Origin: Podarcis bocagei
Taxonomy: Eukaryota
Assembly (NCBI GenBank): GCA_964188305.1
Contig: OZ076889.1
Strand: one strand, 5' to 3'
Length of the DNA stretch: 64,000 nucleotides
Part shown: positions 1 through 64,000 of the stretch, one piece after another
Layout: every line of letters starts with the position of its first letter
How positions within the stretch are numbered: the stretch's first letter is position 1
The notes under the pieces: model-generated
Told to the model about the DNA's origin: nothing
Seen by the model: only the letters and a program-made list of their open reading frames with translations
The model's database searches: none
Made by a program: the position numbers and the translations under genes

Positions 1-576
1 TACACAATGGTAACGATTCTGTATTCACTGCGGAATAGTCCAGTGGTAGAACAGGAAATGATCTATTGACTTACTGCAAAACAGAGGGCAGAAGAAGAGA
101 CATGGAAACTTTGAGAAGTTCTGTTCCATGAGCCTTGCCAGGTCCTGCCTGATTCACCCCTTCCATCCTTAGGGCACTTACTGCCTTCACTTGTTTCAAC
201 TTACTGTCCCAACAGAGAAAAATGGTACAAATCTGTGGAACACTTCCTCCCTACGAGGCCACAATGACCAACCATTCTGAATAATTTGGGGGTCTCCGGA
301 ACCTCAACTATATCCAAGCTTTAGCATTCGTGAGGGTTCAGTAGGAACCCTTGTGAAGGTCCAGCCTCTTTCTAGGCAAGCAAGAGGATGGCCATGAACC
401 CTAGTTGGAACCTGCCAAGATCCCATAAGAGGTTGCTCAAATGAGTAGGTTCACGGCACTCTAATCTTCCTCAGATGCAACAGCAAACCATAGTTTTGTC
501 AAATTGGGAAATAATTATTATGCTGTTTATGTCAGAGGGAGAGGGAGAATGCAAGCACATTCCTGATCCTGTAAAT

Positions 577-712
577 CAGCCTTTCCCAACCTTGGGTTTC
601 CAGATGTTGTTGAACTACCACACGCATCATCCACAGCCAACAGGAGAATCAGTCAGGGATGGTGGAAGTGGTAGTCCAATAACATCTGGGAACCCAGGGT
701 TGAGAGAGGCTG
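577..712. mobile_element. Short palindromic MITE (common squamate hAT-like element)
   Basis: Imperfect long TIRs cagcctttcccaaccttgggtttccagatgtt / aacatctgggaacccagggttgagagaggctg. Degraded relatives near 50.8, 55.3, 63.2 and 63.9 kb. Confidence 0.65.
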
Positions 713-3415
713 CCTGTTGTCTAAATGCAGCCCGCCTCTGTCTTCTCTACCGAATCTACTTCCCCCACTTCTCAAAATTCAGCATCACAGCCCAAAGCCA
801 TTTTCTTTTAGATTTACCTAGGCATTTCAATAGATTTTACTGATTCACAGCACAGTCCTATCCACATGCCCAATGAATGTTCTACTGGCTTCAACACAGA
901 CTAAGTTGCAAGCCCTGCTGAGTTCAACAGAACCTACTTCCAGTTAAATATCTGCAGGGTTCTGCTGTTAATGGAACAAGTTTTAATCCATTTGAAGAGT
1001 TTTATCTGCTGTTTTCTTGTTTCAGTTTGCATTTGTTTTATGTTGCAGCACAGCACCCTGAAATCTAATATGACGGAAGGGTGATATAAAGTGTTTTAAC
1101 ATAAAATAAAGGGAGGTGAGGCGAGGGGAAGAAACAGACATTTTTATTGCTTGGCCATAAATTTATGGATGGAAAATAATAAAGTATGCAAGCAGTGCCA
1201 AAAGTGAGAGTTTTTAATATAAACATCCATGGATGAAGGGAGCCGACCATGAAATGTAATAAAACTAGAACGTGCTTTAATCTCTGGTGAAGAGTGGAAC
1301 GCAAACCTCCCGCAAGTTCTGCAGAAAGGGAGCATTCTCCTTTGTTACTGCCCCCAAGGAGCGAATGCCGGGAAGCTGCTCCATCACGTTCACTGCTGAG
1401 ACAAGCAGGAGAGATTGGGGTGCGGGTGGGCAGGTCATGACATAAGGAAAGAGAAACAAGCAAAGAGGCAAGATGTGTTGACAGTCAGCAGCTTTGACTA
1501 TTTGGGCCTCATTTGAATATTTTTAAATATTTTGGTGGCATAATCATAATGCTGGCTTTTTCACTTTTAATACCATTATGATATAGTTTTGCTGCTTTGT
1601 AAGGGTTTTTTAAAAAGTTTATTTTATTATATGCTGTGGTTGCAAATTGCTTTAGGAAGGCTTGTCATGAAAAGCAGTACACAAATGTATTAAATAAATT
1701 AGGGAAAAAATAAATAGATATCATTCTTTTTAATGGTTTGGACACATTTACAGAAGGTTGGATTTATTAATGGCCATTAGATTTGACAGCTGACTAGAAA
1801 GACAGCTTGCCTATCTGTACCAAATGTGCTTCCCATGGTCATATATTTGGGTACTGCACTGTGAAGTCCATAAAACTCAGGTGTAAATACGTGCAAATAA
1901 GGACACGTCTTAAGGACACTACAGTCTCTGTCATGCCTCATTCCAAAGGAACACAAATGCTGCTTGGGTGCCAGACCCCTGGAATCTTCCTACTGCTCAG
2001 CAGAGACTGGGGTGTCTGGTGACAGCACCTTCCCATCTCCAAAACTTTTTAGAGCTCCTCACTTTGTGTAGAGGGAGAGCTAATCTCACTTGCATGTGGC
2101 CTAGGGGAGAGGGGAGACTGCCTTCCCACCCAGTGCCTTCTGCCTAAATGTAAAAAGGCCCACAAGGTGGCTTCCCAAGAAATAAAGAAAACAATAAAAA
2201 CTGAAACCAAGTGAAAACAGCAGTGCCTGGTGAGGTCAATAATGAAGGCACCTGAAGAACATGTCTAGGTAGGGCATTCTACAGTAGGGGAATCAGATCC
2301 TTCACTGGTTGTCTTACCACGTGGGCAAGTTTTTACTGGAAAAGCTGGCCCTCCCAAGATCCTGATCTCAGACTCTTACAGGTCAAAAAATTGTGCTTGA
2401 CCATGAAGCAAGAAGATCTTTTGTGACTGTTACAATATGTTTACCATAGTGAAGCCCAGTGAATGACCTGGTTACCATGTTCTGAATCAGCTGAAGTTTC
2501 TGAATGGATTTTATAACCAGAATCTTACTAGAGAATGGATAACTGTGACATGATTGTGTTTATGCAGAGAAGGTCCCAGTCAGTGGGCTACTGAGAAGAC
2601 GCTAGATGTTATTTAGCAAAGATAGGTGTGTGCCAAGCCTTCAGGATGTCAACACCACGCTGCAACAACTGAAACTCATATGAGAGAAAAGAACAGGTCT
2701 AGTACATCCTGTACTTTATCCAAAGTTACATCCAAGTTGGAGCAGATTTGAGTGGTTTTATCCCTGGAGCTCTCATTGCATGGCATTTGTGCAGACACAA
2801 CTGTAGTGGTGAAGTAAGCTTTCTTTGTCAATACAAGACTAGGCCCCAAAGCAGACTCGAGTATGCATTTGACAGACTCATCCTGGTTCTTTCCCCACTG
2901 GCGTTCCAGCCACTGTCCCTGTTCTGTCCATCATGCCACAGAGAACATAACTGTGGGAAAGAATGCCTAGAGATAACTTTGTTTACCGCATGGGTCATCA
3001 GTCAGAACTTTGGCAAACTTCTAGCCATGCCAGCAGGAAAATCCCCTAGGGCTATCTGGAAATTTCAAGCTTCCTCAGCTACATGGCAAGCCACGTGAGA
3101 GAGGTTCTTGCTTCAAACACCACAGGGCCTGATACCAGTGTGTGAAAATTGGGATCTGAAGGCACTAAGTCTAACCTCCAAGATTCACTTCTGGGAACTG
3201 CTGCGGAAAGGAAAATCTCAAGTAAATCTGGAAGGTCCTGCTCAGACCAAACATCTGTAGGATTTTTGAGTTTCTGTGAGACTGGCAAAATGTGCAGAGC
3301 ACTAGAATAAAACCTTGTGAGGGTTCAGCAAATCCCCACTTTTGGGAAACTGTACATATTATCTGCCACATCCTCTCTATGTACCCTTGATACTCTGAGT
3401 GCCCAAAGCACTTAC

Positions 3416-3547
3416 TTTTAGCCAAACTCTATCGTCCAAGAGCATTTTCTCCCTGTCCGCATCTTGAAGGGCACCGTGACTGGTACAAGGGAACCAAGCC
3501 GCATGGGGGTGATGCTCCAGTGTGTCCTGGGGGTGAGGCTTGCACAC
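3416..3547 (-). CDS. PAPPA2: Pappalysin-2 coding exon (divergent exon with WFPC ... VWLK)
   Basis: cctttccag|GTGTGC ... CTAAAA|gtaagt; 132 nt, phase 0/0; VCKPHPQDTLEHHPHAAWFPCTSHGALQDADREKMLLDDRVWLK (hand-translated). Confidence 0.9.
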
Positions 3548-4706
3548 CTGGAAAGGAGGGGTTTTCAGAGCCGGGAGAGGGGGGGGTTGGGAAAGGAAAA
3601 TAAATTTCAGTCACATTAGAACCAGGGAAATCAGAAACACACAAGTGAAGCTCAGCACAAAACAGTCCCTTAATTGTACCACCAAGTTTGTCGGCAATGA
3701 AAAGGGGTGAGGGCATAAAATTCTCCAGTAGTTTAAGTTCTCTTACCACCACTTTTGGTAGTAGCTGTCACTTTCCCCACATGGTCTCTTGGAACAATGC
3801 ATCTTGTGAGATGGCAAGAATAAAAAAAAAATTAAGGGGGGGGGGAAGCCTATTAAGAGAAATCCTGCTTAGCCCACATCCAGCTTCCCAGAATTCCCTT
3901 TGAATGTTTTCATTTTCTGTTAGCCATGGCTGCAACTAACTGGGGTCCAGAGACCTTCCACTTGAGCGTACAAAGCCATATTTTATTCAATCAAACTTCA
4001 GCTCCTTTAGCCCAGTACTATCAGCCTGGTGGTAGCTTTCTATGGCTCAGCCCTCACTGAGATGGTAAACCCACACCTGGGCTATACCACTTTGGATTGC
4101 TAAAAAAAAGGGGGGGCTCACATCATTGAATCTTCCACCATACAAAAACCTTCACAGAGGACATAAGCCTATCAGGAAGAAAATGAGAGTAGAACCTGGC
4201 TGCCTAACATCTAGTTTTCCGGGTGGCAGGAATGTTGTTGTTTTTTATGGCAGAGTCTCCATAAAAGCATGCAAGTCTCCACCTGGTCTCTGAAGCAATA
4301 ATGGCAAGACACAGGTTGCCCAGGACAAAGTTCATTGCCAGCATTTTGAGATCCTTTAACTGGGGGTGCCTGCAAATTGTGTGCTCTGCCACTGGCTCTA
4401 TAAGCCTTACCCTCACTTCTAAGAGAGAAACGGGGAAGATCTTCATGACTGCCAAGAACAGACACAGAGGTAGAAGTTCAGGAATGGCTGAAGGTAGGCC
4501 TCCCCCATAGACCTCAGTATCTATAGTTGAAAGGTATGCATGTGGGGTTGGAACTTATCCACTGATGTTGCCAGTAAAGTTCAGTTCATCCCAGTTCAGA
4601 GCAGAATCAATAGCTGGCAGACTTGGGAAGATCACAGAGGTTTGGGACATGTTCTTCTTCCAGGAATAACATAAGGGCTTGAATATGAAATAAAAATTCC
4701 CCTCAC

Positions 4707-4900
4707 CCTCACAAGAGGTTCTCCTGTCACCAGGGAAACTGGGCATGCCTTCTGGTCCTGGTGGGAGGCATAAGCCTCTGATGCCCATTGATCCACGTAC
4801 TCTTTGGGGGTGTAGAGACCACAATCCACAATGCTGCTGCTTTTCTCAAACGGCTCACAAATGCCGTCGCCATCAGATACATAGCACAGGCTTGGCTCTC
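4707..4900 (-). CDS. PAPPA2: Pappalysin-2 coding exon
   Basis: tttgcag|GAGAG ... GTGAGG|gtgagg; 194 nt; [64 protein letters not shown]. An in-frame alternative donor lies 6 nt upstream. Confidence 0.93.
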
Positions 4901-5064
4901 CTGCAAATTTGAAAGAACAGCTAAGATGGTGCATTTGCAAATTTATTTTGTGTTATAAAAACACTCATGATACTTTTGTATTCAACATAAGAACAATTCA
5001 CTAACATATATGCATTTGCCTGCACTCTTTCACTTCTCCCTATAACAGAAATTAGTATCTCCTG

Positions 5065-5178
5065 GTTTAGAAGACATCTGAAGGCAGCCCTGTTTAGGGA
5101 AGCTTTTAATGTTTAATAGATTATTGTATTTTAGTGTTTGGTTGGAAGCCGCCCAGAGTGGCTGGGGAAGCCCAGCCA
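5065..5178 (+). mobile_element. L2 LINE 3' end fragment running into the assembly gap
   Basis: Near-identical to 59150-59260 of the L2 copy. Confidence 0.8.
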
Positions 5179-5316
5179 NNNNNNNNNNNNNNNNNNNNNN
5201 NNNNNNNNNNNNNNNNNNNNNNNNNNNNNNNNNNNNNNNNNNNNNNNNNNNNNNNNNNNNNNNNNNNNNNNNNNNNNNNNNNNNNNNNNNNNNNNNNNNN
5301 NNNNNNNNNNNNNNNN
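5179..5316. other. Assembly gap (138 N)
   Basis: Run of N. Confidence 1.
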
Positions 5317-5793
5317 TCTTCCTTTTAAAAGATAATTCAGAGCATGACAACTAAGTTATGTTACATTAGGCTTAGTATATGTTGGATATTTGATTGATCC
5401 CTTTTCCATTTACCTCCCCCCGCCCTGCTGCCATTTTTAGTATTTCTTTCCTCTGAATGATTCTATGAATGTTTGTGTCCCACCCCCTCCAGTGTTCCTC
5501 TATTACTCTCTAAGGCCTGGGTGGCCAATTTGGGGCACTCGGGCTGATACTGACTTCAGCTTCCATCATCCATGACAGGTGGACATGCTGATGGGAGTTG
5601 TCAACCACATTGGCTATCCATGCTCTAAGCACCATGCGCAGCTAGACCCATGTGTGTTCTCCAAATAAAGTGTCCCTGAGGTACATTGATGAAGGTCTAT
5701 AGTCCATGAGGCAGAAGATACTGGTTTTCTGATATGGAACAAGACAAGGTTCTGAGTATTTTTACCAAGCCTGGCCAATCCAGAAGCTTGATA

Positions 5794-6147
5794 GGTAAAG
5801 GTAAAGGGACCCCTGACCATTAGGTCCAGTCGTGACCAACTCTGGGGTTGTGGCGCTCATCTCGCTTTACTGGCCGAGGGAGCCAGCGTACAGCTTCCGG
5901 ATCATGTGGCCAGCATGACTAAGCCCCTTCTGGCAAACCAGAGCAGCGCACGGAAATGCCCTTTACCTTCCCGCCGGAGCGGTACCTCTTTATCTACTTG
6001 CACTTTGACGTGCTTTCGAACTGCTAGGTTGGCAGGAACAGGGACTGAGCAATGGGAGCTCACCCCATTGCGGGGATTCAAACTGCCGACCTTCTGATCG
6101 GCAAGCCCTAAGCTCTGTGGTTTAACCCGCAGCGCCACCTGCGTCCA
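5794..6147 (-). mobile_element. Sauria SINE, full length
   Basis: Head GGACGCAGGTGGCGCTG, (ACCTTT)n tail, 14-bp TSD ccagaagcttgata (5780-5793 / 6148-6161). Confidence 0.93.
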
Positions 6148-6820
6148 CCAGAAGCTTGATACTGCTTGTCAATTACAAGGACTGATTTTGCACCCTTGTT
6201 ACCTCCCATACAGGAAGAGAGGTCCGAGACCAAAACTCAGGTAGCCCATGTGACTAATCCCCTGTCTCAGGCTATGCAATTTGCGATTGATGTCCCTGGC
6301 ACACTTTTTCCTTCTTTCCCCTCCTTCCATAACTTTGTTATTCCTTTATAATGCATTTCTACATACTTATGGGCAGTTGCAGACTAGGCTTAGGAAAACA
6401 GAAAACAAAAACTAGAAGTGGATATTCTGAAAACATGCTGTCTGCAGAGAAGAAAGCCTGCTGTTTCTCGGATGCTATTATATATGTGGTAAGCAGTCCT
6501 GAATCCCTGACTTTTCAGTGTCTAAAGTGATTTTTAAGTCTGCCCACTGCAACCGTGTGAGGTAGGACTCGAACAGAGGCTGAGAGAAACTACCTTCTCA
6601 AGGCCACCAAGAGAGTTCATGGCATCTGTACAGCATCTGAAGCCAAGGAGACCCTGGTCCAAGTCCAACACACTCTCGACTACTTCATACACTGGTCAAT
6701 GGGAATGTTGCCACTGATTTTAATGGAATGTGGCTTTTACCCAAAATGCTTTATAGACCCATGCCAAATGCTTGACAAATGCTCCAATGGTTCTAATATT
6801 TTGAAAATTGCTTCTTTTTT

Positions 6821-6870
6821 AGAAGAAGAAGAAGAAGAAGAAGAAGAAGAAGAAGAAGAAGAAGAAGAAA
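6821..6870 (+). repeat. (GAA)n microsatellite
   Basis: About 16 units. Confidence 0.95.
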
Positions 6871-6922
6871 GAAATAGCACACACACCCCTTCCTCCAACA
6901 TTTCCTGATATATAAAGGTAAA

Positions 6923-7368
6923 TGTCAGGGAACTGCCAAACTGCCATCAGAGGCACGGGAGAAGGAGAGGGTCTCTGATTCTGCAGGAGAAGGTCCCAGC
7001 GCTAGGGGGAGACTCAGCCGGGAAGAAGGGGAAGAGAATGAGTGTAACACCAGGGATCCAGGAGAGCAACGGGACAGGGAGGTGCAGGGGCTCCAGGACT
7101 CTTCGTTGGAAGTTAGTGAGGAGAGCCCAAGCACCCCGCTGCCCACGCCCACCCTGCGCAGGAGACTCCCGCGCAGTGAGAGGCGGAGACGATTGGGCGT
7201 CAAACAAATCTTATGTTGGCAACGCTTTAAGAAACGCCCACAGACAGATTCTACGAGTGACTAAGGGCAGCCACGCTGAGATGGGCTGTGCAGTCCGGAG
7301 GGTTTAACCAGGCAATCTAATGCTCAAACGGAGCAGGATTACGCACGAGTAACTCCCAACCCATTATA
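6923..7368 (+). mobile_element. Solo LTR family A, copy 1 (probably Gypsy-type), nested in a Sauria SINE tail
   Basis: TGTCAGGG...CCATTATA (terminal CA apparently mutated to TA), 5-bp TSD GTAAA (6918-6922 / 7369-7373), homologous to 9347-9778. Confidence 0.85.
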
Positions 7369-7373
7369 GTAAA

Positions 7374-7478
7374 GTAAGGTAAAGGACCCCTGGATGGTTA
7401 AGTCCAGTCACAGGTGACTATGGGGTGCTGGCCACATGACCCAGAATGTTGTCTGTGGACAAATGCTGGCTCCCTTGG
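7374..7478 (-). mobile_element. 5'-truncated, 5'-inverted Sauria SINE (tail continues at 6917-6922)
   Basis: Minus-strand SINE 3' end joined to a plus-strand internal SINE segment; 13-bp TSD cctgatatataaa (6904-6916 / 7479-7491). Confidence 0.8.
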
Positions 7479-7829
7479 CCTGATATATAAAATGCAACGC
7501 CTGCTTTAAGGAAAAGGTTTGCAACACCTTAATCAACTGGCTTCTGAATCTTTGTCAGAACCTGAAGTACCTGCAATGACTTAGATTCTGACAGGGAGGT
7601 GGGGACCACCCACAGACCTGCAGAAGTACGAGATCTGGACCCTGAAACTGAACCCCCCAAAAAACAAAAACGGGGGGCTACTGGAATTCAAGACTCCCAA
7701 CAACTGAGGGAGAACCCCCAGAGATTGCAGCCCCTAATTCAGGCCACAGTGAGAAAGCAATGTCATTGTCCCGAATAGACTAGCATACCAAAACAGTATT
7801 TCTGTGTGATGAGCCAGCCTGAGATCTAT

Positions 7830-8781
7830 GGACGAAGGGTGGTATACAAATGGACAAGAAAAGAAACTAGAGACTGAGGAGGAGGAAGAGATATACGCTG
7901 AACAGGAGGAGCAGAAAGGAGGGGCTGAAATGTTACAGAAGGCATATGAGAGCCGGAGGCCTGCCAAGATGGATATAAAAGAAAATAAGGATTGGAAGAG
8001 GAAAACTTGGTTTGAACTTAGAAATGAGGAATGGAAAGATCTTCCTTTGTGGGGATTTGAAGATCTAGGGTCTATTAATTTGATCAAGGTGGAAGCTGGA
8101 GCTTTTGGGACATTTGGATCCAAGAAATAGGATTTGAGCTCCACCTTTAAACAAGGAGGCCTGGCTGGAAGGAATATGGACATTATAGAGAGAGTGCCCC
8201 TTCGAGACTGGGTGTTAAATACAAGGGACTTTCAAAGAAGCCGGCAGAAAGGGACTGAGAGAGATTTAAGAGCCTCGGACGTGAGGTTGCCAGGCTGATA
8301 ATAGATGGACTAATGGACTATGGTTTTGGGATTGAAACCGGGGAAGGGAGGGTGGGGTTTGGAAATCCAAAGGGGGCTTGATCTTCTTTATTCTGTGTTT
8401 AATTCTGTGTTGCTATTAGTATAAGAATGGGGAATTCGTGGAAGGGAAATAGGGTCGACCTTAGAAAAAGTTTTTTTTTTATAAATGATTGAGGTATATA
8501 AGTTAAAAGTTGATATATTAACTGAACTAAATATAATAATGAATTAAGGTTAAAAATTTAATATAAATAAATATAATAACAAATTAAGGTTAAGAAATTT
8601 GAGATAAGAACTTGTTGGATAAATATTTGGACTTGGAATACAAGAAGGGGAGGTGAGGGGAAGTCGCGGAAAAAAGTTATTGAAAATGGGATTGTAAAGG
8701 ATGAATTCTTTTTTTCTTTTTCTTTTTTCTTTTTGTTTTCTGTATTATTTGAAACTCTAATAAATATTATTTTAAAAAAAA
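7830..8781 (+). mobile_element. 5'-truncated non-autonomous L1-type element, related to 11202-12936
   Basis: Shared 3' motifs (aaaccggggaagggaggg, aatccaaagg, ggggaaYtcgtgg), AATAAA plus A-tail; 5' boundary approximate. Confidence 0.65.
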
Positions 8782-9346
8782 CACACAAATGAATGAATGA
8801 ATGAACGAACGAATGAAATAAAAACTGCCCACCAATGCCCACAGTGTGCTCAGCAAGAAATGATAGAGAGATAATGGAGTGCAAAGATCCAAGCCAGAGT
8901 CCTGTCCCTATAGAGGTCTAAATTTTTCATAAAGGGGAAGAGCCTGGGAAGATATGAAAGTACTAAAAACAAGGCAGGTACGTAAACCAGTCAACCCAAA
9001 CACCAATACTGTCATTAAATTCCACTAAAAAGCCTGAACAAACAGCCTAGTCTTCAGCTAGGTGCTGAAATAAAGAAAACAATAAAATGCAACCGCGTCA
9101 TAATTGGGAAAAGAATTCCAAACTGGGGTGCCACCACCAAGACAGCTCTCTGAAAGGGCCTCTGCTAAAGATTGTACAGTAGGAGAACGCTCCCAGCAGA
9201 TCTTAACAAAATGGAAACCCATTTTTTACATCTCTCCATTAGGAGAACTCTCTGTCCATTTTCATGACATTTCTCTAACTGTTAATTTCCACATTTTATT
9301 TGAGCTTTCACACAATGTAAGAGCCACTTCCAGAACTATAGTGGAA

Positions 9347-9778
9347 TGTAATGTGTATGGGTTGCTCGTGCGTAAGTTGCCGCCTCTCCAGGCTTTGTTG
9401 CCTTGCTAAACCTTTCTGTCTGGACAGCCCTTCACTTCGTGGCTGCCTCAGTCGCTAGCAGAATCCGTCAGTGGGCGTTTCTTAAATCTTTTCCAACATA
9501 AAAGTTGTTTGACACCCAGTCTCCTCCTACTCTCTCTGTGCGAAAGTCTTCTGCGCAGGGTGGGCGTGGGTAGCGGAGGACCCGTGCTCTCCCCGCTGGT
9601 GTCCGGTGAAGAGTCCTGGAGCCCTCTCGCCAATTCCCCCATCAGCCCCTCTATATCCCTGGTGTTGCGCTGATTTGCTTCCCCATCTGCGGAGCTGCCT
9701 CTCTCCCTGCTGGGCCCTTCTCCAGCATCATTTGAGAGCCTTCCCTCCGCCTCTAGCTCTGATGTCAGTTCCCTGACA
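9347..9778 (-). mobile_element. Solo LTR family A, copy 2
   Basis: TG...CA termini, 5-bp TSD TGGAA (9342-9346 / 9779-9783), homologous to 6923-7368. Confidence 0.9.
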
Positions 9779-10198
9779 TGGAACTACAGTAGAATACAGA
9801 ATAAAGTTTAGCACTCATTTCTGTATTATTTGCAAACAGATTGTACCTAGAAGCAAATAACATGGAAATGAAATCAAGGAGGCATCCGAATGTGGAAATT
9901 AATTTCATAATTTTATTTCTGGTTTACAATAAAATAAAACCATAAAAACCAGGAAATTTTTGTATTAAAACATACAAGAAGTTAAAATACTGCTATGATA
10001 ATTTCAGTTACCCTTACATCGGCTGGGTACATGCATGTTCCAGTCATGACAAAAAGGCAAGCTTTTTAGGTACCCGAAATGACTGCGTCTTAGAAGAGTT
10101 GGTCATAGAACAAAGCAGAAAGGCTGTGACCCTGGACTTCATATTAATGGGGCCCTGGACCTGGTATGAGATTTAAGTGCTGAACCATTTGGAAGACC

Positions 10199-10533
10199 AG
10201 GTGGCGCTGTGGGTTAAACCACAGAGCCTAGGACTTGCTGATCAGAAGGTTGGCGGTTCAAATCCCCGCGACGGGGTGAGCTCCCGTTGCTTGTCCCTGC
10301 TCCTGCCAACATAGCAGTTCGAAAGCACGTCAAAGTGCAAGTAGATAAATAGGTACCACTCCTGCGGGAAGGTAAATGGCGTTTCCGTGCGCTGCTCTGG
10401 TTTGCCAGAAGTGGCTTAGTCATGCTGGCCACATGACCCGGAAGCTGTACACCGGCTCCCTCGGCCAATAAAGCGAGATGAGCGCCGCTTTGGTAACGAC
10501 TGGACCTAATGGTCAGGGGCCCCTTTACCTTTA
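10199..10533 (+). mobile_element. Sauria SINE
   Basis: Matches the other copies; ends ccctttacctttac. Confidence 0.92.
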
Positions 10534-11201
10534 CTTATCATAGTGCTATCAAATTCAACGTACATACAAGTCGATAATTGCCAAGAATATCCAGTGCAAT
10601 CACATTTGACTTCAAAAGAGGGATATGGTGCTCATTCTCTATTTCCTTAGCTGATTACTTTTCAATCAGTAAATTCTGAAACAAATATATAATCTTCTGT
10701 AAAAACCATCATCTTTATAACAGAGATGTGGCCCAGCCAAACGAGACTAAGGATCCTCCACAAGCAAATATCCCTCTTTAATTTAGCAAGGGGTTTATAT
10801 AATTATGCTTCCTGAACTAGCAAAATTTCTCTTGAGAGTGGTTCCTTAAGCACTTAAAGCATGCATATGGCAATCACAGGTTAGTTTTTGTAATGCTCTT
10901 TGGTCTTCTCATGTTACATTAAAACGTATCATGTGGGCTTTGGCATAGTTAATCTCTGCTTTATCCCCCTTGCCAGTTCAAGCAAGGGCAAGTCCATTGC
11001 ATTAACTCTGGTGCTTGCTCTTAATCTGGAGTATAACTGATGGAAGTCAGAAACCATTGTCTGAACTGCAGTTTAGTAAGTACTTTCAGCAAAAGAAAAA
11101 GAAAGGCCGTTCAAGACTGTTGAATGCCTTTCAAGCATCAAAACAGAGGAACATTTCTGTATTTGCCCATGATGTAGAACCTTTAAGTCCCTTTACATCT
11201 T

Positions 11202-12936
11202 GGACTTCCGGGTTGGCGCCATCACCGAATGGCGGACTCCCTCCGAGCTCCGGAGGGAGTCTGCTCGGCAGGGGCTGGGTCCTACCGCACCGGCGATGCG
11301 GGGACCCTTAAAAACCACGGGCACGGAGACCGTGGACATGGGGACTCGGCTGGTACCGTTAGCGCCCTCCCGACTCGTGAAAGAGCCTTTTTAAAGGCTA
11401 CAGATCGGGTGCCGGGGAGCGGCGTGGTGCTGAGAGTCCATCGCTTCCCCTGCCGAGCGCAGCCGCATGCCATTCGTCGGAGAGCGCTGGCTTCTTCTAT
11501 TGGAAATTCGGACATTTAACAACAACCCGTGAGTAATTGGGTAATCGGGCATAAAAGGAGAAAAAAAGAATTTTTTTTTCGAATTCGGCACGAGCGGGGG
11601 GGATCTAAAAAGGAAGTCAGTCCCCTTCCTGATTGTAAACATGCTAAAACAAGGACTGGGAAACCAAGATCGATTCAGAAGTTTATCGCTGACAAAGATG
11701 ATCAACTCCACGATGGGATTTTATAAGAATAAGAATTGTGCTGGAGGAGAAAAAGTCGAAGAGGGAAAAGGCAACCCCCCCTGGGAACCGGGGCGATTTG
11801 GAGAACCTGGTGGAGAGAGACGGAGAATTTGACAGCTGTCAAAGTAGCTGTCAAATCTTGAGTATATAAAGAGGACTCTGTTACAAGTATTTTGCTGGTT
11901 AATTCTGTTACAATTGGACATAAATATGGATACAAAATGTCGGAGGGAAAAAGAAACAACAATTTGACTTCTGGATTAGAGGACACAAAGTTACTGCAAC
12001 CCCCCTAGAGGGGCTTTGGGACATTACAACTGGCGTATGTGGAAAACTACTCCGGGACGTGTACAGGTCTTATCTCCTGGGAAAGCAGCTAAACTGAAAT
12101 ATTGTTTCGTCTACAGAGGTGACAACACAATAGAATTTTTCTATTGAAGCAAGGTAGGAACTGGACGCAAGTTTTTGTTCCTGAATAACAAACCTCTGTG
12201 GAGATACTAGATTTCGGAATAAGAATGGTTTTGCAGCTGAACAAGACAGAAACCTGAGAAAGCAAGAAACAAAAGAGCAAAGGACCAATTACGTCACAGA
12301 AAGAACAATGGGAGGAGTAATAAGGACTAAGGAAAATTAAAGGCCTCTATAAGTCTGGAGTTCTGAAGTTAAACATCATTAAAACAAGCAAATTTAAAGA
12401 AAACCGGCAAGATGGATTGAGAAAATTCTGGCTGTGGACTTGAGACCTCCAGGCCGACAACACATAGACTGATGGACATGGGGAATCCAAACCGGGGAAG
12501 GGAGGGGGAATTCTAGAATCCAAAGGCTATGTAACCAAATTTTTGAATTTTCTGCTATCTTTTATCTTTTATCTTTCTATCTTGATTTAATATGTTTTGG
12601 GGGGGAAAGGGGGGAACTCGTGGGAGGAAACGGGGTAGATCTTGGAGGAAAAATCTTTCTTTTTCTATTTTGTTAAAGATGAGGAGTGATGTTAAGATTG
12701 TAATTTAAATTGGCTAATAGGTACAACATATTAGGTTTAAATTGGGATTGAGAGCTTGTGGAACTAAATTAGGGAAAGGGGAATACAGTCGGGAGGGGAA
12801 GGAGGGAGTCCCAGAAAGAAGGTTAAGAAAATAAGGGTTTAAAGTTGGTCTCTTTGTTTCTTTCTTTTCTTTATCTTCTCTATCTTTTCTATTCTGTTAT
12901 TATTGGAAATTTTAATAAATATGATTAAAAAAAAAA
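11202..12936 (+). mobile_element. Full-length ~1.73 kb non-autonomous L1-dependent (HAL1-like) retroelement
   Basis: 20-bp TSD taagtccctttacatcttgg (11184-11203 / 12937-12956; GG shared with the element start), CpG-rich 5' end GACTTCCGG..ATGGCGG, AATAAA plus poly(A), no long ORF. Confidence 0.85.
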
Positions 12937-13387
12937 TAAGTCCCTTTACATCTTGGTTTACCTGAGCAATCTGCTGATACCAGGATCTGTTGGATCCTTG
13001 CCTAGCTTGTCTCCATGAGGCTGATATGCCTCCCACATCAAGAATGTTGTTAAGCAATAATTTTAGATGTGGGACTAAGATGTCAGAATGGACTTTAGAA
13101 AAGTCCCCTGTGAATCTGTCCATCTCTAGAGCATTCCCCTTGTTCAGTCTGTCATTTACGGACCACATTTCCTTACCAATTATGAATTGGTTCAGAAACA
13201 CCCTGTTGTTTTCAGATAAAGCTAGAATGGAAAGGTCCTGCAAGTATTTGTTTATAGTAGTCAGATATCGATATTTATAACTTCTCATAAAAAAGTGACT
13301 AAACTGTTAATTGTTTTAGTGCCACATTTCATCTATCCTCCCTTAATTTTAATTCCTAACAACTGTTCCTCTCTGCTTTTTTTCTTA

Positions 13388-13670
13388 TTTTTTTTACAAG
13401 TATTTTATTAAGTTTTCACTATAGAAAAACATTCAAGAAAATATACCAAGACAAAGAAAGTACAAAATCACAAAAAAGCAATAATACAAAAATACAAACA
13501 TTAAACACATCAAAAGAAAAAGAAAAAGAAGTTAAAAACACATATATTAACAAAAAACAAAAAATTCCCTCTTTCTTAGTTTCTAATCTTCCATTAACTT
13601 ATTTTCCCGACTTCCTCACGTCTCCCGTTATTGTATCCCTTTTGAGAATTAGTTCAGCAAATTCATATCC
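13388..13670 (-). mobile_element. Short 3'-end copy of an L1-type element
   Basis: 17-bp TSD ctctgctttttttctta (13371-13387 / 13671-13687), AATAAA plus A-tail on minus strand, gaggaagtc 3'UTR motif. Confidence 0.8.
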
Positions 13671-14790
13671 CTCTGCTTTTTTTCTTAAATGCCTCAATTA
13701 AATTTCAAACTTTTGTTGTTAAATTCATAGTAATATCTATTTACAGACCATCATTACATTTTTATTTCCCATCTCTAATATCTTCCGTTCATTACATCTG
13801 CTATTCTTTAAACAAATGAATTTTCTTGAGAATCTTTTTCTCTCTCTCTTTGTGTTCCTTTATGCATGGTACTCAATTCATAAATGCACTGACCACCCCA
13901 CCCCCCGAGTACTGTCTTCATGGAGTCTTACAAACAGCCCTCCATAATAATACTGGCACAATATTGTTATGTATTGGTATGCGTTTTTGCATTTTTATAG
14001 TGAAAGGTGCCCTGTGATCTCCAGATGATGGATGATATAGAAATTAATCAATTGATTGAACTCACACTTCTGGCCTGCCATTATGTTTGAGTAATGCTTT
14101 GACCCCCTCAACTGAGTCCATCCACCCTCTCTTACTTGTTTTTATACTGTCAAACACAGTCACCAGGTGCAATTACGCTGGTGACTGTCACTAAATATTA
14201 TGTCACCAGTTACTGGAGCGTCCTCAGATATCCCCGATGTCTAAATCCCTGGCTATTTCCACCAACTGTTTAGGAATCAAGGTCTTGCCTAGATTTCTCA
14301 GCACAAAAAAATGTAATGTCCTCTAGCATCTGCAAGAGTCTGTAAAACAATAAACTGACATTTGCACAGCAAATTGGCTGAACCTCTCTAGGAGTCAGTT
14401 CCCCATGCTGCTCTCTAAGCATGGATTCCTAAGACATTCTTACACCCTCAAAATGCTACTTTAAAATAGATTGGCAAATCTCAATTTCTCCCCCAGTTCT
14501 GCAGTCCTATCGATAGAGATCCAGCCTCAATCATACGGATTCAGAGGTACAAATAGCTATCAGGACCTTGAGGTCATCCCTGGGACAAATGAAGCCCTGC
14601 CCCACAGTTCCCAAGCTTCTTCACCTGCAGCAATAAATTTCCAGGTTCTGTCAAACCTCAAATACTGGATTCGGAAGAGTGCAGACAAAGAAGGCAAGGA
14701 TACAACAATATGATTCTGTGTTTTAATTTTTAGTTCTCTCCCTCCCCCCACCCCACAAAGAAATTGAACAAAATGAATAGTCATTTTTTT

Positions 14791-14792
<2 letters not shown>

Positions 14793-14827
<35 letters not shown>
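14793..14827 (+). repeat. (AAC)n microsatellite about 28 nt downstream of an exon donor
   Basis: About 11 units. Confidence 0.95.
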
Positions 14828-14854
14828 AGAACAGACAAGCTTTTCTAAACTCAC

Positions 14855-14946
14855 CGACACAGTGGAATCCCTTTTCTTTTTTGCAGGTTCGGGAGCAACC
14901 ATCTCCTTCTATTAGATCCCCATCATCACATTCCTCTGCAAGACTT
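14855..14946 (-). CDS. PAPPA2: Pappalysin-2 coding exon
   Basis: ttttcttag|AAGT ... GTCG|gtgagt; 92 nt; [31 protein letters not shown]. Confidence 0.95.
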
Positions 14947-15601
14947 CTAAGAAAATAGTAATACTTTGCACTTATAAAGCATTTTAACATGGGCCAAGAG
15001 CTTCATATACTTTAATGTTTTCTAATCCTTTACAACAGCTTCTCCATTATGAGTCCCCACATGTTGTGCAGCCACTGATGAAATCAGCTTGCATTATATT
15101 TTTTGCTGCCACAAGAAGGAATGTAAAAAAATAAAATAACGGTGCAACTTTTTTACTTCTGCTTATTTGTTTTACAGTTAGGATCTTTTTGTTTTTAAAA
15201 ATTTGTTAAAACTCGTTTTTTCTCTTATTTTTATCTAGGCATTAATTTTGTTAGGCCTTTCTGGTTGCTCTTTCTTTATTCCAAAATGGGTGTCTATTTT
15301 TCACTCCACAGCTCATCTTTCTTGTTAATATATAGGACCATGTTCTTTCTCATCTGCTCTCTTTGAACTGGCTAGCATTCCCTTATCACGTTCAATTTAA
15401 AATTCTACTGCATACTTTTATATGCTTGCACTTCATTATTCCTGTTTATCTCTCTCCTTTCCATTTGTGCTCCTTCCAGAGCTTTACATTCTCCTGACCC
15501 CTATCTCTTGGTGTCTCGCTCGCTCCAAGGTAATATGAAACTAGGTCTTTTGGTGGGACGAAAACACTCACAATAGAAAAATGGGATATAAATGGTAGTG
15601 A

Positions 15602-15634
<33 letters not shown>
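15602..15634 (+). repeat. (ATTG)n microsatellite
   Basis: About 8 units. Confidence 0.9.
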
Positions 15635-15635
<1 letters not shown>

Positions 15636-16349
15636 AGGGGTCAGCCCACAAACCTGAAAGCTGCAGGACAAGTACATAAATGAACAAAACTATTATTAAT
15701 TTGAAATATTAAAGGGGAAGGAAAGTGAGCTCCATCCCCACAAGGGGACCCCTGAGATAAGACTATTCTTGAGGGGTTTGGGATTTTAGGTTTCACACAC
15801 CCTCCCATTCCCCGCCCCAGGAAGGTCCTTCAGAGCAGCCCCACAAAGAAGTTATTCTCCACTGATGCAGACAATTTCATAGACTCCACTTCCACAGAAA
15901 CGATTTAGGTTCAATCTAATCTAATTTCTCTGGCTATGCAAACTCTTCCACAGGCTATCTAGGCATATAAGAATGAGGATGAAAGTAATAAGTGACAGGT
16001 GGCAGCGGCATCCCTAAAAGCAACTGATGGCATCTTCATTTGGAGATGCATTCAGGTGTGCATCGGAACGCTCATCCACCTCCTGTCTGCAATTCCTAAA
16101 AGCAAGGCTATCCAAGACAAAACCATGAGTTGCTGTGGGTGTCTAGGAAAACGGAATATGAAAGCAGAAAGCTTTGTGGAATTAAGAGAAGAGGTTCAGC
16201 GTATCACTTAACAGTACAGATCCCCCCCACCCCCCTATACTCACATGAATGAATGGAAAGCAGGAACACTTTGATAGATGAGGCCGCAGTTAAAATGGGG
16301 TGAGTAAAAGAAAGAAACCTCAACATTTTCAGATCTCAGGGCTCCTCAC

Positions 16350-16478
16350 CTGCTTACTTTACCATCCCCGCAATAGGGAGAGCCATGGATGTGGAACAGA
16401 GGAGGGGAGGCTTCACCTACAGCAGCTCCAGCCACAGCCTGCACTTGGTAGCGATACAGCTGGCCTGCCATGACTTCC
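16350..16478 (-). CDS. PAPPA2: Pappalysin-2 coding exon
   Basis: cttctgcag|GGAA ... AGCAG|gtgagg; 129 nt; [43 protein letters not shown] (hand-translated). Confidence 0.94.
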
Positions 16479-16687
16479 CTGCAGAAGCAAACAGAAGTCA
16501 AAACTTAAGACAGAATACTTTCCTGCCTCTTCCTAAGCTGAATTTCCCATGTATGCTAAGGATGGGCAGCTAACGTCCAAAAGGCTCAAAAGCCCCCCCC
16601 CCCCCCATTTCCAGCTGATCTCCAAACGCAGCACCAGATTCCAGGGACTTCCCTCTTATTATCCGACAGGGGCTCTTTAATTTAAAG

Positions 16688-16981
16688 CAGTGGTTCCCAA
16701 AGGCTGTAGCACACCAAACCGGTGTGGCAGGAGAGGGCGGCAAGGGTGGGGGGAAAGTTCAAGAACAATTAAAGAAACATTTAAACATTTCAGTGTAACG
16801 TGGTATAGTATTTTGTATTTTTTTGCAGAATACTGATAAATATATTTTCAAAATCAAGCACTGCTATGAGTTGTTGTTTTTAGTTTGCCAATGTATTTCT
16901 TTACAATGTAAAGTTTGGTGTGGTGCCAGCAAATTGTTCCTCTCAAAGTGTGGCCCAGAGAAGAAAGCTTGAGAACCACTT
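16688..16981. mobile_element. Old hAT (Charlie-like) MITE
   Basis: TIR CAGTGGTTCCCAA / TTGAGAACCACT; TSD not preserved. Confidence 0.6.
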
Positions 16982-17114
16982 CTTAACAGGGTGAACACTA
17001 GCATACGGCTATTTTCGAAACACCACTTGCTTGTCAATCATCCCATTGCTTTTGTATTCACTGGCTAAGACACCAAAACCAGTAAGTGGCTTCAGCTTAG
17101 CAACTGGGCAGAAT

Positions 17115-17357
17115 AGAAGAGTTTGGATTTGATATCCCACCTTTCACTCCCTTTAAGGAGTCTCAAAGCAGCTAACATTCTCCTTTCCCTTCCTCCCCCA
17201 CAACAAACACTCTGTGAGGTGAGTGGGGCTGAGAGACTTCAGAGAAGTGTGACTGGCCCAAGGTCACCCAGCAGCTGCATGTGGAGGAGTGGGGAATTGA
17301 ACCCGGTTCACCAGATTATGAGTCCACCGCTCTTAACCACTACACCACACTGGCTCT
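17115..17357 (-). mobile_element. Squam3-type tRNA-derived SINE
   Basis: Head GAGAGCCAGTGTGGTGTAGTGG, (CTT) tail; matches 39906 and 55843. Confidence 0.88.
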
Positions 17358-17494
17358 CCCGTACTTCCCATATGTTTCCCCTCATAGCTGAAAAAGCTAG
17401 TCTAATTTAAGCTTTTCAAAGGGAAAGGGGCCTGGGGTGTCCCTGGGAACCAGCAGCTAAGAGAACGTTCCTGAACACTAACACCTTCACTCAC

Positions 17495-17987
17495 ATGTCA
17501 GTAAACTTTCGTCCTGGCTGCGTCACCATCGCTGGGGATCCATCCAGAAACGGGGGGTCCCGGAGAACCCTGTACCTTACAGGTTTGCAGTTGGAGCAGA
17601 GCGGGCTCTGTGGCATGGATATCAGAAGTGCAGCATCTATCTCCATCTGCTCATCAAACGTGTAGATCTTTACGCCAGACACCTTCTTGTTAAGGTTGAG
17701 TTTAACCGTGAGGGGGATGTCACAAAAAGTGTCCATGGGCCCCAGGTGTACAGAGTCCCCGTGCTCTGTCAGGATCTCAATGTCTGACAGAGCCTTGGGC
17801 GAGTCCGTAGAAAAGTAGGTTGTCCATACCATTAGAGACTCCGGGTAAACAGGATGCAGAAAATGCAGTTCCAAGATGCAGCCGAGAGGCTGAGGGCAAG
17901 GGGTGGTCATGCTCACGTTGAAGAGATTGAACTCAGGGCTCCAAGCCTGCAAGCTGGGCTCACAGGGCTGGTCCACATCTGGAGGCC
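17495..17987 (-). CDS. PAPPA2: Pappalysin-2 coding exon
   Basis: ttctttaag|GGCCT ... GACAT|gtgagt; 493 nt; [18 protein letters not shown]...FCDIPLT...[17 protein letters not shown]...RKFTD. Confidence 0.97.
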
Positions 17988-18350
17988 CTTAAAGAAAAAC
18001 AGAACAGGGGAGAATTGGGTGAGCTGGGCAGCTCACAACCTTAGGGGTAGGACTGCATACAAGGACCAGGGCTGGACCAAAATGAGGAGGCAAAACCCAA
18101 ATATCTGTGCCAGCATTAGAGCGTGTGAGCATCTGTCCATGATTACAGAAGCAGATACAAACATTAATAGGCTTCTGCCTATATGAAGAGGCGAGATTTA
18201 TGTTTGTGTGTATTTAGGGCTGCAAAACTATCCTAAATGAATGTCTGAAACACGGAGGATAAACCTTTTTTTTTAAAGAAAAGGAAAATGAAACAGACAA
18301 GGTTATCTGTAGCTCCCATCTGTTACAGGAAGAAGGGCTGGGAACTTTAC

Positions 18351-18472
18351 CTACTGCTTCTTCTGGAGTCCAGTAGCCAGAGGAATCACAGATCCGAGGT
18401 GAGGAGGCCTCATGTACGTATTGGCTGAATGTCCCATCTTCAGCGCAGTCTCCACAGAGGTTCCCTGTCTCT
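18351..18472 (-). CDS. PAPPA2: Pappalysin-2 coding exon
   Basis: tcttttag|AGAG ... GTAG|gtaaag; 122 nt; [41 protein letters not shown]. Confidence 0.95.
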
Positions 18473-19202
18473 CTAAAAGACAGAGAGAGAGAGAGAGAAG
18501 GGGAAGGAGGGGTGGGAGGAGGAGAGAAAAACATACTCTGTTCAATCTCTTCTAAGTCAGACTTCGAGTGACAAGCTACGCAGTTTCAATGGCAACACTC
18601 ATGATTTCCCAAGGCCTTATACAAGACGTGCACAAACTGTGGTCCACTGCTGCAAACTAAGAAACACGTTACAGTGGAAGAGAGTTGGTGGTTCCTCCAC
18701 ACTGTTTGCTAGTTCGTTCTTGAGTTTATTGTTCTAGCCAAAGGCCATGACAAACTTGTATTAGTGCACTCCAATGGTTATTGCAAACCACCCTGTGATC
18801 CTTGGATGGAAGTGTGGTATAGAAATTTAATAAATAAAAATAAATTCAGTGGCCCCAACTTTCACTGGAAGAATAAGATGTGAACCTGTTCAGGATCTGG
18901 AACTGCAGGTGCTTATGGGGCAGAAGATGAGGGCCTTTTCACCTCCCTCTTGCCTTGCACCCTAAAGGTCCTGGATCCAGTAAAAACATCACACACTCCA
19001 ATAGAGTGGGTGAGGGGAGGTCTGTGCAGTTGCCATTTTGTTGTACTTACAGCAGAAGACCTCTGCTTTACATCCTGAAAGTCCTTCCACCTAGCAGTAA
19101 AAACATTTCCTTTTCAGGGTGGAAGGTATAACAGACCATTCCTATTGACAGACGAGACACGCGTATTTGTATGAGCGCAGGCATTTTGGTGAGCTGCCGT
19201 AC

Positions 19203-19799
19203 TGTGGGATGTGAAACACAGAGCAGTCAAGTACAACATCCCTAGAGTGGACATAAAAAGGGGATGTCTGGACCAGCCGGACAGAACTTCCTGTTTCCTC
19301 CTAGGCTTGGACAGACTTCCTCTGCATGTGACCAGAGGTGGGCGTGACCTCACCTGTGCAGGTAACAAAAGCACAGGGAAGGCAGCCCTCTCTCTCTCTG
19401 ACTCCATTTTCATCAAAGAAGTATCAGCCTAAGAAGCTCTCTTGGCTCCCAGTCAAGAGAGGACAAAGGAACTATCTCCTTATGAGATAGTTTCCAGATA
19501 TATTACTTTTGTAACTTAAGTCTGCCTTCTGGGATCCATCTGTGAACAGAATGTGAGTGAGTAAACTCTTTTATACTTTTAGAGAAAACTGTGTTGTGTC
19601 TATTTCTTTTATGAGGGACTAAAGGGGAAATTACCAGGTAACTTATTTTAGAGGCTTTAGCGAGCCTGAACAAACGCATCCGCTGTGCAAGTTTCAAACG
19701 GGGGATGTTACTCTGCTAAATTGTAGAACTTGTTAACACAAGTTGGAAAGGATATAATTAAACAATATATCCTCTCCTGCCTCCCTGAACATTCCCACA
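19203..19799 (+). mobile_element. Solo LTR family B (597 bp)
   Basis: Terminal inverted repeat TGTGGGA...TCCCACA, 5-bp TSD CGTAC (19198-19202 / 19800-19804), AGTAAA polyA-like signal near 19560. Confidence 0.85.
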
Positions 19800-19982
19800 C
19801 GTACATGGGTTTGTGAGGCCAGATTCCACAAGGGCAGACACGTCCCTACCCCATCCCCACACCCAGTGTGGAATGGCGCATAATGTTGCTTGTGGCCTGG
19901 CTGCAGCACCACTGATATTAAGAACCTGCTCAGTGCCATGTAATGCACTGTGATGTTTTCAAGGACAGAAATATTTTTATTT

Positions 19983-20060
19983 ACAATGGACGCTCGGGTT
20001 GCAAACGTGATCCATGTGGGATGCACATTCGCAACCCACAGCGTTCGCAGCCCACGTCTG
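19983..20060 (+). mobile_element. Tigger/pogo-like MITE end fragment
   Basis: TA-CAATGGACGCTCGGGTTGC terminus with internal cgcaaccc inverted motif. Confidence 0.45.
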
Positions 20061-20514
20061 TGCACCCCCTGAACAGTGCACAGGGGACCGAGAGAGAGAA
20101 ATTGATCCATCTGGAAAGCTGAAATGTTTGCATTGATGGAACGTTTGCCATAACTATTCCTCTGAAAATGTATATAAGCTGATATTTCAATGATGGATAT
20201 GGATGTTTTAATTTTTTAATAAGACTGTTTTATTGTGTATTTTAATTATGGAGGTTTATACTTTAATGTTTGTGGAACTCATTTTAATACGCAGTAAGAA
20301 TTCTATTTTGGCAGTAAGTGGATTACAAATTAAGAATGAATAATGAAATAACGAATGCATTATACACACACCTCTAAAATTATCCTAAGATGATATCCCA
20401 GTGATAGGAGCATGTGCCATTGCTATTATATTTTTACCTCAGCATTCTGCATGGCGCCTTCAATGGAGGTTCAGTGACTGCCATGCCTTGTGCTTTGCCT
20501 GAGAAGTAGCAGCT

Positions 20515-21000
20515 TTCCCTTATGGTCCACAAATAATAATATCTTGGAGGTCCCGGGCCTCAAGGCGGTTGAACTGGCCTCAACCAGGGCCAAGGCCTTT
20601 TCGGCTTTGGCCCCAGCCTGGTGGAACACTCTATCTCAGGAGACCAGGGCCCTGCGGGACTTGACATCCTTCCTCAAGGGCTGCAAGATGGAGCTGTTCC
20701 GCCTAGCCTTTGGTCCAGGCCCAGTTTGACACACACACCCCCCCCCCCATGGGACCCTGTAAGTTATCTCTTTGGCCCTTTTATCGGCTCATGTGGGACC
20801 AACATGGATAGCTGGCCCTGATGAATGCTTGAGGTTCCCGACCCCTATGGTTGCAGTTCATGGGCAGTCATTTAATTTTATCCTGATTCTATTTTTTAAG
20901 CTGTATTTTAATCAATTGTTTGAGTGTGTTTAAATGTATTCGATATTTGATGTTAGCCGCCCTGAGCCCGGTCTTGGCCGGGGTATAAATAAAAATTTAC
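20515..21000 (+). mobile_element. L2 LINE 3' fragment
   Basis: RAKAFSALAPAWWNTL...FLKGCKMELF (L2 ORF2 C-terminus); 3' end gttagccgccctgagccc..gggtataaataaa. Confidence 0.75.
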
Positions 21001-21129
21001 TAACTTCCTTACTACCTTGTACTGCAGAATGGAACTGGGAAGACACTACATACAAATTGGGGGGGGGGGTGTTCCTATCTCTCTCAACCAGCCGGACCAG
21101 AATGGTAAATATGGATAGAAAAATAAGGT

Positions 21130-21440
21130 CAGCCCAGGTCATAAAAAAGCTTTAAGACAAGAAATGTGCACAGGAAGGGGTAGGGATCCAGCACAGAGAC
21201 TTGAGGAAACCAGATGCAGCAATGACCACCAACTTGGATGTCTTTGAAAGGGTTTTAGGCAAATTCATGGAGGATGGATAGCAGCCACGACGGCTGTGTG
21301 CTCCCTCCAGTCTTGGAGGTGGTTTTGCCTCTGAAGAGCAGAGGGCTGCCCTGCTTTGTGGGCTTCCCAGAAGCACCTGGTTGGCCCCAGTGAAAGAAGG
21401 ATGCTGGACTAGGTGGGTTAAGCCAGGAGGGCTCCTCTTA
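21130..21440 (+). mobile_element. Old CR1 3' fragment
   Basis: gaccaccaacttggatg..aaattcatggaggat..gatgctggactagg pattern. Confidence 0.5.
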
Positions 21441-21576
21441 TCCTCTTAGACAGACAGGCATCCCATGGTCCCAGAGAGACGGGACTCACGGACGGTTGTG
21501 GTAGTAACATTCTAGATAAATGTCAGAGTGCGTTGAGGGAAAAGCAAAAAAGAGGAGGTTGCTACAGAAGTAAATA

Positions 21577-22060
21577 CCGTATTTTTCACCCTATAGGACG
21601 CACTTTTCCCCCTCCAAAAATGAAGGGGAAATGTGTGTGCGTCCTATAGGGCGAATGCAGGCTTTCGCTGAAGCCTGGAGAGCGAGAGGGGTTGGTGCAC
21701 ACCGACTTCGCGCCTGTCTCCCGAGGGTTGCGCAGAGCTGCCTGCAGTCCTGGGCTTCACGCAGCTCTGCGCAACGCTAGGGAGCCCGGCGGGAAGTCGC
21801 GCCGGTCTCCCGCCGGTCTCCCGAGGGTTGCGCAGAGCTGCCTGCATTTTGAAGCCTGGGGCGCGCAGCTCTCCGCAAGCCTGGGGAGACCGGCGCAACT
21901 TCCCGCTGGGCTCCCTAGGCTTCCGGATAGCAGGCTGTTCTCGGGGCTGGGGTCGGGGGAAGCTCGGGCTTCCCCCACGCCAGCCCCTCGCCTGGGGGGG
22001 AAAAATATTTTTCTTTCTTTATTCCCCCCCCCAAAAAAAAACTAGGGGCGAAAAATACGG
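21577..22060. mobile_element. Tc1/mariner-superfamily MITE (CCGTATTTTTC TIR), GC-rich interior
   Basis: TA TSD, TIR CCGTATTTTTCRCCC; internal repeat of ctcccgagggttgcgcagagctgcctgca. Confidence 0.88.
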
Positions 22061-23174
22061 TAAGTGGATTTTTTTTAAAAAAAATGCTGTTTACTTTTAA
22101 GTGCTTAAAATATGGTGACTCTCCTTCTTCGAATGGGCCTTTCAGTTATCTTAAGTGAGGAATTTTCACCCAGCAAAAAAATTCAAATTCCTACCGATGG
22201 CACTAGTCACTTGCCTCTGGGCACCTAAGGACCTAAATGTTCCATGACTCTCAAGTCAGCTGTCGCAGGGGGGGGGGGAGAGACCTTCAAAGAAGAAAAA
22301 TAAAGCAAGCAAGTGCATGCATATATGTTTAATTTAATCCAGTTGCCCTACAGGAGGAGAAGGACATGCGTTGTGCTGGCCATGAAGTTATAGCAGGGCT
22401 GTGGGGGTGGGGGAGGGAAGGGAAGAGTTCCGAAGTACACAAGCGCACTTATCACTAAGGTTGCCTATATCTTATGCTGGTTACGGCAGAAGGCTCAAGA
22501 TCAGGTTTTCTGTTGTACTAATACGTTTCTTCTCTCCTCCCCCCCCCCCAACTTGACTCAAACATAAAGCCTCAGAGAAGGTTTTGCCAACTGGCAAACA
22601 AGTGAGAAGAATTGCCAGCTCATCTTTATCACCTTCTTTGCATTCTGGAATTCCTACGCTGGAGGCCAAGTTCAGCTTTCCCTGAGGTACACATGCTCAA
22701 ATAAACACTTTCCCATCAAAACAAGTACGTGCGGGTAGTATGGGAAGGAACACCATACGCAGAGAGGGTGGGGCAAGGTCAGAAGGAAGATCTGCAAAAT
22801 GTATCTGCCATGGCAGGCTGTTCCAAGCAAAAGCATTTGCCTACACAGGTATTTTCACATAGGAAAGCCACGTGTATTTCACAACATACATGCAGAGCCA
22901 CAGTCCTATCATGGCACATAGTGAGGAACCTGCCTCACCCTCTGACTACAGATTTTGGGCTTCATTAAGGATCAGAAAAATGATTATTTATTCCACCCAC
23001 AAAGCATTAAACACACACACAAAGTAAACAAAGTGATACTGTTTATATACCCTCACACTGGCACAAAGAGATCAGGTGTTTTGGCTTCCAATTCTAATTA
23101 ACCACCATTTAGCATTCTTTGCCACCTTCACTGCCACTGGGTAGACTTGATGGTGAGCCCTTGCCATTGTTCGG

Positions 23175-23860
23175 TTGCATTCAGATGGATCCTTCCTCCA
23201 CTTGCGTTCAAGCCGTCTCCCAGCTTATTTCATCGTCCTAAGCTCTGGAGTAGACCAAGGAGCCAAACAGGCTCCGCAAAGTGAAAGAGGGTGCACAGAA
23301 GTGATCGTGTCACTGACCCGAGCCATTCAGTTGTTCCAGAGAGTCAACCAGAGTTTCAACAGGAGCACCAGTCCTATCAGGCAGGAAATCCCCCAGAGCT
23401 GTCTGGAAGCCCATTGACTCTTAGCAGTCTCTGAGAGCAGACCATCCTAATAGGTCCCCTGCCTCTGCGGAGGGGAAAAGGTGCTGAAAGCCTAAAGGTC
23501 ATCAGGAAGTGATCTCACCATGATAAGAGACTGATGTCAATATCCCTCAGATCACCCTCTTCCTGCCCAGTTGAGAAAATAAGGTCCAGAGTGTGGCTTG
23601 CCATGTGTGTTGGGCCGTTGACATATTGAGACAGCCCCATGGTCATCATGGCAGTCATGAGACGGTTGCCTCAGCATGGATGTTGAAGCCCCCCAGAACC
23701 AACAGTCTGGGAGTCTTCAGCACTGCCTCCGGGACCAGCTCTGTCAGCTTAGGCAGGGAGACTGCTGGGCAGCAAGGCGGGTGGTAAGCCAGCAGAATCC
23801 CTAATCTGTCCCGATCGCTCAACGCCAGGAACACACACTCTAGATTCCCACCCAACTGGA
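23175..23860 (-). mobile_element. Degraded L2 ORF2 endonuclease region
   Basis: LGILLAYHPP...PRLLVLGGFNIH (APE-type YRPP and GDFN motifs); limits approximate. Confidence 0.65.
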
Positions 23861-24587
23861 CAGAGAGTCAAGAGAGAGGGAGAACAAATTTCAGCAGAAA
23901 CAAGGAAAGGGAAGAGGCACCTGTTTACATCAGCAAATATGTAAATAACATATCTGCAAAGGAATTTACATACCTAGTTACGTATAGTGTATGTAAAACA
24001 CACACACCACCAACAACAACGTAGAGAATTTAAAGTAAATTTCACACCAAGAGTCTGTGGTGCAATGGCAGTTGAATAGGTGAAGGAAAGGATAGTCAAT
24101 TCTGACTGATTCCTTTGATATCCCAAGCTAACAGTTGTGTAAATTCTGGGAAGGAATTTAGACCAAAAGGGAGAGGTTTTATTTGTATTTAATTTTTATT
24201 TACATTTCATTTATATTCTGCCTCATGGCTTTAAAAGGCAGCTACACTTTGCTGCTGGCATCCTATGTGGCATGAGGGCATCTCCCCACACTTCCTTCAG
24301 ACACAGGAGCAAGGCAAGCGAAGACAAAGGGATGCCAGCAGTTGGGGAAGGGAAATATTAAAGGCAGAGGTTGCAAAGCTGCATGGTATTGGGGAGTGTT
24401 CACAGCTGCAACAAAGGAAGAACAGAAAAATATGACTCATGGAAACAAAGAATAACAGGTGGGGAATAGGGGGACCGGCAGCCCTTGAAACCTCTGCAAG
24501 ACTAATTCACAGAGATGTTCTTTTCCCCTTGCGTACACACTCAGCTACGACTGCCTTCCTCCCCTTCCGCAAAGATTCCTCTCTTAC

Positions 24588-24780
24588 CTTTCATAAACCA
24601 CCCCACTAAGAGGGGGTGGCCAGTGTATGGTAAGGGTTTCCTGGCTTTGCCCAATGACCACCGCTGGCATGGGGATAGGAGTGGGCCTCCTGCCCTGACT
24701 CCACTGCTGGTACACCAAATCCAGATAGCAGTGCATCCGAGCCACTTGGTTTGGGGTGAAACTGTCTGTGCAGTTGTCAT
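24588..24780 (-). CDS. PAPPA2: Pappalysin-2 coding exon (end of protease domain)
   Basis: ctcccacag|ATGAC ... GAAAG|gtaaga; 193 nt; [65 protein letters not shown] (hand-translated; this frame is not in the ORF track). Confidence 0.96.
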
Positions 24781-25101
24781 CTGTGGGAGAAAGAGAGGCA
24801 GCTGGTGAAGCAACTGAAACGTAGTGCTAGACAGCAGGGGGGCGAGGGTGGGGCAGCCTGGGCAAGAGATCCCTCGGTGCAAGGGGGTCAGGTAGGATTT
24901 GTGTGCCTCCCACAGTGACCTGGTCTTCCACCCCTGTGCTCCTCCCAGAATACTCTGTGCATCAGAGAAGATTCTGGGGCAGCACAGTCCTTCACATCAC
25001 AGGTGCTTAGGAAGACTGGAAGCAGCATGACCCTCTGGCTTAGCTCACACTGAGGCCCGCTCCGCAGTTTCCATTTAAAGCAGTATCATACTACTTGAAA
25101 A

Positions 25102-25158
25102 GGGACGCGGGTGGCGCTGTGGTCCAAACCACTGAGCCTAGGGCTTGCCAATCAGAAG
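25102..25158 (+). mobile_element. Sauria SINE 5' fragment
   Basis: gggacgcgggtggcgctgtgg...cttgccaatcagaag. Confidence 0.8.
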
Positions 25159-27435
25159 TCCAGATTTTGTTCATGCAAAGCAGATAGAAAGCTGCTCCTC
25201 ATACTGTTTTAAAAAGTGAAAATTATGTAGGTTTGCCTATAAATGCTAGCTGAATGGAATTCCTCCCTCATCCCTAGCAAATGTAGAGTTTCCACATCTG
25301 AAAGTGACACAGACCAGAAATGGAATGAACCCTCCATCCCTCTCCTAATATAAACATACAGTATCTACCAGTATGTCCACTCTGGAGAGGAAATTACGAA
25401 TTCTCAGAGCATGTTATGCCATCCATTTGCCAACAGATGGCAGTCCTTCAGCAACTGCTTAATCTCATCACAGGTGCTAAGTAAGCGCAAGACTTCTTCT
25501 TCACGAATAGCCAGGAATGTTGCCCTTGTTGCATCAAGGAACACTAAAGACGGAGGGCAGGCATTTCGAAGAAGGAAGCTCAAAAGCTCAGCGATGAATG
25601 CATGACTCTTGAAAACAAATAGTTGTTATCAGCCAGGATGAGAGAAGAGTCAACCCAGCGCCAAAGCTCAGAGCCAGGGGAGGCCACCTGCATTGGGCAG
25701 CAGAGCTAAGAGGGCCAGGCTTGTTGGGCAGGGAGGAACTCAAATACATACTTTTGATGCTGCACTTACGAAAACATAATCCATAGTTCCTGGCACTAAC
25801 TATACATAGGATCTGCTCTCTAGCTTCCATCAGGTCACTCCTACAGATTAATCTTCTCCATTAGGTTTAAGCCCATAATCCTCATACGCTTCTCTGCTTA
25901 TTCCTACAGATCAAGCTGCCCAAAACAGCATAGAAGTAAGACAGGTCATCTTTTTCCCCCCCTTGGCAGTCCTGCCAACTATAACGAAGCCAAATTATGT
26001 GTAATTGCAATCGTGTCCATGCTACCCTTTTCTGTCCTCTCCCTTCCTTGTCTTCCACATGATTGAATGAGGATTGCTAGCTCATTGCATCCATATCTTC
26101 TTTGCTTTGCATTTTTGGTTCCTTTAAAGAGCTTGCCAAAGAGGAATGCACATTTCCCGAGAAGTAATACCCACTCTGTGGAGCTTGCTTCTACATAGAA
26201 TTGTGACCTCAAAAATGTAGATGCCTTGGGCTGTAATACTTTGCACACTTACCTGGGAGTAAGCCCCAAGGAATCCAAAGGGACTTTCTTCTTAGCAGAC
26301 ATGCATGGGCTGGAGCTGTTGGTTTTGTAGCAGGGGGTCTGCCATGGTCACTTGAGGCCAACCACAACAGAGGGGTCAGGTCAAAAGGACAGCAGATACA
26401 GGACACCTGCTTTTAGTATCTCCAGGCCAGAGCAAAGGTCACCAAATGGAAGCAAGCAATTCACAAGAAAACATGGGCTCTTCTCACGAAGACAGTCGCA
26501 CCCTCTAGGTGCAGAAACACATCCCGGATTTGAGTGTTGACTATGTCTACAGCATATAGAGGGATTGTCTGTCTCTAATGCTGTAGAGATTGTCTTACAC
26601 ACAAATGTTCACACTGCATATTTTTGAGTGAGTAAACCTTGTCTTTAAATGAATTTCGCTCATTGCAAAACAGAAAATAGTTTCCATAAGGGTTCCCCTC
26701 AGAACAGTGCTGATCAAGATTTCCAACTCCTGAGAATGAGGCAGAAAGACAGAAGACACTTTTGGAAGGGAAGAGCTCTTCTGAGAAAATGTTGCTACTA
26801 CAAAAGTACTTTCATACAAAAGTACTGAAGCAACTGTATTCTCCTATGCAGCTCTTAGGGTAAGGGACATTTTAGGGGACCCTTCTTAAATGAATTTATC
26901 TACTTACACATTATTTACAATAGATTTGAGGTAGGTATAGGTAGCCTTCCCAACCACCGTTTCTTGCCTTCCCCTCCCCTCAGTTGCCCCTGCAAGCAAA
27001 GTGAACCAGGAAAAGACTAACAGAGCAGTAGTCAGTCTTGCAGAGCCCCTCAAGGGGCTGGAGGTAACATATAAATGGCCTACGACCCAGAACGTTAAGA
27101 ACTGGCTTTTCCCATATGAACAGGCTCAGGCCTTAAGATCTGCCTCAGACTGTTCCCCATATTCTGTAACCGGTGGAGATCTGGCAAGGAGGCACAAAAC
27201 AGAGGTGGCCCTTGACTCGTCTTCACTGGGTTAGTCTACCAGGCTCCCTCTGCTTTTAAATGTGCAGCCAAAACACATTGCTTCCAGCAGACTTTTACTT
27301 ATAGTTCTGACCTCCATTCATAATTGTGGCTGGTCACTGTGTTATTATGTCATTACTCTGGAGTAGATACAAGACAGCGAAATTTATTTTTTACTGCCAA
27401 CTATGGGATCCAGTCATTGGGCCATGCTGAAAATA

Positions 27436-27678
27436 CTGTATTTTTCGCTCTATAAGACACACCAGACCACAAGACGCACTTAGTTTTTGGAGGAGGAAAA
27501 CAGGGGAAAAAATATTCTGAATCTCAGAAGCCAGAACAGCAAGAGGGATCGCTGCAATCCCTTTTGCTTTTCTGGCTTCTGGGATAGCTGCGCAGCCTGC
27601 ATTCGCTCCATGACGCACACACATTTCCCCTTACTTTTTAGGAGGGAAAAAGTGAGTCTTATAGAGCGAAAAATATGG
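27436..27678. mobile_element. Tc1/mariner-superfamily MITE
   Basis: TA TSD, TIR CYGTATTTTTCGCTCTATAAGAC. Confidence 0.88.
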
Positions 27679-28105
27679 TACATTGAAATATTGGAACTGC
27701 AAAGCAAGTTGCACGTGAGTGGTGGTGGGCAAGCTGTATTTCTCTAGCTGAGCCTTTCTGCCAGGCACAGTGAACAAGATCCCTCCCACTAGTAGTTCCT
27801 AGGTGATGAGAAGCTTTAAAAAACCTTTGAAAGGGTGTGGTGATTTAGAATTCATGAGATCTGGAAACAAAATGCATGTGATTCTTGAATGATTTGCCTT
27901 TTGATTACTGAGATTTTCAAAAACACAGCCCTCTTTTCTTCACCTAATGCTTATCTGTGAAATCTTGAGACCTCCCAACTTACTATTCTGAAAATGAAGG
28001 CAGAGGTTCTCAGCATCTCACTGGATTCAAAGGCTGACATGCCATTCATCTGAAGCCCCTCTCTGAACCTCGTGAAGAAAAAGTTCTCCCCCTCCCCTTC
28101 CTTAC

Positions 28106-28399
28106 CTGTGTAGCTCATATAATTGTTGAAGGGAGTTCCAGAGAAGTGGGTCTGGCCACAAGTGTCATTGGTCGGATCCGGATCCCGGCAGCGTTTGCTT
28201 TTGGGAGTAGGTGCTGTATCAGCACAAAGATCTCCAGTCTCCATGGATGGTGTCGTCTCCCTGCACAGGTCATCACAGGATTCCCTTTCATTTACTCCCT
28301 TAAAGACATGGTAGAGTCCCAGGATGTGTCCCACTTCATGGATCATGGTATTTGTATGACCCGGCATACCATAATAGGCCGGATTGAGGACCACACCGC
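28106..28399 (-). CDS. PAPPA2: Pappalysin-2 catalytic exon with zinc-binding motif and Met-turn
   Basis: tgtttcag|GCGGT ... ACAG|gtaagg; 294 nt; [11 protein letters not shown] (HEXXHXXGXXH, 28308-28340), [12 protein letters not shown], Met-turn NYMSY. Confidence 0.98.
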
Positions 28400-29006
28400 C
28401 TGAAACAGCAAAAGCATTCAATGTCACTCAGAGAGAGGAGTGGAATCCTGAGCTAAAGTAAATGCCAACTTTTCCAATGAGAAGTTCCAAATAGTGTTCC
28501 TCATCATGAGAAGACTGGCTCTGCTGCTGCTGCTGCTGCTGGGAATGGCCTCTGTAGAGCTGACCATCTTTAGCTCCAGCCCAAGGTGAGCACCCTATGA
28601 CAGATCAACAGATGGGAGAGGAAGCCCACTCAGCTACCTTAGAGTATCCATGCAGCCGACTAGAGTCCTTCCTGCCAGCAGAACTACTTATGAGTAAGTA
28701 TACCAATCTGCATGCCAGCTCATTAGGAAAAAGGGATTCAGGTTGAAGTCGTTCCCGGTCTGCTGCTTTGCTCCTGAGGATGAGCTTCAGCAACAAGATG
28801 CATTCTTTCACGAGTAGACATGTTTGAAGCAGCAGGCTGGACAGAAAAGTGATTCTACTGCTGCCTTTCAAGGCGTACACACCCAAAAAGTGTGAGTGAC
28901 AGCAGAACTTATTTTGGGGAGGGGGGCAGAAGTCTACTTCTCGTCCCAAAAGGAAGTGGCTGCAGCAAAGACACCCCGAAAATTAACTGCCACTAATGTG
29001 TGTGTT

Positions 29007-29372
29007 GGGACGCGGGTGGCGCAGTGGGTAAAACCTCAGTGCCTAGGACTTGCCGATCGCATGGTCGGTGGTTCGAATCCCCGCGGCTGGGTGAGCTCCC
29101 GTCTTTCGGTCCTAGCTCCTGCCCACCTAGCAGTTCGAAAGCACTCTTAAGTGCAAGTAGATAAATAGGTACTGCTTTATAGCGGAAAGGTAAACGGCGT
29201 TTCCGTGTGCTGCACTGGTCCGGCTCGCCAGAGCAGCTTCGTCACGCTGGCCACGTGACCCGGAAGTGTCTCCGGACAGCGCTGGCCCCCGGCCTCTTAA
29301 GTGAGATGAGTGCACAACCCTAGAGTCGGACACAACTGGCCCGTACGGGCAGGGGTACCTTTACCTTTACCT
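29007..29372 (+). mobile_element. Sauria SINE, distinct subfamily
   Basis: Full head and (ACCTTT) tail, 13-bp TSD taatgtgtRtgtt; internal differences from the other copies. Confidence 0.92.
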
Positions 29373-32300
29373 TAATGTGTATGTTACAGACATTTCCACA
29401 GGCGTTCTTCCATCTTTTTTTCATGATTATTCTGTCCTTTAAGAATACTTGTCAATTAAGCAGCCAAACATTCTCAAAGTGAACACCAATTATTTGACCG
29501 TTATCGAACACTGTCAAATGTGGGAGAGGGGGCTGAATCTGATGCCCCCTTCTTTTCATTATTCCATCCTTGTTTCTAATATCTAAGGCCATGGGATACA
29601 GGCCAGGAACTGTTCCGTCTTTTAAATATCATACATACATGTCGAAACACTGTTGCCTATAAATAATAACTCTTTTTGTTATAAAAAGTAAACTTGGGTT
29701 GTTGTTTTTCATAATGAGTAAGTCACACTATTTAGAATTCTGAAAAATGAATGTGTTAATATTTTGCCATAAATATTTCTGGTGAAGTAGGCTCTCCTCC
29801 CCAAAGTTTTGGTCACAATAAATGCCTTAGCTGCTAGGGTTCTCTTTGTTACAAAAGGCTAACACAGTTCTCCCCTTGGCAAATCAACCTTATCTGACAG
29901 TATTTGACCCTGCTTAAAGAAACACTTTTCGACAGATCAAATGGCCAGGCCACCTTTCTCTGCCATTTTTGCATGGCAAGGCGGCAGGCAGGAGAGCTCC
30001 ATTCACTGAACGGGGAGCTCCTTAGCTAACAAGCAAAAATTAAACCAGGAAAAGAAAACTGTGGCTGATTTCCCAGCCAAACCCCAGTCTGAGACAGGAG
30101 GCTCCCTTGCTGAAAGCAAAGGAGAGGAATGTGAGTGAGTGAAGAAAGAAAACCTTGCTAATAGCTAAGTTAATGGGATGTTAGAGCCCAGCCATAATCC
30201 CGCTGTGTCAACCGCTAACAGCAAACAGCAAAGTGAGTCTGATTGCTGAGGGCACGAGGGGCCTCAAAACCTACTCTTCCCACCTTCAAGTAGAAACTTG
30301 AAACCCGTTCCACTGGAGAAAATATGAGCGGGAGAGAGCCAGCTACTGCTGAGAAGTGTCTTGGCAACTTTGTGCTCAATCCCCCCTTTCTCCAAGACTG
30401 CGAGCTTGTTTTCAAACTGGGTGAACACAAAAAAATCCATTTAGTGGGGGAAAGGTTGCCCGTTCTCTCTGATCCCTCTCCTGTGTGAACATTTCTGCAT
30501 ATTGCAAGGGCCAAATTGGCTGCCCAAGGTCTCTGGGAAAGTGGGGGTGGAATAGTTTTTAAAGCTTCTGCTGCCCTAGGATATCATCTATAGCAGTCAC
30601 ACCTCCCCTTTCTAGATACCATGCTGGCCAGCTCATTTAGTTTTACTTGTGGACTTGTTAGGAATCAGCTTTGATTTTAAAAACAAAAAACTGTCAGCAA
30701 GTGACTGCACAAAGGCCAGGGCCACCCATCAACCATGGAAGTTAAGAGGTGTGGACTGAGTTCATGATGGCCTTTGCTTAGAGATCAAAACCTCAGCAAG
30801 CCAATAATCCTAGTTTGTCAAAGGCCAATGCTTTGGCTTCTCTTCAGGAACAGAGAATTTACCACATAGGAGCTTAGGCCTTCATAAAAAATCCCAGCAG
30901 GCTACAAGTACTTAAGCAAGCACTTCGCCACACAAGTCAACACCCCTGAACTTTTGGATCTAACCAACTAAGCTGAAAGGTCAGTTCTGATGGCTGCAAC
31001 AAGACCTGATGTTATGGCCCTCAAGTATCTGGGTCAGTAGAATGTGCTATAGGACAACCAACCTCTGCATTTTCAGGATTCACACTTTTCTCCAGCCTGG
31101 CAGTCTAAAGTATATTGCGCCAAACAAAACTGATTTCTCTTCAGAAGACAAGGCTCTGTAGTAAAGTGTGTGGCATCTAGCAGTAAGTGGCAAATATGGG
31201 AGACTTTCTTCCTCCCCCCCTCTCTCTCTGAAGAGAAAACCTGAAGTCACCCAATGAAATGGTTGAGCAACAGATTCAGTTAAAAGAAATATACGGCATT
31301 AATAAGTAATATACAGCATTCACTGCCTCAAGTTGTGTTGATGGCCATTGGATTGGATGACAGAGATTATAGGAAGGAGTATTCAAATTAACGGCATAAA
31401 GCTCTATCAAAGTCCATGGGAGACAAAAAAAAATTGTCTCAGATTTTAATGTGTTATTTCTCAAAATTGTTAGGGTTAATGTGAGGCTTGAGACACTGAG
31501 TGTTTTGTTATTATTCAGATGATATTTACTGATGTACAGAAGGGCTAGGGGTTTTTTAGATCTTTTAACAGCTGCCAATGATGTTTTGGCTCAGCAATGG
31601 AAAACAGCCACACCTACTTAAGGAACGGCTAATTAAAAGTTCTGGAAATGACCAAAATGGATATGCTTGTGATCAACACCAGAAAAATGGCTTCTCCCGT
31701 CTGCCCCCAATTAAAGTGGGAGGAAAAATTGGTTCCATTTCTCTTTACTCCACTGCGATACTAAAAAGAGTATTTTTGCAACATTTAATTTTTGAATGTA
31801 AAACAAGATGAAAGAAAAATCGGTGACTGTTTAGTCAAACCTGTTACTATATTGGCTATAAATATTATGATGGCATGCAGGAGCCAGAAAAAATGGTTTT
31901 GAGGACTGTATTTAGCCCACAGACCATCAGCTGGACATTCCTGCCCTAAGTAGGAAGAAAAGGAGATAAAGGGTCTCCAGGGGGCTTTGAACCTTGGAAA
32001 GTTGTCACTGAGGTGAAGTGTGGTGTGCTGGAGGAAAAGAATGAGAATCAAGAATGGGGAGCTTGCCTCAACACCCCAGCTCAGGCAGCTAAAGGAAATG
32101 GTTTGGTGAATTTTTTTGTGCAGCTGTCCAGTGTTCAACTTTGTGAGCAGGTATCTTGAAAAGATCTACAAGATTCCTGCGAAACCCAAGCCACGTGCAT
32201 TGGAAAATGCCTCCTAAAAGGGAACAAGGAACTCTTGAAGTCTCTGAACTAGATCTCTCCTGCAAAAATTCCCACATCACAAATCTGCTTTTGAATCAAA

Positions 32301-32965
32301 GGCAAAGTCCTATGAGTGGAACCAAACGTATTACGTGCATTTTTTTAAAAAAATGCAAATCCTGTGCCAAGAATTATATACAACATGCACATTACTGGAG
32401 AAATAAATCCAATACATTTCCGTTGGATTTTCTTCTAGGTAAGCATGTTTACGATTGCAACCCTGCCAGTGGTAACACGCAAAGAAATGAGGGGGGGGGG
32501 CTGGTGGCATGAAGCAAGTTAATGCAGCAGGTTAAGGGTACCTCAAGGAACAGCAAAGGTTCACAGTCAGCTCTGGAGGATGACCAGGTGGAGAAGCAAT
32601 TGGAACCCACTGAGAAAGCTGCAAAACATCTTCTAACAAAGATGGGCTGTCCCCAGGGGGAAGGTCAAGTAGGGGAAACTGTGCTTTGGGGGATCCCACA
32701 TTTGGAACCAGCAGCCATGGACACCAGCCCCACTGCCTGGCTCACCCTGTCGCCATCCACTCACCCAAAGCTCTCCACCTCATCCCTACCAAGAGCAAGG
32801 CAGCAAGGGAGAAGGTGCAGTCCCTCAGTGCCATTCCTAAGTGACATTTACCTAATAGGACAGATAACATAGATTCTGTCTGCAAGTCTGCATGGAACCT
32901 TCTTTGCAAAGGTCAGTGACAGAGGGCGACCCCCCAATCCAGGCACACCCAAGAGCGAGGCTTAC

Positions 32966-33111
32966 CCAGGTGGCTGAGGGCATCCTTGTCCCAGGGCCAG
33001 GTGGCAGCACCTGCCAGCTCCTCTCGCACAGAGCTAGCAAAGTAGACATTCAGGAAGTGAGTGCTGTTCAGCTGAAGCATCTCCTTCAGCTCCTTCACAC
33101 TCATATATGCC
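32966..33111 (-). CDS. PAPPA2: Pappalysin-2 coding exon (protease domain)
   Basis: ctctgcag|GGCATAT ... CACCTGG|gtaagc; 146 nt; [49 protein letters not shown]. Confidence 0.97.
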
Positions 33112-35213
33112 CTGCAGAGAGAAGGAGAGAGGTAACACAAAACAGTACAAATTAATTACCGTAGTAACAACACTTTGCATTCATGCAGTCCTTTCCCTGG
33201 GTGCCCATCTCAGTGGTAGGCCATGTGGCCTCATGCCAAATTCCTAAAACCTCTTCTCCTTTGAAGTGGGTCTTGGGAAGCGCATGAGCACAGCCCAGTA
33301 TCTTCATCAGCGTCTCTACTAGGGACAGCTTCACACCAGCATGATGACGCACTTTTAGGCAGACTGTATATTTGGAAAGAGTGGCAGAGAGAAAAGGTTT
33401 TAAGAAGCTGTTCAAGAAAAGCCCTGCCTGTGTTCACCCTGGCCGATGGATCTTTGCACACAGGCTCCCAGTACTTCCTGGAATGACCATGGGAAGTTTT
33501 GCGGTGGAGACGTGCTCATTTCAGGCAGTGCTGCTGTGCCAGATGCCTTCCACGGCTGCAAGTGGGCTTTAAAAGAAAAATGACCTGCAGAGAAGACCCC
33601 CTCAGCCACCTCGTTCACTTAAATAAAGGTAAGCACTACTCTTGCCGCAAACCAACAAATTCTGAACAAAGTTTTTCTGCTTCCTGTGAAAGAAGCAGAG
33701 AGAAAAAAATACCTCTTTCACAGGGAGCAAAGACTTTCACAAAAATAGGAGGCGAGGTCTGACCCAGCATTATTCCACACAATCCCTGAATCAACTTGGA
33801 TTTCCCTATTCTAGATCACTGTACCCTGGATTAACTGACTCCACTGAGAAGGACTGGATTTTTAGCTGATGCCAAACTTCCATCTGTGTGGTGAGATCTG
33901 TGATGGCCACATTCTCACATGCAGACCACTGTTCGACGCCTCCAAGTGATAAGCACACATGCACACATAAATAATCCCTAAATAAGAGAACAAGGAATGA
34001 GCGTTCCTATTATGGCACAATTCTAAACAGACAAGCAAAATGTAATTTCCTCAGGGGAACTAAGAAACGCCGCTCAGTAGCCTCACGTCTTAAAATAAAT
34101 CTTGGTTCCCAACCTGTGTGCATCTAGGAAAAACCACTCCAAAAAAACCACTCCAAAGGCTTGCAAGCCATCCAAATTCCATGGACTGAGGTCAGTCATG
34201 TTTGAAGGGATATTCCTGCCACTCTCCAGGGGAGACATTTTTCTCACTGCTGCCTGCAGGTCCCTTGACACTAGTAAAATGTTTCCCGCCTCCCCATTCG
34301 CTTTGACTTCATTATCAATCACCCCAGGGTTGTTGGCTTTTTCCATGAAGTTGGGCCAAGCAGATTTGATCTGATCCAAAAAGAAAAAGGAAAAAAAGCA
34401 GCTTGATGTGAGGAAGGGGGAAAACAGACCTTCAATTACAGTGTGAGAGGAACTGCAGACATCCAATGATGAGCAGCCCAGCGAAAGACCAAACAACATG
34501 GAACAGAGACCAAATCAAATTTGGAATGACCGACTCCCTTGGGCTTCTGCTTTTGCTGGTGTCTCCACTGGTGCTTTCATCCGTCATAAACAAGTGTTAG
34601 TGCCAATGTTACTCTATTCCACAGTTATTCATTCGTATCCCTTAGGCCTTCTGCATAGACTTCTCCCCCACCCACCCCATCCCCTCAATGGCTCCTAACC
34701 CAAGGATTCTGTGACACATTGTCTGCACATTAATGGATAGTTGGAAACGACTCTGTATTCTATTTCTGATCTTCTAGGAAGAGTGTCTGTGCTTAAATAG
34801 ACAAATGACAGCACCCACTCACAAGAGAGGTTTTGGCAGGCTCAAGGAAACTCCAAGGTTTGCAGAAGTACAAAAATATCTTCAGGGGAAATCCTAAAAG
34901 GGGGAGACCCACAAAATTAAACAAATAAGGACCGAGTATCTTCAATGGACATAAAATGCTTACTGACCATTGTGAGGAAACAAATAACCTGTTGGGATGG
35001 AGAGGCAAGAAAATGGTGTGGCTGGAAAACGAGCCTGGAAGAAGAGGGTAGCGACAACCATCCTGGCTCACACTATTTTTAAATATCTCCAAGGACAGAG
35101 GTGAGAGCGGCCCATAAAAATCAATGGAGAAATCCATTTTCTTAAACACAGATGGGACTGAACACCAGTGTGTCTACCCCACGCCCAAAGAGTAGAAGGC
35201 AAAGACGATAGTT

Positions 35214-36310
35214 CATAGAATCATAGAATCATAGAGTTGGAAGAGACCACAAGGGCCATCGAGTCCAACCCCCTGCCAAGCAGGAAACACCATCAGAGCA
35301 CTCCTGACATATGGTTGTCAAGCCTCTGCTTAAAGACCTCCAAAGAAGGAGACTCCACCACACTCCTTGGCAGCAAATTCCACTGTCGAACAGCTCTTAC
35401 TGTCAGGAAGTTCTTCCTAATGTTTAGGTGGAATCTTCTTTCTTGTAGTTTGGATCCATTGCTCCGTGTCCGCTTCTCTGGAGCAGCAGAAAACAACCTT
35501 TCTCCCTCCTCTATGTGACATCCTTTTATATATTTGAACATGGCTATCATATCACCCCTTAACCTCCTCTTCTCCAGGCTAAACATGCCCAGCTCCCTTA
35601 GCCGTTCCTCATAAGGCATCGTTTCCAGGCCTTTGACCATTTTGGTTGCCCTCCTCTGGACACGTTCCAGTTTGTCAGTGTCCTTCTTGAATTGTGGTGC
35701 CCAGAACTGGACACAGTACTCCAGGTGTGGTCTGACCAGAGCAGAATACAGTGGCACTATTACTTCCCTTGATCTAGATGCTATACTCCTATTGATGCAG
35801 CCCAGAATTGCATTGGCTTTTTTAGCTGCCGCGTCACACTGTTGGCTCATGTCAAGTTTGTGGTCAACCAAGACTCCTAGATCCTTTTCACATGTACTGC
35901 TCTCAAGCCAGGTGTCACCCATCTTGTATTTGTGCTTCTCATTTTTTTTGCCCAAGTGCAATACTTTACATTTCTCCCTGTTAAAATTCATCTTGTTTGT
36001 TTTGGCCCAGTTCTCTAATCTGTCAAGGTCGTTTTGAAGTGTGATCCTGTCCTCTGGGGTGTTAGCCACCCCTCCCAGTTTGGTGTCATCTGCAAATTTG
36101 ATCAGGATGCCCTTGAGTCCATCATCCAAGTCGTTGATAAAGATGTTAAATAAGACCGGGCCCAAGACAGAACCCTGTGGCACCCCACTAGTCACTCTTC
36201 TCCAGGATGAAGAGGAACCATTGATGAGCACCCTTTGGGTTCGGTCAGTCAGCCAGTTACAAATCCACTGAGTGGTAGCAGAGTCAAGACCGCAATTTAC
36301 CAGCTTCTTT
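35214..36310 (-). mobile_element. Young CR1 LINE, 5'-truncated (RT C-terminal half, open frame 35293-36231)
   Basis: [41 protein letters not shown]; (ATTCTATG)n tail. Confidence 0.97.
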
Positions 36311-36844
36311 CTTATGTGGTCTCTTATTTAGGGCAAAACATTTGCAAAGAGCAAGGCCAATCCATCTCACTGTCCCAATATTGCAGGTTGAAAGCGCTTG
36401 CATCTGCTGTCCAGGTGGATCAGGTGCCCAGCAGGGGCTGGGATGAAGATGAGAGGGTGGGTTACAAGTTCTCTGCAATAATATGCCTTGCTCCTATCTT
36501 CGCATTGGGTTGACCACCGTGAGAACAGGATGCTGACCACTGACCCCGCAGGCTCCTCTTATGTTTACATTGCAGGCTGGGCTGAGAGAGTGATGTTCAT
36601 TCTTATTTACTTAATACAATTAGCTGTGTCCTGCATTTTAGGGCGCCAAGTGCTTTAAGGTGTCTTATAAGTAACACCAGAGCACAACAGAATATTGACA
36701 AAATAACAATAACGATCAAAAATATAATATGGGTTATTTCACAACCACTTATTCTCATCCTTACACTAGTGCAACAGCCCTTGCGTTGACATCCAGTGAC
36801 AACCAAAATTGGTTTGCTTTGAGAGCATATGTTGCAGCCCGCAT

Positions 36845-37068
36845 TTATTTGTTTTATTATTTATTTATTGCATTTATATCCCAACCTTTTTCTCCAAGGA
36901 GCTCAAGGTCGTGTTCAAGGTGGTTCTTCCCCTGTTCATTTAATCCCCTAGGGTAGGCTGAGAGGCATTGACTGGCCCAAGCTCACTCAGTGAGCTTCAT
37001 GTCCGAGTGGAAATTTGAACCCTGCTCTTCCAGGTCTTGGTCCAACACTCTAACCACTGCACAACACT
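36845..37068 (-). mobile_element. Older Squam3/Ther1(MIR)-like SINE
   Basis: ctgagagg..gactggcccaag..cagtgagcttcatg..tttgaaccc..ctaaccact pattern with (TTTA) tail; a similar relic lies at about 6550-6695. Confidence 0.6.
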
Positions 37069-37563
37069 GCCTCTGTTTCATGACACGCTTTCCTAAAAGC
37101 AAAGGGTTTTACACTTCTCTCACACGGATCCATTTCACTGTGCTTGAGACATCAATGGGGGGGGGGATTATCATCTTTGCACCTCCCCACAATTGTCTGA
37201 AACTAAACTCATTAGGAGGGGGAGCGTATGTCTCAATGTCAACTTTAAACCTCCAGAGAGAGCCTGTTGCTCATTCTGATGAACACAGCAACAACACAGT
37301 ATTGAAGTTGGGGCAGCAGAGTCTCACAGCAAGCATGAAGTACGTGAATCAGTTTGAGAGGAAAAAGTCAGAGACAAATGACTTGTGGGAGAGAGCCGGA
37401 TTCAGCCAACCCATTCTGCTGGAAGAAGCCACCACAAGGACTCCCACTAGCATAACAGGGTTTCCCTCCCCTCTCCTCCCCCTGTGTGCCCCTGTGCCTC
37501 CCCCAAATCCACTCTGGAGGGTGGGGAGAAATCCCGGAACAGTGTGTGGGGTGAGGAGAGGTA

Positions 37564-38395
37564 CCGTATTTTTCGCTCTATAACACACACCCGACCATAA
37601 CACGCACATAGTTTTTACAGGAGGAAAACAAGAAAAAAAATATTCTAAACAAAACAGTGGATGTATGATTTTTGTGGTTCATGCTGTGGCCACAGACATG
37701 TGATCTGACAGTGAGTTTGGAGTAGCCCAATGCAAAAATCCTGAGGATCCATGTGGATCCGTGCTTTGTAACTATGTTTTAAGTGGGGAGGGAAGGAATA
37801 GCACTCAAGGGACATGGAGCACGCGTGGGGTATGTGGAGAAGGATGCTGCTAATAATGCAGGTGAGGGGTTTAAGGGGAGAAGAAGCACGTGTGGGGTGG
37901 GTGGAGAAGGATGCTGCTAATAATGAAGAAGAGGGCTCCTCTCCTCTCCCACTTTGCTCCTTTAAAGCAAGCAGGCTCTGCTTTTCTCCTTCCTCCGCGC
38001 TCATCCCCGGCCTAGCGAGCTGAAAAACTTTGCTGCTATGTAGCGAGCTGAGTGGGGAGGAGAGAGGGACAGAGAGCCTGCTTGCTTTAAAGGAACCAAC
38101 CGGACAGGAGCCGCTGACACTCATGTAAGCGGCTCTTCTCCTCTCCCGCTTTGCTCCTTTAAAGAAGCAGGCTCTCTGTCCCTCTCTCCTCCCCACTCAG
38201 CGGCTCTTCTCCGCTTTGCTGTTTCAAAGCGAGCCACGGAGGAGGGAAGGAAGGGGAACCATGGATCCTCTGCTCACGACTGCAGCAGATCCCCCCCCCC
38301 CCGCCACCCGTAGGCATTCCCTCCATAACACGCACAGACATTTCCCCTTACTTTCTAGGAGGAAAAAAGTGAGTGTTATGGTGCAAAAAATACGG
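37564..38395. mobile_element. Tc1/mariner-superfamily MITE (832 bp)
   Basis: TA TSD, TIR CCGTATTTTT; subterminal sequence shared with 27436-27678. Confidence 0.88.
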
Positions 38396-38609
38396 TAATT
38401 AAGTTGGGCAAGCTTGTGGTAAGAAAACAAATGGCATTGAATTTCACCCTTAGTTAACAATCCAGTCCTGGGCATGTTAAGTGGAGCTTACTCCTATACA
38501 ACCACACATAGGATCACAGCCTGCACCAATCCTGTGTCCTTCAAGACACATTGCAGTTCTGCAGGAGAGTAAAAAGGGGGAAAGCTGCCACTGAGCACCG
38601 CTTCCTCCA

Positions 38610-39161
38610 TAGAATCATAGAATCATAGAGTTGGAATAGACCACAAGGGCCATCGAGTCCAACCCCCTGCCAAGCAGGAAACACCATCAGAGCACTCCTG
38701 ACATATGGATGTCAAGCCTCTGCTTAAAGACCTCCAAAGGACGAGACTCCACCACACTCCTTGGCAGCAAATTCCACTGTCAAACAGCTCTTACTGTCAG
38801 GAAGTTCTTCCTAATGTTTAGGTGGAATCTTCTTTCTTGTAGTTTGAATCCATTGCTCCGTGTCCGCTTCTCTGGAGCAGCAGAAAACAACCTTTCTCCC
38901 TCCTCTATGTGACATCCTTTTATATATTTGAACATGGCTATCATATCACCCCTTAACCTCCTCTTCTCCAGGCTAAACATGCCCAGCTCCCTTAGCCGTT
39001 CCTCATAAGGCATCGTTTCCAGGCCTTTGACCATTTTGGTTGCCCTCCTCTGGACACGTTCCAGTTTGTCAGTGTCCTTCTTGAATTGTGGTGCCCAGAA
39101 CTGGACACAGTACTCCAGGTGAGGTCTGACCAGAGCAGAATACAGTGGCACTATTACTTCC
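38610..39161 (-). mobile_element. Young CR1 LINE, 5'-truncated
   Basis: Near-identical to 35214-35770; 9-bp TSD cttcctcca. Confidence 0.96.
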
Positions 39162-39561
39162 CTTCCTCCAAATCCATCTTTCTGGTTCTTGGCAGTTACA
39201 ACTACCAACTCTTTCAACAGCTACTGATCTCAAGATAGCTGCTGTCAGAGAAACTGGTCAACATGTTTCCAAAGACAGCCACAACACCTGAGGACTAACT
39301 GGGTCTCCAACACCAGCTTCTCCTCCTTTTCCCTCCTGGAAACAGTATGAGATGGGTGAAGATGAGCTAAACTTGCTTCTCACAGTAGGGCTGGGTAAAA
39401 TTATTATCTACCATTTTTTAGCACAAAATGCAAGATCTCTGTAACTATGGGACACAGTTTCAGGTTGCCCACCCCATAGGCAGCCAATCTGGCTATGCAA
39501 TAGGGTGACTCTCTGTCAGAGCTGTGCTGTGGAGGCGGGCAATGAGTCTGCTTCAGCACAA

Positions 39562-39701
39562 CGTGGGATAGCTAAGTTGGTAGAGCATGAGACATTTAAT
39601 CTCAGTGTTGTGGGTTCAAGCCCCATGTCGGGCAAAAGATTCCTGCGTTGCTGGGGGTTGGACTAGATGACCCTGGGGTCCCTACAATTCTACCATTCTA
39701 T
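39562..39701 (+). mobile_element. tRNA-Lys(CTT)-derived SINE with CR1-like 3' tail
   Basis: Degenerate tRNA-Lys head (tagctaagttggtagagcatgagacatttaatctcag..gggttcaagcccca) followed by gggggttggactagatgaccc..attcta, resembling the CR1 3' end. Confidence 0.8.
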
Positions 39702-39905
39702 ATATGATCTAGTTAAACTAGATTCAGAGTGTGTTTTGTTGTTGCTGCTGCTCATCTTCTTCAAAAACAAAACTGCAGCAAAACATGAGCAACATGAGCG
39801 GGACGGGACAGATAGGAGTCTGAATCACGTTGTGAAGACTTTGCATCCCAGAGAGATCAGTCATGCTGGTCACTTAAGTCTCTGGACAAAGGGGTCAGCA
39901 GCTTC

Positions 39906-40148
39906 AGAGCCAGTGCGGTGTAGTGGTTAAGAGCGGTAGTCTCGTAATCTGGGTAGTCTCCGCTCCTCCACATGCACCTGCTGGGTGACCTTGGGCTAGT
40001 CACACTTCTTTGAAGTCTCTCAGCCCCACTCACCTCACAGAGTGTTTGTTGTGGGGGAGGAAGGGAAAGGAGAATATTAGCCGCTTTGAGACTCCTTAGG
40101 GTAGTGATAAAGCGGGATATGAAATCCAAACTCTTCTTCTTCTTCTTC
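39906..40148 (+). mobile_element. Squam3-type SINE
   Basis: Head gagccagtgcggtgtagtgg, (CTT)n tail. Confidence 0.88.
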
Positions 40149-43100
40149 AGAAGACCAGTCTGCTTCTTCTGGCACTCACCATCAAAATGCCATCCAGTTC
40201 CTCATTTTTAAAAAAATTAAAAATAGGTTTTAATGTTATACAACCCAGTCACGGCAAAGAAAAGAGCATTGCGTTAAGATTATGGTGTCATTTCACATGG
40301 TGTTAAAACACGGACAGTCCAGGCAGGTTCTACACAGACAGGTTTGTGAGGCTGGTAGAAGAGCTTTACTTGCTTTCCCCCCTTACGTATGGAAAAAAGG
40401 GAGACCAGGTTTGAACCCTGCATCCTTTTATGCAAGAGGGGCTATAAAGGAAAATACCTTTGATGGAACCTGGTTTCCCAGTTCATCATTCATCTAGTTC
40501 ATGTCCTCCAGGGACAGCTAAAAGCTATTCTCTCAGACGTTCCCAGAAGCTACATGGTGGATAGCAAGCGCCCAGATGCTGACCTGGGCGGTGAGGTTCT
40601 TTCTGACCCAGATACTTCTCTATGGCTGAAGTCATACATAATACTGAAAGGGCGCTGAAAACACATTCTTCAGATGTGCTGCCAGTCCATTCTCACAGAT
40701 GTAGACAGTGAGGCCCCTCCCCGATTTCTGCCTCTTCTTCCTCTTGCTCCATCTGGGGGAAATTAACAAGGCAGCCAGATGCAAGAGGCAGGCAGGGCTC
40801 CCATACCTTTATCAGTTGCTTAAAAGGAGGATTACAGAATAGGAAGCTCCTTCCAGGGGTGCTGTGTTTATCTGACAATTATTCACACATGCAAGACGGT
40901 AGGATGTGGCAAGATTTTCACTAATTTGAAACACTAATTTAGCAACTTGGTAACCCGGAGAAGAGGATAAAGACACAGCAATTGTTTTTAATTGCGCTTA
41001 GAACAAAAAATTGACAATAATTCTTCTACTTGTTGCCAGTCTGGGGCGCTTCCCCAGATGGAAGACAGCAATTTCCAGATGCACCGTGCAAAGCTGGGAA
41101 GAGCCTCCTAGTTGTGGAAACATCTGTGCAAGGGAATAAGGGAGCGAACAGCTGGAGCCAATTAGCATATTGTGCCTTCTTGGGTTCTCTTTCAAATTTC
41201 ACTTCTGCGCTACAATATAACTTTGTAACGAAGTGCACAAACACACGTTTGCATGAACAAGCGCACATACACACCAGAGACAGATGTTTTGCTCTAAAGT
41301 CCATGGCTGGCAGCAGTGGGCACCTTGAGATAAAACCTTTCCTTTGCTATGCCTGGTATGTTGTACACACATTGAGTCTCTCCCTGAGCTCCAGCTCTTA
41401 TTCTGGTTCTTGGCTTGAAGCAGAGGAAGGAGGGTAAGGTGGTCCAATACAGACAATCTCAGGGCTTCTATACTTTCAACAACTGTATTGAAGAGGAAGT
41501 CTCAGCAGGTGCACCTTCTTGCATGCCTGCACGACAAGCTCCCCCGGTCAAAGAGAGAGAGAGAGAAATCCTCCCTCCACTAGGAGGAAGGAATCTTAAA
41601 GGTCCAAGAGTTCTGTGCTCCCTTGCATCTCACCATTGCCTCAAGGCAGAATTAAGATTACACAAAGGCATTCTGCTCAGGTGTAAAAGAATAGAGAGAA
41701 CATTATGCCCACCAGCGCCAGTCACACAGCACAGGTTGGAAGGTGTACTTATGGAGACACCCTGGAAGATCACAGGTGTGTGCTGCTTTTACATGTGAGT
41801 AGAACACTTGAAGTGTCCCAAAGAGACTACCAACTCAGCGCACCCAGTTCAGAGTTAAGGGTCACTACTTCACTCCCCTGCCGGAGCGGTCATCCCTTTA
41901 AACAAGGGTTTCAAACTTTCTGTCTTCCGACATCAATGTTATCTACTTGCAAGTCCACCCAAGGACCCTGAGTGCTGCAGAGGATCCCGGGCCTTTAACC
42001 AGGGCCAGCCCACTCATGAGGTGGACTGAGGCAGCTGCCTTGAGTGGCAGATACCTGCAGGGTGGTCGCCCACCCCTGTTGCCGCTGCTAGAGAAGCAGA
42101 GGTAGGGGCTGCTTCCGGTGAGATCTCATGAGAGCACCAAGCTGCTGCCCTGTGACCCAGTAAGCAAGCCTTTAGCAGAGAGGTAGGGACGGTGCCTTCC
42201 TGTTTTGCCTGTAACTCTCCTAGGTCGTGCATTGCAGAAGAAGCTCAGTAATAATGGGAAATAATCCCCCCCCCCCGAAAAGCATGTCTGCCTTTACTTA
42301 TCTGCTCACTGAAAATCCCCAACCAGCTTCTGAGGAACTTCCTGGGGCAAGTGTCCCAAAACTGCTGTCCTAAAGTGAAGGAGCAGCAGGACTTCTGATT
42401 CAGTCAAAGCTCTTCTAACCCTTTAGTGGTTCATCTGCAGTAGGGGGCACAGGACTCCCACCTCCCCTCACAAACATTTACCCTCCTTATTTCCCCACTG
42501 CTATGGACCACTATGGACCGCTATGGAAAGATCTTCACCACTCTGGTGCTTCTCTGGTGCTATCAGTACCTTTGGAAGGGCCATCTGGATCAGGACAACA
42601 ATGGGGTGGAGTGGGGGGAGACTGAACACAAATACATATGAGGCTACATTTTGGAAATACAGAAAACTTTGGGAAGGCTGATCATGGATCTGACCATGTA
42701 ACATGCAGTTTTCCCCTAGGTCCAGCACCTAGGACACCCATGTCTCCTACAAGCAGGCCATCTGCAAGGGACATTCCACCTCTGGTTGTGCCCACATTAT
42801 GACTTGCAAAGCCTTTTGTTCTCTGCCCCTTGCTGCTCCTCACAACTCGGTGCACATCTTGCCACACTCTCCTCTTACTTGCCCTTCTGCGTGCCAGTAC
42901 TTACGATCACTTTACGAGCAACAGATGGAGTAGACATTCATCATGTGCTTAGATCTCTGGACAACATTATTATTAAGTCTGACTTAATTTCTACCCACCC
43001 TCCTATAAAACCGAATTGATAACAGCTTCTAGGCTGTCCCCTTTCTGTTGCTTTCCCAGACTCCTCAAACATAGGAGTCTCCAACTGTCAGGATCCGGGC

Positions 43101-43644
43101 CAGTATATGGCAGTGCGCACATGGGCATGAGTCAGAGACTGGGCTTGGGTGCAAGAGATCCATCTGGCTGTCAGCAGTTCACAGATCATGGTGGTGTCAT
43201 AATCAATGTCGAGAGAGATTTTGTAACCAAATCAGGGCAGGAAAGCAGGTGCAAGGAAGGAAGGAATGCAGACAAAGGCACAGGAACAAGAGTGAAGAGC
43301 AGGCAGGAGGCAGGAAATACAAAACAGAAGAAAAAGACAACAGGGACCTGTCACAATCCTTATTGGCCACATTCTGGAGCTTTGTTCCTACTTTGCCATT
43401 TCTGAGCACCCTTTCGTACTCACCATCCGCATGGTGGGAAAACGGTGGCATTTTGCCAGTAATCCAAATCATGGTCAGTACCCGGTTGAATACAAAGGAA
43501 GCGCACCTCTTCTCGTGGCAAAAGAGGGTCTCCCAGAGCTCCTGCAAGTTTGAGATTCCTTTTGAGAGCAGAGGGTCTGGTCTCAGGACCACCCCACCGA
43601 GCCCTATCGTGTTGCAGCATGAGCTGCAGAGAGGCCCATCTTCT

Positions 43645-44020
43645 CTATTTTTATTTATTTATTTATATTTACATTTTCAAAAACAGGAGCAGAGAGCATA
43701 TTTAACCCCCCTTCCTTTCCCCTGTCCCACTTACAACTTCGTACCAAATACAGCATATATATATATACCATATGACGTCCCTTCCACACTTTCCCTGGTT
43801 CCTTTGCTTTTCTGCTACGCCACGTAAGCCACATCTTTTTAATCATCCAACTTGTTATCTATTAAATTAACTATTTCAACTCTGCTGGATTTACTGGAGA
43901 CCAGCAAAGCTATGTATCTGTCTATACCGGTTCTTAAAATATTCACTAAACATTTTCTATTCCTCCTTATATTCCTTATCTTCGTTTTCTCTTATCCTGT
44001 TCGCAAGACCAGCCAGTTCA
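43645..44020 (-). mobile_element. Probable old L1 3' end fragment
   Basis: T-rich tail, C-rich 3'UTR tract and AT-rich body typical of a minus-strand L1 end; limits approximate. Confidence 0.4.
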
Positions 44021-45165
44021 GCACATTTGAACAATTTACACTGTCATTCTTCCTTAGTGGGGACTATATTTGTTCTCCACCTTTGTGCCAATAAGGTTCT
44101 AGCTGTGGTGGTGGCGTATAGTAATAAACTCTTTTGGGTTTTGGGGGGACCTCGGTTGTTACCATCCCCAAGAGGAAAATCTCAGGTGTTTTGGGGAGAG
44201 GCCCATCTGCTCTAGAAGGGAGGGCAAGGAGGACCGCAGGTTGGAGCCAGGAGTGCTGGCCAAGGAGGGAGGCTGTGAGGCGCAGCCCTGAACTCCAGCC
44301 ACACACACTTCCCACCCCCCTGGAAAAACAGAGAGGAGAAAAGCAAAGCTAAGAATTATGGAAAGGAAAGAGAAGGGCAAGGGACACCAACTGGAAGCAA
44401 AATGACACTGATTCAAAGAGACAAGTCGGGAGACAGACTAATAAAGTCCGAGACGTGTCTCAAGAGGAACCGCCTGACCTGTGTCTGAACAGGACCCAGA
44501 AGTATTTGGCTGACCCTAGTCGATAGCCACCACATTGCAAATGTTCTTTTCAGTACAAAGGGCAGCGTACTGACAGCCTCTTCACACACTATAAATCTCC
44601 TGCATGGAAAGCAGCTCAGCAGAGGAAAAAGCACACCCAGATAACGTGCAAACATACGTCCCACACACATTTCATTTTGGGTGTGTTCTACAATAACGCT
44701 CAATGAACAGGTCTCTGGAGGAGCCCTCAATGCCTTTCACTAGGTATAAAATACATTTTGATCACTCGTGTGTTCTTAAAATGGCGAGTCCCTGAATCTC
44801 AGCATTCTACACACCATGGAACATGCACGAGGACACTGGCCAATAAGAGGTTCTGGGTAGTCTTCCATTGAGAAACAGAGAGATTCCATGACTCTGCCCT
44901 ACACAAAGCAGCAGAAATAAAGTGTGGTGGCCCATGCCCTTTAGTTTGCTGGCATCACACCAATGTCTCACATTGGGGAACTTCAGTCTTTCTCTATACC
45001 AATGAAAGCCAGGTGCCCATTGCCACATCTACCACATCACTTCAAAATGCCAAGGCCCCTGTCACCCCAACTGGTGCACTTGCCCACTCCAAATAATCTA
45101 CTTACTTTCTGAACCAGCATCTACTGAGGAGGAGTAGAGACTAATACCAAGTGCTAACTTGCTAA

Positions 45166-45522
45166 CTTGGTGGCACTGTGGTCTAAAGCACAGAGCCCAG
45201 GATTTGCCTATCAGAAGGTCGGCAGTTCCAATCCCCATGACAGGGTGAGCTCCCGTTGCTCGGTCCCAGCTCCTGCCCACATAGCAGTTCGAAAGCACAT
45301 CAAAGTGCAAGTAGATAAATAGGTACCACTCCGGCGGGAAGGTAAACGGCGTTTCCGTGTGCTGCTCTGGTTCACCAGAAGTGGCTTAGTCATGCTGGCC
45401 ACATGACCCAGAAAAACTGTCTGTGGACAAATGTCGGCTCCCTCAGCCAGTAAAGCAAGATGAGCGCCGCAACCCCAGAGTCGTCTGTGACTGGACCTAA
45501 CAGTTAGAGGTACCTTTACCTT
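45166..45522 (+). mobile_element. Sauria SINE
   Basis: Body matches the other copies; 11-bp TSD taacttgctaa (45155-45165 / 45523-45533). Confidence 0.92.
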
Positions 45523-46109
45523 TAACTTGCTAAGCTGTGCATGACACCATTTTGTAAGCCTGTCACAAGTCTTCCCTTTTTTCCCCTCACCATGGAGAGT
45601 TTACCACAATGCTCTTCAGTTCACATGACTAACTTTCTCCATACAAAAAAGAAAAGAAAATTAAAATCCCCATATGCAGAAAACTGCCGTGTCAGTGAGA
45701 AGGCTAAGCTAAAACCTTTCTCTCCTGGTATTTAATTTTTCTACCTGCAGGATGTTTTGAGGTCATTGTTTGAATGCAGGAACATTCAGTCATGAGAGCC
45801 CCTTCCAAAAATCTGAAGCGGAAGAGCCAAGACAAAGGTTTGCCACCTCCTGGAGAATTAGGCTCCAGGTCACTCACTGTGCTACAAAACCCAGGAAGAA
45901 CTTAAATCCAAAGCTGATGATCTATCTACAGCTCTACCCCAGCTGCCTAAATACTTTACAGTTACATAAAGTAAAATATAAGGCTTAAGTTCACCTTCCC
46001 AGTTGCCCTGTTGTTAACTGCTTTGCTTTACTCTGGCACAGCAGACCTTGCTGAGTCAAGAATATAGCTAGCTAAGCCTCCACAAAACGTGAGACAAAGA
46101 ACAAACATA

Positions 46110-46611
46110 CAGTGGTGCCTCGCAAGACGAACGCCTCGCAAGACGGAAAACCCGCAAGACGAAAGGGTTTTCTGTTTTGGAGGCGCTTCGCAAGACGAAT
46201 TTCCCTATGGGCTTGCTTCGCAAGAAGAAAGCCCATAGGGAAATCTCCGGGGACCTCTTTTAAATGCTGGTGGTGGGGAGCAAAGCCTTTCCCCCAGTCC
46301 GGCCTTCAGAAGAGGTCCAGGAAGGCCGGCGGGGGCCGAAAGGCTTTGCTCCCCACCGCCAGCATTTTAAAAGCAGTCCGGGATAGCAGGGAAGCGCTTC
46401 CCGCTATCGCGGACGGCTTTTGAAGGCAGGCGGGGGGGAGCAAAGACTTTCGCCCCCCGCCCACCTTCAGAAGAGGTCCTGGACCTCTTCTGAAGGCGGA
46501 CGGGGGGCGAAAGTCTTTGCTCCCCCCTGCCTGCCTTCCCGGGAGAGCGGAGAAAGGCAGCGCGTTTCTCCGCTGTCCCGGACGGCTTTTGAAGGCGGGG
46601 GGGGGCAAAGA
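46110..46611 (+). mobile_element. One-ended Tigger/pogo-like MITE with CpG-rich palindromic interior
   Basis: TA-CAGTGGTGCCTCGC terminus, repeated cgcaagacg subterminal motifs; right TIR absent. Confidence 0.8.
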
Positions 46612-47092
46612 CTATATATATATTTTCTAGGGGTTTCATTTTCACCCTCTGCATGCAGCCCCAGTGAGGATGAATTGTTTATTACTGGGGCCAGATGCCA
46701 GGCAGCCCTGTTCAAGGCCAGGGAGGAATTTGTGTGTGTTGTCTGGGAGGAGGCAAGGTCTGTTTTTCTCAGGCAAAATGTTGCTCAAGAGATATCAGAA
46801 GGAAATGTTTCAAAATGGATGAATGACCATTACTGATAGGTAAAAGAGGATTTACTCTGCTCGATTATTTTGAGGACAGGTTATAACAATGTATAGAAGC
46901 CATAGCAGAAATTGGCAAATGAACAGGGTGATGTTTAGGGAGAAGGGATGAATGTATTTTGAAATGATAGTTGGAAAAGTTATTTTATTGCCTGCCCTTG
47001 CCCCAGTAGGCTATGCTCTTTTTAGTTGGCTACATGTTGTACAAGCGTGCAAAAGACTTATGTCTGGGCCATGAAACACCTTGAGCGACACC

Positions 47093-47125
47093 TACGACAC
47101 TTGATCTTAGCCAAAAGGCCGAGAA
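47093..47125 (-). pseudogene. U2 snRNA 5' fragment (about nt 6-38)
   Basis: TTCTCGGCCTTTTGGCTAAGATCAAGTGTCGTA; one mismatch to vertebrate U2. Confidence 0.85.
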
Positions 47126-48353
47126 CTGTGCACACGGTCCTTTCTTCTTGAAATTAGGATGGGATGAACTGCGATTATAATAAAAAATACATTGTTGTTG
47201 TTGTTGTTCCACATGTGTCTGCGTGTGAGATAATGAGAGAAACTTCAGTTGCAACCACATAATGGAATATCGTTTTCCTCCGGCGATAAATCTAGCCCAG
47301 TCTGCATCTTATTGCTCTGGCTCCTTGGGGCTCGTTTTGTTGGGTGTTTTTTAATGGTAGCTGGTAGACAGAATCAATCACACAAGCGGTAATCCCCTGC
47401 AAATGGAACTTAATAGATTTTTTAAAAGGCAGCCTATTGACCCAGAGACCTTAATGGCTCAGGAGCTGCTTGAGTCTGGCGTGCAAATTCGCCAGCAGAC
47501 AGTTTATAAATGCACACAAATCGAAAAGGGTAGTAAAAATCCTTTTAAGTGGCAGGCCCTCCAAAAGCACAACAGAGAATTTCCAGCATTAGAGCTCTTG
47601 GTATTTACATTATAACCTCCCATGGTTGCCTCAGTGAGATGCTGAATGGATGGCCGGCAGGGAGCCAGCATCTTCCTGCCACAGCTGAAGAGGATGACAT
47701 CACCAGAAAGACAAGCAGGTGTCCAGCAAAGTTTTAGGACTTCGGATTAAGTGAACTGGGCAATAGATATCAACATCTTGAATTGACCTTTTATTTTAGG
47801 TGGAGCTATCACCATGTTTTGCCATATGTGAAATTCTGGTGAGAAACTAGGAGGTCCCTACTTGAGAAAAGAATCAAAAGGAATTTTTTTAAGCCTTGCA
47901 AAGTGAACATCTCAATATTGCCACCAGATTTTGCATTAAGTAACATTTCAAAGCAAAATGAAAGACTCCTGATTTAGCAAAACAACCATGGAATTTTGAG
48001 GGAACCCAAAAAGATATTTGCAGTTCCGTTCTGTGCATTGTTTCTTTTTCGACTGATCAATGTGAATCATTCTGTCAGGCAGTGTGAAAGGTGGGATAGA
48101 GTCTTGCACCTCTGGGCCTTAGGTGTGAGTCCTGGCTCTGCCTTGGGATCACTGTCTGGGCCTCAGGCAGATTCAATTCCCACTCTTTGCACAGTGACCC
48201 CAAAAATAGTGTATGGATTAAATGAATGCAGGTTATAAAGCACTCTGCAAATGAAAAGTGCTATATTAGATTGATGATTATGACAACGCCCACCTGCATA
48301 GTTCAGTTTCCTGGGTCATAGATGTTGTTTTTTAATTTAGGATGGCCATAAAC

Positions 48354-48704
48354 GTAAAGGTAAAGGGACCCTTTACCATTAGGTCCAGTCGGGGCTGACT
48401 CTGGGGTTGTGGCGTTCATCTCGCTTTACTGACCGAGGGAGCCGGAGTACAGCTTCCGGGTCATGTGGCCAGCATGACTAAGCTGCTTCTGGCGAACCAG
48501 AGCAGCGCACGGAAACGCCATTTAGTTTCCTACCAGAACGGTACCTATTTATCTACTTGCACTTTGACGTGCTTTCAAACTGCTAGGTTGGCAGGAGCAG
48601 AGACCGAGCAATGGGAGCTCACCCCATTGCAGGTATTTGAACCGCCGACCATCTGATTGGCAAGCCCTAGGCTCTGTGGTTTAACCCACAGCGCCACCCG
48701 CGTC
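48354..48704 (-). mobile_element. Sauria SINE
   Basis: Full head and tail, matches 5794-6147. Confidence 0.92.
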
Positions 48705-49026
48705 TACTCTTATTCACAAGCTGAAACACAGTACAGTGCACTTGTTTACAGAACTTATCCGCACCTCCCGTAAGATGTGGATGGAGGATTGCCTTGACAT
48801 GTGCAGCGTTTCGTTCACATTCTATTCAAAGCAAAGAAGGGTCTCACTCAGTTGCACCTGTTCTAGTGCACAATGAGAATGCCATCTCAGTTTATCAAAG
48901 GATACACGCGTGGGAGGCTGAATGTGACTTCGGTTTTCCTTAACTGGACCGAGATGAATGGAATAGTTACTAGAGATCTGTAAGTTCTCTAGTATATTTA
49001 TATAAATATATATATAAATATATATA

Positions 49027-49461
49027 TATATATTTGAACATGGCTATCATATCACCCCTTAACCTCCTCTTCTCCAGGCTGGGCATGTTTAGCCTGGAGA
49101 AGAGGAGGTTAAGGGGTGATATGATAGCCATGTTCAAATATATAAAAGGATGTCACATAGAGGAGGGAGAAAGGTTGTTTTCTGCTGCTCCAGAGAAGCA
49201 GACACGGAGCAATGGATCCAAACTACAAGAAAGAAGATTCCACCTAAACATTAGGAAGAACTTCCTGACAGTAAGAGCTGTTCGACAGTGGAATTTGCTG
49301 CCAAGGAGCGTGGTGGAGTCTCCTCCTTTGGAGGTCTTTAAGCAGAGGCTTGACAACCATATGTCAGGAGTGCTCTGATGGTGTTTCCTGCTTGGCAGGG
49401 GGTTGGACTCGATGGCCCTTGTGGTCTCTTCCAACTCTACGATTCTATGATTCTATGATTC
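49027..49461 (+). mobile_element. Young CR1 3' end with a 54-bp fold-back inverted duplication at its 5' junction
   Basis: Sense CR1 49078-49461 with (ATTCTATG) tail; 49027-49080 is the exact reverse complement of 49091-49144. Confidence 0.93.
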
Positions 49462-49582
49462 TAAGTTAGGAGCACTGATGCTGACTGAAGCTCCTTCCAG
49501 CAGTACAAACTCCAGTAGCTATTGCTTAGTGAATGTAAATGCTTAATTGCCCAGATGTGTAATATTTACAGGTAGGTTGATT

Positions 49583-49636
49583 ATTATATTATATTATATT
49601 ATATTATATTATATTATATTATATTATAATTATATT
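49583..49636 (+). repeat. (TATAT)n microsatellite
   Basis: About 10 units. Confidence 0.9.
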
Positions 49637-50470
49637 TTAGGAGTATTTTATGCTCTTACTTATTTCTTCACACAGAGGAGGGTGGACTTATACTAGAGTG
49701 GAGTCTAGGAAGTCATCATCATCACAACCGTATGACCAAGAACCTAAAATCATCACATGCTTTAATATGGTGCTTAACATAAAGAATCCAACATCAGATA
49801 TGGCTGCATAAAAGCCTCTTTGTTTGCTAAAGAATTATTTGCAAAACTGTTATCTTCTGCAACAAGACTCTTCCCTCATTTTATTTCTTATGAAATGAAT
49901 TCTCATCCAAATATATATTTAAATCCAAGGCACTGAGCATTCCAGGTAGCAGAAGACTGTATACAGGCCAGAAGTCTCTTTTTCTCTGGGATATGAAAGG
50001 GCACTCATTATTATTATTTTCTTTGGGGGGGATTTGTAATGTAAGAACCACATTCTAAACTCTGTACCAGAGAAATTTTTAAAAAAATTAAACCCCCAGC
50101 CTGCTTCTCTCCCCACAATGTTACCCTTGGCAGCCGAGGGTCTCTGGCTCTTGGAGTCGTCTCCCCCATGGCCTCTTCCAGGCTTGTTTGGACTGCAGGG
50201 CTTATGGAGCCTTCGGGTTCCATGGCCTCTTGCTCTGAACAGGAACAATTCCCATTTCCTAAAATAATGGCCCTGACCAAGCCAAAGAAAACTAAAAACA
50301 ATATATTCATTTAACAACACTAACAATTTCACCAGAACTTGCCAACTCAAATGCTAGCTAACTCATTCCAGAAAGGCTTTCTACTGGACCTGAAGAAATC
50401 CCAAAAAACTCCTCTAGCTGACACTCATCTTTACTTTTGGACACAAGCAGGCCCCTTGGTGGCGGTCGGG

Positions 50471-50498
50471 GTGTGTGTGTGTGTGTGTGTGTGTGTGT
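50471..50498 (+). repeat. (GT)n microsatellite
   Basis: 14 units. Confidence 0.95.
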
Positions 50499-51237
50499 CA
50501 GTATTAGCAGCTCTATGCGGAAGACTTCCATGTCAATTGGCAAGGAGACGCACATCGCCGTTTAAGGAGTCTCCACATTCACTGGCTGAGTCTACAAACA
50601 ACACGAGGGATATTCAAATTACAGACATGAAATCAGCTTCAACAGTCATTCTCCCTTCCCATGAGAGCTTTAGCGCTGCGAGGAGAGCCCAGAGATCTCT
50701 AGACAAATAATTATGCGCACCATTGCCAAACTTAAGTTCCAATACAGAGGTGGTGAACATTTTAAGTAGTATAAAGCCGTTAAATGTCTGAACGTGAAAC
50801 AGGGCAGAAGCAGGTATTGGAAACCTGTGAACCTCCAGAAGCCATTGGACTACAACACCCATCATCACCGGCCAGCCACTGGCCATGCTGGCTGGAGCCA
50901 AGGGAAGTGGGAGTAACGGAAGAGGGAGGACCACAGGCTCTCTGCAGGTATGTGCCTCTGCAGCCTCAGGCACATTTACTCCTTTCTCCTGCTCCCACCC
51001 ACCCCACCCCCCATCAGCAAACATCTCTCTCCCTTCCACTGCACTGCTAGCACTGCATCAGCAGTAGTCAGCGCAGACCACAGTTCACATTAGCCTAAAC
51101 CCAGAGAAATGAATAGTATGAGAGGGGAATCAATGGACATGATCCTGTGGACTTCATTGCAATGGGCTTTAGTGCCTAGGAGTCTCCAGGCAGGAGGGCA
51201 GGGCCCTCCCTCCCTCCCTTGTCCGCCCACAACTTAC

Positions 51238-52300
51238 CGGTGTGGAGATTCAGGGTCAAAGCACGTCTTCTTCACGTTGGTCACTCTGGGGTTGCAACAG
51301 TCCCCGTCGTCAAAATTGTCAAGCATGTTGTTGCATTCCATGTTGCAAACCCCATCCCGGCGCACCCAGTCGTAGCAACGCCCCAGCCGGCGGCAGTCCC
51401 CCCCGTCGTAGCCAGTCAGCGGGTGCTCGCACTCGGGGTCACAGTATTCATTGCCAATCTTGCTGGGCTCACAGTTCATCAGGACCACGCGGTGGCGGAG
51501 CAAGGAGCTCTGCACCTTGTGTACGCTCAGTTGCCAGGTGATGTTATAGCGGCCAAAGGCCCCGCTCAGCACTCGGTGCTGGTGGGCAATCTGCTCCTGG
51601 CTGACAGTAGGATGGAGCCCCTCATCGTCATGAATGTTGACGACCCGGTAACGGACCACCTTCTCATTCCTCAGCGGCCAGTGGCTGTTGTAGTAGGAGA
51701 TCAACTCCACGTTGTCGCAGACGGTCTGCCCACAGAGAGGGGGCACGAGCGGTGAGAAAACCGGAGGCTCTGGCACTTGGAAGGACTCCACCAGGGGGTA
51801 GGCACCATCTTTGAATGTTACCCATTGCTGCTCCAGGCGGCTGAACCTTGCACTGAGCACCATGGTAGCTTCTCTGTCTTCAACCTTTCTCAAGAAAGCT
51901 CTCTGGAGTTTCTCCTGGGGTAAAGCAGCATTCCAAATGGCCAGCAGAGCCAGGTGGCCACGGAAGTGGTGCCCGTCCTCTGAGCTGTCACCTCCCAGAA
52001 TCAAGGTGCGGCAAGAAGCCATGAAGGGACTGTGGAGGGCCCCAGACTGCTGGGAACTACGAGCCACCCGTTCCCCGTTCAGGTACAGCAGCATCTGCTT
52101 CCCGTTGTAGGTGGCAGCCACATGAGCCCACGTATTGAGTTCATAGCGGTGTGGTACCGATATGGTGGAAGATCTCTTGAAGCGGTCTGTCCGGAGTGAG
52201 AAGAAGAAACGGGCATCCTTCTTCCCGGTGTTCTCCTGCGTGCGGATGCCAAGAGTCCAGCCCCTGTCACTGGCAACGTGGGAGCAATTGTCAAACACAC
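51238..52300 (-). CDS. PAPPA2: Pappalysin-2 large coding exon (LamG-like domain, start of protease domain, LNR1-LNR2); equivalent to human exon 3
   Basis: Acceptor tctctctcctccactcag|GTGTGTTT, donor CACCG|gtaagt; 1063 nt, phase 1 to 2. Encodes [74 protein letters not shown]. These are PAPPA2-type rather than PAPPA-type residues. Confidence 0.97.
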
Positions 52301-55300
52301 CTGAGTGGAGGAGAGAGAGAAAAGAAGAAAATTCAGCACAGATGCTAGTACAATGACCACACTACCTCTCAGCTCTAGAACAGGAGGAGTGATTTTAGGA
52401 TGAATCCACACCAGATCTTCAAACTGGCTTGGATCCAAGGGCACTATAGTGGCTACCCTCAAAGAACCCTGGAAACTGCAAGAGATGTGAAGAAGTCTTT
52501 GTTTAAGAGGGATGACAATTTCCAAGGTTTCCTGCTAACAAATCTAAACCAAAACAGGTTGGAAACGCATTTAAAATTTGGTCCACCAGACACCAATTCC
52601 AATTCGGTTCAAATTTGTACCCACAAAGATAGTATCCAACCCTAATCATTAACCTGGGCTGTCTGGAATCTGCTACATCAGTCATGGCACCATGAAGGCA
52701 GTGAGAAAGGGCACATTCGCTGCACCACATCCATCTAAAGATCTTACTGGAGAAAGAAGTGCTTTGTTCCAAATCTGAGGCAAGAAGAGGAGGAAGACAA
52801 GCAGTGTGAAGGCTTCTCTCCAGCACTGAACTTTTTTTTTTGGGGGGGGGGTGTCTCCCAAGTTTGCAGCAAATGCCAGTGGTGACAACTGGCCAGTCCC
52901 TTCAACTGCCACTGAGAAATGCACACACCAAATCCCTGTAGCTGCTCAGAAACGTTTTTATCAGATTGCTTTTTTTAAAGGAAAGCGAACACACTGGCCG
53001 GAGCATAGCAAAAATTATGGCTGAATCAGCATTAACCTCAAAAGAATATACTTCAGTCATCCTAACTGCAAATCTGGGAGAAAATGCATACTGTGGGTGA
53101 GCGCCACCACGGTGACTTCTCTTTAAATAATACGCCAGTCTTCTTGACCCTGCACTGTGAAAACTTCTATAAACTGGAAAACAGCGATCGATGCCTTCCT
53201 GCTGTTGTACAGCTATGCACAATATCATGTTTCACTTTGTAGAAGCCTTATCCTTCCATACACAAACATTCTACTCCTCCTCTGTCTATGATATTGCCAC
53301 CGGACGGTCGTGGGGTGGGCAGTCATTCCATAAGACGACTCAGGCATCTCCAACTCCTGAACTATGCAAAGCTCATCATTATAAGAACTGTGCCTGAGTT
53401 TTATTCCTCTCCCTCTTCCTTCTCTGTCACATTTCTCTTGTATGTGAACTTTTTTCCCCATTTAGATTGTATTATTATTATCATCATCATCATTATCACT
53501 ATTATTTATTATCAACAAAATGTATTATTATTATTATTAATTCATTGTCACTATTATTTGTATTACTAGATCAGGATCTTTGCTTGCAACTCAAGGCGGT
53601 CTGTAGTCTTCAAGGTTGCAGCAGCAACCAAGTCAGGCTGCGTCCAGGGATCAGAACCTGCTTTGTTCAGCTTTGTTCCCTACCAGTGGAGCTATCCAGA
53701 GAGTCAGTGCTGACTGAGCAACTACGGTAAGCCCCTAGGAAAATCGCAGCGGACAGGCCCTGAGTGGCTACTCTTGCTCTCAGTCCTGTCCGTGTTAAAC
53801 AGGCTTATTTCTTGCCTCTTCAACAGAACAATTATTTTCCCAGCTGGCTTACTGGGAGAACTGAATGTAGCCTGGAGAACCACCCTAGCTTCAACTCTGC
53901 AACCAGGCCACTCATATTCTGCAGACTGGGTATTTGCATGCATTTTGCATAAATTAATTGGCTGAAATCACCCATGTTTGAGGATACTTAATTTTTTGCA
54001 GGTGAAAAGGGGGGTGGTAAGTAATTAAAGGAGAATGACATGGAAATATTTCTATGCTCTTGTCCTCTTATCCATGGGGGTTAGAATCATGTTTATTTAA
54101 ATGACATCTGATGACCTTAGGATGCCAAATGTGTTACTAAGTGTGAACAGTTGCAGGAATATCTTGTCAGGGGCTCATTGCCAGCTCCAAAATTCCCTTC
54201 TTGTTGTCAGGGACTCTGAAGCTTGAAGTGGGAACCTCATGGCCTGAAACTGGAGCCCAAACTAGCAAACTGTGCAGTGGACCTGAATGCATTCAACTGC
54301 AAGAACCCTCTTAAGGCACAGAAAGGAATAAGAATACGCAACACTGGCCCCGCCTGAAGCCTCTAGGTTGGCCATTCACAGTAGCTCTTGGCCAGGTCAA
54401 CAGAAGAATGCCTTCTGCTCAGTGAAGCTGGAGAATATATCCACCACATCTAATGAAAGGACATTTTAGCTGTACATTTAAATATTTTTTATAGCTTGAG
54501 GAAATGCTTTCATTAATGTTCTTACCCATCCTGAGCCTTCAAGGTAAAGAAACGTTATGTATTTTAAACACATACAAAAATACTCTGCTACCACTGTTCT
54601 AGAAGCATCCCTTCCCAGAAGATTTCCCTCAAGAATCTACTTCTGTTCACAGCCCCGATCTCTCTTTTAAGGATGAGTTAGCGCAAAACAACCACAAGGA
54701 TGCTTTTTTGCGCTCTCTCTCACTGCCTGTTCCTCACTATCCAGAGGAGGAGCTTCCACACATTCAATTTCATCAACAAGTGTCTGCCTGGAGCTCTGCA
54801 TTGTTACCAAAGGGCTTCCACATCTGGAGCCCCATCTGGCATTGGCAAACTTGCTCCCTCCCCTTGATGCTGTTCCAGCTCTTTGCATTTGCCCACTGCC
54901 GTCCGAGACTTCGCCCTGCTAGAGGCCCAGAAACTACTGCTCCGGAAAAGTCAAGAACATTTTCCGGGCCCCTGCGTCAGAAGCCCAGCCAGCAAGTAGG
55001 AATATGCCCAGGAATGTGTCTGATGCTGCAATCTGAGAGCTCCACTCCAGCATCGCTTCGAACAAGCAAGCAATTCCCTTTGTCAGGAAGCCAACGTGTG
55101 AAACCATCCAACATAGGAGCAAGGAGGTGGAAGCAGGAACTAAGGGGGATCTGGTTCAGAGGAACCTGTAATAAGGGCTTCGGCTCAAGCAGAAAGGAGA
55201 GAACCCAGAGGCCCTCCAGAAGAGCTGTGCAGCAGAAGGTGGCATCTGTTGCAACAGGGCATTGCCAGGAGGTTAGGAAGTGGGAGGATCTAGAGCACAG

Positions 55301-55574
55301 GTGGAGAACCTGTGGCCCTCTGGGAACTTGCTGGACTCCCAGGGGATGATGGGAGTAGGGAGTCCAACAGCACACAGAAAGCCACAGGCTTTCTCCGCAC
55401 ACAATTTCAAGGCTTTGCTTCAAAGTGTCATCCCTGAGAAAAGCTAGTTATGGCCAAGGTTCTAGCATCACACCATAAGACTCAAGAGAAGGCCTAGTCC
55501 TAAGATACACTCAGCGTAAGATACACTGAGTGCTGCTGGTCCCAAAGGCAAGCTGCTAAGCCTCTGGGTGGGGG

Positions 55575-55830
55575 CTGCTCCCTGAGCCATCATAATCACC
55601 AGTTTTGTAACATCCTGGACTGCTTGTCTGCATGCTTCTGGCCTCAATTCAAAGTGCTGGTTTTAACCTTTAAAGCTGTAAATGGTCTGGTGCCAGGATA
55701 TTTGAAGCCACGCCTCCTCCAAGGTCTTCAGAGGAGGCCTCACTGATGGTTACCCTCCTTCATGGAGGTTCTGGTGATGGTTAGCAAGACCTCAACCCTC
55801 CTCTGTGGTGGCTCCCTCTCTTTGGAACTT
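55575..55830 (+). mobile_element. Degraded L2 3' ORF2 fragment
   Basis: caattcaaagtgctggttttaacctttaaagc (QFKVLVLTFKA) shared with 58900-58932. Confidence 0.65.
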
Positions 55831-55842
55831 GACTGCTTTTGC

Positions 55843-56148
55843 AGAGCCAGTGTGGTATGAGAGCCAGTGTGGTGTAGTGGTTAAGAGCGGTAGTCTCGTA
55901 ATCTGGGGAACTGGGTTCACATCCCCGCTCCTCCACATGCAGCTGTTGGGGGACCTTGAGCTAGTCACACTTCTCTGAGTCTCTCAGCCTCAGTCACCTC
56001 ACAGAGTGTTTGTTGTGAGGAGGAAGGGAAAGGAGATTGTTAGCCGCTTTGAGACTCCTTAGGGTAGTGATAAAGTGGGATATCAAATCCTCCTCCTCGT
56101 CTTCTTCTTCTTCTTCTTCTTCTTCTTCTTCTTCTTCTTCTTCTTCTT
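55843..56148 (+). mobile_element. Squam3-type SINE with duplicated 5' end and long (CTT)n tail
   Basis: agagccagtgtggt occurs twice at the head; about 16 CTT units. Confidence 0.88.
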
Positions 56149-58439
56149 GCAAATACCTTCAAATACCTTCCCTGAAGGAGACCCTCTGGTCTATAAATCT
56201 TTGGACTGTGAAGCTCCCTACTGTGGTGAAAGGGGATAGCTAAAAGGAAAAATTGTCTGGAACTCGGGGGGGGGGAGATATATGTAATCAGCTGTTATTG
56301 CATGTTGCTGTTCTGAACCTTGAAGGCTTCAGTCCACCTGTAAATGATTGGCATTTAATCCCCTCCCAGGGGAATCTCTATTGAGCAGAGATTCAGCCCC
56401 AGGTTCCCTCACCCCTTTTTCGCTGGTTCTGCTGCCTTTCCATTATCCCATAACACCTGTTCTCCCTGCTCTCCACCTGTTTTCAGAACATGTTGATAAT
56501 TATTCTTGCAGATGAGGGTAGGAATGAGAAGACTGGGTCTTGGCATAGGATTCAGAAGTCAGTTCCTGACTCAGATCTGGATAATTTATAAACCACACAC
56601 ACACACAGAGACCTTTTTTTAAAAAAAACCCCACACGGGCCATGTGGTTTGAATTAGTGTTACTGATGCGGCTCTCTGTATTGTACTTTAAAATAGGGAG
56701 GAGCAAGATGAAAATGCTTAATACGAGTTTTATTATTCCTCTTGGTGTCATCTTGCCTACTTTCCTTGCTCCATGGTCAGTGATGCTCCCATCCTTAGAT
56801 TGCTTTGACTCCTGGATATTACTATCATGAGTATACTGTGCTGACAATCCTTCTCTGCCATGCACTCCCACCAGGGTGGGGGTGGAAAGGGCAGGATAGG
56901 ACCCAGAGTGAGGTGGCAGACTGTAGGTGGTGGTCTACTGGCCAATTGCCAGGAGACCACCTAGAGCCTGCAGGTTGTTGAGATTCTTGCAAATGATGTT
57001 GACACAGCATGGCTGTTAAGCAAGCACAAAATATTCACTGTGCGTCTTCATTCTGTAAATCTAAAACATGCGGGTGGACAAGAGGGATTTTGATTTTTAA
57101 AAAGAGAAAAAGGTAAACTACATAACAATGAAGTTAGCCCACCCCTGATATGGAACACACTCAGGTTATGCAAGATGCTCTCCATAAACAATTTCTAGTA
57201 TTTTAAAGTGACGAGGGCAGGGTATTATCTATACGGAATACCCCCACAAATGCCATTTTTGGATGACAACCCATCCTATGTCAAGGTGTGGGAGAATGAC
57301 TAGGGCAAGCCTTTGAGAGGAGCAAAATGCATTACATCAGCTCTCCACCTGTTTTCAGAACCTGGTGATAATTATTTTTGTAGATGAAAGGAGGAATGAG
57401 AAAACTGGCCCCTTATGTAAGAAAGATGGCACACTTATAAAGGGGAAAAATACAAGTCTCATAGCTGGCACACTGGCCCTGTAAGGCTTCACCTAATACA
57501 TCCAAGCTACAGTCAGTATTGTTGGAATGTGTGTGAACAAATTGGTTCATGGCTTTGCTCTTAGTGCGAACGTGCAGGAGTTTTGGATTCCTGCACAAAA
57601 ACTTCAAGCAAACCTATACGGAAACAAAATCAAGTGCAGCACATATCTGGAAGTGCCCCAAACTAGCTTCTAAGCAACACTAGGGTGATAAAATCTGCTT
57701 CCGTTTAGGCTGCTTTACGTTGTCCCACAAACTTACCTCATGTTATTTCAGGAGCGTGGATGCAAGAAGAATATCACTAGTTATATTTTACAGACAATAA
57801 TAAGACTAAAATCAGAAAGATTCCCTTTTCTCCTTAAAAATGGCGGTCTCTTTATGTTGTTCTTTGCAGTCTTAGTTGTACTTTTTAAAAAAAGAAAGTG
57901 AGGAACTGAAGGACAGAAGTAGGAGCCCTGGGTTTGGAAACGGTGACCTGAAATTCCCTCCCACATAAACTTTAAACTTCTCTGGTCAGCTACCAGGGGC
58001 TGAGGATATAAATGCAGAAGCTCCCAGGCAATGGCTTTGCCATCAGCCTTCCTGCCAGTCACTCTCTTTCCTTCCTTCTCTAACCAATCAAAGCACTGCC
58101 TGGCTCCCATCCAGGGAAGACTTTGGGTGACAGAAGTACCTAATTGAAAGGGTCTCCCCAGGACTGACTCTCCGGAGGAACAAGGTCATATGCCTTGGAG
58201 GCTTCCAACTTTCCTCTCCTGTGCAGCTGTACAGCCCAACGGCCATTCTGAATAACCCTTTGTGCTTTTTGTCAAGTTGCCCACCTATGACGGTTGCAAA
58301 GGTCCTGCACCTGGCAGACCCCAATGCACGGCAGGTGGACCACATTCAGCTTGGGGAGTTGGGTTCCATGTCATGTTGGTCTGCTCTGGAGATATTTCCA
58401 CATAAGTGCTTGGCTCAAAAAGAGCAGGTGGGGTTTTAA

Positions 58440-59285
58440 AGCTGCTACTGGTTGGAGGATGAATGGCGGCTAACAGATTGAGGTTGAATCCTAACAAGAC
58501 AGAAGTACTTTTGGGGGACAGGAGGCAGGCAGGTGTCCTGAATGGGGTAACTGTGCCCGTGAAGGACCAGGTGCACAGCCTGGGAGTCATTCTGAACTCA
58601 CAGCTGTCCATGGAGGCGCAGGTCAATTCTGTGTCCAGGGCAGCTGTTTATCAGCTCCATCTGGTACACAGGCTGAGACCCTCCCTGCCTGCAGACTGTC
58701 TCGCCAGAGTGGTGCATGCTCTAGTTATCTCCCACTTGGACTACTGCAATGTGCTCTATATGAGGCTACCTTGGAAGGTGACCCGGAAACTACAACTAAT
58801 CCAGAATTCGGCAGCTAGACTGGTGACTGGGGGCGGCCGCCGAGACCATATAACACCGGTCTTGAAAGACCTACATTGGCTCCCAGTACATTTCCGAGCA
58901 CAATTCAAAGTGCTGGTGCTGACCTTTAAAGCCCTAAACGGCTTCGGTCCAGTATACCTGAAGGAGCATCTCCACCCCCATCGTTCTGCCCGGATACTGA
59001 GGTCCAGCGCCGAGGGCCTTCTGGCGGTTCCCTCGCTGTGAGAAGCCAAGTTACAGGGAACCAGGCAGAGGGCCTTCTCGGTAGTGGCACCCGCCCTGTG
59101 GAACGCCCTCCCACCAGATGTCAAAGAGAAAAATAACTACCAAACTTTTAGAAGACATCTAAAGGCAGCCCTGTTCAGGGAAGCTTTTAATATTTAATAG
59201 GTTAATGTATTTTAGTGTTTTGTTGGAAGCCGCCCAGAGTGGCTGGGGAGACCCAGCCAGATGGGCGGGGTATAAATAATAATTA

Positions 59286-59340
<55 letters not shown>
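58440..59340 (+). mobile_element. L2 LINE, 5'-truncated (ORF2 C-terminus, 3'UTR, (ATT)n tail)
   Basis: NRLRLNPNKTE, VHALVISHLDYCN, QNSAARL, HITPVLKDLHWLPV. Confidence 0.93.
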
Positions 59341-60429
59341 GTGACTTCAAATTGTAGGTAACAGGCCAAAACATTTAATGTTCCTCCATCTAAAAAGCTA
59401 GCTGTCAGGGTTATAACATAACTTTTTCTCTAATCTGCTAGCTTTCTATGTGTAGGGAATATGTTTGTATAGAAGAAAATTCACCTTGGGAACGCCCATT
59501 CCCGGCCTGAAATAATACAGTCTAGAAACAGTTTTGCCACATCAAATCCTGCAGTGTGAACTAAGCCTGAGCATTAGAGGTTTCAATCGAACGATCTTTG
59601 AACCGTTCTGTTCTATAGTTCCTTGCTGTTTTAAGGCTGGTGGAATATGTTGTGTTGCACGTCTCAAACACAAGCCATCCTCGCATATCAACATATTTTG
59701 AAAAATCTGAAAACGCTAACAAAGGGTCTCTAGAAACAGAAGCTAGAAAAGCACCTCAGAAAAATCTGGGCTAGAAAGCACATCATTTTCCCCCCAAGCT
59801 GCTCCTTGCAATGCTGCCCTGCCCCCCCCCCCAAAACACATTCCTATAATTATCACATAATTAGCAGGAAATGAAACAGGAGGACTGTAGAAAACAGCTG
59901 CATGGCATAAAAAGGCAATGAAGAGTTCTGAGAAGTTCGGGCCAGAAACTTTTGGCCCACCATTAGAAACACAGCTCACCCGTCACTTGCACAGTGGCTC
60001 TTTTTCTGAGAGCCCAGTAAACTTATTGTCTTTGCCAATGGCCTGGGATGGCAGAAAGGATGGGGCCTGGCAAATGACAGGTGGACTGAATTCAAATCAG
60101 CGGACCACAGGTTGTGCAGACCAGGAGGGAACTGTCCTAGAATTCTTCGGAACGGTCTCCCTAAGCCCACCTGGTGTTTGTGGACTGCCATAATGGTAGG
60201 CATTGGTCAATAAATAAACAAACAAACAAATTTATTATTTGTACCCTGCCCATCAAAGTCTGGTCAATATTGCTTTTTAATTATTATTATTATAGGGCTA
60301 AGAAAAGTGGAATGCTCCCCAGCACCATTTTTTCTTTATTAATTTATATATTGCTTTATATGCCAAAATGGCTTCAAAGCAGTTTACAACTATAAAATCA
60401 ATACATAATTAAGATACACAATTTTTTTT

Positions 60430-61640
60430 TTAAAAAAAAAAAAAACACCTGTCAGTACAATAAGACCAGTTCAGGGGAATGCCTGCCTAAACAGGTGTGT
60501 TTTCGGGAGCCAAAAGAAACTAACATGGATGGGTCGTCTTGCATTTCAGCAGGGATGGCATTCCACCACACTGGTGCCACCACTGGAAAAGCCCACCCCC
60601 GTATTACCACAAGATGATACTTATCAGATCATGGCAAAATCTACCCTGGCCCCTTTAGCTGACAGTGGTGCCCTTACTGGGCAGTGAGGAGGAAGATGGT
60701 CCAGAATTATTTGAGGCTTTGTGTGTAAGTAGCACCACCTTAAACCAGCTCAGTGACTAATAGGCAGCAAGAGCAAATCTCACAATGTATGCCCAATAAA
60801 GGGCCACCACTTGTGAGTTCTGCAACAGCTGCAATCTCCAGACCAGCTTCAAGGGAAGCCTCACCTACAGAGCATCATTAAAATAGCCCAGATGTGAGGT
60901 TACCAATCCACATGTAACAGAGGCCAAGTTCTCCTGTCCAGGAAAGGGCACAGTTGGTGCAGCAGCTGAAGCTAGTGATAGGTGCTCTTCAGAGGGAGGG
61001 CAATCCCATTTGTAACAAGCAGACTCCCCAGTACTTGTGCCCACTTACCCACAGGGTTCAGCTTCGGCCTGTTAACCCTCACCCACTGCACCCAGAGATT
61101 GGTTCAGCTTAGGTACAACCTCTGCCAACTTGGTTTCATTGGGAAAGCAGAGCTGAGCTTCATCAACCTTCTCATGATCACTCCTAATGGCCTCATATAG
61201 CATTGGCCCAAATCAGTGGCGTAGGGTGGGGGGTGCAGGGGGGCCGGCCGCACCGGGCACAACATCTGGGGGTTAGGGTTAGGGGGCGCAAATCCACGGG
61301 TTAGGGGGCGCAAATCCACGGGTTAGGAGGCGCAAATTACTTGCCTTGCCCCGGGTGCTGACAACCCACGCTACGCCACTGGCCCAAATGCAGACACGTC
61401 CTGCCCCACCTCTAATCTCTGGAATCACTGTAAATCAGTGCCTCCCATTCCCAACCCACGGAGACGGTTCAGGGAGACAGCACATTCCATGGTGTCCAAA
61501 GCAGCTGACAGATCTCACAGCATCAGGAGGGCTCTTTTGAGGGTCTCTCCCTCAAAAAAGGTCATCTGTCAGGGTGGCCAGGGCCAGTTGCATGCCAAAC
61601 CCAGGCCTGAACCCAGACTCACAATCTGTTTCCTCCAAGA
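60430..61640 (-). mobile_element. Highly degraded L2 relic hosting the hAT MITE
   Basis: ggcattccac..ggtgccaccactggaaaagccc and related antisense L2 motifs; limits approximate. Confidence 0.45.
61214..61381. mobile_element. 168-bp hAT MITE containing TTAGGG motifs
   Basis: 17-bp TIR CAGTGGCGTAGSGTGGG (one mismatch), perfect 8-bp TSD gcccaaat (61206-61213 / 61382-61389). Confidence 0.92.
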
Positions 61641-63257
61641 GTGCCAGTCAGTTAAACTAGGAAACCTTGCCAGGCTTACCTTCGTGTACGCCAAGGGTGC
61701 CCCCCCCCCAGTGGCAGCGAAGCCAGTGTTTTCTGCTGCTCCGACTCGTTCAGCAGGGCTTGTTTCACAAATGTTTCGAGTTAGACTCAGCTGCTGGCTC
61801 TATAATCCACAGACCCACGCTGAGGGGGTGATGAACCTCTTAACCACAACTTAGCACTTAGGCAGGAAATCTCATCAAATTAATATTTCTAGTTTTGCAC
61901 AGTCTTCGGGAAACTGATGTGGTGAGTGACAAAACAGGCAGCTTACCCAAGCTACATGGTGAGAGCATGTTCCTGCGAAGCCGTTTCATGCTATGAGGTA
62001 ATCCACAAAGCTTCACAGGCACTGTGATGAGCCTTCCCTGGTCCAGATTCTACTCAGAGCGCTTGAGATCACAGGAAAGCAACAGGCACCACAAGAACTT
62101 CAGCATGACTTGAAGCTTGCTCAGCAGTTGGGCTTCTCAGTCACCCCATGTTAAGACTGTGCACGGTATAGCTTTTTAACATTCAAAAAATGCTACACTA
62201 GGTTATGTAGCCCAACCTGAAGCAAAACAGGAATCCAGAATTCTGCAAGCTGCAATTCATTCTGGAAATGTGGAAGTCTGGTTCAATCCATGCAGTGAAT
62301 TTTGCCAAGGCTATCCTTGGTCTAATCCCTATACTAGAGGTTTCCCCAACTACCTGTTGAGACTGCCTTGCTTTTAATGCCCTTGGTCTGGTCTCTTGGG
62401 TGCTTGTCCTGCCCTGGCTTTTATTGTTCTGTTTTATATGTCATCATTACGCTGCTGCCACTCAGCCGTGTTGCTTGCCTTTGTATTACATTTCAATGTT
62501 ATTTTTGGATTCTATCTATTTTATTCTGGGAGCCAGTTTGGAAGCCTATGGGTAGAAAAGCAGTCTAGAAATACTAATTCTATATATAGATATATACTAT
62601 TCCTGCAAATGTTGTTGTTGTTGTTTTAAGTTCTGCATTACCACCGCAGAAAACGATTTCAATCAAGGACTAGCAGAGAGGCAAGGACTTTGAAGGCAGT
62701 AAGGGTGAGAGTGAGGAATTGTATGTGCTCGTAACTAAAGCAGGGAACAAGGTGGGACATTTGAAATGATGTGCCTCCTGACCTCCTCTCATGGAGATCA
62801 CCAGCAGGCTTGTGACCTAATGGATATCGCACGTAGAATTGGTTGCAGGAACAGGCATCTCTAAGCAGGGCCAATGTGCCTGGCCAGAACAACTAAGGCA
62901 GCTTGAAAAAGGACCATCATGATCACGTAAACTGCAGTGACCACATTAACACACACACACACACACCTCAAAGCAGCACTCCATACAAATCAGCCCCACT
63001 ACACAATCTATTGCAGATCAGAAAACCTGTGGAACTCCTGCAAGAGACTACACGGAGACTGGTCCCTAGTAAATACTGGATTTATTTTAAGAAACTGTGG
63101 GGAATTTACGCACCCAGGTGTGTCAGAAAATAATACCACTTGGGCCACTTCCCACAAATATCCAGTGCCTGCATTTGGTCCAATGCCAAACTGTGGTTTA
63201 CTGCAGCCTTACCCAACCTGGCGCCCTCCAGTGGTTTTGGAATACAATTCTTGTCGG

Positions 63258-63808
63258 AACATTTTATCATATGTGGTGGGAATGTAAGAAAGTAATAAAC
63301 TTCTGGGAAATGATATATAATGAGATGAAAAAGATGTTGAAATATACATTTCTTAAAAAACCAGAAGCATTTTTACCAGAAGCAAGAGTATTGTTGGCTC
63401 AGAAATGGAAGCAAGAAGAAATACCAACGAAAGAAGAATGGCAGACAAGATTAATGGACTACGCAGAATTGGATAAAATGAAAGGAAGGATTCGAAACCT
63501 GTGGGACCAGAGATTTACAGAAGATTGGAAGAAATATAGGAATTATTTGAAGAGCAACTGTAATCAACAAATTACGCTAGTAGGACTACAAGAAGTTTTG
63601 TAAGGAGAAATATTGCAAAGAAGAGAGCTATTAGTTATGAGATTTAAATGTAATAGTGAAAATAAGAACTGTAAATTAAGTGAATAGATTGGAAAATTTT
63701 CAGATGTGATTGATGGAAGTCAAAAAAACTGTATAAGATGTAAAAGTATGTTTAATTACTGTTGAAAATGATATGTTGAAAACTAATTAAAAATATATTT
63801 TTTTTTAA
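63258..63808 (+). mobile_element. L1 LINE 3' end (ORF2 C-terminus plus 3'UTR), nested in a MITE
   Basis: GTFYHMWWEC (end of zinc knuckle), ARVLLAQKWK..PT..EW; 19-bp TSD ggaatacaattcttgtcgg (63239-63257 / 63809-63827). Confidence 0.9.
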
Positions 63809-64000
63809 GGAATACAATTCTTGTCGGTCTCAGCCAGCACAGCCAGCATCAGAGATGACTCCAGCTAAAACATGGAATCACAGAATCTCAGAGTTGGAAG
63901 GGACCATGAGAGTCATCTAGTCCAGTGTTTCCCAAACTTGAGTCTACAGCTGGTTTTGGAATACAGTTCCCATCATTCCTGACCACTGGTTCTGCTAGCT

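Follow-up and report, generated by a model that had tools for sequence, protein, structure and literature searches.

A Lizard Gypsy Chromovirus Integrase Frame That Runs Through the PPT into the 3′ LTR, Traced from Two Solo LTRs

Introduction

How can a repeat that lacks a gene of its own carry a frame that looks selected? The window analyzed here, the whole 64,000-nt stretch of a Podarcis bocagei contig (OZ076889.1), contains two diverged LTR-like repeats on opposite strands, and in both a stop-free frame begins at the 5′ end and continues for about 110 codons. An initial annotation of this DNA, made from its letters, regarded the frame as selected and proposed that the parent element reads either a pol/integrase tail or an accessory ORF through the PPT into U3. 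We therefore examined the two repeats, their parent elements and the protein to which the frame belongs.

Results

Two repeats in the window are solo LTRs of young subfamilies

A perfect 5-bp TSD surrounds each repeat (GTAAA/GTAAA and TGGAA/TGGAA), so both are solo LTRs, as had been claimed, and the two copies align to each other over their full length. Their features are as follows.

6923..7368 (+): solo LTR, subfamily A (copy 1); 446 nt including an 8-nt duplication; termini TG..TA; 5-bp TSD
6918..6922, second copy 7369-7373 (+): TSD GTAAA of copy 1, flanking the solo LTR
6931..6946 (+): 8-nt tandem duplication in copy 1; private to copy 1 among the scored matches
6924..7264 (+): LTR-coded integrase tail, copy 1; acidic/Ser spacer, then Arg-rich block with a conserved Trp; stop TAA 7262-7264
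7136..7261 (+): selected basic block, copy 1 (last 42 codons); dN/dS 0.13-0.19 between subfamilies
7240..7250 (+): self-primer, copy 1, 11 nt, in the last codons; complementary to leader nt 3-13 of parent L062; putative transcript start and U3/R border
9347..9778 (-): solo LTR, subfamily B (copy 2); 432 nt; termini TG..CA; TSD TGGAA at 9342-9346 and 9779-9783
9448..9777 (-): LTR-coded integrase tail, copy 2; 109 codons plus stop TGA 9450-9448; in Pol register
9462..9472 (-): self-primer, subfamily B, 11 nt; departs from the primer of A in step with its own PBS

The initial annotation was right that the two frames end at the same aligned place (TAA 7262-7264 and TGA 9450-9448) and that they share no ATG; none exists, and the frame opens upstream, continuous with the integrase. 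The 8-nt duplication that it noted in copy 1 is present, to which a correction must be added: because of the duplication (6931-6946), copy 1 is no longer in the parental Pol register. The tail frame is untranslatable from a solo LTR and is not expected to be translated there; the solo LTRs merely inherit the signal.

First-look genome searches returned 2724 candidates for subfamily A and 3662 for subfamily B, and the 39 other scored matches of each were 98-99% identical. Perfect TSDs were found at 20 of 30 fetched A loci and 28 of 30 fetched B loci, and nine of the A loci were joined to internal sequence. Both subfamilies are young and high-copy, and belong to one lacertid Gypsy chromovirus. 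The best-matching subfamily A LTRs (L001-L030) mostly end in TA instead of CA, yet have perfect 5-bp TSDs.

Elsewhere in the window, 49 of 121 ORFs were scanned, and matches to Peptidase_M43, Laminin_G_3 and LNR at 27954-28427 (-) and 51237-52361 (-) mark a pappalysin-like gene on the minus strand; the two solo LTRs are located further along this strand, possibly in an intron. Copies of a SINE family, presumably of Sauria type, occupy 5795-6146, 10200-10540, 29007-29377, 45161-45528 and 48347-48704. A LINE RT fragment lies at 35296-36327, and 3′ pieces that are 98-99% identical occur at 38608 and 49078. A near-perfect palindrome at 46422-46538 has 58-nt arms that are 95% complementary with 1 nt between them.

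The end of the LTR frame is under purifying selection in replicating elements

The codon counts of the initial annotation proved exact: over the last 58 codons, copies 1 and 2 have 30 identical, 13 synonymous-only and 15 non-synonymous codons, and over the last 42 codons 23, 11 and 8, respectively; the first-position synonymous pairs are also as it listed them. NG dN/dS between the copies is 0.21 for the last 58 codons and 0.18 for the last 42, and the differences at codon positions 1, 2 and 3 number 13, 5 and 19. When the same substitutions were placed at random, 15 or fewer amino-acid changes arose with p ~0.003 (mean 22), which upholds the proposed excess of synonymous changes over the expectation without selection. 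The other reading frames gave dN/dS of 0.8-2.5, save the antisense frame that shares third positions (0.31); an antisense ORF was rejected despite this value, as stops interrupt it in seven of nine family representatives.

Comparison of A with four B copies gave dN/dS of 0.04-0.05 for the integrase core, 0.10-0.12 for the chromodomain, 0.24-0.33 for the linker, 0.60-0.81 for the first ~51 LTR codons and 0.13-0.19 for the last 42. Selection therefore holds for the last ~58 codons of the frame but not for the first ~51 in the LTR, which are near neutral; in this respect the initial annotation needs correction. The LTR has roughly half the synonymous divergence of the integrase core (dS 0.5-0.7 vs 1.1-1.5), so constraint at the DNA/RNA level or LTR exchange must play a part as well. 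The self-primer overlaps the selected frame, and the last codons are bound to it.

We also compared families over a block of 34 codons that ends just past the conserved Trp, upstream of the primer. Six pairs drawn from four families gave a pN/pS of 0.17-0.39 for this block, and three pairs from another group gave 0.34-0.44; in the most distant family, one close pair reached 0.83 (4 vs 10 changes). Length differences among the four families are multiples of 3, and second codon positions are depleted in all six A-D pairs.

Private changes in solo copies are near neutral (9 synonymous/15 non-synonymous and 4/11). This is expected, since selection acts only on replicating parents, and it places the origin of the selection signal in replication, not in the host. 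The initial annotation had looked for a low dN/dS across many copies; that demand was too strict, the ratio being near neutral in solo copies and low between replicating subfamilies. Between those subfamilies, the last ~58 codons have been under purifying selection.

The frame is the end of an integrase gene that reads through the PPT

Full-length copies are Gypsy elements of ~5.4-5.6 kb with gag and an overlapping pol. They have two LTRs, a TSD and gag followed by PR-RT-RH-IN, the order of RT, RH and IN being taken from translations. In L062, an open stretch of 597 codons encodes the integrase zinc finger, core, SH3-like domain and chromodomain and ends at the LTR stop. Pfam recognized rve, SH3_Tf2-1, Chromo and Integrase_H2C2 together on the ORF of this type; the C-terminal chromodomain matched Chromo with E 8e-9 and also matched HP1.

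Searches with two distant Podarcis proteins added further families. Thirteen of 18 examined loci have two LTRs, and in 12 of these 13 the long ORF ends 304-334 nt inside the 3′ LTR, whose matches in the two-LTR elements span 387-437 nt. A 3′-junction pattern of subfamily B gave 23 matches, against 0 for the control, and the 20 that were fetched share the same register. Among 59 3′ junctions (three junction-less loci and several refetched duplicates omitted, with some near-duplicate rows retained), 38 have the chromodomain in the same open frame, and 32 of these continue for at least 70 LTR codons; the remaining 21 are interrupted upstream and represent decayed copies. Parents of A and of B alike have the open frame into the 3′ LTR, as do distant sister families. 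The order in the parent is integrase core, GPY/F, chromodomain, an acidic linker of 50-105 aa, PPT, ~100-110 LTR codons and stop. The integrase gene thereby spans, in frame and via the PPT, about three quarters of the 3′ LTR.

Of the two origins that the initial annotation had offered, the integrase tail is the one found: the internal ORF that enters the LTR of the recovered two-LTR elements is the integrase-chromodomain Pol ORF, stop-free in 12 of 13. The nef/sag-like accessory ORF becomes superfluous, since a frame continuous with integrase needs no start or splice of its own. When RNA from four runs was matched to the end of one element, each run yielded 50-96 records, almost all of them within the LTR part. 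In the three raw-read runs 75-86% of records continue into unlike sequence; these records are thus uninformative about Pol expression or the start site.

Several observations were made alongside. L061 is an internally deleted two-LTR copy of ~2.7 kb, and L095 has three LTRs and a short stub of gag fused to the PPT; each may be a non-autonomous derivative. Beside a subfamily A element, L067:4550-8570 (-) has DIRS-type-like ORFs (gag, RT-RH, tyrosine recombinase-like), as judged by eye from translations. Contig C19 (96.5 Mb) of genome G000 holds a large share of the internal-domain matches, many near-identical and with long open frames, and is possibly a non-recombining W chromosome with amplified blocks.

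A self-primer lies in the last codons

Leader nt 3-13 can pair with a word of 11-12 nt in the last codons in six of nine elements; in the other three the match is 10, 9 and 6 nt long. The mean for shuffles is ~6 nt, and two of the nine elements have weak primer matches (6 and 9 nt). Four primer sequence variants covary with the PBS side, and in the predicted fold the primer is base-paired to the PBS (z -2.4). The elements thus have the self-primer complementary to a non-tRNA PBS (pretzel) that typifies the Tf1/sushi group. With a Tf1-type self-primer located in the last codons, we infer that U3 is wholly coding. The transcript would start at the self-primer, as in Tf1, ~25-45 nt before the stop; the ORF would cover all of U3 and end early in R, and U3 would double as promoter. 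AATAAA or a close variant after the stop is absent from four of five LTRs checked (L062, L096, L152 and L159) and AATAAA is present in the distant family L157.

The linker carries FxGF motifs beside a cage-less chromodomain

We next consider the linker between the chromodomain and the PPT. From 25 loci, 23 linkers were parsed and one near-duplicate was dropped; all 22 that remained contain an F, 8-9 mostly acidic/Ser/Thr residues and FxGF, and 15 contain two such motifs, with L replacing an F of the motif in a few copies. In shuffled linkers two motifs occurred with P ≤1e-4 and one with P 0.005-0.025. TND-interacting motifs (TIMs) are described as a helix, an acidic linker of 8-16 aa and FxGF, the last being present in all known LEDGF/HRP2 partners (PMC9987994; for the motif, also bioRxiv 10.1101/624023). 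The lizard linkers fit the pattern of a hydrophobic anchor, an acidic S/T linker of 8-16 aa (here 8-9 aa) and FxGF, and we consider it probable that their motifs are TIMs.

In an AlphaFold model, the motif anchor forms a four-residue helix at low confidence within a low-pLDDT region. Prediction of a complex between the first motif and the Podarcis LEDGF domain scored 0.30 against a mark of 0.34; it was made without alignments or folded controls and counts neither way. A search of the PDB with the linker profile gave no match at E ≤10. PSIP1-like and HDGFL2-like domains are both encoded in the genome, the PSIP1 exon being 100% identical to that of Podarcis muralis and the second domain being one that we take to be HDGFL2.

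Relative to HP1, the first and third cage aromatics of the chromodomain are lost in all 18 loci parsed (19 given), all of which bear the motif, so the three-aromatic cage of a group I chromodomain (an H3K9me reader) is lacking. Among library chromodomains, of which 74 of 150 were parsed, 62 keep both cage residues and have no motif, four lack both residues and have the motif, and eight show other combinations. A tree places the motif-bearing integrases, 15 of its 28 rows, together on one side of a 100/100 branch, and the link between motif and cage therefore amounts to one event, not to several independent ones. The queries with which the families were found themselves carried the motif, and the tree rows are mostly unnamed chromovirus matches, with no named sushi-ichi or Tf1 row. 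All named members of the motif-bearing clade are from Podarcis. Proteins P0124 and P0134 share the design; P0134 retains the LLCW block and is 42% identical to the query over the chromodomain-linker part.

The tail retains an acidic spacer, a basic block and a Trp

Across distant families the tail retains the acidic/Ser spacer, the basic block and the Trp but little else; identity is 16-33%, and one family lacks the Trp. In 13 of 14 tails the block around the Trp carries a net charge of +5 to +12. AlphaFold models only the chromodomain with confidence; at the first motif and at the Trp block it places short helices of low confidence. On balance we favor a disordered tail in which the Arg-rich/Trp block is a putative NLS or chromatin anchor. 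Pfam contained no family for either window peptide. Likenesses to CENP-C, cyclin-docking RxL and palmitoylation motifs were dropped because neither the spacing nor the Cys is kept across families. A single protein, a gene model, matched the 206-aa tail in a word-based search: in P. muralis, a phospholipid-transporting ATPase model (P0003, UniRef A0A670JKR6) ends in the LTR peptide. This ending is likely a gene-prediction artefact, exonisation being the alternative reading.

Discussion

Taken together, we conclude with a probability of roughly 0.85 that both repeats derive, as solo LTRs, from a young lizard Gypsy chromovirus and that the LTR frame is the selected C-terminal tail of its integrase, likely serving nuclear import or chromatin tethering. 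Three other accounts of the frame were weighed. Conserved promoter and self-priming elements in DNA or RNA could mimic selection on protein, and the halved dS of the LTR, the self-primer in the last codons and the LL-C-W codons, which lie ~30 nt upstream of the putative start and are T/A-rich in three families, would all suit such an explanation. It is nevertheless largely refuted, and very improbable, given the 13/5/19 distribution over codon positions (p ~0.003), the depletion of second positions in all six A-D pairs, a family that alters the T/A-rich word synonymously while keeping LLCW, and the continuity of the frame with integrase. Retroviral precedents exist for an accessory protein. 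A separate product in the style of nef or MMTV sag, made by splicing or from its own start, or a Pol peptide released by protease, would accommodate the near-neutral spacer that precedes the conserved block. We regard this as unlikely, since no stop separates the frame from integrase, no ATG is shared and, as a weak argument, the few RNA reads show no recurrent splice joint. Least probable of all is domestication, in which host selection keeps the solo LTR peptide. Among the best-matching copies, 25 of 30 and 29 of 30 have an open frame, and the P. muralis ATPase model ends in the peptide, but these copies are young and were picked for their similarity, their private changes are close to neutral (9/15 and 4/11), copy 1 of the window is frameshifted, and the frame lacks a start codon.

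What the linker motifs do is a separate matter from the selected integrase tail. LEDGF is the factor by which HIV chooses its insertion sites. The FxGF motifs probably bind a TND, most plausibly that of LEDGF/HRP2, and we propose tentatively that they do bind LEDGF/HRP2 and so replace H3K9me reading as the means of targeting, the chromodomain having lost its cage. The clade would then have lost a heterochromatin-reading cage and gained host-mimicking TIM/FxGF motifs; these would tether integrase to the H3K36me3 readers LEDGF/HRP2 and direct insertion into active gene bodies, with the whole of U3 recruited as a coding chromatin/import tail. This combined switch in integration targeting, through cage loss, LEDGF/HRP2 tethering and a coding U3, is offered as a working idea of the same tentative standing. 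A competing idea, to which we give slightly less weight, accepts the read-through and has the motifs bind another TND protein (TFIIS, Elongin A, PNUTS, MED26 or IWS1) or serve transcription or stability. PMC9987994 bears on both, as TIMs bind many TNDs with differing selectivity, whereas FxGF occurs in all known LEDGF/HRP2 partners and is uniquely important there. The position of the motif on the integrase, at the usual targeting site and beside a cage-less chromodomain, also speaks against another TND partner.

If the motifs do bind LEDGF/HRP2, the element would have converged on the lentiviral integration cofactor by way of a copied host motif, a non-lentiviral retroelement reaching an HIV cofactor by linear-motif mimicry, and would represent a natural switch from heterochromatin to active-chromatin targeting. 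Thousands of young insertions within a single genome, together with short peptides, make the targeting idea open to test. A coding U3 would give a vertebrate LTR triple duty as promoter, self-primer and protein. In addition, solo LTRs of this clade resemble selected genes and can leak into gene models.

Among known systems, the element resembles the chromoviruses of the Tf1/sushi group (sushi-ichi, Tf1, MAGGY), with which it shares the Gypsy order, a chromodomain integrase, overlapping gag/pol and a self-priming primer-PBS duplex (bioRxiv 10.1101/2022.12.06.519325). Its motif-less relatives mostly stop some 40-75 aa past the chromodomain core and have an intact aromatic cage, whereas the lizard clade has a tail of 180-250 aa that extends across the PPT and over the inferred U3. 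A clear AATAAA is present in the Sushi LTR model (PMC3601003), while four of five lizard LTRs have none after the stop. The loss of the first and third cage aromatics recalls group II chromodomains of plant chromoviruses, which PMC3350952 and PMC3605345 report only from plants as of 2012-2013; the loss in the lizard clade is probably independent.

The linker motifs resemble the TIMs of JPO2, IWS1, MLL1, MED1 and JIL-1 in having a hydrophobic anchor, an acidic Ser/Thr linker of 8-9 aa and FxGF, often in tandem (PMC9987994; bioRxiv 10.1101/624023). Known TIM carriers are host proteins, whereas the lizard motif, a putative TIM, sits on an integrase. Lentiviral integrase binds the same LEDGF domain through its folded core, with no linear motif. 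A full-text search, with most subscription papers and Repbase-type reports outside it, found no report of TIM/FxGF motifs on a retrotransposon integrase and none of coding into the 3′ LTR in a vertebrate chromovirus.

HIV nef and MMTV sag overlap U3 as separate genes expressed from their own transcripts; the lizard element shares with them a protein-coding U3 and differs in that its frame forms the Pol terminus. Coding sequence that enters the 3′ LTR has been described for the plant CRM, Beetle and Bingo elements (PMC3059260; PMC3605345), and the lizard element has this in common with plant CRM group A. These plant elements (CRM group A, Beetle and Bingo) are tRNA-primed, the PBS of CRM group A being that for tRNA-Met, and have a CR motif in place of the chromodomain. 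The lizard element, in contrast, is self-primed and retains a chromodomain, located before the PPT, to which it adds an acidic/basic tail.
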